Part shown: one piece after another, positions 1 through 55,453 of the stretch
Layout of the letters: each line of letters opens with the position of its first letter
Numbering within the stretch: the first letter of the stretch is position 1
Assembly (NCBI GenBank): GCA_037134395.1
Contig: JBAXMH010000001.1
Location: forward strand, 1-55,453
Direction: 5' to 3'
Length of the DNA stretch: 55,453 bases
Origin: Chloroflexales bacterium
GTDB lineage: Bacteria > Chloroflexota > Chloroflexia > Chloroflexales > Chloroflexaceae
Translations under genes and position numbers: made by a program
Notes under the pieces: generated by a model
The model's database searches: none
The model's input: the letters and a program-made list of their open reading frames with translations, nothing else
Told to the model about the DNA's origin: nothing

Positions 1-55
1 CCGCGAGGGCGGTCGCACCGTCGGTGCCGGGGTCGTCACCAAGATTGTTGAGTAA
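1..55 (+). CDS. tuf: Elongation factor Tu, C-terminal end (partial)
   Basis: Frame 2 reads [17 protein letters not shown] (TAA 53-55), the typical EF-Tu C-terminus; directly upstream of rpsJ. Confidence 0.95.
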
Positions 56-138
56 GTGTTTATGATCCCGGCTGCGGGGCGTCGGTCGGTATGTCGGATC
101 GACGCCCCCGGCATATAACCTCGTTTGAGGAGCTTGTT

Positions 139-447
139 ATGGCAAAACAGAAGGTGCGTATTCGCCTTAAGGCGTATGACCACAAGATTCTGGATCAGTC
201 GGCCCGGCAGATTGTCGAGGCAGCAGAACGCACTGGCGCTCTGGTGGCTGGCCCTGTGCCTCTACCGACCAAGATCGAGAAGTACAGCGTGATCCGCTCG
301 GGATTCATTGACAAGAACTCGCAAGAGCAGTTTGAGATCCGTACCCACAAGCGGCTGATTGACGTTCTCGACCCAAGCCAGCAGACAATCAACGCTCTGA
401 TGAAGCTCAACCTGCCCGCCGGTGTGGATATCGAAATCAAACTCTAA
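139..447 (+). CDS. rpsJ: 30S ribosomal protein S10
   Basis: [15 protein letters not shown]...GPVPLPT...THKRLID; GAGGAG SD before ATG 139. Confidence 0.98.
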
Positions 448-574
448 TCTCGTGTGAGTTTCGGAAAACGCGCGACAGGCGACGGGCATTAAAAAAGGTA
501 CTGCGTCGTCGGTCGCGGGTTCAATAGTAAAAGGCAGCCGCTGCGCAATGACGCATGCTGCGGAGGTAGCAGTA

Positions 575-1204
575 ATGATTAGTGGGTTGTTGGGTCGGAA
601 GCTGGGGATGATGCAGGTCTTTAGCGATAAGGGCGAGGTGATCCCGGTCACGGTGATCGCCGCCGGCCCCTGCATCGTCACCCAGGTACGCACCGTTGAG
701 CGTGACGGCTACGCTGCGGTGCAAATTGGGTATGAGCAGGTGGAGCCGCGCAAGCTCACCAAGCCCCAGCAGGGGCACCTCAAGGCAGCCAACGCGCTGC
801 TGCGCTATCTGCGCGAGTTCCCTGCCGATAACCCTCAGGAACATACGCCCGGTGAGGTTATCAACGTCGAGCTGTTTAAGCCCGGCCAGAAGATTGATAT
901 TTCGGGTACCTCCAAGGGCCACGGCTTCACTGGTGTGGTGAAGCGCTGGGGATTCCACGGTGGCCCGAAGACCCACGGACAGAGCGACCGTCATCGCGCC
1001 CCTGGTTCGATCGGCGCGGGTACAACCCCCGGTCGCGTCTGGAAGGGCCAGAAGATGGCTGGCCGCACGGGCGGCAAGCGCGTCACCATCCAGAACCTTG
1101 AGGTTGTCGAGGTGCTGCCAGAGAAGAACCTGATCCTGGTGAAGGGCTCGGTGCCCGGTGCTCGCACGGGCCTGATCGAGATCCGCCGCGCCGTAAAGGT
1201 CTAG
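575..1204 (+). CDS. rplC: 50S ribosomal protein L3
   Basis: [32 protein letters not shown]; GGAGG SD before ATG 575. Confidence 0.97.
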
Positions 1205-1264
1205 ATAAAACTATGCCCGCTGGTCATCGGAATACCGACGACACGCGGGATATAGGAAACAGCA

Positions 1265-1927
1265 ATGGAAGCAAATCTCTATAATCAGGCCGGCGAGCAG
1301 ATCGGGAGTGTCGAGCTGAGCGACTATGTCTTCGGCATCGAGCCAAACATCCCGGTGATGCACCAGTACGTGGTGATGCAGCGCGCCAACGCTCGCCAAG
1401 GTACCCAGAGTACCCGTGGTCGCGGCGAAGTGCGTGGTAGTACCAAGAAGATCTATCGCCAAAAGGGCACCGGCCGCGCCCGCCAGGGTTCTGTTCGCGC
1501 CCCGCACCGCATCGGTGGTGGTATCGCCCACGGCCCGCACCCGCGCTCGTACCGGGTGAGCATGCCCAAGAAGATGCGCCGCCTGGCCGTGCGTTCGGCC
1601 CTCTCCGCAAAGCTCGCCGCCGCTCAGATCCGCGTTATTGATAATCTGGCGATTACGGCACCGCGCACCAAGGACATTATCAAGTTCCTTGGCGACCATA
1701 CGCTCAGCGGGAAGACGCTGATTATCCTCGACCACAAGAACGAGCAGTCCGGTATCGTCCAGCGCTCGGCCAATAACCTGCCGAACGTGAAGACCCTGCT
1801 CGCCAACTACCTTAATGTGCGTGACCTGCTCACCTACGATACGGTGGTGCTGCCTAAGGCTGCAATCGAAGTTATCGAGAGCTACCTGGGTGCCGGCCAG
1901 TCGTCTGCTCAGAGCGAGGAGAAGTAG
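1265..1927 (+). CDS. rplD: 50S ribosomal protein L4
   Basis: [25 protein letters not shown] motifs; S10 operon position. Confidence 0.97.
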
Positions 1928-1929
1928 CG

Positions 1930-2214
1930 ATGCCGACGCCGCATCAAATTATCGTCCGCCCGCTCGTCACCGAGAAGAATACACTCCTGATGGAGTCGAA
2001 CCAGTATACGTTCGAGGTACTGCGCGTGGCGACCAAGCCCGAGATTAAGCGCGCCATTGAGACGATCTTCAGCGTGACGGTGACACGGGTGAATACCATC
2101 AACGTCCGTGGGAAGCTCAAACGGCGCGGGCGCGAGGTCGGGTACGCCCGGGATTGGAAAAAGGCGATCGTCTCGGTCGCTGCCGGCGACCGCATCGAGA
2201 TCTTTGAAAGCTAG
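1930..2214 (+). CDS. rplW: 50S ribosomal protein L23
   Basis: RPLVTEK...WKKAIV; between rplD and rplB. Confidence 0.97.
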
Positions 2215-2270
2215 TCACGGCGGTAGGGGACAGCCCCCTGTGCCCTGTGCCCTGTACCTGGAGCAAAGCG

Positions 2271-3095
2271 ATGGGTGTTCGCAAGTATAAACCAACCTCG
2301 GCGGGTCGCCGCAATATGTCGGTGTCAACCTTCGAGGAGATTACGAAGAAGCGTCCTGAGCCGGGCCTGATCGAGCCGCTGCGCAAGCAGTCGGGTCGTA
2401 ACAATACCGGTCGCATCACCGTGCGCCATCGCGGCGGTGGTCACAAGCGTTTCTACCGTATTATTGACTTTAAGCGCAATAAGTTCGGCATCCCGGCCAA
2501 GGTTCAGGCCATCGAGTACGACCCGAACCGCACGGCGCGCATCGCGCTGTTGGCCTATGTTGATGGCGAGAAGCGCTATATCATTGCGCCGGTAGGAGTC
2601 AAGGTTGGCGATGTGCTGAGCAGTGGCCCCGATGCCGACATTCGTGTCGGTAACGCTCTGCCGCTCTCGGCTATCCCCCTCGGTACGCAGATCCACAACA
2701 TCGAACTGGAGATCGGGCGCGGTGGGGTTCTGGTGCGTAGCGCCGGTACTTCCGCCCAGCTCATGGCTAAGGAGGGTGATTATGCCACCGTCCGTATGCC
2801 CTCCGGCGAGATGCGTATGATCCATATTCGCTGTATCGCCACCATCGGCCAGGTCGGTAATCTGGATCACCAGAATATTCGCCTGGGTAAGGCCGGTCGC
2901 TCACGTTGGCTCGGTCGTCGGCCCCACGTGCGTGGAACGGTGATGAACCCGCGTGACCATCCGCACGGCGGTGGCGAAGGCCGCTCTCCTCGCGGTATGA
3001 ACCCGAAGACCAAGTGGGGCAAGCCCGCTCGCGGTGTCAAGACACGCCATAACCCGCGCAGCGATCGGTTCATTGTCCGGCGGCGCAAGCCCTAA
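2271..3095 (+). CDS. rplB: 50S ribosomal protein L2
   Basis: [39 protein letters not shown]; GGAG SD before ATG 2271. Confidence 0.98.
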
Positions 3096-3146
3096 TTGGG
3101 AGGGTGTGGGCCTCGCCCACATCGCCCTGTTCTGTCAGGAGGATCT

Positions 3147-3434
3147 ATGGCTCGCTCTTCAAAGAAGGGGCCGTACGTCGATATTCGGCTCCTCGATCGC
3201 GTCGAGACCATGAACCGCACGAGCGATAAGCGTGTGCTGCGGACGTGGTCGCGGGACTCGACCATCTTCCCGCAGATGATCGGTCACACGATCGCCATTC
3301 ACGACGGTCGCCGCCACGTTCCGATCTATATCACCGAGAACATGGTTGGCCATAAGCTTGGCGAATTCGCGCCCACACGGTTCTTCCGTGGCCACGGTGG
3401 CAAGAAGGCGGATAAGCGCGGCAAGATGAAGTAG
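3147..3434 (+). CDS. rpsS: 30S ribosomal protein S19
   Basis: [11 protein letters not shown]...[13 protein letters not shown]; AGGAGG SD. Confidence 0.98.
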
Positions 3435-3508
3435 TGATGCCCTCGGGTATCGCTCTGTGCCCGGTTCGTTCGTATAGGGTGTCTGCTCCGCACGTGAATC
3501 GTGAATTG

Positions 3509-3517
3509 TGGTACAAT
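3509..3517 (+). promoter_or_regulatory. Putative extended -10 internal promoter upstream of rplV
   Basis: TGgTACAAT in the 142-nt rpsS-rplV spacer; no clear -35. Confidence 0.4.
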
Positions 3518-3576
3518 GCGTGGGTTTGCGTGCGAGTGGGCGTTCCTATGCGGCCTGACCGCAGACGAGTAAGGCA

Positions 3577-3918
3577 ATGGAAGTCAAAGCTGTAGCCCGA
3601 TATGTGCGCATCTCGCCGCTCAAGGTTCGCCTGGTGATGGATGTCGTACGCGGAATGAAGGTTGATCGCGCCCTCTCGACCTTGCAGTACATGCCGCAAA
3701 AGGCGGCCCGCGAGGTGTTTCGGACGGTAAAGTCGGCTGCGGCCAACGCCGAGAATAATTTTGACCTTGACCCGAGTGACTTGGTGGTCAAACGAATCTT
3801 TGCCGACCAAGGCCCGGTACTCAAGCGTTTTATGCCCCGCGCTCGCGGTATGGCGAACCGCATTCGTAAGCCCACGACCCACATCACCGTGATCGTGGAC
3901 GATGGCGAGACCTATTAG
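3577..3918 (+). CDS. rplV: 50S ribosomal protein L22
   Basis: [24 protein letters not shown]. Confidence 0.98.
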
Positions 3919-3941
3919 GCGGCCAGGACTAGGAGGTTGTC

Positions 3942-4670
3942 TTGGGACGAAAAGTACATCCGATCGGCTTCCGCCTCGGCTACATCAAGGACTGGCAGTC
4001 GAAGTGGTTCGCCGAGCGATCCTATACCGATCAGCTCCACGAAGATTTGGCGCTGCGCAAGTTGATCGCCAAGGAACTACAGAACGCGGGCGTCTCGCGC
4101 ATTGATATCGAGCGCTCGGCGAACAAGATTGAAGTGACGGTCTTTACCGCGAAGCCCGGTATTGTGATCGGTAAGCGCGGCGCAAATGTTGATCTGTTGA
4201 AGAATACGCTTGAGCAAAAGACCGGCAAGAAGATCAAGCTCAATATTCAGGAGATCCATCAGCCTGAACTCGATGCCCAACTGGTGGCGGAGAGTATCGC
4301 TGAGCAGATCACCAAGCGCGTCTCGTACAAGCGGGCGATGAAACAGGCCGTTCAACGTGCGGTGCGCCTCGGCGCTCAGGGCGTGAAGGTGCGTTGCTCG
4401 GGCCGCCTCGGCGGCGCGGAAATGTCGCGCATTCAGAACGAGAGCGATGGTCGCGTGCCGCGTCACACGCTGCGCGCCGATATTGACTACGCGCAGGTAC
4501 ACGCTCACACCACCTACGGGCGTATCGGTGTGAAGGTGTGGATCTATAAGGGCGAAGTCTTCCCCGATCAGTTGGCGAAGGCCGCAGTCGAGCAGCAGGC
4601 GAGTGCCCCCAGCGCCCCGACCGAGCGGCGCGATCGCCCGGCCAGGAGGAACGATAATGCTGCTTCCTAA
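3942..4670 (+). CDS. rpsC: 30S ribosomal protein S3
   Basis: [15 protein letters not shown]-domain [21 protein letters not shown]; TTG start with AGGAGG SD. Confidence 0.98.
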
Positions 4671-5094
4671 GCGCACAAAGTACCGCAAGCAGCAGCGCGG
4701 TCGCAATAAGGGTCTCTCTTATCGCGGAAGTGGCGTGGCCTTCGGTGAGTATGGCCTGGTCGCGCTTGAGAGTACCTGGATCACCAGCCGCCAGATCGAG
4801 GCCGCCCGTCGTACCATCACCGGCTTCATCAAGCGCGGTGGCAAGGTCTGGATCAGGGTGTTCCCCGATAAGCCGGTGACCCAGAAACCCGCTGAGACCC
4901 GCATGGGCGGCGGTAAGGGATCCGTTGATCATTGGGTGGCGGTGGTGAAGCCGGGCCGGGTTATGTTTGAACTCGGCGGCGTCACCGAGGATGTCGCGAT
5001 GGAAGCGATGCGCCGCGCCGCTCAGAAGTTGCCCATCCCCTGCAAGATCATTACCAGGGACGAAGTGGAGGAGGCCGCCAGTGAAGGCGAGTGA
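4657..5094 (+). CDS. rplP: 50S ribosomal protein L16
   Basis: [22 protein letters not shown]; AGGAGG SD; overlaps rpsC end. Confidence 0.98.
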
Positions 5095-5275
5095 TCTGCG
5101 CAACCAGGACGACGAGAAGCTGCGCGCCGAGCTGAAGGGCTTCGATGTGGAGCTGTTTAATCTCCGCTTCCAGCAGGTGACCGGTCGCCTGACAAACACG
5201 GCTCGCTTCAAGCAGGTCCGCAGGGACGTCGCTCGGATCAAGACGATCCTGCGCGAGCGTGAGCTGGAGATTTAA
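5081..5275 (+). CDS. rpmC: 50S ribosomal protein L29
   Basis: GTG start with GGAGGAGG SD; ELFNLRFQ...[13 protein letters not shown]. Confidence 0.95.
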
Positions 5276-5277
5276 CT

Positions 5278-5544
5278 ATGACTGAACAGCCGACGGCACG
5301 CAAGATCGTCAAGATCGGGCGTGTGGTGAGCGACAAGATGGATAAGACGGTGGTGGTGGCGGTGGATTATCTCAAACCTCACCCGCTCTACCGCAAGATT
5401 ATTCGCAAGACGAACAAATTCCACGCCCACGATGAGGATAACTCTTGTAAGGTGGGCGATACGGTGCGGATCGAGGAATCTCGCCCGTTGAGCCGCACCA
5501 AGCGCTGGCGGGTTATCGAGATTGTGAAGCGCGGCGAGGAGTAA
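5278..5544 (+). CDS. rpsQ: 30S ribosomal protein S17
   Basis: [23 protein letters not shown]. Confidence 0.98.
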
Positions 5545-5549
5545 AAGCC

Positions 5550-5918
5550 ATGATCCAGCCTCAGTCTCGCCTTAAGGTTGCCGATAACACCGGTGCCAAA
5601 GAGATTATGTGCATCCGTGTACTCGGTGGATCACGGGTGCGCTACGGTCGGGTCGGCGATGTCATCGTTGCCTCGGTCAAGCAGGCATCCCCTGGCGGAA
5701 CAGTGAAGAAGGGTGAGGTGGTACGTGCCGTCATCGTGCGTACAACCAAAGAATACGGGCGACTTGACGGCTCGCATATCCGCTTCGACGATAATGCGGC
5801 CGTGATCATCGGTAAGGAAAATAACCCCCGTGGCACGCGCATCTTTGGACCCGTGGCCCGTGAGCTGCGTGAGAAGCAGTTTATGCGTATCGTGTCACTG
5901 GCGCCGGAGGTACTGTGA
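5550..5918 (+). CDS. rplN: 50S ribosomal protein L14
   Basis: [35 protein letters not shown]. Confidence 0.98.
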
Positions 5919-6250
5919 TGCACGTCAAAACAGGCGATATGGTGCTGATTATTGCCGGTAAAGATAAGGGGCGCAAGGGCAAGATCAAGCGCTCTGTGCC
6001 GAAGGAAGGGCGTGTGGTGGTTGAGGGCTTGAATATTGCCAAGCGCCATACGAAGCCGCGTGGCCCCGGCAAGCCCGGCGGGATTATTGAGATAGAGGCA
6101 CCGCTCAATAGTTCTAATGTCATGCTGATCTGCCCCCGATGTGAGCATGCGACACGTACCGGGCATCGCTTCCTTGAGGAGACCGACGAGAGGGGCCGAC
6201 CGCGCAAGGTTCGCTTCTGCAAGTCATGCGACGCGGTGATTGACAAGTAA
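5918..6250 (+). CDS. rplX: 50S ribosomal protein L24
   Basis: KOW motif GDMVLIIAGKDKG; ATG overlaps the rplN TGA; CPRC/CKSC pair. Confidence 0.97.
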   Translation: MHVKTGDMVLIIAGKDKGRKGKIKRSVPKEGRVVVEGLNIAKRHTKPRGPGKPGGIIEIEAPLNSSNVMLICPRCEHATRTGHRFLEETDERGRPRKVRFCKSCDAVIDK

Positions 6251-6311
6251 CCTGTGCGCAGGGCCGGAGCTGCGCTTTCGCCGCGCCTCCTAGCCCCTGG
6301 AGAGAGAGATC

Positions 6312-6854
6312 ATGACAGTTCGTCTGCTCGAAAAGTATCGTTCAGAGATCGTCCCTGCGCTCATGCAGGAGTTCGCGTATACGTCGGTGATGCAGGTGCC
6401 TCGGCTGACCAAGATTGTGGTCAACGTTGGCGTCGGTGAGGCCGTGACGAACTCTAAGGCTCTCGATGCGACCGTGGCCGATCTGACCACGATCACCGGC
6501 CAGAAGCCGGTCATCACAAAGGCAAAGAAGTCTATTGCCACGTTCAAGCTGCGCGAGGGGATGGCGATTGGCACGATGGTCACCTTGCGTGCCGAGCGTA
6601 TGTTCGACTTCCTTGATCGGCTGATCGTTCTCGCTCTGCCACGTATCCGCGACTTTCGCGGCGTGAGCCGTCGGTCGTTTGATGGCCGTGGCAATTACAG
6701 CCTTGGTCTGCGTGAGCAGATTGTGTTCCCCGATATTGACTACGATAAGATCGACAAGATCCGCGGCCTTGAGGTGGTGATTGTAACCACCGCTACCAAT
6801 GACGAGCAGGCGTACGCCCTGCTGAAGCGTCTCGGTATGCCGTTTCGTGATTAG
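6312..6854 (+). CDS. rplE: 50S ribosomal protein L5
   Basis: [40 protein letters not shown]. Confidence 0.98.
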
Positions 6855-6906
6855 TCTGGGCCAGGAGCGAAGGCTAACTAGTCCAACTGTTTAGGAGGAA
6901 TCATCC

Positions 6907-7092
6907 TTGGCGAAGACCTCACTGATTGTTAAGGCGTCACGCCCAGCCAAATTCAAGGTGCGCGAGTACAATCGCTGCAAGACTTGTGGCCGCTCGCGTG
7001 CGTATATGCGAAAGTTTGGCATGTGTCGCATTTGTTTCCGCGAGCATGCGCTGAAGGGCCTTCTTCCGGGTGTCGTCAAGTCAAGCTGGTAG
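6907..7092 (+). CDS. rpsZ: 30S ribosomal protein S14, zinc-binding (type Z)
   Basis: 61 aa with NRCKTCGR...CRICFRE (CxxC/CxxC); TTG start with AGGAGG SD. Confidence 0.95.
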
Positions 7093-7174
7093 AACATCAT
7101 AACGTTGCGGGCGACCGGCTACGTGTAAAGCGGCAGCAGCCGCAGCCGGCACCAGACGTGTGAGGAGGCACACC

Positions 7175-7573
7175 GTGAGCGTTAGCGACCCTATCGGCGA
7201 TATGCTGACACGCATCCGAAATGCCTGTATGGCGCGGCATGTGGTTGTGAATATTCCTTCGTCGAAGATGAAGTTGGCAATTGCTGACATTCTGAAGCGC
7301 GAAGGGTTTATCAAGGACTATTCCCTGATTGAGGGGAAGCCTTTCAGCACGATCGCGATCACATTGAAGTATATGTCCGACCGGCGCCCGGCTATTACTG
7401 GCCTGCGCCGCGTGAGCAAGCCTGGCCTGCGCATCTACTCGAAGCGCGATGAGATTCCGCGGGTGCGTGGCGGCCTTGGTCTGAGCATTCTCTCTACCCC
7501 GAAGGGTATTCTCGCCGGCCACGAGGCTTGGCAGGAGCGCGTCGGTGGCGAGGTGCTCTGCTACGTTTGGTAG
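7175..7573 (+). CDS. rpsH: 30S ribosomal protein S8
   Basis: [32 protein letters not shown]; GAGGAGG SD before GTG 7175. Confidence 0.98.
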
Positions 7574-7591
7574 CACGCACGGAGGAAGCGA

Positions 7592-8155
7592 ATGTCGCGT
7601 ATCGGCAAAAAACCTATCACCCTTCCCAAAGGGATTCAGGTGGACATCAGCAAGGAAAACCTTGTGGTGGTGACGGGGCCGAAGGGCTCTCTGACCCAGC
7701 AGTTCCACTCCGACATTATCATCACCCAGGAGAATGGTACGCTGACGGTGCAACGCCCGTCTGACGGGAAACTGCACAAGTCACTCCACGGTCTGACCCG
7801 CACTCTGCTCTCGAATATGGTGGTCGGTGTCACCGATGGGTGGCAGCGGGCACTTGAGATCAATGGCGTGGGCTATCGTGCCCAGCTTGAGGGTAAGACG
7901 CTTGTCCTCCAGCTTGGCTTCTCGCACCCGGTGCGGCTCGATCCGCCTCATGACGTGCAGTATGCGGTCGGTGAGCGCAAGAGCGCCAGCGACCCGTTGC
8001 CGCTCTTTGTGCGCGGGATTGATAAGCAGGTGGTCGGCGAGGAGGCTGCGAAGATTCGTGGCCTGCGCCCGCCGGAGCCCTACAAGGGCAAGGGCGTGAA
8101 GTACCTTGAAGAGAAGGTTCGCCGCAAGGCTGGTAAGGCCGGTAAGGCGAAGTAA
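7592..8155 (+). CDS. rplF: 50S ribosomal protein L6
   Basis: [27 protein letters not shown]. Confidence 0.98.
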
Positions 8156-8256
8156 TTGTGCCGGTAGGCGGGCGCTGCACAGCGCCCGCCTACCAGATCA
8201 ACAATGTTAGTGATTGCGATAGGGGATATAATCTCTATTGCGACAGTGAGGCATCT

Positions 8257-8622
8257 ATGGGAAGGCGATCTACGCGTGAACTGCGCATCCGCCGGCATAC
8301 CCGGCTGCGTAAGCGCGTCAGCGGCTCTCAGGAGCGGCCCCGGCTGAGTGTTTTCCGGAGCAGTGTCCATATCTACGCCCAAGTGATTGATGATACGCTC
8401 GGTCGTACCCTCGTCGCCGCGTCAACCAACGAGAAGGCATGGCCCGAGGCCGACTCACCGAAGACAAAGACGGAGCAGGCTGCGCTGGTCGGTAAGCTTG
8501 TCGCCGAGCGGGCACTTGAGGCCGGGGTAACGAAGGTGGTCTTTGACCGCGGCGGCTTCAAGTACCACGGGCGCGTGAAAGCCCTCGCCGAGGCCGCTCG
8601 CGAAGCTGGCCTCAACTTCTAG
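8257..8622 (+). CDS. rplR: 50S ribosomal protein L18
   Basis: [35 protein letters not shown]. Confidence 0.97.
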
Positions 8623-8651
8623 CGCCCCTCGGGCAGCTTTCCGGAGGAACT

Positions 8652-9200
8652 GTGAAGAAAGAACGTATCAACGCTGAGTCGCTTGAGCTTGAGGAGCGTG
8701 TTGTTCAGATCAACCGCGTCTCGAAGGTGGTCAAGGGCGGTCGGCGCTTTAGCTTTAGCACGGTGGTGGTGGTCGGCGATGGCAAGGGCCACGTCGGCGT
8801 CGGTATGGGCAAGGCTGCTGAGGTGCCTGAGGCAATCCGTAAGGGTACCGAGGCCGCCAAAAAGAACCTGATCCGCATCCCGCTGGTGAATACAACCATC
8901 CCCCACGAGGTGATGACGAAGTTCGCCGCGACGAAGGTGATGATTCGGCCTGCTGCCCCAGGAACTGGCGTCATCGCCGGTCGTGGTGTTCGCCCGGTGG
9001 TTGAGGCCGCAGGTATCAAAGATATTCTTTCAAAGGTTTACGGCAGCAATAACCCGGTTAATGTGGTCAAGGCCGCCTTCCAGGCGCTGAGTGAGCTGAT
9101 CTCTCTCGGTGAGATGGCCCGCCGCCGCGATATGACCACCCAGGAGCTGATCGCTCGGCGTAGCCGCCGGCCGGCAGCCGACCAGGAGGCGGCGGTATGA
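8652..9200 (+). CDS. rpsE: 30S ribosomal protein S5
   Basis: [27 protein letters not shown]. Confidence 0.98.
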
Positions 9201-9394
9201 GCAAGCTGCGGATCACCTACTCCAAGAGTGTCATCGGCTACTCCAAGGATCAGAAGGAGACGGTTGCATCCCTCGGTCTGCGGAAGCTTAATCACTCGGT
9301 GATCAAGTCCGATACCCCCTCCATCCGGGGCATGATCTTTAAGGTCAAGCACTTGGTATCGGTTGAAGAGGTCTCCGACGAGGTGACAACATGA
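9197..9394 (+). CDS. rpmD: 50S ribosomal protein L30
   Basis: [11 protein letters not shown]...LGLRK...[11 protein letters not shown]; position after rpsE. Confidence 0.96.
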
Positions 9395-9912
9395 AACTGA
9401 ACGATCTTAAGCCCGCAGCGGGCTCAACCCATACCAGTAAGCGGCTCGGTCGCGGCGCTGGCTCGGGCAAAGGTAAGACTGCCGGCAAGGGCATGATGGG
9501 ACAGAAGTCCCGCTCTGGCCCCGGCCCCTATCGTACCTTTGAGGGCGGACAGAACCGCTTGGTCAAGCGCATGCCGTTTAAGCGTGGCTTTACCAACATC
9601 TTCCGTGTTGATTACGAGGTTCTTAACGTCGGCGATCTCAGCGAGTGGCCCGCCGGGGTCGAGGTGACACCGGAGAGCCTGCTTGAGGCCCGCACCGTGC
9701 GTCGTAAGACGATGCCGGTGAAGGTTCTCGGCGACGGCGAGCTGAGTGTTGCACTGACGGTGAAGGCGCATAAGTTCTCCTCCGTTGCAAAAGAGAAGAT
9801 CCAGGCTGCCGGCGGTACGGTGGTTGAGTTGGAGTGGATCGTCGAGCGCCACTCGCGCTCACGCGGGGCTAACTTCGGCGGTCGCAACGCAAAGAAGAAG
9901 GCGCAGGACTAA
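9391..9912 (+). CDS. rplO: 50S ribosomal protein L15
   Basis: [28 protein letters not shown]. Confidence 0.97.
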
Positions 9913-9998
9913 GGTTCTGTTAACGGAATCAGGCGCTGTCGGCATCTCTGCTGTCGGCAGCGTCTCTATAGACTGATGATCGTCCAGAGGGGACACCG

Positions 9999-11351
9999 AT
10001 GCTCCAAGCTGTTCTTCGCGCCATTCAGTTGCCAGATCTGCGCCGACGCATCCTCTTCACTTTGGGGATGTTGCTGATCTTCCGCCTGATTGCGCATATT
10101 CCGGTTCCGAATATTAACCCGGCCTCGCTTCAGCAGCTTCAGGACGCTCTGGCCAACAACCAGCTTGCCCAACTGTTGAATATCTTCGCCGGCGGAGCGC
10201 TGCAGAACTTCTCGGTGGCGGCAATGGGGGTCTATCCCTACATTACGGCCTCGATCATTATGCAACTGCTCCAGCCACTCATCCCCTCGCTCCAGGAGTT
10301 GTCTAAAGAGGGTGAGCAGGGCCGGATAAAGATGAACCGCTACCAGATGTGGCTGACGATCCCGCTGGCTTATCTCCAGGCGTATGGGCAGACCATGACC
10401 CTGGAGCGGACGGTCAACCCGACCAATGTTGTGGCCTCGTCGCTCTTCCGGTCGTCGTTCGATATTGTCAGCAACTTCCTGCCCACTTTCACCATTCTAA
10501 CCTCGATGGTGGCGGGGACGATGCTGCTGGTCTGGCTTGGCGAACAGATCAACGAGCGCGGTATTGGCCAAGGCATCTCGGTGATCATCTTTGGCGGTAT
10601 TGTGTCGCGGCTTCCCGGCATGATCGTCCAGGGCTTCCAGGTTAGCCAGGCCGGTGGTGTCAGCACGATCATCGGCGTGATTGGCTTTGTGGCCATCGCC
10701 CTGCTAACCATCATCGGCATTGTCCTCATCCAAGAGGGTCAGCGCCGCATCCCTGTGCAGTATGCCAAGCGGGTGCGCGGGAATAAGGTTTACGGTGGTC
10801 AGAGCAGCCATATTCCGCTCAAGGTGAATATGGCCGGCATGATTCCGCTGATTTTCGCCCAGAGTATTATCATTTTCCCCGGCATCATCGCCTCGTGGTT
10901 CTACCAAGTAAACGGCGAAGGTATCGGGAATGCCATCGCTGGTTTTTTCTACACAACGTTTAACCCTACCGGACGAAGCGGTGGCGTAGTTTATATGGTT
11001 CTGTTGTTCCTGCTGACGGTAGGTTTTACCTACTTCTACACGATTGTACTCTTTAGCCAGCAGGACATCCCCGACAGCCTTCAGCGCAATGGCGGCTTCA
11101 TTCCAGGGATTCGACCCGGCAAGAAGACCGAGGAATATCTCGGTCGGGTGCTGAATCGGATCACGCTGGTAGGTGCGCTGTTCCTGGGGATTGTGGCCAT
11201 TCTGCCCTTCCTGACGCAGACAATTACCGGACTCCAGCTTGGCCTTGGTAGTACGGCCCTCCTGATCGTTGTGGGTGTGGCCATTGATACCATGCGCCAA
11301 CTCGAGTCGCAACTTATTATGCGTGACTACGAGGGCTTCCTGAGCAAATAG
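9999..11351 (+). CDS. secY: Preprotein translocase subunit SecY
   Basis: Multi-TM protein; GVYPYITASIIMQLL, RRIPVQYAKR, GGFIPGIRPG. Confidence 0.98.
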   Translation: MLQAVLRAIQLPDLRRRILFTLGMLLIFRLIAHIPVPNINPASLQQLQDALANNQLAQLLNIFAGGALQNFSVAAMGVYPYITASIIMQLLQPLIPSLQELSKEGEQGRIKMNRYQMWLTIPLAYLQAYGQTMTLERTVNPTNVVASSLFRSSFDIVSNFLPTFTILTSMVAGTMLLVWLGEQINERGIGQGISVIIFGGIVSRLPGMIVQGFQVSQAGGVSTIIGVIGFVAIALLTIIGIVLIQEGQRRIPVQYAKRVRGNKVYGGQSSHIPLKVNMAGMIPLIFAQSIIIFPGIIASWFYQVNGEGIGNAIAGFFYTTFNPTGRSGGVVYMVLLFLLTVGFTYFYTIVLFSQQDIPDSLQRNGGFIPGIRPGKKTEEYLGRVLNRITLVGALFLGIVAILPFLTQTITGLQLGLGSTALLIVVGVAIDTMRQLESQLIMRDYEGFLSK

Positions 11352-11513
11352 GTACCACAGACCTGTTAGTTTGTGGTATAGTGGGCAGTCTCAGTATTTT
11401 GAAGTACAAGCCGTGGTTGTGGGGAGCAGCGTTCTCCGGTTCACATGTACGTGAACTCTGGAGACTGACCGTGCAGGGATGCGCGTGAGATCTATACGCA
11501 AGAGGCACCGACA

Positions 11514-12191
11514 ATGACGAACGTTATTCTGCTAGGCCCCCCAGGCGCAGGAAAAGGGACGCAGGCGAAGACCCTCTCGGATCGCACCTCGCTGATCCAC
11601 GTGGCAAGCGGCGACCTCTTTCGGGCGGCGCTGCGTGAGGGTACCGAACTGGGTATGTTGGCGAAATCATACATGGATCGCGGGGGACTCGTCCCAAACG
11701 AGGTGGTCATCCGTATGATCCTGGAGCGTATCGCCCGACCTGACTGTAGCGCCGGCGTCATCTTTGATGGGTTCCCGCGAACGAGTGAACAGGCCGTCGC
11801 GCTGGATGCGGCAATGGCCGAGTGTAACAACAGTATTGACGCAGTACTCTACCTACGAGTGCCAAAAGATGTGTTGCTGCGGCGGATTGCGGGACGTCAA
11901 ACATGCAAGACCTGCGGGGCAACCTGTAACATCTACTATTTCCCGTCCCACCGGCCGGGAATTTGTGATGCCTGCACGGGCAAACTCTATCAACGCACCG
12001 ACGATTCGATTGAGACGGCCGAGCATCGGCTTGATGTCTACTTCGAGTTGACGATGCCGCTGATTGCGTACTATCAACGCCAAGGCATTTTGCATGAGAT
12101 TGACGGTCAGCGCGAGATATCGCTGGTGACAGAAGCAATGCTGCTTGCATTAAAGATCAATCCTGAGCTGACGCCGACATCGAAGGAGTGA
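11514..12191 (+). CDS. adk: Adenylate kinase (zinc-lid type)
   Basis: [17 protein letters not shown], lid CKTC...CDAC. Confidence 0.97.
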
Positions 12192-12192
12192 T

Positions 12193-12414
12193 ATGTCCAA
12201 AAAAAAGGACGTGATCGAGATGGAAGGTACGATCACGGAGCCTCTCCCAAATGCAATGTTCCGAGTAGAGCTTGAGAATGGCCACGAGGTACTGGCCCAT
12301 ATCTCGGGCAAGATGCGAATGAATTATATTCGTATTCTTAAAGGTGATCGGGTGTTAGTTGAGCTTTCACCCTATGATCTCACCCGTGGTCGGATTACCT
12401 ATCGTTATAAGTAA
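12193..12414 (+). CDS. infA: Translation initiation factor IF-1
   Basis: [38 protein letters not shown]. Confidence 0.98.
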
Positions 12415-12479
12415 CTCATATTTGCTGTTGAATCATACAGCATCCGGCAGCGTATGCGCTGTCGCGACGGAGGTAGATA

Positions 12480-12596
12480 ATGAAGGTTCGAGCTGCGGTT
12501 AAGCCGCGCTGCGAGTACTGCAAGGTCATCAAGCGCAAGGGTGTCATTCGGGTGATCTGCTCGCGCACCCCCAAGCACAAGCAGCGGCAGGGCTAG
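12480..12596 (+). CDS. rpmJ: 50S ribosomal protein L36 (not in ORF track)
   Basis: Manual translation [38 protein letters not shown]; GGAGG SD. Confidence 0.97.
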
Positions 12597-12714
12597 TTGG
12601 CGGCATTCGGCAGTTGGCGATCTCTCGCCTGGCTGCGTGAGATGCGAGAGTCGGGTGCAGAGGAGTCGCGAGCGGCCTGTGGCCGTCGCTGATAGCGTTT
12701 AGACGAGGAAGTTC

Positions 12715-13095
12715 ATGGCACGTATCGCTGGGGTAGATATTCCCCGCAACAAGAAGATCGAGATTTCGATCCGGTATATCTTCGGGATCGGCCCCTCGAA
12801 TGGTCTGGATGTACTTCGTAAGGCCAACGTGAACCCTGAGACGCGGGTGCGCGACCTCACCGAAGAGGAAGTGGGTCGGATCCGCGAGGTTGTTGACCGC
12901 GAGTATCGCGTCGAAGGCGACCTGCGCCGTGAAGTGCAGCTCAATATCAAACGGCTTATGGACATTGGCTGCTACCGTGGCCTGCGCCATCGCCGTGGGA
13001 TGCCGGTGCGTGGACAGCGCACCCGCACAAACGCACGCACGCGCCGTGGACGCAAGGGCCAGGCGATCGGCATTAAGAAGAAGGCGAAGAAGTAG
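12715..13095 (+). CDS. rpsM: 30S ribosomal protein S13
   Basis: [33 protein letters not shown]. Confidence 0.98.
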
Positions 13096-13171
13096 AATTA
13101 GTGACGGTAGCATCTTGCACAGGTAGGCGTTGTGTGCCTGCCTGTGTCCGTTGTGTGTTAAGGAGAGATCT

Positions 13172-13588
13172 ATGCCCCCGAAAGGTCAGAAGGCTACGGC
13201 AGCGGCAGCTCGTCAGCGCGGTCGGCGACGTGAGCGGAAGAATGTTCCACGTGGCCAGGCGCATGTGCTGAGTACCTTCAATAATACGATTGTGACGATC
13301 ACCGACCCCTCGGGCGCGGTGGTCTGCTGGGCGAGTGCCGGCCAGGGCGGCTTTAAGGGTTCGCGCAAGAGCACGCCCTATGCCGCGCAGGTTACCGCCG
13401 ACAGCGCCGCCCGCAAGGCGATGGACAACGGGATGCGCTCGATTGAGGTCTTTGTCAAAGGCCCCGGCTCGGGCCGCGAGGCGGCCATTCGCTCGCTTCA
13501 GGCCGCCGGTCTCCAGGTATCTGCGATCACCGACGTGACCCCGATCCCACACAATGGATGCCGCCCGCCCAAGCGCCGTCGCGTGTAG
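13172..13588 (+). CDS. rpsK: 30S ribosomal protein S11
   Basis: [41 protein letters not shown]; AAGGAG SD. Confidence 0.98.
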
Positions 13589-13770
13589 GTGGGCCAGGAC
13601 GAGAGCCGGTTAGGATGATCGTGGATGGAACCGCAGGGTACGGCCCCGGGCGCCCGCCACGGTAGGAGCGCGGATTATATTCCGCCCCGCAAGCGCCCAT
13701 CCCCGGCGAGAGATAACACAAGAGGGCGGGCAGCAGTGGCCCGCGTACAGTATGGAGGCATTGATCTAGC

Positions 13771-14391
13771 ATGGCGCGTTATCATGGCCCCGTTGGGAAA
13801 ATTAGTCGCCGCCTTGGCATCGGTATCACCGAGAAAGGGCAGCGTATCCTCAATAAGCGCTCGTATCCCCCAGGGCAGCACGGCCCGAATGCGCGACGCC
13901 GCCAGGTGTCGGACTACGGGCTCCAACTGCTGGAGAAGCAGAAGGTCAAGTACATGTACGGCGTGCTGGAGCGGCAGTTCCGCCGGGTGTTTGAGCAGGC
14001 GTCGCGACGCAGCGGCGTCACCGGCGAGTATCTGCTGAGCCTGCTGGAGCGGCGACTGGATAATGTGGTCTATCGGCTGGGCATCGGCGCTACCCGCGCA
14101 CAGGCTCGGCAACTGGTGTCTCACGGCCATATTATGGTTGATGGCCGCAAGACCAACATTCCCTCCTACACACTGAAGGTTGGGCAAGTTATCACCGTGC
14201 GTACTGAGAGCCGACGCCGCGCGTACTTTAAGAATCTTGTCGATAGCGGCGATCTTACCAAGTATCGAGCGCCCGACTGGCTGCGCCTCAGCGCCGCTGA
14301 TCTCTCCGGCACGATTGTCGCACTGCCGCGCCGTGAAGACGCCGAGGCTGGGATTAACGAGCAGCTGATCGTCGAGTTCTACAGCCGGTAA
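13771..14391 (+). CDS. rpsD: 30S ribosomal protein S4 (no zinc ribbon)
   Basis: [33 protein letters not shown]. Confidence 0.98.
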
Positions 14392-14490
14392 GAGCTCTTG
14401 CGGATGGTAGGTTGCAGGTGGTTGATTGTGGAATGTTCTGCAATCCACCGTCTGCGATCTGAGATCTTCAAAGCTTTAAGGAGGCTTTCC

Positions 14491-15480
14491 GTGCTTGATA
14501 TCGCCATGCCCAAAATAGAGGTTGTGCAGGCGGCTGAGAACTATGGGCGCTTCAAGATCGAGCCGCTTGATCCGGGATATGGCCATACGCTGGGCAATGC
14601 GCTACGCCGCGTGCTGCTCTCGTCCATCCCCGGCTCAGCGATCACAAAGATAAAGATCGATGGAGTGTTTCACGAGTTCTCGACCATTGAGGGCGTAAAA
14701 GAAGACGTTACCGAGATTGTGCTTAACATCAAAGGCGTCCGGTTGCGCTCTTACGCCGAGCGCCCGGTGAAGGTACTCCTGACGAAGCGCGGCCCCGGTA
14801 TCGTGACCGCCGCTGACATTGATGCACCCAGTAATATCGAACTGGTCAATCCGAAGCACTATATCTGTACGCTCGACTCGGATACGGCCCGCCTTGAGAT
14901 TGAGATGACCGTTGAGCGTGGCCGGGGTTATGTCTCGGCTGACCAGCGCGATGTCCTGCCCATTGGGGAAATCCCAGTTGACGCGATTTTCACGCCGGTG
15001 CCACGGGTTAATTATGTGGTCGAGAATACCCGCATCGGCCAGGCTACCGATTTTGACCGGCTGCTCCTGGAGATCTGGACGGACGGTACGGTGAAACCGG
15101 GCGACGCCCTGAGCCACGCGGCGCAGGTGTTGGTGCAGTATAGCCAGACTATCGCCGACTTCAATCGCCTCGCAATTGAGGAGGAGGAGTTGCCGACGCC
15201 GAGCGGGATGGCGATCCCGGCGGACATCTACGATACGCCGATTGAAGATCTGGATCTCTCAACTCGTACCTATAACTGTCTGAAGCGCGCTGATATCACG
15301 AAGGTGGGCCAGGTGCTTCAGATGGACGAGAAGGCGCTGCTCTCGGTGCGTAACCTGGGGCAAAAATCAATGGAGGAGATCCGCGATCGGCTTGTCGAGC
15401 GCGGCTATATCACGCGACCGCTTGGTGGTGTAAGTGGCGAGGGCGAGCCTGCGGCACTTGCGTCGGCGAGCGCAGAGTAA
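14491..15480 (+). CDS. rpoA: DNA-directed RNA polymerase subunit alpha
   Basis: GYGHTLGNALRRVLLSS, HEFSTIEGVKED, LSTRTYNCLKRA, NLGQKS; AAGGAGG SD before GTG 14491. Confidence 0.98.
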   Translation: MLDIAMPKIEVVQAAENYGRFKIEPLDPGYGHTLGNALRRVLLSSIPGSAITKIKIDGVFHEFSTIEGVKEDVTEIVLNIKGVRLRSYAERPVKVLLTKRGPGIVTAADIDAPSNIELVNPKHYICTLDSDTARLEIEMTVERGRGYVSADQRDVLPIGEIPVDAIFTPVPRVNYVVENTRIGQATDFDRLLLEIWTDGTVKPGDALSHAAQVLVQYSQTIADFNRLAIEEEELPTPSGMAIPADIYDTPIEDLDLSTRTYNCLKRADITKVGQVLQMDEKALLSVRNLGQKSMEEIRDRLVERGYITRPLGGVSGEGEPAALASASAE

Positions 15481-15576
15481 AGCTAGGCAACAGGTAACAG
15501 GTAGCAGGCAACAGGTCTTGAGATACCCCTCTACGCGGGGTACTTCGCTCCCTGGAGCCGTTTTAAGGATAGGACA

Positions 15577-15927
15577 ATGCGACACCGACACGCTGGAAAA
15601 TTACTCAGTCGCTCGTATGAGCACCGCAAGGCGCTCTACCGCAACCTGATGATCGCCCTGATCGATCATCGCCGTATCCAGACGACTTTGGCAAAGGCGA
15701 AGGCCGTGCAGCCCGAGATGGAGCGGCTGATCACCATCGCTCGTGAGGATACACATCACGCCCGCCGCATGGCGCTCTCGAAGCTGGATAGCAAGATTGC
15801 GATGCGGAAGCTGTTCACTTTCGCACCGCAGGAGTATTCTGGGCGCAATGGTGGCTATACCCGTATTACGAAGATCGGCCCACGGCTCGGCGACGGTGCC
15901 GAGATGGCGCTGATTGAACTGGTTTAA
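15577..15927 (+). CDS. rplQ: 50S ribosomal protein L17
   Basis: MRHRHAGKLLSR, RNGGYTRITK, GDGAEMALIELV. Confidence 0.98.
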   Translation: MRHRHAGKLLSRSYEHRKALYRNLMIALIDHRRIQTTLAKAKAVQPEMERLITIAREDTHHARRMALSKLDSKIAMRKLFTFAPQEYSGRNGGYTRITKIGPRLGDGAEMALIELV

Positions 15928-15936
15928 CCCCACCTC

Positions 15937-16746
15937 ATGCGAAATGTTGCCCTGCGCCTAGCCTATGATGGGACTGACTTTGTCGGATCGCAGTATCAGA
16001 ACCAGGGACGCACGGTGCAGGGGGCGCTGGAGCAGGCGTGGGAGGAACTGACCCAGGAGCGGCGACGGGTCACTCTCGCCGGACGTACCGACGCGGGGGT
16101 TCACGCCGCAGGGCAAGTGGCCAATATTCTTACAGAGACGACGCACTCGCCCAGGACGATCCTGCGTGGGATGAATGCGAAGCTTCCCGAGGATGTGGCG
16201 GTTCAGGCTGTGCGTGATGTGGGGCCGGACTTCCACGCACGACATTCGGCAAACCGACGGGCCTACCGCTACCTGATTGACAATAACGATGCGTGGCTGC
16301 CGATGCTCCGCAATTACGTCCTCTATGTTGAGCAAAAGCTTGATGTGACGGCGATGGCAGCAGCCCTGCCGTACGTGGAGGGGACGCACGATTTCACGGC
16401 GTTCTCGGCCCTCGTTCCCGATCAGCGCTCAAGCGTGCGAACCTGCTACACGGCACGACTGAGCGAGATCGAATTGTTCGGCAGGCGGTTGATCGCAATA
16501 GATCTGGCGGCAAACGCCTTTTTGCAGCATATGGTGCGGGTGATTGTCGGGACGGCGCTGCTGGTTGGGCGTCGAAAAATCAGCCCCGAGGATTTTCAGG
16601 ACATTCTGAAGGGGCGGGATCGCAGAGCCGCAGGGCCAACCAGCGTCGCCCACGGACTCACCCTTATGTCGGTCGGTTATCCGACTGGCATGCTACGCTG
16701 GGAAGGCGAGAGCATCGGTGATGCTGACGTTCTCGCAGGCGGATGA
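15937..16746 (+). CDS. truA: tRNA pseudouridine(38-40) synthase
   Basis: [28 protein letters not shown]; position after rplQ. Confidence 0.96.
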
Positions 16747-16836
16747 TGATCTGCCACCATATAATAGTTTTTGTTGTCGGTTGGGCCGTGGTGCGGCACG
16801 GTCGGCAACCAGACACAACACCTAAGGATAGCAGTT

Positions 16837-17268
16837 GTGAAGACTTACCATCAGACACATTCCGAGGTCCAGCGCGACTGGCTGCTGGTTGATGCCGACG
16901 ACCAGGTCGTCGGTCGGCTCGCGACGCAGATCGCAACGCTCCTGCGCGGAAAGCATAAACCGACCTTCACGCCCTCGCTGGATAGCGGCGATTTCGTGAT
17001 TGTGGTGAACGCTGAAAAGATCAAGATCATGGGCCGCAAGGCCGATCAGAAGGTCTACTACCGCCACACCGGCTACCCCGGCGGTATTAAGGCTACGCCC
17101 TACAAGATGATGCTCTCCAAGCACCCCGACCGCATCCTGCGCATCGCCGTTAAGGGGATGTTGCCCAAGAACCGCATGGGCCGTCATCTGATGGCAAAGC
17201 TGCGGATCTACGCCGGATCGAACCACCCGCACGCCGCCCAGCAGCCGAAGGTCTGGACGCCGCGCTAA
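16837..17268 (+). CDS. rplM: 50S ribosomal protein L13
   Basis: GRLATQIA, GKHKPTFTP, YYRHTGYPGG, AVKGMLPKN; GTG start inferred. Confidence 0.96.
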   Translation: MKTYHQTHSEVQRDWLLVDADDQVVGRLATQIATLLRGKHKPTFTPSLDSGDFVIVVNAEKIKIMGRKADQKVYYRHTGYPGGIKATPYKMMLSKHPDRILRIAVKGMLPKNRMGRHLMAKLRIYAGSNHPHAAQQPKVWTPR

Positions 17269-17284
17269 GTAAGGAGCTAGTTTG

Positions 17285-17683
17285 ATGGATGCGAAGCGCT
17301 ACTACCAGGGCACGGGGCGACGGAAGACATCGGTCGCACGCGTGCGCCTGTTCCCCGGCAGCGGAGAGTTCGTGGTGAACGGTCGGAACACAGAGGACTA
17401 TTTCGGGATGCGTGACCTGCTCCAGCGCAATATCCGCCATCCCCTCGCCATTACCAATAACCTGAGCAGCTTTAATGTGCTGGTGAAGGTGAAGGGCGGC
17501 GGCGTCGCCAGCCAGGCCGGTGCCGTGCGCCACGGTATCGCTCGTGCGTTGCTGGATCTTGACGTGAGTCTGCGGGCGGTACTTAAGAAGGCTGGCTTCC
17601 TCACTCGCGACCCGCGTATGAAGGAGCGCAAGAAGGTTGGCCTGAAGCGCGCTCGTAAGGCACCGCAGTACACCAAGCGCTAG
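17285..17683 (+). CDS. rpsI: 30S ribosomal protein S9
   Basis: [31 protein letters not shown]. Confidence 0.98.
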
Positions 17684-17710
17684 AGCTTGCCAGAGGCATT
17701 ATTTAGCGGT

Positions 17711-17760
17711 GGGGGTGGGTCTCAGGGAGGGCAAAATCTTCCCTGTCCCTCCCCTCTTTC
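17711..17760 (+). terminator. Imperfect hairpin after rpsI, possible weak terminator
   Basis: CAGGGAGG pairs with CTTCCCTG, outer GGGG/CCCC, followed by TCTTTC. Confidence 0.3.
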
Positions 17761-17766
17761 ATATCT

Positions 17767-18342
17767 ATGCGCGTTATTACTGGCAAAGCCAAAGGTCATT
17801 CACTCAAGGCTCCCAAGGGCCTGGGTACGCGCCCCATGCTCGATAAGGTCAAGGGGTCGCTCTTCTCGATCTTAGAGGGCTACGGGCCGATTCGCGGGCG
17901 AGTACTCGATCTCTATGCGGGGACGGGTTCGCTGGGGATCGAGTGCCTCTCGCGGGGTGCCAGTGCGGCTGATTTTGTCGAGCAGAGCGCCCACGTCTGT
18001 ACAATTATCTCCGATAATCTACGTCACACGAAGCTTGATGCGATCAGCAAGGTACATTGCATGCCGGTTGATCGCTTTTTGCACGGTCATCGGGGCGTAG
18101 GGCATTATGATATAATCGTCATGGATCCACCCTACGCTGATCCACAGATCGTGCATACGATCACAACAGTGGCGACGGTACAGGTTGGACACCCCGGCAG
18201 TTTGTTGATTGTCGGACATTCGCCACGAGTTACGCTGGAAGACACCTATCCGCTGCTGACGAGGATTAAGTTCCGTCGCCTTGGCGACTCCTGCTTCTCG
18301 ATCTTTGAACTTGACGATGGTGCAGAGACCGAGGCACCATAG
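17767..18342 (+). CDS. rsmD: 16S rRNA (guanine966-N2)-methyltransferase
   Basis: [33 protein letters not shown]; upstream of coaD. Confidence 0.93.
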
Positions 18343-18391
18343 CGGATCACGTCTCCTCGGGCCGACAGGCAATCACGCAGAACCCAACCCT

Positions 18392-18877
18392 ATGCATATT
18401 GCGGTATATCCCGGCAGCTTCGACCCCGTTACCTACGCGCACCTGGATATTGCCACACGGGCATGCCGGGTGTTCGACCGTGTGGTGATGAGCGTTTTCG
18501 ACCGTCCGAAGAAGAATCTCCTCTTCACCACGGAAGAGCGCCTCGATCTGCTGCGCGAGGCCACGCAGCACTTGCCACGGGTTGAGGTCGCTAGCTACAC
18601 GATACTCACAGTTGATTTCGCCCGCGTGATCGGTGCCTGTGCCCTTGTGCGCGGGCTGCGAACCGTCAGCGACTTTGAGTCCGAGTTCCAAATGGCCCAG
18701 ATCAATCAGTCGCTCGACCCAGAGATCGAGGTCGTACTCTTGGCATCGAGCCTGAAGTATGGGCACGTCAGTTCAAGCGCGGTGCGCGAAATGGCGAGCC
18801 TGGGCCGTGACCCTGTGGAGTTCGCGCCGCCACACGTGGTTGCGGCGTTGCGCCAGAAGTTCGCGCAAAGGGGGTGA
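18392..18877 (+). CDS. coaD: Phosphopantetheine adenylyltransferase
   Basis: [29 protein letters not shown]. Confidence 0.96.
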
Positions 18878-19311
18878 CGGTCATCGAACTGGACGATTTG
18901 ATTGATGAGGTAGAGGATGCGCTGGCCGAGGGTCGGCGGGTACCATTCAGTGGTCGCCTGCTGGTAGACGAAGAGCGCATTCTGGACATCATTGATCGGA
19001 TGCGGATCGCCATCCCCGAAGAGCAAAAGCGGGCGCGGCGCATTATCCAGGAGCAAGAGCGACTGATTGCGGAAGCACAGGCGCGGGTGCAGCAGGTACT
19101 CAATGAGCGCGGGTTGCTGGAGGCGATAGAGGCAGAACGCGGGCGGCTGCTCCAGCAAGCCGAGAACGAGGCCATCCAGGTGCGTGCCGGTGCCGATGAG
19201 TATGCACGGCAGGTACTTGAGGAACTTGACGAGCGACTGATGAAACTCGTGACAAGCGTGCGCAACGGGCTGAGCGCCCTGGGCAGTGAAGCGCACGCAT
19301 CGGGGCATTAG
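18874..19311 (+). CDS. Coiled-coil protein of the type commonly found after coaD (ATPase-subunit-like/DivIVA-like)
   Basis: [29 protein letters not shown] and GADEYA; helical heptads; overlaps coaD stop. Confidence 0.75.
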
Positions 19312-19326
19312 GGCCGGGGTCTTCGC

Positions 19327-19355
19327 TTGACAATAGCAATGCCTCTGGCTATAAT
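19327..19355 (+). promoter_or_regulatory. Consensus sigma70 promoter for DUF177-rpmF-fab genes
   Basis: TTGACA (19327-19332), 17-nt spacer, TATAAT (19350-19355), then GC-rich discriminator GCGGCG. Confidence 0.85.
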
Positions 19356-19395
19356 GCGGCGTTTGTAGTGCTTGGCCGCAGCGCCGTGTACGGAC

Positions 19396-19944
19396 ATGTC
19401 AACTATTAAGTTTAACGTAGCGCAGTTGCTGCGCGAAATGATCGGTGGTCGGCGCGACTACACCTTCACCGAGAAGGCACTCCCGCTCGATGATCAGCTC
19501 GTCCTGCGGGGGATCAGCGGCGATGTGCGCTTCATCCGCACGGCCACGGGTGTCTATGCCCACGTACGTGCGCAGGGTGTGGTGGAGATGGTCTGTGTGC
19601 GCTCGCTGGAGCCGTTCGATTACCCGGTTAAGCTTGACTTCAGCGATGAGTTCCACTCAATTGTGGATGTGATGAACGGCGATGAACTACCTGCGCCGAT
19701 TGAGGACGACCCGTACCTGCTCAGTGAGTTGCATATGGCAGACATTGGCAACGCGGTTCGAGACTATACGCTGCTGGAGTTGCCAATCAACCCGGTGAGC
19801 CCGGCGTATCGCGATAAACCGGTGAGCTACACGGTTCAGTCCGATGGGATTGATGATAGACAGACCGACGATAGTGTGGACAGCCGGTTCGAGGCGCTGA
19901 GAGCCTGGGCGGCACAGCAGAATACAACGCAGAGCAGGAGTTAA
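19396..19944 (+). CDS. DUF177/YceD family protein
   Basis: Directly upstream of rpmF; CVRSLEPF, LLELP, DSRFEAL motifs. Confidence 0.85.
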   Translation: MSTIKFNVAQLLREMIGGRRDYTFTEKALPLDDQLVLRGISGDVRFIRTATGVYAHVRAQGVVEMVCVRSLEPFDYPVKLDFSDEFHSIVDVMNGDELPAPIEDDPYLLSELHMADIGNAVRDYTLLELPINPVSPAYRDKPVSYTVQSDGIDDRQTDDSVDSRFEALRAWAAQQNTTQSRS

Positions 19945-19951
19945 AACCCTT

Positions 19952-20152
19952 ATGGGTGCCCTACCAAAACGAAAAGTCTCACGCCACCGCCGTGGCAACC
20001 GCCGCCAACATCTGGCACTTACCGCGCCGACGCTGGTGATCTGCCCGAAGTGTGGCAACCTTATGCGCGCACACATCACTTGCCAAGACTGCGGCACATA
20101 CAAGGGTCGTCAGGTGATCGCCATTGCAACCAAGACCACCGATAACCGCTAG
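19952..20152 (+). CDS. rpmF: 50S ribosomal protein L32
   Basis: MGALPKRKVSR, CPKC...CQDCGTYKGRQV. Confidence 0.97.
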   Translation: MGALPKRKVSRHRRGNRRQHLALTAPTLVICPKCGNLMRAHITCQDCGTYKGRQVIAIATKTTDNR

Positions 20153-20254
20153 GGTTCAGCCCTCCTGCGATAGCGTGATGGCGAGCGAGGGGCGACCGGC
20201 CGGTGTTCTCACCGCGTCGGCCGCCCCTTGTATGTAGTGAAAGGCAGCGAAGTA

Positions 20255-21253
20255 GTGAGCAGTTCACGCTATGCGGCGATCATCGGTTGGGGTATGGCCG
20301 TCCCGCAGCAGGTGGTGACGAATGATGATCTCGCCCGCAGGATTGACACCACCGATGAGTGGATCCGCTCGCGCACCGGGATCAGTGAGCGGCGCGTTGC
20401 CGAGCCGGGGGTGTTCACCTCAACCCTGGCGACAGCCGCCGGTCGCGAGGCTATTGAGCGGGCCGGTGTATCGCCAGGCGACATTGATATGGTGATCGTC
20501 GCCACCTGCACGCCAGATCGGCCATTCCCGGCAACCGCATGTGCTGTCCAGGCAAACCTTGGGATTACACGTGCGCCTGCCTTTGACATCGCCGCCGCAT
20601 GTAGCGGGTTTGTCTACGGGATGAGCGTGGCCACCGGGATGATTAAGGGCGGCATGAGTCGTCGTTTGCTGCTCGTCGCCGCTGATATTTTTACTCACCT
20701 GATAGATTGGACCGACCGCAACACCTGTGTCCTCTTTGGTGATGGGGCCGGGGCCGTGGTACTCCAGGCTACCGAGGAGCGATTGGGGCTGATCAGCACG
20801 CAGATCGGGGCCGCCGGTGAGGGTGAGACGATGATGGCGGTTGACGCTGGTGGCACACGCATGCCAGCCACCCCCGATCTGCTCGCTCAGGGCAAGCAGT
20901 ACATCTACATGAATGGGCGTGAGATCTTTAAGCACGCAGTCCGTGAGATGTGCGACTCGACACTGCGTGCGGTGAAAGAGGCCGGCTTGAGCCTCAGCGA
21001 TATTAGCCTGATCATTCCTCACCAAGCCAATGTGCGGATCATTGAGGCAGTGGCGAAGCGGCTCGATCTGCCCGCGAACCGGGTGATGATCAACCTTGAT
21101 CGCTACGGGAATACCTCGTCCGCATCGGTGCCGATTGCCCTCTACGAGGCGGTACAGCAGGGTCGAGTCAAGGATGGCGACTACCTGCTGATTACGGCAT
21201 TTGGGGGCGGGCTAACCTGGGGATCGTCGGTGATACGCTGGGGCAGGCCATAG
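20255..21253 (+). CDS. fabH: 3-oxoacyl-ACP synthase III
   Basis: WIRSRTGI, AACSGF, IPHQAN, YGNTSSAS, FGGGLTWG; exact start uncertain. Confidence 0.95.
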   Translation: MSSSRYAAIIGWGMAVPQQVVTNDDLARRIDTTDEWIRSRTGISERRVAEPGVFTSTLATAAGREAIERAGVSPGDIDMVIVATCTPDRPFPATACAVQANLGITRAPAFDIAAACSGFVYGMSVATGMIKGGMSRRLLLVAADIFTHLIDWTDRNTCVLFGDGAGAVVLQATEERLGLISTQIGAAGEGETMMAVDAGGTRMPATPDLLAQGKQYIYMNGREIFKHAVREMCDSTLRAVKEAGLSLSDISLIIPHQANVRIIEAVAKRLDLPANRVMINLDRYGNTSSASVPIALYEAVQQGRVKDGDYLLITAFGGGLTWGSSVIRWGRP

Positions 21254-21287
21254 TGCGTAGCGCACAGGGATAGGGAAGAGGGAACCG

Positions 21288-22247
21288 ATGAGTATTGCTT
21301 GGATATTTCCGGGCCAGGGATCGCAGGCCGTTGGCATGGGCCACGACATCTACGAAAACTTCCCAGTGGCCCGTGCTATTTTTGATCAGGCTGATGATCT
21401 TCTAAACATACCGTTGCGCAGCCTGTGTTTTCAGGGGCCAGATGCCGATCTGATCGCGACGGAGAATGCGCAGCCGGCTCTGCTAACGGTTAGCACCGCC
21501 CTGACGCATGTGCTCAAAGATCTTGGCGGAGCGGAGCTAGCTCACCCGCAGGTAGTGGCTGGTCATAGCCTCGGCGAATACTCGGCGCTGGTTGCGGGGG
21601 GGGCCCTCAACTTTCCCACCGCCCTACGGTTGGTGCGTCGGCGCGGCGAGTTGATGGCCGAGGCCCGGGAAGGTAGTATGGCTGCGGTGATCGGCCTGGC
21701 CCAGGAGATTCTGGAGGAGATTTGCCAGAGCGTTAGCGCAACCTTCCATAATGAAGCGAACGCAGCTACTAACACCGTGGTGGTGGCAAACTATAATGCC
21801 CCTGACCAACTCGTCATCAGCGGAAGCGCACTGGCAGTCGAGCAGGCGTCGCTGCAAGCCAAGGAACGCGGAGCAAAGCGGGTTCTGCCGCTCAAAGTGA
21901 GTGCCGCCTTCCACTCGCCGCTGATGATCCAGGCCGCTGAGGGTATGGCTCACGAGATGGAACGTGCCGATGTACGTGACCTGAATGTGCCACTTATCGC
22001 AAACGTGACGGCTCAAGAACTGCGTGTGGCCGACGAGGTGCGACGCGAAGCGGTGGCACAGGTTGTGGAACCCGTGCGCTGGATCGCTTCCGTTCAGGCG
22101 ATGGTGGCATTGGGATGTACGACCTTTGTGGAGATCGGGCCGGGCAAAGTGCTTACCGGCCTTATTCGCCGCATCGCACCCCAGGTGCGAACGGTGACGA
22201 TTAGTACGGTGGCAGATGTGCGTGCATTCGTAGCAGAGAGCAACTGA
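21288..22247 (+). CDS. fabD: Malonyl-CoA:ACP transacylase
   Basis: FPGQGSQ, GHSLGEY, SAAFHS, EIGPGKVL. Confidence 0.96.
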   Translation: MSIAWIFPGQGSQAVGMGHDIYENFPVARAIFDQADDLLNIPLRSLCFQGPDADLIATENAQPALLTVSTALTHVLKDLGGAELAHPQVVAGHSLGEYSALVAGGALNFPTALRLVRRRGELMAEAREGSMAAVIGLAQEILEEICQSVSATFHNEANAATNTVVVANYNAPDQLVISGSALAVEQASLQAKERGAKRVLPLKVSAAFHSPLMIQAAEGMAHEMERADVRDLNVPLIANVTAQELRVADEVRREAVAQVVEPVRWIASVQAMVALGCTTFVEIGPGKVLTGLIRRIAPQVRTVTISTVADVRAFVAESN

Positions 22248-22993
22248 TGTCACTTCATGGTCAGGTTGCAATAGTCACTGGTGCGTCACGCGGGATTGGT
22301 CGTGCAGTGGCCCTCGATCTCGCCCGCCAGGGGGCCAATGTACTGATCAACTATCAGCACAGCGTGACAGCGGCCGATGAGGTCGTGGCGCAGATTCGCG
22401 AGGCTGGTGGCGACGCCCTCTCCCATCGCGCTGACGTGAGTGATGAGGTTGATGTTGCGACTATTTTCGAGGCGGCCATCTCGCGTTGGGGCCGCCTCGA
22501 TATTTTGGTGTGCAATGCCGGGGCCACTGTTGACGCCCCGCTGGTGCGGCTCAAGCCCGATCAGTGGCACCACGTGATCGAGACAGATCTGACCTCGGCG
22601 TTCCTCTGCTGTCGAGCGGCCCTGCCCGCAATGCGCAGCCGTCAGTACGGTCGGATCATTACCATAGGCTCACTGGCTGGACTTGCGGGCAATGTCGGGC
22701 AGACAAGCTACGCGGCAGCAAAGGCCGGTCTGGTGGGATTCACTCGGGCGCTTGCCCGTGAAGTGGCCGCCGAGGGGATAACCGCAAATGTGGTGGCACC
22801 GGGTTACATTGATACTGACTTTGTTGAGAATATCTCGCCAATGATCCGGGAGTGGGCGATCAACACAATTGCAATGCGCCGCTTTGGCACGACCGATGAG
22901 GTGGCGGCGGCAGTGAGCTTTATGGCCTCGCCGCGATCATCGTATATTACCGGACATGTGCTGACTCTTGATGGCGGATGGGTGATGCCGTAG
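22247..22993 (+). CDS. fabG: 3-oxoacyl-ACP reductase with intact catalytic residues
   Basis: TGASRGIG, IITIGS, GQTSYAAAK; fab cluster. Confidence 0.88.
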   Translation: MSLHGQVAIVTGASRGIGRAVALDLARQGANVLINYQHSVTAADEVVAQIREAGGDALSHRADVSDEVDVATIFEAAISRWGRLDILVCNAGATVDAPLVRLKPDQWHHVIETDLTSAFLCCRAALPAMRSRQYGRIITIGSLAGLAGNVGQTSYAAAKAGLVGFTRALAREVAAEGITANVVAPGYIDTDFVENISPMIREWAINTIAMRRFGTTDEVAAAVSFMASPRSSYITGHVLTLDGGWVMP

Positions 22994-23003
22994 GAGGCAC
23001 GCA

Positions 23004-23753
23004 ATGGATTTCACGGGGCAAGTGGCGATCGTCACCGGCGGATCGCGGGGGATCGGGCGAGCAGTGGTACGCGATCTGGCCCGCCGGGGCGCACAGGTGC
23101 TATTCTGTTACCGTGAGCGCACCCAGGCTGCGGCAGAAACTCTGGCATTGGTCGCGGAATCAGGTGGTGTGGTCGAGGCCATGCAGGCAGATGTGGCCAA
23201 CCCAGCGGCTGGCCCGGCTCTGGTGAGTGCCGTCCTTGAACGTTGGGGACGACTGGACATCCTGGTGAACTGCGCCGGACATGCAAGCTATGGCCCGATC
23301 GAAGAGATGAGTACGGCCCGCTGGCGTGATGTGCTGGCCACAAACCTGACAGGCGTGTACCATACCTGTCGGGCGGCCATGCGACCGATGATGCAGCGAC
23401 GTTATGGGCGGATCATCAATCTCTCGGCGCTGCACGCTAACGGCGGGTTTCCTGGCCAAGCCGACTACTCGGCAGCCACGGCGGGTGTGCAGGGATTCAC
23501 TCGTTCGCTGGCCCGTGAGGCGGCGGCATGGTCAATTACGGTAAACTCGGTGGCTCCGGGATTTGTAGATACCGAATTGCTTAACCCGCTACCAGACGAA
23601 GTGCGAGCGTGGGGCGAGGGGATCATTGCGATGCGCCGCTCCGGGCGACCAGAGGAGGTTGCGGCGGCGGTCGTCTTCCTGTCATCCTCGATGGCCTCGT
23701 ACATCACGGGGCATACCTTGGCAGTTGACGGTGGCTGGAGGATGGCGGGGTAG
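23004..23753 (+). CDS. FabG-like SDR paralogue lacking catalytic Ser and Lys
   Basis: TGGSRGIG Rossmann motif present; IINLSA and YSAAT replace IGS and YxxxK; AGGAGG SD. Confidence 0.85.
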   Translation: MDFTGQVAIVTGGSRGIGRAVVRDLARRGAQVLFCYRERTQAAAETLALVAESGGVVEAMQADVANPAAGPALVSAVLERWGRLDILVNCAGHASYGPIEEMSTARWRDVLATNLTGVYHTCRAAMRPMMQRRYGRIINLSALHANGGFPGQADYSAATAGVQGFTRSLAREAAAWSITVNSVAPGFVDTELLNPLPDEVRAWGEGIIAMRRSGRPEEVAAAVVFLSSSMASYITGHTLAVDGGWRMAG

Positions 23754-23775
23754 ATCAACGAGGCGTATCAGAACA

Positions 23776-23826
23776 CCAAGAGGGGCCGCAGGCACAACGC
23801 CTGCGGCCCCTCTTGGCACTTTTTTT
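23776..23826 (+). terminator. Rho-independent terminator, possibly bidirectional
   Basis: Perfect 18-bp stem CCAAGAGGGGCCGCAGGC/GCCTGCGGCCCCTCTTGG, 5-nt loop, then CACTTTTTTT. Confidence 0.85.
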
Positions 23827-24353
23827 GATTTCCCTACCTTTTACTGGTCTTGCTAGGTTCGTCCGAAGTCCGTCGTCGTCCATCCGCCTGAGCGTACAGG
23901 GAGTCCGTCTTCCGAGCGTACAGAGCTTGACGCCTCAAGAGATCAGGCCCGCCATATTGTGTCCCTCTGCCAGCTTACTCATCTGTGCAAACCCTTGGCT
24001 GCCCTCCAGTCAATACGGCCATCGTCCCCCGCCTTACGGCGGTGTGACGGCAGTCGCTGCGTCGGCTTTTGCCTTTGGGTGTGGCTCCGATCTCGGCGTA
24101 GGATTCTTGTTGTGTTCCTTACGCGGTGAGCTTTGCGCGAGAGGCGGTCATCTTGCTCGCACAGCATCCAATCGCTACATCAGCGATCCGGCGCTTGTCT
24201 GTTAGTCTCCCTGGCGAGGCCGCGCCTGCCATTTCCCCTAACACACGCCTTGTCTCTGTAATTCATTTTACAGTAGGGGTCGGCGCTTGCTGTCTGACCA
24301 CACATGTTCGGCTGTACAGGTTCGCTGGTCGGTTGCTGTTCTTTTAAGGCTTC
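23776..24353 (-). ncRNA. Candidate large structured non-coding RNA (~530-580 nt), family not recognised
   Basis: Own promoter at 24360-24388, many consecutive hairpins, no credible ORF, ends at the 23776-23816 hairpin. Confidence 0.5.
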
Positions 24354-24359
24354 GAGGTC

Positions 24360-24388
24360 ATAATAGCACTACAACGCCCAAAAATCAA
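24360..24388 (-). promoter_or_regulatory. Sigma70-type promoter pointing into the non-coding region
   Basis: Minus strand TTGATT (24388-24383), 17-nt spacer ending TGC (extended -10), TATTAT (24365-24360). Confidence 0.6.
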
Positions 24389-24487
24389 GAGGTTAATCGC
24401 AAGTTAACGATGATAGGGGTAGATTTTTGGATGAAACGACGATCTGTGGCACTGTAATACCAGGAATATGTTGGGCTGTAGTAATGT

Positions 24488-25996
24488 CTAGTGTAAAGAC
24501 TTTTTTGCGCTGTCGGCGGCAACTCGCTCGGCGATAGCCCTACCTGACAAGAGGACGAGAGGGATACCACCGCCGGGATGCGTGCCGCCACCGACGAAGT
24601 AGAGATCGCGCAATCTGTGGGCGCGCAGGGGCGGGCGCATAAATGCTGAGAAGGGATTATTCGAGGAGAGGCCGTAGATCGCGCCGCCTGCGGCGTTGTA
24701 GCGGCTCTGGATGTCTTTTGGGGTCCAGATCTGCTCGTAGACAATGTGCTGACGCAGGTGATCCAGTCCCATCCGCTCCAGTTTGGCCAGCACCAGATCA
24801 CGATAGGGCGCAGCCTCCTGAGACCAGTTGACTCGTTGGCCAAGGGCGGGTGCGTTGACGAGGATGAAGAGGTTCATGTGGCCGGGGGGGGCGTGCTGCG
24901 GGTCGCTCAGGCAGGTTGCGGCCACATATACGGTGGGGTCAACGGCGGGAACTCCCTTCTGGAAGATTGCCTGAAACTCACGGGGGTAGTCGGCGCTGAA
25001 AAAAATATTGTGATGGGCCAGATGTGGGTAGGTGCGATTCACACCCAGGAAGAGGACGTAGCCGCTACAGGAGGGCTCCAGACGGGCGAGACGACGGGCG
25101 GTACGCTCGTGATCGGGCAGGAGGGCTGCGTAGGCGTAGCGCGGGTCGGCATTGATGATTACACGGGCCGCTGGAATGCGCTCGCCACACTCCAGGCGTA
25201 CCCCGCAGGCGGCACCGCGATCGTGCAGTACCTCGGCCACGGTGGTACTGGTGCGGATCTGCACACCCAATTCCTCGGCGAGGCGAAGCAGGGCGCGACC
25301 CAGTTCGTACATTCCGCCGCGCACATACCAGCCACCCTCGGCAAACTCGATGTAGGCGATCACGTTGAAGGTTGCCGGTGAGAGGTAGGGCGACGAGCCG
25401 TTGTAGGTCGCGTAACGGTTGAAGATCTGGCGCAGGTAGGGGCTGCGGAAGTAGGCGCGCACGGCTGCATCCACACTGCGTAGCGAGTCGATCTGTGGGC
25501 CATCGCGCAGCAATCGGGGCGTGAGGAGCTCGGAGATGCCATCGAAGGGCTTGAGCAGGAAATTGTCGGCGACAGCGGCGTAGATCCGGGCGCTGTAGGC
25601 GAGAAAACGGAAGAGGCCAGGGACATCGGGCGGACTAATGCGCTCGATCTCCTGGATGAGTTGAGGCAGGCGCTGCCAGGCGTGAAAAATCGTACCATCG
25701 GGCCAGGTATAGCGGCAGGTCGGCTCAATCTGATCGAGGTGGAGGTAATCCTCCATGCGCCGTCCAGCGGCGGCGAAAAGATCGCGGATAACCCAGGGCA
25801 TGGTCAGCAGCGAAGGGCCGGTGTCGAAGGTATAGCCCTGCTCCTGCACAAGGTTGAGCTTGCCACCGACACGCTGGTTCTTCTCAAGGAGCAGGACGGA
25901 GTGACCGACGGCGGCGAGGCGAATAGCGGCAGCCAGGCCACCCAGGCCGGCCCCGACGATGATGGTTTGATCTTTCACAGGAGAACCCACACACAT
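24488..25996 (-). CDS. CrtI-family phytoene desaturase/carotenoid oxidoreductase
   Basis: IVGAGLGGLAAA FAD motif, FDTGPSLL, YFVGGGTHPGGGIPLVLLSG; start may be GTG 25978; subfamily unresolved. Confidence 0.9.
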   Translation of the reverse strand: MCVGSPVKDQTIIVGAGLGGLAAAIRLAAVGHSVLLLEKNQRVGGKLNLVQEQGYTFDTGPSLLTMPWVIRDLFAAAGRRMEDYLHLDQIEPTCRYTWPDGTIFHAWQRLPQLIQEIERISPPDVPGLFRFLAYSARIYAAVADNFLLKPFDGISELLTPRLLRDGPQIDSLRSVDAAVRAYFRSPYLRQIFNRYATYNGSSPYLSPATFNVIAYIEFAEGGWYVRGGMYELGRALLRLAEELGVQIRTSTTVAEVLHDRGAACGVRLECGERIPAARVIINADPRYAYAALLPDHERTARRLARLEPSCSGYVLFLGVNRTYPHLAHHNIFFSADYPREFQAIFQKGVPAVDPTVYVAATCLSDPQHAPPGHMNLFILVNAPALGQRVNWSQEAAPYRDLVLAKLERMGLDHLRQHIVYEQIWTPKDIQSRYNAAGGAIYGLSSNNPFSAFMRPPLRAHRLRDLYFVGGGTHPGGGIPLVLLSGRAIAERVAADSAKKSLH

Positions 25997-26000
25997 ACGG

Positions 26001-26068
26001 AGGGGCGAAGCATGGGGCAGGGTGTCGGCTACTTACAGCCGATACCCTGCCCCATGCTTCGCCCCTAC
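26001..26068. repeat. GTAG-family REP-like palindrome
   Basis: 30-bp arms 26001-26030 and 26037-26066 with one mismatch, 6-nt loop; right arm ends GCTTCGCCCCTAC. Confidence 0.8.
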
Positions 26069-26073
26069 AGGAT

Positions 26074-27564
26074 TTACCAACCCTTTTTCTGACCGGGAAC
26101 CTGAGCGCCGAAGATGCTGGGCGGCAGCTTGAATCCGTGGGCCTCAAGGCGTGGGGTGAAGCGTGGGCGCACACCGGATGGGCGCATCTCGCACTGGATT
26201 TTGCCCTCGGGCGACTTACCGAGAATCTCCAGCTTGAAGATGTCCTGGAGAACCACCGTCTCACCCTCCATACCCTGCACCTCAGTGATGTAGGTTACCT
26301 TACGCTGACCGTCATCAAGGCGCGATTGCTGGACAATCACATCAATCGCCGCAGCGATTTGGTCACGGATAACCCTCAGAGGCAGATCCATACCGGCCAT
26401 CATAGACATTGTTTCCATGCGGGCCAGGGCATCGCGGGGGGTATTAGCGTGGAGCGTGGTGAGCGAGCCATCGTGGCCGGTATTCATCGCCTGAAGCATA
26501 TCAAGGGTCTCACCACCACGACACTCGCCGATGACCACACGCTCGGGGCGCATACGCAAGGAGTTTTTTACCAAATCGCGGATGGACACGAGTCCGCTCC
26601 CATCCACCTCAGCGGGCTTCGACTCCAGACGCACCACATGATCCTGAGCAAGCTGAAGTTCGGCGCTATCCTCAATCGTAACGATACGTTCGTCCTCGGG
26701 GATGAAGTTCGAGAGCACGTTCAGCAGCGTCGTCTTGCCAGAGCCGGTGCCGCCGGAGACCACGATATTGAGCCGACTGATCACGCAGGCGCGCAGGAAC
26801 TCACCCATCTCAGGACTCATCGAGCCAAAGCGGATGAGATCGTCAATCTTGAGCTTATTCTTTGAGAACTTACGAATAGTGACCGTGGAGCCATCAATAG
26901 CGCAGGGCGGAATAATTGCGTTAACACGAGAGCCATCGGGGAGACGGGCATCAACCATGGGCCACTTGCGATCAACGCGACGACCGAGGGGACGGATGAT
27001 TCGGTCAATCACCTTGAGTACATGTTCATCACCCGCAAAGCGCACGGGAGAGAGACGCAACTTGCCCTTTTGCTCAACATAGACCTGGTTAGGGCCATTG
27101 ATCATGATCTCAGAGATCGAGTCGTCGTTGAGCAACTGCTGGATGGGGCCGAATCCCATCAGTTCATCGCAGACCATTGTGAACATTTGTTTGACAGCGG
27201 AATCAGGGAGAGTAACCCCCGCTTGCTGGTAGGTGCGAGCGAATCGTTCCTGGAGCAATTTCTCGCTCTCCGGGGATCGTTTGAGTTCACTTTGATTACC
27301 GAGGGATGCCTGAATACGGTCAACGATCCAGAGCGAAAGTTCAAGCATGCGCTTCGGGTCAGTAGCGGGCAGGGACTCGTCCACCACCGCAGCTTGGCTC
27401 TGTGCGGGCGGGGCGCTACGCAGCTCAGGAGGAGCGACCGCAACCGGAGCCTCAGAAATAGGGTTAAGGGCAGGAGGGACAGGACTATGCACGGGCGCAG
27501 CGACCGCAGCCTCGGGGGGAGGGGGGGGTTGAGCTGTGCCACCAAGACGTTTGAACAGAGACAT
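26074..27564 (-). CDS. CpaF/TadA family pilus assembly ATPase
   Basis: DARLPDGSRVN, GGTGSGKTT, IEDSAEL, LRMRPERVVIGECRG, AMNTGHDG; Pro/Ala-rich N-terminus; AGGAGG SD. Confidence 0.92.
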   Translation of the reverse strand: MSLFKRLGGTAQPPPPPEAAVAAPVHSPVPPALNPISEAPVAVAPPELRSAPPAQSQAAVVDESLPATDPKRMLELSLWIVDRIQASLGNQSELKRSPESEKLLQERFARTYQQAGVTLPDSAVKQMFTMVCDELMGFGPIQQLLNDDSISEIMINGPNQVYVEQKGKLRLSPVRFAGDEHVLKVIDRIIRPLGRRVDRKWPMVDARLPDGSRVNAIIPPCAIDGSTVTIRKFSKNKLKIDDLIRFGSMSPEMGEFLRACVISRLNIVVSGGTGSGKTTLLNVLSNFIPEDERIVTIEDSAELQLAQDHVVRLESKPAEVDGSGLVSIRDLVKNSLRMRPERVVIGECRGGETLDMLQAMNTGHDGSLTTLHANTPRDALARMETMSMMAGMDLPLRVIRDQIAAAIDVIVQQSRLDDGQRKVTYITEVQGMEGETVVLQDIFKLEILGKSPEGKIQCEMRPSGVRPRFTPRLEAHGFKLPPSIFGAQVPGQKKGW

Positions 27565-27616
27565 AGAGAGCATACCTCCTGGGGTCGCCTTGCAGGGGCA
27601 GGCATACGACCGTGTA

Positions 27617-28996
27617 CTAGCCAAGCTTGACGAAATACGCCTCACAGGCGCGGTCAATCAGTTCCTTGCTCATTGATGGCTCGATGGTACGATACTTCGC
27701 CTCGTCAAGAATCTGATCGCAGAGGTCACGCGGGTGACATGCGCGCAGATCGCGACCAGCCTTCATATAATGTTCCTGGATCAGATGGCGCAGACCCTCA
27801 TCGCTATACGGGATCTTCTTCAGCTTGCAGACAAGCTGAAAAATGGAGCGGAACTCAGCGGGCGAGGGGTTCGGCACCTCGATCTTATGGCGGATGCGGC
27901 GCAGGAAGGCATCGTCCACCAAATCCTTAGGGTTAAGGTTGGTGGAGAAGACGATCAGCACATCGAAGGGTACCTGGAGTTTCTTGCCTGTCTGGAGGGC
28001 GAGGTAGTCAAATTTTTTCTCCAGGGGCACGATCCAGCGATTGAGCAAATCTTGGGGGCGGCACTTCTGGCGACCGAAGTCATCAATCAGGAAGAGGCCA
28101 CCGTTAGCCTTGAGCTGAAAGGGAGCCTCGTAGATTTTGACAGCCGGGTCGAAAATCAGTTCAAGCTGCTCAAGGATAAGTTCGCCGCCGACAATGACAC
28201 GTGGGCGCTTGCAGACAACCCAGCGTGCGTCGGGAAAAGAGTTGGATGACTGGCGAACGGGGGCACCGGGGAAGGGCGGGGCGACATCAACGTGGCCGAC
28301 TTGGTTCTGTTGCACAACCTGATGGTTAAGCGGGTCGAAGATCTTAATGATCTGACCATCAATCTCAACGGCATAGGGAATGAGGACGTACCCGCCGAGC
28401 ATATTCGAGATTCCCTCGGCGATGGTCGTCTTACCGTTACCGGGGGGGCCATAGAGGAAGAGCGAACGAGCCGAGTTCGCCGCCGGCCCGATCTTATCCA
28501 GCATTTTCTCATTGACAACCAGATGCCCGAACGCCTGACGAATAGCGGCTTGGTCAATAACCATGTCCCCGACACTCTGGCGATTGACCATATCAACATA
28601 CGACTGAAACGGTACGGGGGCCGGGCCAGCGTACTGGGATCGCTCAAGCACCTCAAGGATCTTCGCACGACCCTTGTTCGCGATAATATATTGGAATGAG
28701 CGTTCGCTGAAGCCGCCCTCTGCGCCGGTAATATCAACAAACTCTTCAAGCTTGAGAAACTCAAGAGCCTTATCAATAATGCCAAGGAAGGGCAGTTTCG
28801 TCATCTCTTCAAGGCGCTGGCCAGTGACAGAGCCGGTGAAGTAGATAACCTTGAGGACGAGGTCGGTCAGGAAACCCATATTCAGCCCTGAATCGGCAAC
28901 CGTGGTGGGCTGAGCCGGGATGTCGGGCATCTTCACACCCGGAGCCGAGCGTGGCGCTGACGGAGATGGCTGGATCTCGTGCAACCTGAACGTCAT
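27617..28996 (-). CDS. AAA family ATPase
   Basis: Walker A GPPGNGKT, Walker B LFLIDDFGRQ, FSTNL, AFLRRI. Confidence 0.88.
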   Translation of the reverse strand: MTFRLHEIQPSPSAPRSAPGVKMPDIPAQPTTVADSGLNMGFLTDLVLKVIYFTGSVTGQRLEEMTKLPFLGIIDKALEFLKLEEFVDITGAEGGFSERSFQYIIANKGRAKILEVLERSQYAGPAPVPFQSYVDMVNRQSVGDMVIDQAAIRQAFGHLVVNEKMLDKIGPAANSARSLFLYGPPGNGKTTIAEGISNMLGGYVLIPYAVEIDGQIIKIFDPLNHQVVQQNQVGHVDVAPPFPGAPVRQSSNSFPDARWVVCKRPRVIVGGELILEQLELIFDPAVKIYEAPFQLKANGGLFLIDDFGRQKCRPQDLLNRWIVPLEKKFDYLALQTGKKLQVPFDVLIVFSTNLNPKDLVDDAFLRRIRHKIEVPNPSPAEFRSIFQLVCKLKKIPYSDEGLRHLIQEHYMKAGRDLRACHPRDLCDQILDEAKYRTIEPSMSKELIDRACEAYFVKLG

Positions 28997-29126
28997 AGTG
29001 TGCTACTTCCCTTCCCGCAGATGCGCTACGTGAGTTAACGGGGCAGGCGACCTGCGCAACCATCAGTATAAACCCGTGCATCAGGGATCGCAAGAAACGA
29101 CGACGGGTAGGGGACGAGTCGCTGCA

Positions 29127-29156
29127 TTGCCCCGACAAGAGCGGCTATGGTAGAAT
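29127..29156 (+). promoter_or_regulatory. Putative pdxS promoter
   Basis: TTGCCC, 18-nt spacer ending TGG, TAGAAT (29151-29156). Confidence 0.45.
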
Positions 29157-29204
29157 AAGCTGTGCTGTCTCTACTGTTGAACCGTGCGTGAGTGAGGTGT
29201 TGTG

Positions 29205-30086
29205 ATGGAAAAATCAACCTGGACGACGAAAGTCGGCCTGGCGCAGATGCTCAAGGGTGGCGTGATCATGGACGTGGTCACGGTCGAGCAGGCGCGGATT
29301 GCTGAGGAGGCGGGTGCTGTGGCGGTGATGGCGCTTGAGCGCGTGCCCGCCGACATCCGTGCCCAAGGCGGCGTTGCACGGATGAGCGACCCTGAGCTGA
29401 TAGCGGCGATCAAGGCGGCAGTCACCATCCCGGTGATGGCCAAGGCCCGGATCGGCCACTTTGTTGAGGCCCAGGTGATCGAGGTTTTGGGCATTGACTA
29501 CATTGATGAGAGTGAGGTACTCACCCCGGCGGATGAGGAGCACCACATCAATAAGCACAAATTCACCATCCCCTTTGTGTGCGGCTGCCGCAACCTGGGC
29601 GAGGCGCTGCGCCGCCTAGCCGAAGGTGCGGCGATGTTGCGCACCAAGGGCGAGGCGGGTACGGGCAATGTGGTAGAGGCTGTCCGCCACTTCCGCACCG
29701 TTCAGGGCGACATCCGTCGCCTCCAGAGCATGGATGAGGATGAGTTGTTCACAGCGGCCAAGAACCTGCAAGCTCCCTACGAACTGGTGAAGCAGGTGGC
29801 GGCGGCGGGCCGACTCCCGGTGGTGAACTTTGCCGCCGGCGGGATCGCCACACCAGCCGATGCCGCTCTGATGATGCAACTTGGAGTTGATGGTGTCTTT
29901 GTGGGTTCGGGGATCTTCAAGAGCGGCAACCCCATGCAGCGAGCACGGGCGATTGTTGAGGCAACTACGCACTACAAGGACGCGGAGATTATCGCACGGG
30001 TGAGCAAGGGTCTGGGCGAAGCGATGGTCGGCATCAACATTGATCAGATCCCGGCTGAGCAACTGATGGCGAAGCGCGGCTGGTAG
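29205..30086 (+). CDS. pdxS: Pyridoxal 5'-phosphate synthase lyase subunit
   Basis: [43 protein letters not shown]. Confidence 0.98.
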
Positions 30087-30093
30087 TCTCTTG

Positions 30094-30144
30094 GTTGGGC
30101 CATTGTTGTCGCAGTGCTGCGACGATGGCCCAACGGATTTTTTT
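30094..30144 (+). terminator. Terminator-like hairpin between pdxS and pdxT
   Basis: GTTGGGCCAT..GTCGCAG/CTGCGAC.ATGGCCCAAC followed by a T7 run. Confidence 0.5.
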
Positions 30145-30717
30145 ATGAATGTTGGCATACTGGCACTTCAGGGCGATGTTCGTGAACACAGCGAGATCCT
30201 GCGACGGATGGGCGTGCAGCCTGTGGAGGTGCGCCTGCCGAAACATCTGGTGGCAGTTGATCGCCTGATCATCCCCGGCGGCGAGAGTACGGCGATTGGT
30301 CGCCTGCTGACGCTCTATGACTTTATCGCCCCGCTGCGTGCCCGGGCCGGTCGTGATCTGGCAATCTGGGGGACGTGTGCGGGGGCGATCCTGCTGGCGC
30401 GCACGGTTCTCGATATGAAGCAGGGCGGGCAACCTGGCCTTGAGGTGATGGACATAACGGTGCGGCGCAACGCATACGGCAGCCAGCTTGATAGCTTCGA
30501 ACTGCCACTTGACATGCCTGTTCTGGGCGACGAGCCACTGCCGGGGGTGTTTATCCGCGCACCGCAGATCGAGTCGGTCGGGCCGACGGTACGTGTGCTG
30601 GCACGCCTACCGAGCGGGGCGGTTGTGGCCGCACAACAGGGCCGTATGATGGCGACCACCTTTCACCCCGAGCTGACGAGTGATGACCGGGTGCATCGCT
30701 ACTTTTTGGAGCTATAG
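30145..30717 (+). CDS. pdxT: Pyridoxal 5'-phosphate synthase glutaminase subunit
   Basis: GILALQG, PGGEST, GTCAG, FIRAP, FHPEL. Confidence 0.97.
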
Positions 30718-30719
30718 AC

Positions 30720-30785
30720 GATTTTAGGTTGTGGATTTTAGATTGCGGCGCGCAGTCTAAAATCGAAAATCCGAAATCTAAAATC
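30720..30785. repeat. Inverted heptamer repeat hairpin (ATTTTAG/CTAAAAT type)
   Basis: GATTTTAG..GATTTTAGATTGC versus GCAGTCTAAAATCGAAAATCCGAAATCTAAAATC. Confidence 0.75.
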
Positions 30786-30790
30786 ACGCT

Positions 30791-31783
30791 ATGATTCGCT
30801 CTGTGGCCCCCGGCGATCTCTGGTCGCTACGGCGCAAGCCGCGTAATCAGGTGATGCTCTACACCGATGGTCTGCTCGCGCAGGCTCACCGGCCTGCGTG
30901 GTGCGCGCTACACTGCATGCTCCAGGGCAACGGGCGGGATCGTACCACGCTCATTACGCAGGAGCGCGGTACGAGTGCGGTTGTCCAATCCCTCGGGCGC
31001 AGCGGTCGCCCTGAGCAGGATGTCGTCTACCTCGGCACCTCTGGCACACGGGCGACGCGCCTGCCGAGCGACTATGACATCTGGTTCCGCCTGCTCGAAC
31101 AGCTCTGCGTCCACGCCGGGCACGCCTACGTCCAGCGGCTCTATGCCGCTGCCCCCAGCCAGCACACCGAAGTGCGCGAGATTTTCCGTCAGCTTGGATT
31201 CCAGGCATACACGCACACGACCATCCTCCAGCTCTCTGGCCCCGACTGGGATCAGCGCACCACGCTGGCACCCATGCGTATGCAGGCTCGCCGCGATCAC
31301 TGGGCCGTGCATAAGCTCTACGGCGTGGTGACGCCGCATCTGGTGCAGCACGCCGAGGTACGCAACGCTCGCCACTGGTCGCTGTCGCTCTCGCCGCACT
31401 TCGGCAGGCAACGCCAGGTGGCCTGGGTACTTGGGCCTGACGACAATCTAACCTCCTACCTGCGACTGACGAGCGGGGTCTCGGGGCATGTCTTTAGCCT
31501 GATGGTTCGGCCCGACATGCGTGATCAGGTGGTTGATGTGCTGCGCTTTGGGCTGGCGCAACTCAGTGACGCACGCCCGGTCTACCTGGTGCTACGCGAG
31601 TACCAGGCGGATCTGCTTGAGCCGTGCTACGCCCTCGGTTTTCAGCCGATTGGCGAGCAGGCTCTGCTCGTAAAGAGTATGGTCGTTGCGGTGCGACGAC
31701 CACTGCTGGTGCCAACCTTTGAGCCGGGGCTGGAGCCTCGGGTGATAGCCCCACGTATCTCTGCGGCCAGGGAGGATAGATAA
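30791..31783 (+). CDS. Hypothetical protein, possibly tandem GNAT-like fold
   Basis: 330-aa ORF in a co-oriented cluster; two FRQLGF/ALGF-like motifs reminiscent of GNAT ends. Confidence 0.65.
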
Positions 31784-31787
31784 TCCT

Positions 31788-33494
31788 ATGTCCGAGCGAC
31801 TTGATATGACGAACACTAACGATATCGATTTGCTGCTTGACACGCTGCCGACCCATATCACTGATGCTATTGAGGCTGGCACGGATGACGTGGCGGATTT
31901 GCTTGAGATTGTGATCGATCTGGGACGACTGCCGGAGGCGCGCTACCGTGATGTGGAGCGATTTCTGAGTAACCGCGAGGTGACTCAGGAGGACATTGAC
32001 TATGTGATCGGGCGGATCGGTGAGTTTGGCGAGGATAACCGGGCTGGTATCCCGCGCACGCTGCATCGGATCTCGGCGATCCGTAATCGTCGCGGCACGG
32101 TGATCGGCCTGACCTGCCGGGTGGGCCGAGCAGTGTTTGGCACGGTGGTGATCATCCGCGATCTGGTGGAAACCGGAAAGAGCATCCTGCTGCTGGGCAA
32201 GCCGGGCACGGGCAAGACAACCCTGCTGCGTGAGACGGCCCGCGTGTTGGCGGAGGAGTTCCGCAAGCGGGTGGTGATTGTGGATACCTCAAACGAGATT
32301 GCGGGCGATGGCGACATCCCGCATCCTGGGATTGGACGGGCGCGGCGCATGCAGGTGCCTCGTCCAGCCGAGCAGCACGGGGTGATGATCGAGGCGGTGG
32401 AAAACCACATGCCTGAGGTAATCGTCATTGACGAGATCGGCACAGAGCTTGAGTCGCTGGCCGCACGCACGATTGCCGAGCGCGGCGTACAACTGGTGGG
32501 TACGGCTCACGGCAATACCCTCGACAACCTGATGATCAACCCGACGCTCTCGGATCTGGTGGGCGGTATCCAGGCAGTAACGCTTGGCGACGAGGAGGCA
32601 CGGCGACGCGGCACACAGAAGACGGTGCTGGAGCGCAAAGCCCCGCCGACCTTTGAGGTGCTGGTTGAGATCGAGAGTTGGGATAGCGTGACGGTCTACG
32701 ATGATGTGGCGGCGGCGGTGGACGCCATTTTGCGCGGCGAGAACCCACCCGCCGAACTGCGTTCGCGTGATGCAGACGGGGTTGTGCAGGTGGAGACGGT
32801 GGAGCGTGAGCGGATTGATGCGCCGTCCCTGGGCCGCCGTATGGCCCCAGGTCGAGGCAGTTCGGGCGGCGAACGGGGCGGCGGCGGTGAGCGCTTCGGT
32901 GGTGGTGAGCGGGGTAGCGGGCCGCGTCCGCGTGAGCGCAGCGGATCGGGCAGCGGTGCGAATGGTGCTGCTGGCCCAGGGGTGACGACCCAGCGGATCT
33001 TTCCGTTTGGGGTGAGTCGCAACCGGCTAGAGACGGCCATCGAGCGATTGCGCGTGCCTGCGGTGATTGTCCGTGAGATGAAAGACGCCTCGCTGGTGAT
33101 GACGTTGAAGAACTATTATCGCCAGAGCGCCCAGCGGCTTAAGCAGGCCGAGGAACACGGTGTACCCGTGTACGTGCTGCGGAACAATACAATCACACAG
33201 ATGGAGCGCCAGTTGGCCCAGGTGTTCAACCTGCGCGAGGTTGAGTCCGATGAGGGTGGGCAGTCTGAGGGCGATAGTGGGAAACGCACCAACGGCTCCG
33301 AAGTAATCGAGGATGCGATGGTCGAACTGGAGACGGCGATCGGCCAACTGATGAATGGTGAGCGCAGCATGATCGAACTGACGCCACGCAGCAGCTATAT
33401 CCGTCGGCTCCAGCACCAGATGGCCGACCGCTATAATCTGCGCTCGGAGAGTCGCGGCGACGATCCGAACCGGCGGGTGAAGATCTACAGATAA
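31788..33494 (+). CDS. AAA ATPase with C-terminal R3H domain (Ycf45/SpoIIIAA-like)
   Basis: [31 protein letters not shown]; C-terminal RRLQH R3H motif; Gly-rich linker. Confidence 0.88.
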
Positions 33495-33519
33495 GGTACA
33501 GACAGGCTATAATGTGCCT

Positions 33520-34212
33520 ATGGGCGTATTTATCACATTCGAGGGGCCGGAGGGTTCCGGCAAGAGTACACAGGCTCGTCTCCTCTACGAGCGGCTTCAG
33601 GCCATAGGCTACCCGGTGATCCTAACCCGTGAGCCGGGGGGCACCCGGATCAGCGAGTTGATCCGGCGGATCGTCGTGGATCTGCGGCATACAGAGATGG
33701 CACCGACAACCGAGACACTGCTCTTTTCGGCGGCGCGGGCACAACTGGTGAGCGAACTGGTGCGGCCTTACCTCAACACCGGCGGGATTGTCCTCTGTGA
33801 CCGCTACGCGGACTCGACCTTTGCCTACCAGGGCTATGGGCTCGGGCGCGATCTGGATGAACTTCAGGCGATCACGACGGTGGCGACGGGTGGGTTGATG
33901 CCGGATCTCACCCTCTATCTGGATCTGCCGGTGGAGGATGGCCTGCGGCGCAAGCAAGTGGCGAAGGAACGGGCTGAGCTGGGTGCGCCGGGGACGACGT
34001 TTAGCACGCCGCCGGAGTGGAACCGATTAGACGCCCGTGACCTGGCGTACCATCAGCGGGTGGCCGCCGGGTTTGCTGAGTTGATCCGCCAGGATCCTGA
34101 CCGCTGGCGCTCGTTCTCGGCGGATCAGCCTTTGGCTGAATTGGCGGAGCAGATAGCGCATGAGGTTGCGCCCTTGCTGAAGCGTGTCACGCGCCTGGGG
34201 GTATATCAATGA
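33520..34212 (+). CDS. tmk: Thymidylate kinase
   Basis: FITFEGPEGSGKSTQ, TREPGG, CDRYADSTFAYQGYG. Confidence 0.96.
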   Translation: MGVFITFEGPEGSGKSTQARLLYERLQAIGYPVILTREPGGTRISELIRRIVVDLRHTEMAPTTETLLFSAARAQLVSELVRPYLNTGGIVLCDRYADSTFAYQGYGLGRDLDELQAITTVATGGLMPDLTLYLDLPVEDGLRRKQVAKERAELGAPGTTFSTPPEWNRLDARDLAYHQRVAAGFAELIRQDPDRWRSFSADQPLAELAEQIAHEVAPLLKRVTRLGVYQ

Positions 34213-34535
34213 AACTGATATTTGCGGTGGTGCAGCATCAGGACGCCGGAAACCTTGTGGACGCTCTCACTGAGCAGAACTATCGGGTAACGCGGCTGAG
34301 CAGCCAAGGCGGATTCCTGCGCGAGGGAAATGTCACGCTGCTGCTGAGTGTGGATGACGCTCAGGTGAACATGGTGATCAAAACGGTGCGCGAACACTGC
34401 TCGACACGCACGCGCTATGTCTCTCCCATGCCGCCCATCGCCGAGTCCGGTGAGTTCTACCCGCCAGCGCCGCTGGAGGTGCAGGTGGGCGGGGCGACGG
34501 TCTTTGTGCTGAAGGCGGAAACGACGCGGCTGTAA
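34209..34535 (+). CDS. darA: Cyclic-di-AMP receptor, PII-like (DarA/PstA/YaaQ family)
   Basis: MKLIFAVVQ, SSQGGFLREGNVT, VGGATVFV; follows tmk as in Bacillus. Confidence 0.9.
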   Translation: MKLIFAVVQHQDAGNLVDALTEQNYRVTRLSSQGGFLREGNVTLLLSVDDAQVNMVIKTVREHCSTRTRYVSPMPPIAESGEFYPPAPLEVQVGGATVFVLKAETTRL

Positions 34536-34601
34536 CCAGGAGGCAGGCGGCAGGAGGCAGGAGGCTGAGGCCGCTTCTTGCTGCTGGCCTATTGAGGTTT
34601 C

Positions 34602-35117
34602 ATGGAAGCGATTCAGAAATTTCTGTCAGATCTGGTGCCGATTCTCCAGGCTTTAGGCGTGTTTCTTGGAGCCTACTTGGTGTTGCTCTGGGCGGCGTCG
34701 GTGCTGTGGGCCTATCGCGATATTCGACGGCGCAGCGAGGATGTGTCGGTGCAGGTGCTTGCTGTTGGCCTGGTGCTGCTGCTGCCCTTTGTCGGTATCC
34801 CACTGCACCTGATCCTGCGCCCGCCACAGACCTTGTCCGAAAAGTATGAACGCTCGCTTGAGGAAGAATACCTGCGCAATGATATTGAGGAGAAGTATGT
34901 CTGTCCGGAATGTCAGCGCCCAATTGAGCCAGACTTCATCCTCTGCCCGCACTGTAACACCTCCCTGCGCCGTCGCTGTAGCGGCTGTGCGCGGGTGGTC
35001 GATCTGACCTGGAGCATCTGCCCGTACTGCGGCGATGATGGTACAACTGCCTCGCGCCAGGCACCTACGATTCAGGCGAGCAACTACAGGCCACCGGTTG
35101 AGAAAACCACGCGCTAA
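34602..35117 (+). CDS. Membrane protein with double zinc ribbon
   Basis: Two hydrophobic segments, then CPEC, CPHC, CSGC, CPYC. Confidence 0.85.
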   Translation: MEAIQKFLSDLVPILQALGVFLGAYLVLLWAASVLWAYRDIRRRSEDVSVQVLAVGLVLLLPFVGIPLHLILRPPQTLSEKYERSLEEEYLRNDIEEKYVCPECQRPIEPDFILCPHCNTSLRRRCSGCARVVDLTWSICPYCGDDGTTASRQAPTIQASNYRPPVEKTTR

Positions 35118-35124
35118 TGTGAAC

Positions 35125-35346
35125 ATAGCCGATAGCCGATAGCCGATAGCCGATAGCCGATAGTACTATAGTTGTAAATATCTTCGCAGAAAGGCTCCCG
35201 CCGATCACCCCCCTCAATCCCCCCGCAAGCGGGGGGAGGTTGGCACGTATGTCCCCCCCCGCTTGCGGGGGGGCTAGGGGGGGTAAGCCAAACAAACTAC
35301 AATTGTCGTAATAGCCGATAGCCGATAGCCGGGCGTTAGCGGCTAT
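35125..35346. repeat. (ATAGCCG)n array interrupted by a cruciform REP/MITE-like insert
   Basis: 5 units 35125-35159, 3 units 35311-35331, inverted CGGCTAT 35340-35346; double-hairpin element 35207-35284. Confidence 0.8.
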
Positions 35347-35386
35347 TGTCGTCGGGCGTTATGCGCGAATTGCATGGACGGTTGGT

Positions 35387-36442
35387 GTGAGGTACCTCCT
35401 GATTCTCGTATTAGTTACCCAGATCATCGGCGTGGCGGATCAAGATCAAGCTGCCGGGTTTGGACAGAGCGAGACTGCTCAGGCGATGCAGTCCGCCAAT
35501 CCGTCGTCGGCGTACGGATCCCCCGCACTAGCGGCGACATTCTGCTATACCCCTTTCGCGTTGCCTCAGGTGAAGCTAAAGGATCACAGCCTTTTCGCCT
35601 TTGAGGGCTGGTACTATCTGGTTGCCACCCGCATTGATCTTCCCGCCCTCAATGACCGGGGCGAGTTCCAGTTTGCCTATGCCCGTACACGCAATTTCTG
35701 CACCTGGGAAGAATTGGCCACCCCGCTACGCCACGGTGGGCCAGGTGACGCGGATGAGGCGTATGTCTGGGCCCCCCACGTGATCACTGTGGGCAACACC
35801 TTCTACATGTACTACACCGGGGTGAATACGCAGATCGCCCAGACGATCATGCTGGCGACCAGCACGAACCCCGCCGACCCGCAAAGCCGGCAGAAGCAGG
35901 GGGTTGTTTTTCGCCCGCACCACCCTGATGCGCTCTATTCAGGGCCGACTACATGGTCCGATTGCCGCGATCCGATGGTGCTGGCGTACAACGGGCGCTA
36001 CTACCTCTACTACACCGGGGCCGACCGTAGCGGCCCGATCATCGGCGTGGCGATGGCCGATAATCCTGCTGGGCCGTGGTACGACCTGGGCGCAACCTAT
36101 CAGGCTGCTGAGCCGGGAAAAGTGCCCGAATCGCCGCATGTTATTGAGCAGAGCGGGCTGTTCTATATCTTCTACAACGCAACGGGATCTACCGGCAGCG
36201 GCACCCACTGGCGCTGGGCGGTGTCGCCATTTGGTCCCTGGCAACCTTCTGCCGCATTCCCGCTCGGGTGGGCGCACGAGTTCTACCGTGACGCGACCGG
36301 CCTGCGGTCGTCGTATGTCATTGGTAACGGACTCGCAATTGGGGTTGACGAGGTGATCTGGCGGCAGTCGGGTGTGTCTGCGCTGCCGCAGATCGGCACG
36401 CAGATCTATCTGCCCAATATGAACATAGCCGATAGCCGATAG
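35387..36442 (+). CDS. Secreted five-bladed beta-propeller glycoside hydrolase (GH43/GH32-like)
   Basis: Hydrophobic N-terminus, LKDHS, VWAPHV...YMYYTG, CRDPMV...YLYYTG, PESP; C-terminal IYLP. Confidence 0.8.
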   Translation: MRYLLILVLVTQIIGVADQDQAAGFGQSETAQAMQSANPSSAYGSPALAATFCYTPFALPQVKLKDHSLFAFEGWYYLVATRIDLPALNDRGEFQFAYARTRNFCTWEELATPLRHGGPGDADEAYVWAPHVITVGNTFYMYYTGVNTQIAQTIMLATSTNPADPQSRQKQGVVFRPHHPDALYSGPTTWSDCRDPMVLAYNGRYYLYYTGADRSGPIIGVAMADNPAGPWYDLGATYQAAEPGKVPESPHVIEQSGLFYIFYNATGSTGSGTHWRWAVSPFGPWQPSAAFPLGWAHEFYRDATGLRSSYVIGNGLAIGVDEVIWRQSGVSALPQIGTQIYLPNMNIADSR

Positions 36443-36556
36443 CCGGGTGTCCATGGCCATTTGCCCCTAGACAAGGTTTCAGATTGAGGCGAGATGCCTT
36501 CCACAGCCCCACAACCCCACACCTCCACATCGCGCAGTGTGTTAGGCTGTTGAGCT

Positions 36557-36760
36557 GTCGGGCTGTAGACCGAACAGTGATATACCCAAGGCTAAAGCTC
36601 TTGGGCTTCCTGCTTCATCGACTCGTGCCAGCCACAACGGTTGGGCTTACCGGGTCTCCACAGGCGTTTTGTGTCTCGGCGTAGCCCGCCGCGACATGTC
36701 TACCAGCAGAACGTGTGTGACCAGCTTGGTTTTCGCAAGGACACAAACGCCTACGTCTAC
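36557..36760 (-). ncRNA. TnpB-type omega-RNA (right-end RNA) scaffold plus flanking guide
   Basis: GCCTGTGGAGA...GAAGCAGGAAGCCC-hairpin-TCAC typical of tnpB right ends; internal promoter immediately upstream. Confidence 0.6.
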
Positions 36761-36906
36761 GACGGCAGTATACCAGGTTATTTGTTCTATTGCAAGCGGT
36801 TTGCGGCACGAGGAAGCCCTATGGCGAAGCTACAGCTAAAGCCGCTAAAGCGGATGAAGCCCTTATATCCCAGGGCTGAAGCTCCTGGGCTTTACGGGCT
36901 ATTTCT
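36577..36906 (-). mobile_element. Non-autonomous IS200/IS605-family element (PATE-like), 330 bp, no tnpA/tnpB
   Basis: Left end TTAC|...AAAG-CCCAGG..CCTGGG-ATA; right end GAAG-CCCAAG..CTTGGG-TATATCAC; same end architecture as IS608. Confidence 0.8.
36767..36795 (-). promoter_or_regulatory. Sigma70-type promoter inside the IS605-like element
   Basis: TTGCAA (36795-36790), 17-nt spacer ending TGG, TATACT (36772-36767). Confidence 0.7.
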
Positions 36907-36928
36907 GTAAAGCACCCACGAACCTTGT

Positions 36929-38329
36929 CTACAGATCAAACCCGCGATGGATGGCTCGCACCGCTTCGTCGCCGTCGGCGGCGGAGACGACGAGGGAGAT
37001 GTTGTTCTCGGTGCTGCCCTGGGCGATGGCGATCACATTGATCCCGGCGTTGCCCATGGCCCCGAAGACACGCCCGGCGATGCCTGGTGTGCCGCGCATA
37101 CCCGAGCCAACCACGGCCACGATCACCAGCGACTCTAGCACCTCGATATGCTCCACATCCTGGTCGGAGAACTCATCGGATAGCTCTTTGCGCAACTCGG
37201 CCTCAGCGGCGGCGGCCTCGGCGTGGGAGACAGCCAGGCAAACGCTCTGCTCGCTGCTGGCCTGCGAGATCAGCAGGATGTTGACGTGGGCACGGGCAAC
37301 CGCCCCGAAGATCCGCGCCGCCACCCCCGATAGGCCCAGCATCCCCGGCCCGCCCACGGTGATCATGCTCACATCCTTGATCGCCGTGACCGCACGGGCG
37401 GTGCGGTCGCCCCGACCTTCGCCGATCAGCGTGCCGGGGTGATCGGGGTTGAAGGTATTGCGGATGCGGATGGGAATGCGCCGCTGCACTAAGGGCTGCA
37501 CCGTCTTCGGATGCAGCACATTGGCTCCGTAGTAGGCCAGTTCGGCCATCTCGCTGTACGAAAGCATCCGCAGAGTGCGCGCCTCGGGCACGATCTTTGG
37601 GTTGGCCGTGAGTACGCCGTCAACTTCTTTCCAGAACCAGACCTCATCAACGTCAAGGCTGGCCCCGAGAATGGAGCAGGAGTAGTCGCTGCCGCCGCGC
37701 CCGAGGGTGGTGGGTACGCCAGTTCGCGTGGCTCCGATGAACCCGGTGACAACCGGCACAATACCGGATTCCAGCAGGGGCAGCAGGCGCTCACGCGTGC
37801 GCTCGGTGGTTTCCTCCATCAGTGGCGTGGCATTGCCGTAGCGTTCATCGGTGATAATCAGGTCGGTGGCGTCAATCGCCTGGGCCGGGATGCCCGCGCT
37901 GCGCAGGGCAGCAGCGATCAGGCGGGCATTGATTCGCTCACCCAGGCCACTAAACAGATCCAGTGCCCGTGGCGTCAGTTCGCCCAGCACCGCGATACTG
38001 CGCGACAGATTGCTCAGATAATCGAGCATGGCCCGCAGTTCCGGCTCAAGGGCGGCGCACTCGGCGGGCGAGGTTAGCTCGGCGGCGGCGCGCATGTGCA
38101 ACTCAAGCAGGCGCGGGGCCACGTGCGCTGTGGCATTGCCCTCGCCCCTGGCGGCCGCGTGGGCCGCAGCGATCAGCGAGTCGGTCGTGCGCAAGTCGGG
38201 GGCATTCATCGCCGACACCACCACCACAGCCTCGTGGTCGCGGTGAGTGGTACTCACAATCGCGGCAACCTGACGGATCGCATCGGCGCTGCCGACCGAA
38301 GTACCGCCAAATTTCATCACAACACGCAT
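36929..38329 (-). CDS. Aspartate kinase with two ACT domains
   Basis: VMKFGGTSVG, VVVSAM, TLGRGGSDYS, GANVLHP; GAGGA SD before ATG 38329. Confidence 0.95.
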   Translation of the reverse strand: MRVVMKFGGTSVGSADAIRQVAAIVSTTHRDHEAVVVVSAMNAPDLRTTDSLIAAAHAAARGEGNATAHVAPRLLELHMRAAAELTSPAECAALEPELRAMLDYLSNLSRSIAVLGELTPRALDLFSGLGERINARLIAAALRSAGIPAQAIDATDLIITDERYGNATPLMEETTERTRERLLPLLESGIVPVVTGFIGATRTGVPTTLGRGGSDYSCSILGASLDVDEVWFWKEVDGVLTANPKIVPEARTLRMLSYSEMAELAYYGANVLHPKTVQPLVQRRIPIRIRNTFNPDHPGTLIGEGRGDRTARAVTAIKDVSMITVGGPGMLGLSGVAARIFGAVARAHVNILLISQASSEQSVCLAVSHAEAAAAEAELRKELSDEFSDQDVEHIEVLESLVIVAVVGSGMRGTPGIAGRVFGAMGNAGINVIAIAQGSTENNISLVVSAADGDEAVRAIHRGFDL

Positions 38330-38343
38330 ACAATCCTCGACCA

Positions 38344-38371
38344 TAGAGACGCCCCGCCGGGGCGTCTCTAC
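38344..38371. repeat. Short GTAG-family REP palindrome
   Basis: TAGAGACGCCCC-GCC-GGGGCGTCTCTAC, 12-bp perfect stem. Confidence 0.75.
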
Positions 38372-38373
38372 CC

Positions 38374-39348
38374 TTAACACGATGGTATCAACAGTACTTT
38401 GCCCGCCGTGGCCCGGCCCTGGAGGGCAATGTGGGCATCGGCGGCGTTAGCCATGGGAAAGCGGCGATCTACCCGCACGCTTAGTGCGCCGGCAATCATC
38501 CAGCCAAATAGATCGCCCGCACGCCAGGCTAACTCCTCGGGCGTGGCGATATAGTGCCACAGAGTTGGCCTCGTCAGGAAGAGCGAACCCTTGCTGCTCA
38601 GCACCAGCGGACTAACTGCCGGGACGGAGCCGCTGGAGTTGCCGAATGTCACCATCATGCCGCGTGGGCGCAGGCAGTCCAGACTGCCCTCCCAGGTATC
38701 TTGGCCCACCGAGTCGTAGACCACATCCACGCCGCGCCCGCCGGTCAGTTCACGCACACGCGGGGCGAAGGGCTCGTCGCGGTAGAAGATGACATCGCTG
38801 GCCCCGGCGGCGCGGGCCAACTCGGCCTTCTCCGATGAGCCAACGGTGCCGATCACCCGCGCACCCAAATGACGCGCAATCTGCGTCAGCAGCAGACCAA
38901 CCCCGCCAGCCGCCGCATGGATCAGGCAGATCTCGCCCGCTTTGAGCGGGTAAGTGCTGTAGGCCAGATAGTGCGCAGTCATGCCCTGGAGCATGACAGC
39001 GGCGGCCAGATGCAGATCCACACCCTCGGGTACGGCGACAAGCTTATCGGCGGGGGCCAGGGCGTACTCGGCGTAGCCGCCCGCGCCCGAGGCGGTGGCA
39101 ACCCGATCATCCAGGGCGAAACTGCTCACCCCAGGGCCGAGGGCGTCCACCGTGCCCGCAAACTCGCCGCCGGGGGTGAAGGGCAGCGACAACGGGTAAA
39201 GCCCGGTGCGGTGGTAGGTCTCGATATAGTTTAAGCCGGTGGCCGCCACCTTCACGCGCACCTGGCCCGGCCCTGGATCGGGCGTGGGCACATCTTCATA
39301 GCGCAACACCTCCGGCCCGCCCGTCTCATGAATGCGGATCGCTCGCAT
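38374..39348 (-). CDS. qor: NADPH:quinone oxidoreductase (zeta-crystallin/Qor family)
   Basis: GGPEVL, LQGMTAHYL, HAAAGGVG, VVYDSVG, GSLFLTRP. Confidence 0.9.
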   Translation of the reverse strand: MRAIRIHETGGPEVLRYEDVPTPDPGPGQVRVKVAATGLNYIETYHRTGLYPLSLPFTPGGEFAGTVDALGPGVSSFALDDRVATASGAGGYAEYALAPADKLVAVPEGVDLHLAAAVMLQGMTAHYLAYSTYPLKAGEICLIHAAAGGVGLLLTQIARHLGARVIGTVGSSEKAELARAAGASDVIFYRDEPFAPRVRELTGGRGVDVVYDSVGQDTWEGSLDCLRPRGMMVTFGNSSGSVPAVSPLVLSSKGSLFLTRPTLWHYIATPEELAWRAGDLFGWMIAGALSVRVDRRFPMANAADAHIALQGRATAGKVLLIPSC

Positions 39349-39506
39349 CACTCCCTCCCATTGCAGATTGCAGATTGCAGATCCGTACCCCTGAAAAAAC
39401 TGAGCCTATGATAACAGCAATTCGCCCAGCGTCGCTCACTCGCTGACGGGAGACTAAATCTCCCGACGGGTGACTTTGACATGAACCTACGTATAAGGAC
39501 AATCTC

Positions 39507-39535
39507 TTGCCACCGCTATCGTAACAGGGTACAAT
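39507..39535 (+). promoter_or_regulatory. Putative sigma70 promoter of the hybrid kinase
   Basis: TTGCCA, 17-nt spacer, TACAAT. Confidence 0.55.
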
Positions 39536-39623
39536 TCAAAGCCATGTGAGACTCCTGCTGGCACGCCATCGAGTAGTAGGTCATTATCGTAAGTATCGCC
39601 TTGGGCAGCAACAGCACCACCTT

Positions 39624-42062
39624 ATGGAAGAGATCCTGATCATTGATGACAGCGAGCAGATCTGCGGGCTTCTCGCGAACTATGTGCTGCCTGAGCTTGG
39701 ATACCGCCCGATTGTCGCAAATACCGGGCGTCAGGGGCTTCAGCGCCTTCGTGACCGTTTGCCTGATATGATTCTGCTCGATCTCCAACTTCCCGATATT
39801 TCTGGACTTGACCTCCTACGCCTGATCGCTCAAGAAGGCTATGACGTGCCGGTCATCCTGATGACTGCCCACGGATCGGAGAATATCGCGGTTGAGGCGT
39901 TCCGCCTCGGTGCGCGGAATTATCTGATCAAGCCATTCTCGGATACCGAGGCGCGTGCGGTGATTGATCAAGCCCTGCGTGAGCGACGCCTGCGCCGCGA
40001 TAAGGAACGTCTTACCGCCTCGCTCCAGCAGCGCGTCCAGGAGCTTACCGTACTCTCGCGTATTGGCAAATCGGTAACTGGCCTGATGGAGCAGGAGCAA
40101 CTGCTTGAGCGAATCGTTGAAGCCGGTGTCTATATCACTCAGGCCGAAGAGGGCTTCCTGTTGCTGCGCGATAACCAGCACGACGAGCTGTACCTGCGGG
40201 CGGCGAAGAACCTTGGCGAGCAGCGCGCCCAGAGTCTGCGCATGGCGATCCACGACACCCTGGCCGGCCAGGTAGTTCGCACAGGTAAGCCGATCCGCAC
40301 CGACAGGACTCGCAACGGTGTGGCCTTGAAGGTGAAGACGGGGTTTCTGGTACGGGCGATCCTTCAGGTTCCTCTGATGGTGGGCGACCAGGTGGTGGGT
40401 GTCCTGGCAGTGGATAATCAGCAGTCCGACCGGGTATTCAGTGAGAATGACCAGTATCTGCTGGCGACACTGGCCGACTATGCGGCAATTGCGATTGAGA
40501 ATGCCCGGCTCTACGAGCAGGTGAAACTGAGCGAGCGACGCTACAAAGATCTTTTCGCAAACGCCTACGATATGATCTTTATGCTTGACCGCGATCTGCG
40601 CATTACGAGCGTGAATAAGGTTGGTGCGCAGATCACCGGCTACCCCGTGCAGGATCTGATTGGTCAACCGATCTGGTCGCTCTGTGCCCCCGACTCGTGG
40701 AGAGCGGCACAGGTTCATCTGCGCAATCTGCTCGATGGCCAGGCGGTATCGCCCTTCGAGCTTGAGCTGGCGCACCATAACCAAGAGCCGATCTATCTTG
40801 AGGTGAGCGCCCACGTGATGCAGAATGGCGGCGGTAAGCCTGGAGGTCTCCACTGTATTGCGCGCAACTTGACCGAACGCCGTCGTCTAGAGCAGCAACT
40901 CATCCAGTCGGAGAAACTCTCAGCGATTGGCCAATTGGTTGCCGGCGTAGCCCATGAGCTGAATAATCCGCTCACCAGCGTGAGCGGCTACGCCCAGCTC
41001 ACCCTGCGTAATACGCATCTCTCCGACGATACCCGCCAAGATATTGAGCAGATTTACACTCAAGCTGATCGAGCGTCTAGGATTGTCCAGAACCTGCTGA
41101 TCTTCGCTCGTGAACATACGCCCGAACGCTCGATGGTGGCACTCAATGCGATATTGCGCGACTCCCTCGCCCTTCAGGCATATCAATTGCGGGTTGATAA
41201 TATCGGGGTGCAGCTCGATCTTGACCCAGACCTCGTGCAAACAGTGGCCGATCCGCATCAGCTCCAGCAGGTCTTCCTGAACCTGATTACCAATGCACGC
41301 CACGCGATGGTTGAGCGCGGCGGACGCGGCACACTCACCCTGCGCACGCGGGTGGTGTCGGCTCGTCCTGAGGACGAGGTTGGGGGGCAGATGATCCGGG
41401 TAGAGGTAGGCGACACGGGCGTAGGCATCCCCGAGCGTAATTTGCGTAAGATATTTAACCCCTTTTTCACGACGAAGCCGGTGGGGCAAGGCACCGGACT
41501 CGGGCTCTCAATCTGCTTTGGTATTGTGAAGGAGCATGAGGGCCAGATCTGGGCTGAGAGTCAAATTGGTTTGGGGACACGTGTTTTCGTTGATTTGCCC
41601 GTGCGCCAACTTCCCGTCACAGTGACTGAACAGCCCGCTCTGCTCGATTCGGTAATCAGTGAGACAGAACCATCGCTCAACATCCTCGTCGTGGATGATG
41701 AGGAGCCAGTGATTCGGCTGATCTCACGCCTCTTGCACGATCTCGGCCACCGCTCGACGGTGACGATCAGTGGCGAAGCCGCACTCGTCGCCCTGAGCCG
41801 TGAATCCTTCGACATGATTCTCACCGATGTGCGGATGCCAGGCATGAGCGGATTTGAGCTTCTGTCCGCCATCCGCGAGCGCGACCCCGACCTGGCCGAG
41901 CGGGTGATCTTTATCACGGGCGACACACTGAGCCCGATCACGCTTGAACAGCTTGAGCAGAGCGGGAGCCCTTATTTGCCAAAGCCTTTCTCTATCGCCC
42001 AGCTTGAGGTGGCGATCAAACAATTGCTGAAGCGACGCTCCATTGGTTCCAACAATCGGTAA
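39624..42062 (+). CDS. Cytoplasmic hybrid histidine kinase REC-GAF-PAS-HisKA-HATPase-REC
   Basis: ILIIDD/LLDLQLP/KP; GAF AAIAIENARLY; AHELNNPL, NLITNA, FTTKPVGQGTGLGL; C-terminal VVDDE/TDVRMP/KP. Confidence 0.93.
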   Translation: MEEILIIDDSEQICGLLANYVLPELGYRPIVANTGRQGLQRLRDRLPDMILLDLQLPDISGLDLLRLIAQEGYDVPVILMTAHGSENIAVEAFRLGARNYLIKPFSDTEARAVIDQALRERRLRRDKERLTASLQQRVQELTVLSRIGKSVTGLMEQEQLLERIVEAGVYITQAEEGFLLLRDNQHDELYLRAAKNLGEQRAQSLRMAIHDTLAGQVVRTGKPIRTDRTRNGVALKVKTGFLVRAILQVPLMVGDQVVGVLAVDNQQSDRVFSENDQYLLATLADYAAIAIENARLYEQVKLSERRYKDLFANAYDMIFMLDRDLRITSVNKVGAQITGYPVQDLIGQPIWSLCAPDSWRAAQVHLRNLLDGQAVSPFELELAHHNQEPIYLEVSAHVMQNGGGKPGGLHCIARNLTERRRLEQQLIQSEKLSAIGQLVAGVAHELNNPLTSVSGYAQLTLRNTHLSDDTRQDIEQIYTQADRASRIVQNLLIFAREHTPERSMVALNAILRDSLALQAYQLRVDNIGVQLDLDPDLVQTVADPHQLQQVFLNLITNARHAMVERGGRGTLTLRTRVVSARPEDEVGGQMIRVEVGDTGVGIPERNLRKIFNPFFTTKPVGQGTGLGLSICFGIVKEHEGQIWAESQIGLGTRVFVDLPVRQLPVTVTEQPALLDSVISETEPSLNILVVDDEEPVIRLISRLLHDLGHRSTVTISGEAALVALSRESFDMILTDVRMPGMSGFELLSAIRERDPDLAERVIFITGDTLSPITLEQLEQSGSPYLPKPFSIAQLEVAIKQLLKRRSIGSNNR

Positions 42063-42250
42063 ACGAAACTGTGGTATGCTCGTCATAGGCCGCATTCGTG
42101 ATACGGCACCTCGTAGTACGACCATGAGATTCTGCTATAGAGGAGCATGGAAAAACACAGAAAGGGTATGTTTCTGTGAGCTTCGGCGTCTTTCTGTGGC
42201 CATGAATCGCGGAAGTCTCGTTACCATAATAGTACGATTGGAAGAACTTT

Positions 42251-43162
42251 GTGGATAAATATACCGCACAGGCAATCGCTGCTATTGCCAAAGACGGGAT
42301 CTCTGGCGCGGTTGAAATCGCCGAGAAGAGCGCCGAGACGCTCATATATCAGGCGCAGTCGGATCAGAGCGGCGATCTGTCCCATTTACATCAGGGGTTG
42401 CTTGAGGCGGGGTGGGCGCTGATTCACTCGCATCCGACGATGGCACCGCTGGTAAATTTGGTGAATGCGCTGCTCTGGAAGGTGGACGCTGCGGAGAGTT
42501 TTGGCCAGGGCCAGCGGGTCGTGGTTGATGCGGCAAACGAGTTCAAGCGGCGCCTACATGTCCACGAGGCGGCAATCGCCGAGACGGCCCTGCGGCTGAT
42601 CAGCGATGACGTGCAGATCGTGACGAATGGGCGCAGCACAACGGTACGTGCGGTGCTGCGCCACGCCCAGCGGGCTGGTCGGCGCTTCCGCGTGATCTGC
42701 GCTGAAGGACGCCCTATCTGCGAGGGTCGCACGATGGCCAATGAGCTAGCGGCCAGCGGCATCCCAACAACCCTAGTGGTGGATGCCCTCGCTGTGGTGC
42801 TGGCCGGTCAGTCTCAGCTTGTTCTGGTCGGGGCCGACCACCTGAGTGCTCACGGCCTGATGAATAAGGTCGGAACTTACGGCATGGTGCTTGCGGCGAG
42901 GGAGGCTAACGTGCCGGTCTACGCCCTCTGTAGCTCTGAGAAATTTCTCCCCCCTGGCTACCCTCAGCCTGAGCAGACTCGCTGGCCGGCCGATCAGGTC
43001 TGGCCCGAGGTGCCGACGAACATTCAGGTGACAAACGTCTACTTTGACTCGACGCCGCTGAATATTTTGGCCGGAATCGTCACTGAGCAGGGGATTCAGC
43101 CCACGGTTGGGATCGAGGCGTGGCTCGCCGCCACCAAGCTCAACCCGGCCCTGCGAACATAG
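42251..43162 (+). CDS. eIF-2B alpha/beta/delta family protein
   Basis: SGA, HPTMA, EGRP..EG, LVGAD, NKVGTY, FDSTP, IVTEQG. Confidence 0.85.
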   Translation: MDKYTAQAIAAIAKDGISGAVEIAEKSAETLIYQAQSDQSGDLSHLHQGLLEAGWALIHSHPTMAPLVNLVNALLWKVDAAESFGQGQRVVVDAANEFKRRLHVHEAAIAETALRLISDDVQIVTNGRSTTVRAVLRHAQRAGRRFRVICAEGRPICEGRTMANELAASGIPTTLVVDALAVVLAGQSQLVLVGADHLSAHGLMNKVGTYGMVLAAREANVPVYALCSSEKFLPPGYPQPEQTRWPADQVWPEVPTNIQVTNVYFDSTPLNILAGIVTEQGIQPTVGIEAWLAATKLNPALRT

Positions 43163-43170
43163 GGATCGCG

Positions 43171-43237
43171 GCCACAGAATCACACCGAAAGACACAGAAA
43201 TGTATTCTTTCTGTGTCTTTCGGTGTGATTCTGTGGC
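43171..43237. repeat. Perfect 30-bp inverted repeat between convergent genes, likely bidirectional terminator/REP
   Basis: GCCACAGAATCACACCGAAAGACACAGAAA, 7-nt loop, exact reverse complement; degenerate copy at ~42133-42200. Confidence 0.8.
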
Positions 43238-43255
43238 AAAACCTTGTTATCATAT

Positions 43256-44368
43256 TCACCGGCCCACTCGCCGGTAGATCGCCAGGGTCTCGCGGGCAGC
43301 GCGATCCCAGGAGAAGCGTGCCGCCTGGGTTGGCCCGCGTTGCGCCAGCGCGATCCGCGCCTCGTCATCCTCCCAGAAATCCATGATCGCCGCCGCCCAT
43401 GCCGCCACATCGCGCGGCGGTATGAGCAGCGCCGCGTCGCCCGCAACCTCGGGTAGGCTGCTGGTGTCTGCCACGAGGGCCGGTGCCCCGCAGGCTAGAG
43501 CTTCGAGTACCGGCAATCCAAAGCCCTCATAGAGCGAAGGGTTGAGGTAGAGTCTGCAGGCGCTGTAAAGCCAGATCAACTGGCTGGGCTCGGGCCAGCC
43601 CAGAAAATCCAGGTGATCCGCAAGGCGCAGTTCACGGATCAGATCGAAGACCGGCCCGTCGAGCCAGCCACGCACCCCGGCGATGGCCAGCCGGTAGCCG
43701 GTCTGCGGGCGTCGGTCAAGGCAGACTCGTAGGGCGCGCAGCAGCGTCTCCAGGTTCTTGCGCGGCTCGATAGTGCTGACGAAGAGGGCGAATTCTCCGG
43801 CCCGCAGCGGTCGCTCGTTGATCGTACGCTTCTCTCCCGCGCCCACCTCGGCAGGGTGGAAGGAGGGTGCCGCCGCCTCGTACACCACATCAATCCGTTC
43901 GACCGGCAGATCAAGCAGTTCAACAATGTCGGCGCGGGTGGACTCAGAGACGGCGATCACCGCCTGAGCGGCGTGGGCCGAGGCGCGTACCCGACCGTAG
44001 TAGCGTCGGGCATCGGCGTCGAGGATGTCGGGAAAGCGCAGAAAAGCCAGATCGTGGATTGTCACGACGGCAGGGCAGGGGCGCAGCCGTGGGGCCACAC
44101 AATCAGGAGAGTGCAGCAGGTCGAGCCGCTGGGGCAGCAACTCGATGGGCAGGGCCAGTGGCTCAAAGCGATTGTGGGGCGGGGTGACGAGCAACGCCCG
44201 CTCGACGTTTCGGGCGGTGGTCATCGGCTGGGGTTGGCGGCGATGCTGGAGGGCGACCAGCGTATCAGCACCAATCAGCGGTGCCATAGCCGCGAGCAGC
44301 AGCCGGGTGTACTGGGCGATTCCGCCCTGGCGGTAGGCGTTCAGTCGCGCGTCAATGCCGATTCGCAT
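43256..44368 (-). CDS. Glycosyltransferase family 4
   Basis: MRIGIDAR, TIHDL, IAVSEST, EPRKN, PSLYEGFGLPVLEALACG. Confidence 0.93.
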   Translation of the reverse strand: MRIGIDARLNAYRQGGIAQYTRLLLAAMAPLIGADTLVALQHRRQPQPMTTARNVERALLVTPPHNRFEPLALPIELLPQRLDLLHSPDCVAPRLRPCPAVVTIHDLAFLRFPDILDADARRYYGRVRASAHAAQAVIAVSESTRADIVELLDLPVERIDVVYEAAAPSFHPAEVGAGEKRTINERPLRAGEFALFVSTIEPRKNLETLLRALRVCLDRRPQTGYRLAIAGVRGWLDGPVFDLIRELRLADHLDFLGWPEPSQLIWLYSACRLYLNPSLYEGFGLPVLEALACGAPALVADTSSLPEVAGDAALLIPPRDVAAWAAAIMDFWEDDEARIALAQRGPTQAARFSWDRAARETLAIYRRVGR

Positions 44369-44486
44369 AGGTGTCAGGTGTCAGGTGTCAGGTGTCAGGT
44401 GTCAGGTGTCAGGTGTCAGGTGTCAGGTCGAGCGCATCACGATGCCACATTCTGGCCTGACACCTGACATCTGACACCTGACACCT
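44369..44486. repeat. (AGGTGTC)8 plus ~4 inverted copies
   Basis: 8 tandem units 44369-44424; CCTGACA-type units 44456-44486. Confidence 0.9.
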
Positions 44487-44495
44487 TGTCTTAGC

Positions 44496-45263
44496 CTATG
44501 ACCTGTTGCCGACCTCAATTTCCAGCCCATCGTAGGCAAATGCAACACCGGGGGGAAGCTGGGCACCGGCAGCACCGTGATCGAAGGCGTGGGTCATATG
44601 CACAAGGAAGGCTTGGCGCGGGCGCAGATCTGCGATCACCTCAAGCGCCTCGGCAAGCGAGAAGTGGGTCGGATGCGGCTCGTAGCGCAGGGCGTTGAGT
44701 ACCAGCACATCCAGGCCACGTAGACGATCCGCAGACTCGGGTGGGATGTAGCTGGCATCGGTCACGTAGCCGAGATCGCCGATACGATAGGCGGTAATTG
44801 GCCATGTGCCGTGCATAATTGTAAGTGGAATAATCGTCGTGGGGCCGATCAGAAAAGGCATATCAATCGGACACAACTCAATGCTGGGGCGTGTTGAGCC
44901 GACCGAGTTCTCGGTAAAGGCGTAGGAGAAACGCTCACGTACCTCGGCGAGGGTACGCGGACTACCGAAGATCGGCACACAACCGCTGTGATCGCAGAGT
45001 GGACGCAGATCGTCAATCCCGGCGACGTGATCAAAGTGCGAGTGGGTGAGGATTACCCCATCCACGTGGTGGAGATTGGCGTTGAGAGCCTGGAAGCGAA
45101 AGTCGGGGCCAGCGTCAATCAGGATTGTTTGGCCCGCAGCGCGCAGCAGCGCCGAGGTACGCATGCGGCGGTTGCGTGAATCCCCCGAGGTACAGACGGC
45201 ACAGCCGCAGCCGATGACGGGGACTCCCATGGAGGTGCCGGTTCCAAGAAAACGTAGCTGCAT
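44496..45263 (-). CDS. MBL-fold metallo-hydrolase (PhnP-like)
   Basis: FLGTGTSMGVP, IDAGPD, THSHFDH, YVTD, HMTH, AYDG. Confidence 0.92.
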   Translation of the reverse strand: MQLRFLGTGTSMGVPVIGCGCAVCTSGDSRNRRMRTSALLRAAGQTILIDAGPDFRFQALNANLHHVDGVILTHSHFDHVAGIDDLRPLCDHSGCVPIFGSPRTLAEVRERFSYAFTENSVGSTRPSIELCPIDMPFLIGPTTIIPLTIMHGTWPITAYRIGDLGYVTDASYIPPESADRLRGLDVLVLNALRYEPHPTHFSLAEALEVIADLRPRQAFLVHMTHAFDHGAAGAQLPPGVAFAYDGLEIEVGNRS

Positions 45264-45587
45264 AGTATGCCGCACAGATACTACCGTAATCATAATACTG
45301 ATGCGATTATAGCACAATCGGTCTGTCTGGGGCGAGTAAGAAGAACATTTTGTTAGCGCGAATTCTGCACTCAGTCAATTATGACACATTATAGTATCAA
45401 AATGTGTTTAATTATAAACAAACTGTTAGGGAGTTATAATACAGAAGCCCTTGATCCTATAACCATACTCTCCTATACTCTAGCTATGTCACCCATGTCA
45501 CCACCGTATGCTGACAGCCGCATCCTCTCCTACATCGCAATCTCCTAACTCGGCTTAGCCAGCCTCGCACGCCGAGAGAGAACTTCC

Positions 45588-47861
45588 ATGCAAGGGGCAC
45601 TGCGGGGGCTACGCTCACAGCTCCGCTATCAGATTATCGGACCATTTCTGCTCCTCACCGTTCTTGTGGCGGTGGTAGGTTCGGTTGTGGTCTTTTATCA
45701 GACATCCAGCTCGTTGCAGGAGCGATTCAATAACCAACTTGCCTCGGTGTCGCGCATGACCAATGATGTTCTGCTAAGCCAGGAGCAGGCCAATTTGCAG
45801 TTTCTGCGTGAGGTAGCATTCGACCAACGCAATCAGAACACGGGTGCGCCAGGAGTGGCCGAAGCCTTCGCCAATGATGATGTCAAAGGGCTTAAAGCTG
45901 CGCTCGACCCCTTCTTCCGCGTGGGTATCAGCCGCAGCGGGGTTAGCCTAGATCGCCTGATCGCCTTTGACCACAATGGGCAAACGGTCAGCGATTTTGA
46001 GCGGGCGTCGGGCGCACTCAACAGAGAGTTCACCGTACACTCGTCCTTCGATCTCTCGAAGGCATGGTTCACCCAGCGCATTCTCAGCAGTCAGGGCGAT
46101 AGCCGTGGCGATAAGTACGCGGGCCTGCTTCAGTTTAAGGCAACCAATAGCGAAACCGACACGCTCTATTTTGCGACGATCTCCCCGGTGCGCCAGGGCT
46201 CTAAAGTGGTGGGCGGTCTCATTGCCGCAATTCGGATTGATGGCAGTGATGGTCTGCTCAGTACGCTGGCGATGCGCTCCCAATCTGCCGGGGTAACACT
46301 CTACAACCAGTCGGGTAAACTGCTGGCCTCAACCTTCAGCACGGCCAGTGTCAAACTGCCATCCATGAACGCGGAGTTGATGGATGCATTCAAGGCCGGT
46401 ACGAGCGAACTTACCCTTTTCAGCACCGAGATAGTGGACGGTCGTAAGTTTCAGTTTGCCTACATTCCCCTCACCATCCGTGGTACTTCTGTGGGCATCC
46501 TCGCCCCGGCCCTCTCGCGTGACTACGCCTATGAGGCCAACTCTAGCACGCTCTGGCCGATGACTCTGATTGTGGTGGCGCTGGTTGGCCTGCTGATTGG
46601 TGTTGGTGTGATCACCGCCAATCGGATCACTGCGCCGTTGGGTGATCTGGCCACCACCGCCGAGGCGATCACCGCCGGAGATCTGACCCGTCGCGTTCAC
46701 ATTCAGTCGCTCAATGAGATCGGGGTACTGGCACGTAGCTTCAATTCGATGACCGGCCACCTGACCAGTCTCTACGATCAAGTGCAGAATGAGTCTATCC
46801 AGCGCGCCGCTATCGTCGAGAGCATCGGTGACGGGATTGTCGTCTGTGATATTGAGGGGCGGATCATCCTGATCAACCAAGCTACCCGTCAGTTTCTTAA
46901 CATCAGCGCTGCTGATCCGCCGCCGGTCTGGTTTGACGATATTCCCCTGGTGAAACTGACCGACGGCGTGCCGGGGTTTGGTAGCCAGCGTGCCAACGAC
47001 CTCTTCTCCCTGGGGGAGCGGATTGTCCGTGCGACGGCAAACTCGGTGGTAGCACCCAATGGCCAGCACTTCGGCTCCGTCTGCGTGTTACAAGACATGA
47101 CCTCTGAAGTGGCAATGGATCGGGCCAAGACGAACTTCATTGGCACGATCTCTCACGAACTGCGCACGCCACTCACGGTGATCCGTGGCAACTCCGACCT
47201 GCTGATGCGCGGACTGGCTGGTCCTCTGGACGATGACCAGAAGGTTTTTGTTGACTCTATCCGTCAGCACGCTACCAATATGACCAGCCTGATCAGCAAT
47301 GTGATTGTGATCGCGAGTCTGGACTCGGGTTCACTTACCACCGACCTTGAGGCAGTTGATCTGAGTCGCCCGGTTGATGACGCATCCTGGCCGCTTCAGA
47401 GTTTCATCAAGGCGAAGGGGCTCAGCCTGAAAATTGAGGTACCCAAAGATCTTCCGCAGGTGCTGGCCGATTACGATCAGGTGCGGATGATCGTACACCA
47501 ACTCCTCGACAACGCCCGACGCTATACGAGCGAGGGCGGGATTGTCCTGCGCGCCACTGCGCTGCCTGAGCATGTGCTGGTTGAGGTTCAAGATACGGGT
47601 AGGGGCATCTCGCCCGATATGCACGAGCAGGTGTTCATGCGGTTTGTCCGTGGTGATGGGGCGAGCGAGGGAATTAACTCTTCTGAGCGCGGCATCGGAC
47701 TCGGTCTGGCCATTTGCAAACAACTCATTGAGCGACAAAGTGGTATGATCTGGATGAAGAGTGCGCCTGGGGAGGGCAGCACCTTCTATTTCACGTTGCG
47801 CTACGCCAATGCGACACCCAGCACTGAAAAACCTCATACCGTCCTTGCCACGGCTGCCTGA
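45588..47861 (+). CDS. Membrane sensor histidine kinase (TM-extracellular sensor-TM-HAMP-PAS-HisKA-HATPase)
   Basis: Two hydrophobic segments, HAMP NEIGVLARSFNSM, SHELRTPL, QLLDNA, DTGRGI, GLGL. Confidence 0.93.
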   Translation: MQGALRGLRSQLRYQIIGPFLLLTVLVAVVGSVVVFYQTSSSLQERFNNQLASVSRMTNDVLLSQEQANLQFLREVAFDQRNQNTGAPGVAEAFANDDVKGLKAALDPFFRVGISRSGVSLDRLIAFDHNGQTVSDFERASGALNREFTVHSSFDLSKAWFTQRILSSQGDSRGDKYAGLLQFKATNSETDTLYFATISPVRQGSKVVGGLIAAIRIDGSDGLLSTLAMRSQSAGVTLYNQSGKLLASTFSTASVKLPSMNAELMDAFKAGTSELTLFSTEIVDGRKFQFAYIPLTIRGTSVGILAPALSRDYAYEANSSTLWPMTLIVVALVGLLIGVGVITANRITAPLGDLATTAEAITAGDLTRRVHIQSLNEIGVLARSFNSMTGHLTSLYDQVQNESIQRAAIVESIGDGIVVCDIEGRIILINQATRQFLNISAADPPPVWFDDIPLVKLTDGVPGFGSQRANDLFSLGERIVRATANSVVAPNGQHFGSVCVLQDMTSEVAMDRAKTNFIGTISHELRTPLTVIRGNSDLLMRGLAGPLDDDQKVFVDSIRQHATNMTSLISNVIVIASLDSGSLTTDLEAVDLSRPVDDASWPLQSFIKAKGLSLKIEVPKDLPQVLADYDQVRMIVHQLLDNARRYTSEGGIVLRATALPEHVLVEVQDTGRGISPDMHEQVFMRFVRGDGASEGINSSERGIGLGLAICKQLIERQSGMIWMKSAPGEGSTFYFTLRYANATPSTEKPHTVLATAA

Positions 47862-50800
47862 GCGTCGGCGCAGTGATGTGCGTCCGTTGCCCTGGCTGAT
47901 TCTGTTGGCGATGCTGATCGCGCTCCTCGCGGTCAGTTGTATTGCGCGCTATGCACTCCTCCTTGTTGAGCCGCATGTAATGTTTTTTCAGGGCGATCTA
48001 AGTTCCCGAGGACGTGTAGACTATAGTTTTTGGACGAGTGGTGATGTCCCGATTCTTCCCGCTCCCCCGCCCGCTGCTGCTGCACCCCCAGAAGAGACGA
48101 CCGGACCCGTCACACATACTGTGCCTGCCGAGGGTCCACCAGTGGTGGAAATTCCTGCTCCAAGCCAGGAGCCGACCGCAACAGCTAGCCCTAAACCTAC
48201 ACCTAGCCCCTCTCCCACTGCTACGGTTGCGACAGCACGCCCGGTGTCTGTCTCCACGCGCACATTCACTCGCGTGCCGACCACGATTGTTCAGACGCCG
48301 AGCCCGACACCGACGCGGAACATTGGCCGCGTAAGTCCCAGCGCAACCCCGATCAGCAACCCCGGCGACGTAACTGCTACTGTTCCTGTCACATCTACAC
48401 CTACGCCGACAACGACGCATACACCGACAACGACGCCGACACGCACGACTATACCTACGCTTACCAAAACGACGGGCAATGTGGCTACGCCAACCCAGAT
48501 CGTGATTCCGACGAGTACGGCGACGGCAACAGCAACGGCCACGGCAACCCCGGCGGTGACGCTGGCCTTCGCATCGTCCGCGATCTCGGCGAGTGAGGCC
48601 CAGGGCACGGTGACGGTGACGGTCAATCTTTCTATCCAGCCCGCCGGTGCCTCGCGAACGAATACGGTGAGCGTCCATTACGCAACCAGCGATGGGAGCG
48701 CGAAAGCCGGGATTGGTCGGGATTATATCGCGACGAGTGGCACACTCTATTTCCCGCCCGGCACAAATACTGCGGCCATTACGATCACGGTTCTGCCCGA
48801 CGCGATCAAGGAATTGGACAAGGTTGCATTTATCACGCTTAGTGCGCCTAATGGCGCGACGTTCGGCGGTACGGATACGGCAACCCTGACAATTACTGAC
48901 GCGAGTGCGCCGCCAGTGGTGAACATGGTTGCCGACGCCAGTTCGGTCAGCGAGAGCGTGGGCCGCACCGCCTTCTGGATCGTCCTGAGCCAACCGACCG
49001 CCTACGACGTGACGGTGCCCTACATCATCGGCGGCAGCGCAACGGCGGGAAGCGATTATAGTGGCCTGAGCAGTGGTACGGTGGTGGTTCCGGCTGGTGT
49101 CCAGAAAGTGCGTCTGCCTTTCACGATCATCAATGATCAGATTGCCGAGAACTCTGAGACGATCAGTGCCACCCTTGGCTCGCCGACAAATGCCTCTCGC
49201 GGCACATCGGCGACCATCACGATTGTGGATGATGACACCGCCGGGGTGAATGTCTCGCCCCTGAGCGGCAGCAGCACCAGCGAGGCTGGTAGCAGCGTCA
49301 CGTTCAGCGTGTGGCTGAATAGTCAGCCCACCGCCAGTGTGGTTGTCCCGATCACCAGTAGCGATACGACCGAGGGCGCAGTCAGCCCGGCCAACCTCAC
49401 CTTCACCGCTGCAAACTGGAATAAGCCACAAACCATCACCGTCACCGGCGTGAGGGACTTCGTGGTAGACGGCCCCATCATCTATACCGTGCAGATTGTG
49501 CCGGTTATGAGTGCCGATCCCTTCTACAGCGGCAAGTTTGCGCAGACTATCGGCCCTCTGACGAACACCGATAACAATACTGCGGGGGTGAATGTTTCGA
49601 CTCCCGGCAGCAACAGCACCAGCGAGGCGGGCGGCAGCGTCACCTTCAACGTGTGGCTCAATAGTGAGCCAACCGGGAATGTCACCATCCCGATCACGAG
49701 CAATGATCAGACCGAGGGTACGGTCAGTCCGACCAGCCTCACCTTCACGCCGACGACATGGATGTCAGCGCAGGTTGTCACCGTCACCGGCGTGGATGAT
49801 TTTGTCAATGACGGGAACATCGCGTACACCGTCAGCGTCGGCCCCGCCACAGGTGCCGATGCGCTCTATCGCAGTCTGGCTGCGCGCACCGTCAATTTGA
49901 TAAATATTGACAACGATATCGCCGGGATTACCGCTGACCCCGTCAGCGGGCCAGTGGCGGAGGGTGGGGCAACCGCAACTATTCGCCTGGTGCTGAACAG
50001 CCAGCCGACAGCCGATGTGGTGATTACCGCCACCGCCGATACCCAACTGTATGTGGACGGAATGGTCAGCACGGTGCTGACGATCACGCCCGATACGTGG
50101 AATACGGCCCGAATCATCACGGTTTCGGCGGTTGACGATCTGATCGCCGAAGGGCCACATAGCGGCGGTATTACCTTTAGCGTGGATAGCGCCGATCCGC
50201 TCTATCGCCCGCTAAAGATTGCACCCGCCACGGTGCAGATCGCGGATAACGATGTTCCACCGGATCTCGTCATCTCGGCGCAGAGCGGTACCACCACCAG
50301 CGAGAACCTCGACACCGTCACGTTCAAGGTGGCGCTGACTCGGCAACCTCTGGCGGATGTGACGGTGCCGATCTCCAGTAGCAACACGGGCGAGGGGACG
50401 GTTGGTCCGGCGAGCCTGACTTTCACGGCTGCGAACTGGAACGTTCCTCAGACCGTCACCGTCACCGGCGTAAATGATGCGATTGCCGATGGTGATATAG
50501 CCTACAACGTGCAGGTCGGCCCGACGAGCAGTAGCTCGGTGGTGTACAACGGCGTTGGTTTGAAAACCATCCCGCTGACGAACCTCGACAACGATACCGC
50601 CGGGGTGATCGTGACACCGGCCACGCCGATCTTGAGTCTGGCGGAGGGTGGGCGAACCTCCTCCTATACCGTGGTGCTGGGCAGCCAACCCCTCGCCGAT
50701 GTGACGATTGCGGTTAGCGCCGATGCTCGGTTGCGCGTGGGTATACCTGCGCCCGCCCTTCCCGCGTTGAGCCTGACCTTTACGCCAGGGAACTGGAATC

Positions 50801-53800
50801 AGCCGCAGACGGTGACGGTCTCGGCGTTTGATGACGCGATTGCCCAGATCAGCCCGGACTTCCGCCAAGTCACGCACAGCGCCACGAGCGCGGATCCCAA
50901 GTACAACGCAATTACCATTGCCAGTGTGGGCGCAAACATCACCGATAACGACAGCGCCGGAATCACGGTCAACCCAATGAGCGGGCTGATCACGACGGAG
51001 TCCGGTGGCACGGCGACCTTTGGCGTGGTGCTGACGAGCGAGCCGACGGCGAATGTCACGATTGCGCTGGCCAGTAGTAACACGGCGGAGGGCACAGTTA
51101 GCTCGTCCAGCCTCACCTTCACCGCCACGAATTGGAATGTTCCGCAGACCGTCACTGTCACTGGTGTGAATGATTTTGTGGTTGACGGGAATATAAACTA
51201 CACCGTCACTGTCGGCCCGACCAGCAGCAGCGATCCGTTCTACAGCGGCATGGCGATCAAGACCGTTAGCCTGAGCAATAGCGATAATGACAGCGTGGGG
51301 GTGAATGTTTCGGCGACAAGTGGGACAACCAGCGAGGCCGGGGGCACGATGACCTTTAGTGTCTGGTTGAACAGTCAACCGACGGCGACTGTCACCATCC
51401 CGTTGATCAGCAGCAATACGACTGAGGGAACGGTGAGTCCGGCCAGCCTGACCTTTACCGCCGCAAACTGGAACGTTCCGCAAACCGTCACCGTGACAGG
51501 CGTAGACGACTTTGTGGTTGACGGGCCTGTGGCCTACACCGTCACTGTCGGCCCAACCAGCAGCGCCGATCCGCTCTACAGCGGCACTCTCACCCAGACG
51601 GTGAACGTGGTCAATCTTGATAATGACACGGCGGATGTCACGATTACCAATGTCACACTGCCAGAAGGCAACGTAGGCACAACCGCGTTTGCCTTCACCG
51701 TGAACCTGAGCAACATCGCCTCCAGAGATGTGAGCGTGGACTACACCACGGTTGATCAGGCAGCCACCGTGGCGGGCAACGATTACGCGGCAGCCACTGG
51801 TACGCTGACGATCCCAGCGGGCAACTCAAGCGGCACGATCACAGTGAATGTGACCGGCGACACTAGCATCGAACCCGACGAGACATTTTTGGTACAGCTA
51901 TCGAATCTGCGAACATCAGGTATCGGCGCAATCGCGGTGACGCTGGCCGGTGCGCAGGGTACGGGGACGATCACCAATGATGATTATCCGACGGTGACGC
52001 TGAGCAATCCATCCGTCCTAGAGGGCAACGCGGGCACGAGCATCCTGAATTTCGTGGCGACCTTCGCGTCGGCTGTGCCGTCGGCAGGAACCTTGACCTA
52101 CAGCACGGTAGATGGCGCGGCGACCGCCGCGAGCGGTGACTATGTGGCGGTGACGAATGTGACCGTCCCCTTCGCTGCCGGGGCAACGAGTGTGAGCTTG
52201 CCGGTGACGATTAATGGCGATACGACCCTGGAGCCGGACGAGATATTCAGCGTGAGCCTGATCGGCGCGATTAGTACGGGAGTCAGTGGCACCGGAACGA
52301 TCACCAACGATGACTACCCGACGGTGACGTTCAATGCCCCATCAGTGCTAGAGGGCAATGCGGGTACCCGCACGCTGAATTTCGTGGCAACCTTCGCGTC
52401 GGCTACACTGTCGGGAGGGACGCTAACCTACAGCACGGTGGACGGCACGGCGACGGTGGCGAACAATGACTATGTGGCGGTGACGAACGGGATCGTTCCC
52501 TTCGCTGCGGGGGCGACGAGCGTAAGTTTGCCGGTGACGGTGAACGGAGATACTACGCAAGAGCCGGACGAAACGCTCAGGGTGAGTCTGAGCGGGGTGG
52601 GCGCGCCCGCCAGCGCTACGGGGACGATCCTCAACGATGACCCAGGAGTGACGCTGAGCGCCCCATCAGTGCTAGAAGGCGACGCGGGTACCCGTACCCT
52701 GACTTTCGTGGCGACATTCGCGACGCCACCGCTGTCGGCAGGCTTCGTGACTTACAGCACGGCGGATGGCACGGCGACTGCCGCCAGCGGTGACTATGTG
52801 GCGGTGACAAACGGGACGGTGGCGTTCTTAGCGAATGCGACCAGCGTGGATCTGCCGGTGACGGTGAACGGGGATACGACCCAGGAGCCACATGAGACGC
52901 TCAGTGTGAGCCTGAGTGGGGTGGGCGCACCCGCCAGTGCGACAGGGACGATCACCAATGATGACTACCCGGTGATGACGATGAGCAGCCCGAAGATCAC
53001 AGAAGGAAATGCGGGAACCTCAACGCTCACCTTTGTGGTGAACATCCCAGGCGGTGCGCCGTCGGCGGGTGCCTTGATCTACAGCACGGCGGATGGCCTG
53101 ACGACGGTTCCGGCGACAGCGGCGACGGTGGCGAACAACGATTATGTGCCGGTGACGAACGCCACGGTGAATTTCCTTGCCGGGGCGACGAGCGTGAACC
53201 TGCCGGTGACGATCAATGGTGATACGAACTTGGAGCCGGATGAGACGTTCAGCGTCATCCTGGGCGGCACAATCAGCGCGGGGGTCAGTGGCACCGGGAC
53301 GATCACCAACGACGATTACCCGACGGTGACATTCAATACCCCTGCCCCAACGGTGCTGGAAGGCAATGCGGGTACCAGCACCCTGACGTTCGTGGCGACC
53401 TTCGCGTCGGCTACGCTGTCGGGCGGGACGCTGACCTACAGCACGGTGGACGGCACGGCGATTGCCGCGAGCGGTGACTATGTGGCGGTGACGAACGTGA
53501 CCGTCCCCTTCGCTGCGGGGGTGACGAGTGTGAATCTGTCGGTGACGGTGAACGGAGATACGATCCAGGAGCCGGACGAAACGCTCAGTGTCATCCTGGG
53601 CGGCACCATTAGCGCGGGTCTCAGTAGCACGGTAGGCACGATCACCAACGATGATCCAGGAGTGACGTTCAATGTCCCTGCCCCATCAGTGCCAGAGGGC
53701 GATGCGGGTACCACCAGCACCCTGACCTTCGTGGCGACGTTCGCGACGCCACCGCTGTCGGCAGGCTTCGTGACTTACAGCACGGCGGATGGCACGGCGA

Positions 53801-55453
53801 CGGTGGCGAACAACGATTATGTGCCGGTGACGAATGGGACGGTGAACTTCCTTGCCGGGGCAACGAGCGTGAACCTGCCGGTAACGATCAATGGCGATGC
53901 GACCTTGGAACCGGACGAGACGCTCAGCGTGAGCCTGAGCGGGGTGGGTGCGCCCGCTAGTGCCACCGGGACGATCACCAACGACGATTACCCGGCGGTG
54001 ACGTTCAATGTCCCTGCCCCAACGGAGGTGGAGGGCGACGTGGGCACCCGTCCCCTGACCTTCGTGGCGACCTTCGCGTCGGCTACGCTGTCGGGCGGGA
54101 CGCTGACCTACAGCACGGTGGACGGCACGGCGATTGCCGCGAGCGGTGACTATGTGGCGGTGACGAACGGGACGGTGGCGTTCGGGGTCGGGGCGACGAG
54201 CGTGAACCTGCCAGTAACGATCAATGGTGATACGACCTTGGAGCCGGACGAGACGCTCAGCGTCATCCTAGGCGGCACCATTAGCGCGGGGGTTAGTAGC
54301 ACGGGAGGGACGATCACCAACGACGATTACCCGGCGGTGACGTTCAATGCCCCAACGGTGCTGGAGGGCAATGCGGGTACCAGCACCCTCACGTTCGTGG
54401 CGACATTCGCGACGTCGCCGCTGTCGGGCGGGGTGCTGACCTACAGCACGGCTGATGGCACGGCGACGGTCGCCAACAACGACTATGTGGCGGTGACGAA
54501 CGTGACCGTCCCCTTCGCTGCGGGGGCAATGAGCGTGAACCTGCCAGTGACGGTGAACGGAGATACGATCCAGGAGCCGGACGAGACGCTCACGGTGAGC
54601 CTGAGCGGTGTGGGTGCGCCCGCCAGCGCCATCGGAACGATCACCAATGATGATCCAGGAGTGACGTTCAATGTCCCTGCCCCATCAGTGCCAGAGGGCG
54701 ATGCGGGTACCACCAGCACCCTGACCTTCGTGGCGACGTTCGCGACGCCACCGCTGTCGGCAGGCTTCGTGACTTACAGCACGGCGGATGGCACGGCGAC
54801 GGTGGCGAACAACGATTATGTGCCGGTGACGAATGGGACGGTGAACTTCCTTGCCGGGGCAACAAGCGTGAACCTGCCGGTAACGATCAATGGTGATGCG
54901 ACCTTGGAACCGGACGAGACGCTCAGCGTGAGCCTAAGTGGAGTGGGAGCGCCCGCCAGTGCCACCGGGACGATCACCAACGATGACTACCCGGCAGTGA
55001 CGTTCAATCCCCCCGCCCCAACGGTGCTGGAGGGCGATGCGGGCACCCGTCCCCTGACCTTCGTGGCGACCTTCGCGGCGGCTACGCTGTCGGGCGGGAC
55101 GCTGACCTACAGCACGGTGGACGGCACGGCGATTGCCGCGAGCGGTGACTATGTGGCGGTGACGAACGGGACGGTGGCGTTCGGGGTCGGGGCGACGAGC
55201 GTGAACCTGCCAGTAACGATCAATGGTGATACGACCTTGGAGCCGGACGAGACGCTCAGCGTCATCCTAGGCGGCACCATTAGCGCGGGTGTCAGTAGCA
55301 CGGGAGGGACGATCACCAACGATGATTACCCGGCGGTGACGTTCAATGCTCCCGCCCCAACGGTGCTGGAGGGCGACGCGGGCACCCGTCCCCTGACCTT
55401 CGTGGCGACCTTCGCGTCGGCTACGCTGTCGGGCGGGACGCTGACCTACAGCA
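47809..55453 (+). CDS. Giant Calx-beta repeat surface protein/adhesin (>2,500 aa, runs off the window; absent from ORF track)
   Basis: Frame 1 reads open from ATG 47809 in all lines checked. N-terminal hydrophobic helix, Pro/Thr linker, 2 Calx-beta domains, 7 ~113-aa LTFT..NWN.PQTVTV repeats, then Calx-beta repeats (DGTA..DY..EPDET..TITNDD). Start codon inferred. Confidence 0.88.
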   Translation, partial: MRHPALKNLIPSLPRLPERRRSDVRPLPWLILLAMLIALLAVSCIARYALLLVEPHVMFFQGDLSSRGRVDYSFWTSGDVPILPAPPPAAAAPPEETTGPVTHTVPAEGPPVVEIPAPSQEPTATASPKPTPSPSPTATVATARPVSVSTRTFTRVPTTIVQTPSPTPTRNIGRVSPSATPISNPGDVTATVPVTSTPTPTTTHTPTTTPTRTTIPTLTKTTGNVATPTQIVIPTSTATATATATATPAVTLAFASSAISASEAQGTVTVTVNLSIQPAGASRTNTVSVHYATSDGSAKAGIGRDYIATSGTLYFPPGTNTAAITITVLPDAIKELDKVAFITLSAPNGATFGGTDTATLTITDASAPPVVNMVADASSVSESVGRTAFWIVLSQPTAYDVTVPYIIGGSATAGSDYSGLSSGTVVVPAGVQKVRLPFTIINDQIAENSETISATLGSPTNASRGTSATITIVDDDTAGVNVSPLSGSSTSEAGSSVTFSVWLNSQPTASVVVPITSSDTTEGAVSPANLTFTAANWNKPQTITVTGVRDFVVDGPIIYTVQIVPVMSADPFYSGKFAQTIGPLTNTDNNTAGVNVSTPGSNSTSEAGGSVTFNVWLNSEPTGNVTIPITSNDQTEGTVSPTSLTFTPTTWMSAQVVTVTGVDDFVNDGNIAYTVSVGPATGADALYRSLAARTVNLINIDNDIAGITADPVSGPVAEGGATATIRLVLNSQPTADVVITATADTQLYVDGMVSTVLTITPDTWNTARIITVSAVDDLIAEGPHSGGITFSVDSADPLYRPLKIAPATVQIADNDVPPDLVISAQSGTTTSENLDTVTFKVALTRQPLADVTVPISSSNTGEGTVGPASLTFTAANWNVPQTVTVTGVNDAIADGDIAYNVQVGPTSSSSVVYNGVGLKTIPLTNLDNDTAGVIVTPATPILSLAEGGRTSSYTVVLGSQPLADVTIAVSADARLRVGIPAPALPALSLTFTPGNWNQPQTVTVSAFDDAIAQISPDFRQVTHSATSADPKYNAITIASVGANITDNDSAGITVNPMSGLITTESGGTATFGVVLTSEPTANVTIALASSNTAEGTVSSSSLTFTATNWNVPQTVTVTGVNDFVVDGNINYTVTVGPTSSSDPFYSGMAIKTVSLSNSDNDSVGVNVSATSGTTSEAGGTMTFSVWLNSQPTATVTIPLISSNTTEGTVSPASLTFTAANWNVPQTVTVTGVDDFVVDGPVAYTVTVGPTSSADPLYSGTLTQTVNVVNLDNDTADVTITNVTLPEGNVGTTAFAFTVNLSNIASRDVSVDYTTVDQAATVAGNDYAAATGTLTIPAGNSSGTITVNVTGDTSIEPDETFLVQLSNLRTSGIGAIAVTLAGAQGTGTITNDDYPTVTLSNPSVLEGNAGTSILNFVATFASAVPSAGTLTYSTVDGAATAASGDYVAVTNVTVPFAAGATSVSLPVTINGDTTLEPDEIFSVSLIGAISTGVSGTGTITNDDYPTVTFNAPSVLEGNAGTRTLNFVATFASATLSGGTLTYSTVDGTATVANNDYVAVTNGIVPFAAGATSVSLPVTVNGDTTQEPDETLRVSLSGVGAPASATGTILNDDPGVTLSAPSVLEGDAGTRTLTFVATFATPPLSAGFVTYSTADGTATAASGDYVAVTNGTVAFLANATSVDLPVTVNGDTTQEPHETLSVSLSGVGAPASATGTITNDDYPVMTMSSPKITEGNAGTSTLTFVVNIPGGAPSAGALIYSTADGLTTVPATAATVANNDYVPVTNATVNFLAGATSVNLPVTINGDTNLEPDETFSVILGGTISAGVSGTGTITNDDYPTVTFNTPAPTVLEGNAGTSTLTFVATFASATLSGGTLTYSTVDGTAIAASGDYVAVTNVTVPFAAGVTSVNLSVTVNGDTIQEPDETLSVILGGTISAGLSSTVGTITNDDPGVTFNVPAPSVPEGDAGTTSTLTFVATFATPPLSAGFVTYSTADGTATVANNDYVPVTNGTVNFLAGATSVNLPVTINGDATLEPDETLSVSLSGVGAPASATGTITNDDYPAVTFNVPAPTEVEGDVGTRPLTFVATFASATLSGGTLTYSTVDGTAIAASGDYVAVTNGTVAFGVGATSVNLPVTINGDTTLEPDETLSVILGGTISAGVSSTGGTITNDDYPAVTFNAPTVLEGNAGTSTLTFVATFATSPLSGGVLTYSTADGTATVANNDYVAVTNVTVPFAAGAMSVNLPVTVNGDTIQEPDETLTVSLSGVGAPASAIGTITNDDPGVTFNVPAPSVPEGDAGTTSTLTFVATFATPPLSAGFVTYSTADGTATVANNDYVPVTNGTVNFLAGATSVNLPVTINGDATLEPDETLSVSLSGVGAPASATGTITNDDYPAVTFNPPAPTVLEGDAGTRPLTFVATFAAATLSGGTLTYSTVDGTAIAASGDYVAVTNGTVAFGVGATSVNLPVTINGDTTLEPDETLSVILGGTISAGVSSTGGTITNDDYPAVTFNAPAPTVLEGDAGTRPLTFVATFASATLSGGTLTYS
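51967..55453 (+). repeat. Intragenic tandem repeats of 324-351 bp with a 999-bp higher-order period
   Basis: TITNDD-type codons start at 51967, 52297, 52624, 52948, 53299, 53638, 53971, 54310, 54637, 54970, 55309. Confidence 0.9.

Follow-up and report, generated by a model that had tools for sequence, protein, structure and literature searches.

A large structured RNA of the Chloroflexales, apparently of an undescribed family, encoded behind a carotenoid desaturase gene

The stretch of Chloroflexales DNA analysed here (the window, 55,453 nt) encodes on its minus strand what is almost certainly a genuine structured non-coding RNA, apparently a member of an undescribed family of large structured RNAs with a new predicted fold and no homologue of a catalogued one. 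Its gene extends from 24353 to 23776, some 580 nt, and comprises a promoter, an upstream box, a core of about 420 nt, a variable tail and a terminal hairpin. It is located in a 734-nt spacer, flanked on one side by a crtI-family gene (24488-25996, minus) and on the other by the end of a convergent fabH-fabD-fabG-fabG run, and is present as a single copy in its own genome, as determined by BLAST and, concordantly, by the covariance model R2. The initial annotation had proposed a stand-alone large structured RNA at this site, and conservation, covariation, Rfam scans and RNA contigs bear this out. The features of the locus, with helices as predicted, are as follows:

24488 to 25996, minus strand: phytoene desaturase family gene (crtI family), the upstream neighbour (TIGR02734, 447.6 bits against a cut-off of 238.1).
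24396 to 24411, minus strand: operator-like box ATCG-N8-CGAT (here ATCGTTAACTTGCGAT), 7 nt 5' of the -35 element and centred at about -50.
24360 to 24388, minus strand: sigma-70/sigma-A-type promoter, conserved in homologues, with -35 TTGATT at 24388-24383, TG at 24368-24367 and -10 TATTAT at 24365-24360.
23932 to 24353, minus strand: conserved RNA core of about 420 nt, closed by helix P1 (24350-24340 with 23942-23932).
23971 to 24314, minus strand: helix P2 (24314-24310 with 23975-23971), which closes a three-way junction with P3 and Px and is fully paired in type-C paralogues.
24144 to 24301, minus strand: four-way junction domain P3-P6, the most conserved part, with P3 closing it, P4 at 24286-24245, P5 at 24242-24201 and P6 at 24195-24163.
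23982 to 24142, minus strand: 3' domain, in which helix Px (24142-24135 with 23988-23982) leads to a three-way junction whose other arms are P7 (24131-24084) and P8/P9 (24082-23989).
23817 to 23931, minus strand: 3' tail, variable and with little structure, containing short repeats (CTGTACGCTC twice) and 7 GGA.
23776 to 23816, either strand: 18-bp hairpin, terminator of the convergent fab operon (plus) and likely 3' end of the RNA (minus).
23004 to 23753, plus strand: fabG-like SDR, last gene of the fab run and convergent downstream neighbour, which differs between homologues.

The RNA region gave a minimum free energy z-score of -2.85, with none of 100 shuffles equally stable. Long-range pairs were picked by mutual information across 44 homologues with less than 90% identity, yielding a model of 84 pairs. 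Across the 28 sequences of alignment A1, 87.8% of 2314 cells were paired and two-sided changes were found at 52 of the 84 pairs; neither figure was reached by any of 500 shuffles and slid partners paired at 34-39%, the model being derived from the sequences on which it is scored and the shuffle control taking no account of relatedness. For these two reasons, a better check is afforded by seven type-C paralogues outside A1, which, when folded without constraints, adopted the same topology (P1, paired arm, P2, P3/Px junction, P3-P6 and Px-P7-P8). Both conservation and covariation, which the initial annotation had suggested looking for across relatives, were found. No crossing helix of at least 4 bp with more than one covarying pair was detected in the 44 homologues, and hence no covarying pseudoknot, while G-U cells on the RNA strand numbered 207 versus 47 A-C cells, a measure that is partly circular. 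As had been claimed, the region has no credible open reading frame: 409 of the 502 gap runs in the alignment break the frame and 93 are multiples of three, and the longest stop-free stretch on the sense strand varies from 36 to 128 codons across homologues. No antisense match longer than 16 nt at full identity was identified elsewhere in the genome.

Within the predicted fold, the closing helix P1 is 93% paired, with two-sided changes at 6 of its 11 pairs, and the arm between P1 and P2 is loosely paired and poorly conserved in type A but largely paired in type C (types are defined below). Support is strong in the four-way domain, where P5a is 100% and P6 98% paired, P3 presents two-sided changes at 9 of 9 pairs, invariant G-U pairs occur in P4 and P6, and two CAAGCG repeats each run into a helix of the junction, again P4 and P6. 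The symmetric 6x6 purine loop of P5 reads GGGAAA/GGGAGA in 17 of the 44 homologues and is otherwise purine-rich, and a GUAA loop is found within the P4 arm in 29 of the 44. P7, P9a and P9b are well supported in the 3' domain, whose P8/P9 arm carries an AAAA/A internal loop; the weakest helices in type A are Px (57-65% paired in MAFFT alignments), which is recovered in paralogues, and P8 (72-82%), and a GUAA hairpin at 24042-24029 is an insertion restricted to close relatives. Conservation follows this architecture, with 37 of the 51 positions conserved at 95% or more falling in the four-way domain and a single one in the loose P1-P2 arm. Invariant bases are found at junctions and internal loops, and the long single strands are devoid of them.

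The transcript had initially been read as a chain of stems. It is replaced here by a nested multi-junction architecture, in which five of the ten stems put forward are wrong because the true helices are long-range. When the stems were scored on the 44 homologues, TGGC/GCCA (91% paired), GCGTAAGGA/TCCTACGC (84%) and ATCGCT/AGCGAT, which is part of P6, were retained. Two others are confined to close relatives, CCGCC-GTAA-GGCGG (found in 7 of 44) and CTGTAA/TTACAG (50% paired). GACCA/TGGTC (39%), TGTGCGAG/CTCGCGCA (47%) and GCCGTATTG/CAATATGGC (38%) found no support, nor did CCCCTA/TAGGGG (66%), whose 3' strand pairs elsewhere at 100%, and the CTTGA of the supposed CTTGA/TCAAG stem is the 3' strand of the conserved helix P1. 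The closing helix, the long-range P2, P3 and Px, and the upstream box at 24411-24396 were absent from that annotation, whereas the repeats it listed (CAAGCGCCG, CTGTACGCTC and AGACAAG, each twice) are all present.

Transcription is predicted to start at 24353. The TTGATT-17-TATTAT promoter with TG recognised at the outset is present at 24388-24360 and kept in homologues, with the -10 element placed 6 nt ahead of the core in 42 of 44 non-redundant homologues and the orientation the same (RNA strand) in all three types; taken alone, the pattern is weak evidence, since one instance was found versus 0.4 expected by chance. The upstream box, whose sequence admits both an inverted-repeat and an 11-bp direct-repeat reading, occurs with at most one mismatch in all 44 homologues, and also in the diverged copies of family f2; each of the 44 thus has a promoter and a box of its own. 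It is the top-scoring site of the genome (28.5 versus 19.2 for the runner-up) under a matrix that is partly circular, because it was built from 49 boxes chosen by pattern. The matrix scan of the genome returned no second strong operator-box site, so that no regulon is seen.

Tails and 3' ends were analysed in 39 of the 44 homologues, leaving out five cores for which 3' trimming failed. Tail length ranges from 11 to 224 nt and total RNA length from 394 to 667 nt (n = 39). Roseiflexus has almost no tail and Chloroflexus a short one without repeats; the GGA count of the tail reaches 10 in some Chloroflexaceae, and TGTACGC is present in 14 of the 25 tails longer than 40 nt. The tails of loci L008, L009, L014, L019, L020 and L072 consist of units of about 29 nt repeated 2-5 times, the 8-mers of which show no genome-wide enrichment. 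Some of these units, as DNA, presumably resemble the Gram-positive LexA box. The 18-bp hairpin noted earlier is present at 23776-23816, and its U-tract sits on the plus strand, the side of the fab operon, the minus-side tract being as weak as had been stated. A strong hairpin follows the core in 32 of the 39 homologues, with at least five T among the next 8 bases in 8 of the 32.

Eight RNA runs contain the stretch or part of it, and seven were compared, leaving out X19 with its small share. Metatranscriptome contigs cover 23834-24229 (X6), 23831-24215 (X7), 23819-24183 (X9) and 23819-24283 (X15), a single 516-nt contig in X14 spans 23819-24334, and pieces reach 24297 in X13 and 24342 in X20; the DNA run X1 continues through both RNA ends. 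This cover fits the predicted transcript, contigs being silent on strand, exact ends and level, RNA libraries possibly holding DNA and the runs having been picked because they contain the stretch. The contigs of X9, X14 and X15, from two studies, end at 23819, where the DNA run goes on, a weak hint of a 3' end, and one relative's contig in X13 spans the hairpin (23078-23877). No evidential weight is given to depth in X13 (25000 for the pieces versus 204 on the fabG-side contig) or to the absence of RNA cover over crtI, because genes cannot be ranked by contigs and the choice of runs depended on the stretch itself. Adaptor-ended RNA contigs in X13 had raised the possibility of processing near 24190, which was rejected, as X1 also breaks there (24186-24200). 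Elsewhere in the window, around 35113-35254, X1 shows a repeated element with very high summed DNA contig depth and many loose ends and joints.

The closest named records are those of uncultured Oscillochloris (L084; crtI 96%, fabG 98%). BLAST matched the stretch in 29 of 61 relatives, its own genome included, and a search for the core pattern produced 77 GTDB matches, 62 of them confirmed by the A1 profile and 15 unconfirmed. Confirmed loci come from Chloroflexus, Oscillochloris, Chloroploca, Roseiflexus, Kouleothrix and unclassified Chloroflexota, plus one labelled Gracilibacteria. The latter (L056, titled Candidatus Gracilibacteria) carries the RNA in the crtI/fabG order of the Chloroflexales and is probably mis-binned or mislabelled. 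A crtI-family gene lies upstream in 60 of the 62, the remaining neighbours vary, and most loci have no same-strand gene downstream of the RNA. The crtI gene was found in 131 of 150 genomes of the order, and in family f3 and genus g27 it occurs with no RNA following it; among 14 inspected crtI loci without a model match, 13 had no RNA copy behind crtI, 2 of these carrying an ambiguous leader. The linkage may therefore be one of evolutionary inertia.

Model R2 matched 91 of the 150 genomes of the order: 50 of 61 in f1, 31 of 61 in f4 (taken as Chloroflexaceae and Roseiflexaceae, respectively, from matching named records), 10 of 15 in f2, none of 13 in f3 and none of 25 in genus g27. We assume that f2 is probably Kallotenuaceae and f3 probably Herpetosiphonaceae. 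One f4 match is a chance one, so that 90 of 150 Chloroflexales genomes carry the RNA; R2 also overlooks true copies, for instance in G027. The copy in that genome (L190:1177-1648, minus) is syntenic, 472 nt long and highly diverged, keeping box, promoter, P1 and P2 around a rewritten interior. Outside the order, R2 returned weak matches only, in 2 of 113 genomes from other orders of the class and, among the other 137 genomes of the phylum sample, in 2, and phyla beyond Chloroflexota were searched by exact patterns alone, so that distant relatives could escape. Weak R2 matches at L144, L183, L184, L185, L202-L205, L286, L321/325/327 and G231 were judged chance or ambiguous. In a genome of the same phylum and another order (G311; L341:1501-1566, plus), a P5-like purine-loop hairpin (25 bits) precedes an open reading frame, with the rest of the core missing. 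A metagenome scan yielded at least 117 loci; among the matches listed, 16 were confirmed and 101 were not, and 12 of those 16 share neighbours with known types. Twelve of 13 matches in a viral collection were unconfirmed, the remaining one being a truncated copy. This copy (L211) lacks the promoter and the 5' strand of P1 and lies beside a 447-codon open reading frame, which we take to resemble a phage portal gene; the contig is probably an assembly chimera.

Three types of locus can be distinguished. In type A (f1, f4) the RNA lies behind crtI, as it does in type B (f2) except at L141; type B is marked by a long P6 and shares the upstream box. A second copy carried by Roseiflexus and by some relatives forms type C; it is flanked by a divergent SDR-purL pair and by a metalloprotease-like gene, and its promoter region differs from that of types A and B. 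At L143:1335-1410 (plus) and other type-C loci, conserved TGCA-containing repeats about 11 bp apart precede a TTGTAA/TATACT promoter; since type C has its own conserved upstream motif, a second, different regulator is likely. Locus L167 (G337, about 1900-2850, plus) is a tandem duplication in which both copies have box and promoter and the first is much diverged. In genus g22 (L191:500-900, plus; L192:1080-1500, minus), the position behind crtI is taken by a different promoter and a leader of about 330 nt ahead of a conserved open reading frame of about 50 codons; this leader has no Rfam or R2 match and may represent either a separate element or the remnant of a decayed copy. Judged from the genomes at hand, the family is restricted to one order, in which several genera have lost it or carry highly diverged forms.

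Comparison with known families began from Rfam 15, the check recommended with the initial annotation, which for the window and 29 loci (E≤1 to 5) gave chance matches only, to the terminal hairpin or to hairpins lying beyond the core, whereas the RNase P locus L034, used as positive control, was detected. The exclusion of tmRNA and RNase P made initially is upheld, as separate loci exist elsewhere in the genome: a 6S RNA above cut-off on contig C11, a tmRNA on C156 and an RNase P-like match below cut-off on C131. ARAGORN reported no tmRNA in the window, and R2 does not match the tmRNA and RNase P-like loci. The RNase P-like match itself (L034, G000:C131:8230-8677, plus) extends over 448 nt and reaches 54.9 bits where the cut-off is 100, which suggests a divergent or expanded RNase P RNA.

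OLE RNA is a chromosomal RNA of about 580 nt with a closing 5'/3' stem, a multi-way junction core, purine-rich internal loops and a lipid-pathway neighbourhood. The Chloroflexales RNA is similar to OLE (RF01071) in all these respects, size included, but has a four-way junction and a symmetric P5 loop where OLE has a five-way junction and a kink-turn at P5, and belongs to a different phylum. The RF01071 model had no match in 5 genomes, nor in its control, and cmscan of the window and loci was negative. Both OLE and raiA are large, junction-rich, trans-acting ribonucleoprotein RNAs (PMC12286853, PMC12968392, PMC10861870), and the raiA motif (RF03072) shares with the present RNA a single locus, a long closing P1, junction-centred conservation and, probably, action in trans (PMC12968392, PMC10861870). 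However, the Chloroflexales RNA is twice as long, its P3 is a long-range helix with covariation and not a hairpin, no pseudoknot was detected where raiA has PK1 and PK2, and its neighbours are crtI and fabG instead of comFC and raiA. The RF03072 model, run without a positive control, found no match at the loci in 5 genomes (E≤10), and homology to raiA, considered because of a resemblance, was rejected on topology and model. OLE and raiA are moreover widespread, in contrast to an RNA confined to one order. ROOL and GOLLD are likewise large and ornate, with A-rich loops and potential intermolecular bridges through GNRA loops (PMC12286853), but they are linked to phages or prophages and pseudoknotted, whereas the present RNA is chromosomal, without covarying pseudoknot or Rfam match. 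Ms1, CoRP and 6S are also stand-alone RNAs with paired ends, CoRP being of similar size; the Chloroflexales RNA differs in having no conserved central bubble and no HAD-IB neighbour. Homology to Ms1, prompted by a nearby TadA-like ATPase, was rejected, as the Ms1 model matched none of the loci while its positive control scored 239 bits. The Chloroflexi-1 motif (RF01698) occurs in the same host group, listed only for Chloroflexus aggregans in the available part of PMC2864571, and gave no Rfam match on the loci, Chloroflexus-type ones included. The literature searched, mostly open-access and exclusive of the motif supplements of PMC5737381 and PMC11109978, contains no earlier description of the RNA, and it is not listed in one supplement of PMC8632094.

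The reading that we tentatively favour is that of a stand-alone RNA, from a family absent from Rfam, that has a predicted compact multi-junction fold and would act in trans as a scaffold or sink for proteins, in the manner of OLE or raiA. Action in trans is suggested because most loci have no same-strand gene downstream and duplicates bring their own promoters, and a compact fold because conservation sits in junctions and purine loops. A sigma-A-type promoter, probably under a dedicated factor acting at the -50 box, would produce an RNA some 580 nt long whose 3' end is the shared hairpin. As the covariation shows, P1 joins the two ends and P2 closes a three-way junction, from which the P3-P6 four-way and the Px/P7/P8-P9 three-way junctions branch. 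By analogy with motifs known from other RNAs, the P5 loop may stack sheared G-A pairs and, together with the GUAA and AAAA/A loops, provide A-minor contacts packing the helices, possibly into a dimer or oligomer. The folded particle could then bind proteins and tune a stress or membrane function, as hinted by the lasting link to a carotenoid desaturase gene; this last step is weak, since crtI is also kept where the RNA is missing. In some Chloroflexaceae, the repeat tail might serve as an accessory multivalent binding module.

Several other explanations were weighed against the scaffold or sink. An RNA polymerase binder of the Ms1/CoRP type, in which the P1-P2 arm would imitate an open promoter and keep polymerase in reserve or stable, seems unlikely. 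Its closing 5'/3' helix with a loose internal region and a size near that of CoRP (516 nt, PMC11077062) would suit such a role, and RNAs of this kind share little sequence and have evaded searches (PMC9130861, PMC11077062); nevertheless, the two loose strands contain 1 of the 51 conserved positions, the arm is largely paired in type C, the Ms1 model is negative despite its working control, and the genome has a 6S elsewhere and no HAD-IB gene beside the RNA. The concentration of 37 of 51 near-invariant bases in one junction domain and the invariant G-U pairs of P4 and P6 could instead denote a new ribozyme or ligand-binding RNA acting in trans, with the four-way junction as active site or pocket. 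Large junction-rich bacterial RNAs are often catalytic, which also counts in its favour, but this reading is quite improbable, given that no Rfam ribozyme or riboswitch matched, no covarying pseudoknot and no regulated gene downstream were found, and there is no credible processing site, DNA and RNA contigs breaking at the same place.

It is very unlikely that the sequence is a 3' element of the crtI transcript, stabilising or regulating carotenoid synthesis, with the internal promoter giving a by-product or a 3'-derived small RNA. The same-strand crtI gene upstream at 60 of 62 loci agrees with it, as does the minus strand from crtI to the RNA, in which no terminator-like site was seen; the conserved promoter and box, a tandem duplicate that has a promoter to itself, the copies not adjoining crtI (L141 and type C) and a conserved fold of 420 nt, well beyond what a stabiliser needs, do not. 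Protein sequestration by a multivalent RNA, raised in the initial annotation, fits the repeats of the 3' tail and nothing else, and these are missing in Roseiflexus, Chloroflexus and others. A CsrB/RsmZ-type sponge was accordingly rejected as a candidate, the repeated, GGA-rich tail (up to 10 GGA) being a trait of some Chloroflexaceae and CsrA being found in none of 5 genomes, with a control detected in 3 of 14. Because no long conserved single strand is present either, we regard a CsrB-like sponge or a base-pairing small RNA as highly improbable.

To our knowledge, few classes of large, highly structured bacterial non-coding RNAs have been recognised. Such classes have tended to turn out as ribozymes, core machinery or new quaternary structures. 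The broad kind, a large orphan structured RNA, is already known, and what is new here is the family and its predicted fold rather than a mechanism. Cultured carriers exist in Chloroflexus islandicus and Oscillochloris trichoides, with the RNA also in Roseiflexus records; the short natural forms, with a core of about 360 nt, are suited to cryo-EM and probing, the nearly unique operator box is a direct handle on the regulator, and natural losses and duplications offer comparisons. A bolder possibility, which we consider rather unlikely, is that this is the first large ornate RNA class of the Chloroflexota, with a fold unlike any described, a junction that is catalytic, ligand-binding or engaged in RNA-only self-assembly, a dedicated transcription factor and paralogues specialised in Roseiflexaceae. 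If the scaffold reading is true, the Chloroflexales RNA would represent a rare new class of large bacterial RNA.

What the first reader, a model, noticed from the sequence alone, without database searches (positions are those of the whole stretch)
36557..36910. Protein-less IS605-type element that keeps a promoter-driven TnpB omega-RNA
Seen on the minus strand: target TTAC (36910-36907), then a left end with AAAG before hairpin CCCAGG..CCTGGG. The right end has GAAG before hairpin CCCAAG..CTTGGG and terminal TCAC (36580-36577). Inside, TTGCAA-N17-TATACT starts an RNA near 36760 whose 5' AGGCGTTTGTGTC pairs with GACACAAAACGCCT, followed by the tnpB-type GCCTGTGGAGA...GAAGCAGGAAGCCC scaffold. 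Known: IS608 uses guide/cleavage pairs AAAG/TTAC and GAAT/TCAA, and GAAG/TCAC follows the same pairing rule. TnpB guide RNAs extend past the right end into flanking DNA. Inference: a 330-bp parasite that borrows TnpA and TnpB in trans. Its guide (TGTTCGGTCTACAGCCCGAC) would target its own excision joint, with a TAM ending in TTAC. The extra 5' stem could be a regulatory or stabilising addition.
Basis: partly seen in the sequence, partly recalled or inferred. Interest (0 to 1): 0.72.

Follow-up and report, generated by a model that had tools for sequence, protein, structure and literature searches.

The report
Mini-transposon keeps hidden tnpB RNA hairpin
This 330-base gene-less jumping element keeps its parent's promoter and guide-RNA scaffold, and also a predicted RNA hairpin normally buried in the middle of the parent's tnpB nuclease gene; the same hairpin is kept at the same distance by separately derived mini-elements in another phylum, so it is likely an overlooked working part of this nuclease group's guide-RNA system.

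Summary
All motifs are real. The element is a multicopy, recently mobile, gene-less deletion derivative (PATE) of tnpB-only IS605-family elements in the same Oscillochloris-like genome. Four full-length copies are identical, and empty alleles show precise insertion after TTAC. It keeps the parent's promoter and omega-RNA; metatranscriptome contigs hint at abundant RNA. PATEs with omega-RNAs are published, and this scan met them on other DNA.

It is a roughly 50-nt piece of the tnpB coding region next to RuvC-II that is predicted to fold on itself, capped by GC-GARAACCAA-GC. That stretch is the strongest synonymous-conservation peak in 48 related tnpB genes (19 of 19 Arg codons are the rare AGA). 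Two Rubrobacterales minis, derived separately, keep the same cap 158-159 nt from the right end (160 here).

It overlaps in position the unexplained 'inhibitory region' of AmaTnpB mRNA. Most likely it is a TnpB-binding RNA handle used in guide loading or processing; this is untested. No cognate tnpA is in the draft assembly.

The parts
36907..36910 (-). Target tetranucleotide TTAC (left cleavage site, predicted TAM); stays in the chromosome, outside the element
   Evidence: Present before every G000 copy with unrelated upstream DNA; kept once in empty alleles
36577..36906 (-). The 330-bp gene-less element (PATE)
   Evidence: 4 identical full-length copies with shared boundaries; 78-90% identical relatives in G004, G005, G006
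36869..36893 (-). Left end: DNA guide AAAG plus subterminal hairpin
   Evidence: TTAC/AAAG 33 and TTAT/AAAA 8 of 45 left ends; first 77 nt 97% identical to a tnpA+tnpB element in G006 (L093)
36767..36795 (-). Sigma70-type promoter inherited from the tnpB parent; predicted start near 36760, where the parents have the ATG of tnpB
   Evidence: conserved in sister minis; start site inferred
36709..36752 (-). Retained piece of tnpB coding sequence (about codons 278-292, just after the RuvC-II glutamate), predicted to form a local hairpin
   Evidence: Alignment to parents; folds in minis and parents; covariation; synonymous conservation peak
36724..36736 (-). Hairpin cap GC-GAAAACCAA-GC, the invariant part
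   Evidence: Exact in 36 of 48 parents, at most 1 change in 45 of 48; kept in Rubrobacterales minis L223 and L258 and their parents
36577..36696 (-). omega-RNA core: stems 1-4 like ISDra2, and a probable pseudoknot between the stem-1 loop and the terminal bases
   Evidence: Consensus fold; 92% identical to parent C90; weak RAGATH-18 match below threshold, 26 of 45 bits; pseudoknot inferred by analogy with PMC10097598
36577..36609 (-). Right end: DNA guide GAAG, hairpin (= stem 4), cleavage site TCAC
36557..36576 (-). Predicted guide (flank); it belongs to a small host repeat that the element interrupts
   Evidence: Differs in each copy; empty paralogue at G000:C31 with TTAC and 18 of 20 matches
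36468..36931 (.). Outer limits of the small inverted-repeat host element into which this copy inserted (arms 36921-36931 and 36468-36478)
   Evidence: the end motif occurs 107 times in G000 with at most 1 mismatch

Best explanation
It is a gene-less deletion derivative (PATE) of a tnpB-only IS605-family element that is likely moved by a TnpA supplied in trans and is predicted to make a roughly 185-nt-plus-guide RNA from the inherited tnpB promoter, whose 5' hairpin, cut out of the middle of the tnpB gene, likely serves as a TnpB-binding handle. Shown: the ends, copies, precise insertion after TTAC, parents with intact RuvC motifs, and nucleotide-level constraint on the hairpin. Inferred: in the parent mRNA the GARAACCAA-capped hairpin would capture TnpB and help it load and trim the downstream omega-RNA to its roughly 120-nt core. 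The mini fuses that handle about 10 nt ahead of stem 1, so it would draw TnpB made elsewhere (C90 is the best match, TTAC target). The loaded nuclease would cut TTAC+flank joints left by excision and let recombination restore the mini. Odds by step: PATE of this tnpB family 0.97; hairpin under selection 0.9; acts as RNA rather than DNA 0.8; partner is TnpB and the net role is loading or processing 0.5.
For: Copies and boundaries. Empty alleles: G006 (L340) for the C81 copy; G000 C8 and C293 for copies filled in L157 and L165. Parents C49, C90, C368 encode 400-401-aa TnpB with GVDVG, IEDL and DRDLNAA motifs. tnpA+tnpB elements with the same left end exist in G006 (L082, L089, L093). Over 48 non-redundant parents (45-100% aa identity) synonymous conservation peaks at codons 279-290 (excess 0.62, above the 0.55 of the omega-RNA overlap). 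All 19 Arg codons at position 285 are AGA, used in 1% of 1,810 other Arg codons, and AAA/AGA alternate at many places on the tree (quick tree). Local hairpin over 28 distinct minis and parents: 81% of cells paired against 30-47% when slid; 10 of 16 pairs change on both sides; score above 500 of 500 shuffles. Rubrobacterales minis L223 and L258 resemble their local parent (core 75-77%, left end 80%) more than ours (61%, 52-57%), yet keep the cap in a non-coding stem at -159 and -158, against -160 here and -380/-392 in parents. The cap follows the TnpB type, not the ends: 0 of 14 loci of other TnpB types or their PATEs (9 of them with the same left end), and 0 of 64 viral tnpB loci at 33-45% identity. 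No shared Watson-Crick partner for the loop in 10 minis, which points to a protein partner. RNA contigs (weak hint): exact-match pieces in X2 have depth 93 on the left end, 373 on the middle, 1362 on the core, 15-55 on flanks and about 20 on parent-like variants; the X4 contig stops at 36741, short of the promoter.
Against: No binding, processing or cleavage data exist. In PMC10278001 the positionally equivalent mRNA region of AmaTnpB inhibits cleavage; in PMC10097598 the 5' part of the ISDra2 RNA is dispensable. Covariation among the 10 distinct minis alone does not beat shuffles (141 of 500), and the shuffle control ignores relatedness. In parents under 60% identity the hairpin is no more stable than other coding windows (median rank 0.45) and only about 5 apical pairs are predicted. 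Only two independent mini lineages were found, and L223 came from a pattern that demanded the cap 15-45 nt before stem 1. No cognate tnpA in G000 (94.6% complete, 489 contigs). RNA contigs carry no strand or ends, X1-X3 are one sample, and identical copies cannot be told apart.
Confidence: 0.5

Rival explanations
1. Same PATE, but the hairpin is a brake. It holds the omega-RNA or TnpB inactive, possibly by switching into the first reader's long-range helix over stems 1 and 2, until processing removes it. Minis keep it because an unbraked, abundant guide would be toxic.
For: Same position as the AmaTnpB inhibitory region: E+4 to E+21 there (my count from the protein in supplement file 2) against E+1 to E+18 here. 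The 5' arm pairs with the scaffold at -14.8 to -20.4 kcal/mol in 10 of 12 minis but about -5 to -7 in parents. The window copy's guide nearly matches G000:C31.
Against: Long-range helix: 0 both-side changes, near-invariant 3' side; at most 0.1 expected pairs in all 8 minis folded; weak in 2 of 12 minis; 0 of 45 parents rank in the top 5% of coding windows. AmaTnpB is a different clade with a different amino-acid sequence there. A decoy effect would also follow from the best explanation.
Confidence: 0.22
2. The hairpin works with a host factor: it stabilises the RNA 5' end against exonucleases or aids elongation through untranslated RNA, with no TnpB contact.
For: It begins about 8 nt after the predicted start; the mini RNA appears far more abundant than parent transcripts, so much of it may be TnpB-free (weak hint); the Rubrobacterales minis also carry a boxA-like stretch (consensus recalled).
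Against: It is restricted to one TnpB clade and kept at a fixed distance from the core even where a 90-nt leader precedes it. Plain end protection would not fix a 9-nt loop sequence across two phyla.
Confidence: 0.17
3. The hairpin acts in single-stranded DNA during transposition (TnpA, primase or another host protein binds it in the excised circle).
For: These elements move as single-stranded circles (PMC3201880, passages); it lies on the active strand.
Against: Elements and PATEs with the same left end but another TnpB type lack it (0 of 14 loci); G-U-type pairs are frequent.
Confidence: 0.06
4. A neutral leftover of a two-step deletion; the conservation reflects the protein motif GLAKTKL.
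For: GLA[KR]TKL is in 104 of 120 homologues; the Oscillochloris minis may stem from one event.
Against: Synonymous positions are fixed; stems changed on both sides after the frame was lost; a second lineage kept only the 13-nt cap in a new stem.
Confidence: 0.05

Closest known systems
PATEs (Dyall-Smith 2011, PMC3119063) and PATE-like IS200/IS605 elements encoding omega-RNAs (Meers 2023 preprint, 10.1101/2023.03.14.532601)
   Same: No transposase, no terminal inverted repeats, near-terminal palindromes, no target duplication, homogeneous multicopy family, omega-RNA that needs TnpB in trans.
   Different: In the passages read, PATEs are fused ends, at most with C-terminal coding remnants. This one has three parts and keeps an internal tnpB segment from about 230 nt further upstream. 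The preprint's figures and supplements were not seen.
Standalone omega-RNAs (described in Altae-Tran 2023, PMC10691335, citing the 2021 paper)
   Same: Mobilised guide RNAs without effector or transposase, in genomes that hold effector loci.
   Different: No internal coding-region hairpin mentioned in the passages read.
AmaTnpB mRNA inhibitory region, nt 825-875 next to RuvC-II (Nety 2023, PMC10278001)
   Same: Same position in the gene; an RNA-level role in cis; proposed pairing with the scaffold.
   Different: Derived clade, different protein sequence there; its conservation was left open by the authors. Here it is a conserved self-folding hairpin with a fixed loop, kept by gene-less minis. 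No tested orthologue in that paper's files carried the lid motif.
ISDra2 TnpB and its omega-RNA (Nakagawa 2023, PMC10097598; best PDB hit, E 8e-81)
   Same: Four-stem core of about 116-120 nt; typical TnpB. A 160-nt Dra2 species with a 5' hairpin ahead of the core is listed in Nety's file 2.
   Different: That 5' hairpin is contiguous with the core in the gene, has another sequence, and the 5' region is dispensable for cleavage.
IS608 of Helicobacter pylori (He 2011, PMC3201880)
   Same: TTAC target, AAAG left guide, insertion 3' of TTAC without gain or loss.
   Different: Right cleavage site TCAC instead of TCAA; no tnpA in the element. The right guide GAAT of IS608 is recalled, not seen in the passages.

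Membership tests
PATE | [quoted passage not shown] | tested here: met
   330 bp; longest ATG frame 47 aa
PATE | Near-terminal palindromes, no terminal inverted repeats | tested here: met
PATE | No target duplication | tested here: met
   3 empty/filled pairs and one paralogue
PATE | Ends related to IS605-type elements | tested here: met
IS200/IS605 family ends | DNA guide pairs with the cleavage site | tested here: met
   41 of 45 left ends fit directly, 2 more after a 1-nt shift, 2 discordant
IS200/IS605 family ends | Y1 TnpA available for mobilisation | tested here: inconclusive
   None in the G000 draft; cognate-end tnpA in G006; recent mobility shown by identical and polymorphic copies
TnpB omega-RNA | Structured scaffold at the right end, overlapping the tnpB 3' end in the parent | tested here: met
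TnpB omega-RNA | Transcribed and running into the flank | tested here: inconclusive
   Contigs only, no strand or ends
TnpB omega-RNA | Guides TAM-dependent cleavage by the cognate TnpB | not testable with these tools
   Parents keep the RuvC motifs; no assay
RAGATH-18 RNA (RF03064) | Score at or above the gathering threshold | tested here: not met
   24.5-27.6 bits against 44.9
AmaTnpB-type inhibitory mRNA region | Located just after the RuvC-II glutamate | tested here: met
AmaTnpB-type inhibitory mRNA region | Complementary to the omega-RNA scaffold in the tnpB gene | tested here: not met
   0 of 45 parents in the top 5% of coding windows for the one scaffold strand tested
AmaTnpB-type inhibitory mRNA region | Inhibits DNA cleavage | not testable with these tools
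   Needs an assay

The most novel reading that the evidence does not exclude
A clade of TnpB uses a bipartite guide RNA: a GARAACCAA-capped hairpin hidden mid-gene, about 230 nt further from the core than in the minis, is an obligatory TnpB-bound module for loading or maturing the omega-RNA. Gene-less minis in Chloroflexota and Actinomycetota have separately spliced it to the core at the DNA level, at the same spacing, and so reveal the true minimal guide.
Probability: 0.35. Interest if true: 0.78.

Novelty: new variant of a known kind. Interest (0 to 1): 0.6.

Why it matters
Guide-RNA-bearing PATEs are known, so the element as a whole is ordinary. The retained hairpin is not: natural deletions point to an RNA element inside the tnpB coding region. 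Nety et al. left open whether the RuvC-II-adjacent regulatory region of tnpB mRNA is conserved and what it does; here is a conserved, precisely bounded candidate with natural variants to test. If it is needed for loading, recoded genes paired with core-only guides would make this clade (984 homologues at E<=1e-100; not all checked for the motif) look inactive in editor screens. If it is a brake, removing it should raise activity.

Tried and rejected
RuvC-I origin of the mini's 5' bases: considered; the gap-free alignment to the RuvC-II region fits better. Internal promoter or dimeric-repressor palindrome at the hairpin: no -10 box follows by eye, and the CTTG/CAAG arms are lost in L223 and L258. 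Loop pairing with another part of the RNA: no shared partner in 10 minis. Mutual-information scan of 46 parents: dominated by kinship, uninformative. Rfam: nothing at threshold. The 36575-36907 joint in RNA contigs is the C31 paralogue (10-12 differences), not an excision product. The G000 PF01797 hit is a domain inside a 1525-aa methylase-like frame, not TnpA. The hairpin model over 141 genomes of the order found tnpB genes and known minis, no new mini lineage; 3 weak hits had neither tnpB nor cap. Genome-wide pattern scan: 39 hits = 7 Oscillochloris minis, L223, and 31 judged chance by eye and a crude flag. Metagenome scan: 13 loci, all of the G000 or G006 types. Viral pattern scan: 0. Three G005 fragments (L061, L063, L067) hold the core without hairpin but also lack left end and promoter, so they do not test retention. 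The careful tree did not finish; the quick tree was used. Literature searches showed no description of this hairpin; most subscription papers and all bioRxiv supplements are outside the library.

Full report
Observation. The element lies on the minus strand between an aspartate kinase gene and a glycoside-hydrolase-like gene. The host is a Chloroflexota bacterium; minis of the same kind lie in records titled uncultured Oscillochloris sp..

Copies and mobility. G000 holds four identical full-length copies, one right-truncated, one interrupted by an IS630-like element, one left fragment and two left ends at contig edges. Of 41 genomes searched, 23 match some part; full-length minis occur in G004, G005 and G006 at 78-90% identity. 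Insertion is precise: the C81 site is empty in G006 (TTAC then ATG), and two copies seen in metagenome contigs (L157, L165) are empty in G000 at C8 and C293, with TTAC kept once. Across 45 distinct left ends, target and DNA guide covary: TTAC/AAAG 33, TTAT/AAAA 8, two fitting after a 1-nt shift, two discordant. This matches IS608 (PMC3201880, passages). The window copy interrupts a small host repeat whose empty paralogue at C31 has TTAC and 18 of 20 guide matches.

Helpers. Three tnpB-only elements with the same ends are in G000 (C49, C90, C368; 1385-1397 bp), with RuvC motifs intact; C90 shares the TTAC target. No IS200-type tnpA is in the assembly: the single Pfam hit is a domain in a 1525-aa frame, and tblastn with relatives' TnpA finds only left-end overlaps and a 26-residue fragment of another type on C254. 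G006 has tnpA+tnpB elements whose left end is 91-97% identical over 77 nt. The draft is 94.6% complete, so absence is not shown.

Anatomy. Alignment to the parents shows three pieces: left end plus the tnpB promoter, about 50 nt from the middle of tnpB, and the last 119 nt. The promoter is the parent's; the parents' ATG sits 7 nt after the -10 box, where the mini's RNA would start. The consensus fold of 11 minis gives a 5' hairpin and a four-stem core like that of ISDra2 (PMC10097598, passages).

The long-range helix is strong as a duplex in 10 of 12 minis but not in parents, has no both-side change, and is almost absent from the ensembles of the 8 minis folded. It would also break stems 1 and 2. 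The local hairpin forms in all 12 minis and 10 parents folded (weaker or shifted in L047, L049). Over 28 distinct minis and parents it is 81% paired against 30-47% for slid controls, with 10 of 16 pairs changed on both sides. Minis alone do not beat shuffles, and in parents under 60% identity only the cap is well supported.

Constraint inside the gene. In 48 of 49 parent loci kept after removing near-duplicates, synonymous conservation peaks at codons 279-290 (0.62), above the omega-RNA overlap (0.55); most other windows printed lie between 0.04 and 0.34. The 13-nt cap is exact in 36 of 48 and within one change in 45. Position 285 is always AAA (29) or AGA (19), though AGA is 1% of other Arg codons, and the two alternate across the quick tree. 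Kin are not independent, so these are not probabilities.

A second lineage. A pattern scan of the 185,579-species genome collection gave 39 hits: 7 Oscillochloris minis, one Rubrobacteraceae element (L223) and 31 judged chance. L223 is a gene-less IS605-type mini with different ends. A DNA search of 81 family genomes matched in 6, giving a second mini (L258) and tnpB parents (L254 with tnpA, L257) that carry the same cap at RuvC-II. In 104 genomes of that order the bare cap occurs 17 times (reversed control 11): 3 in tnpB, 2 in the minis, 12 unrelated. These minis are closer to their local parent than to ours, and the cap starts at -159 and -158, against -160 here and -380/-392 in parents. L223's spacing was partly imposed by the pattern; L258's was not. 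The cap is missing from 14 loci of other TnpB types and their PATEs and from 64 viral tnpB loci.

Expression. Four metatranscriptome runs of one study hold much of the stretch. Exact-match contigs rise from the left end (93) to the middle (373) and core (1362) over flanks of 15-55 in X2; X1 and X3 are alike but the same sample. In X4 one contig covers 36577-36741 and another copy's flank, while the promoter is uncovered. The tool warns that contig depth cannot rank parts of a gene, DNA may be present and strand is unknown, so this is a hint only.

Mechanism. Shown: ends, mobility, parents, constraint. Inferred from established IS605 biology (Meers preprint, passages): TnpA excises the strand, TnpB with the mini's guide cuts the empty joint, recombination restores it. 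Inferred here: the hairpin is an RNA handle for this TnpB clade, because it tracks the TnpB type rather than the ends, has a fixed loop with no RNA partner, and sits at a fixed distance from the core. The main rival is a brake: Nety et al. (PMC10278001, parts 2-4 of 5 read, three spreadsheets searched, figure file not seen) found that nt 825-875 of AmaTnpB mRNA, beside RuvC-II, inhibit cleavage. The match is of position only. A hairpin that binds TnpB could do both.

Novelty. PATEs are defined in PMC3119063 (passages); PATEs with omega-RNAs and standalone omega-RNAs are in print, and earlier notes of this scan report them in other genomes. Eight paper searches (listings), a 2026 review (PMC13639567, passages), the RAGATH-18 paper (PMC11061315, passages) and three further note look-ups showed no account of this hairpin. 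Subscription papers and bioRxiv supplements could hold one. Verdict: new variant of a known kind, interest 0.6.

Noticed in passing
L223:255-300; L258:1560-1620 (approximate): Both Rubrobacterales minis have an extra leader of about 90 nt with a stretch resembling an rRNA-operon boxA antitermination signal (consensus recalled, untested).
   Followed up: no
G000:C81:6517-6850: This copy sits between a -10-like box and the ATG of a gene, so the mini's RNA would lead into that gene and its guide equals the gene's first codons; the site is empty in G006 (L340).
   Followed up: partly
window 36557-36576; G000:C31:20687-20819: The window copy's guide matches a paralogous repeat in the same genome with TTAC and 18 of 20 bases (mismatches at 1 and 13): a possible self-target.
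   Followed up: partly
G000:C19:258-1458: An IS630-like element (two frames, label from the protein's look) inserted into the left-end loop of a mini copy; other copies in G006 are also broken at the end loops (L043, L045).
   Followed up: partly
L071, L073, L075, L079, L080, L081: Other gene-less elements share this left end but have the right end of the second tnpB type and unrelated cores; L071, L073 and L079 share a conserved core of about 200 nt.
   Followed up: no
L011 (G000:C25:19195-19425); G007:C89: A Y1/RAYT-like domain lies in frame inside a 1525-aa protein that looks like a restriction-modification methylase; a similar-sized hit in G007.
   Followed up: partly
L005 (G000:C200): A tnpB of another type is interrupted by an AT-richer ORF that looks like a homing endonuclease (by eye).
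   Followed up: no
G000:C129:8052-8159: A shorter PATE with only the two ends, itself interrupted by a GC-rich repeat; G006 has a longer mini at the matching site (L047).
   Followed up: partly
window 35113-35285: A very high-copy GC-rich repeat with contig depths above 4000 in the RNA runs.
   Followed up: no
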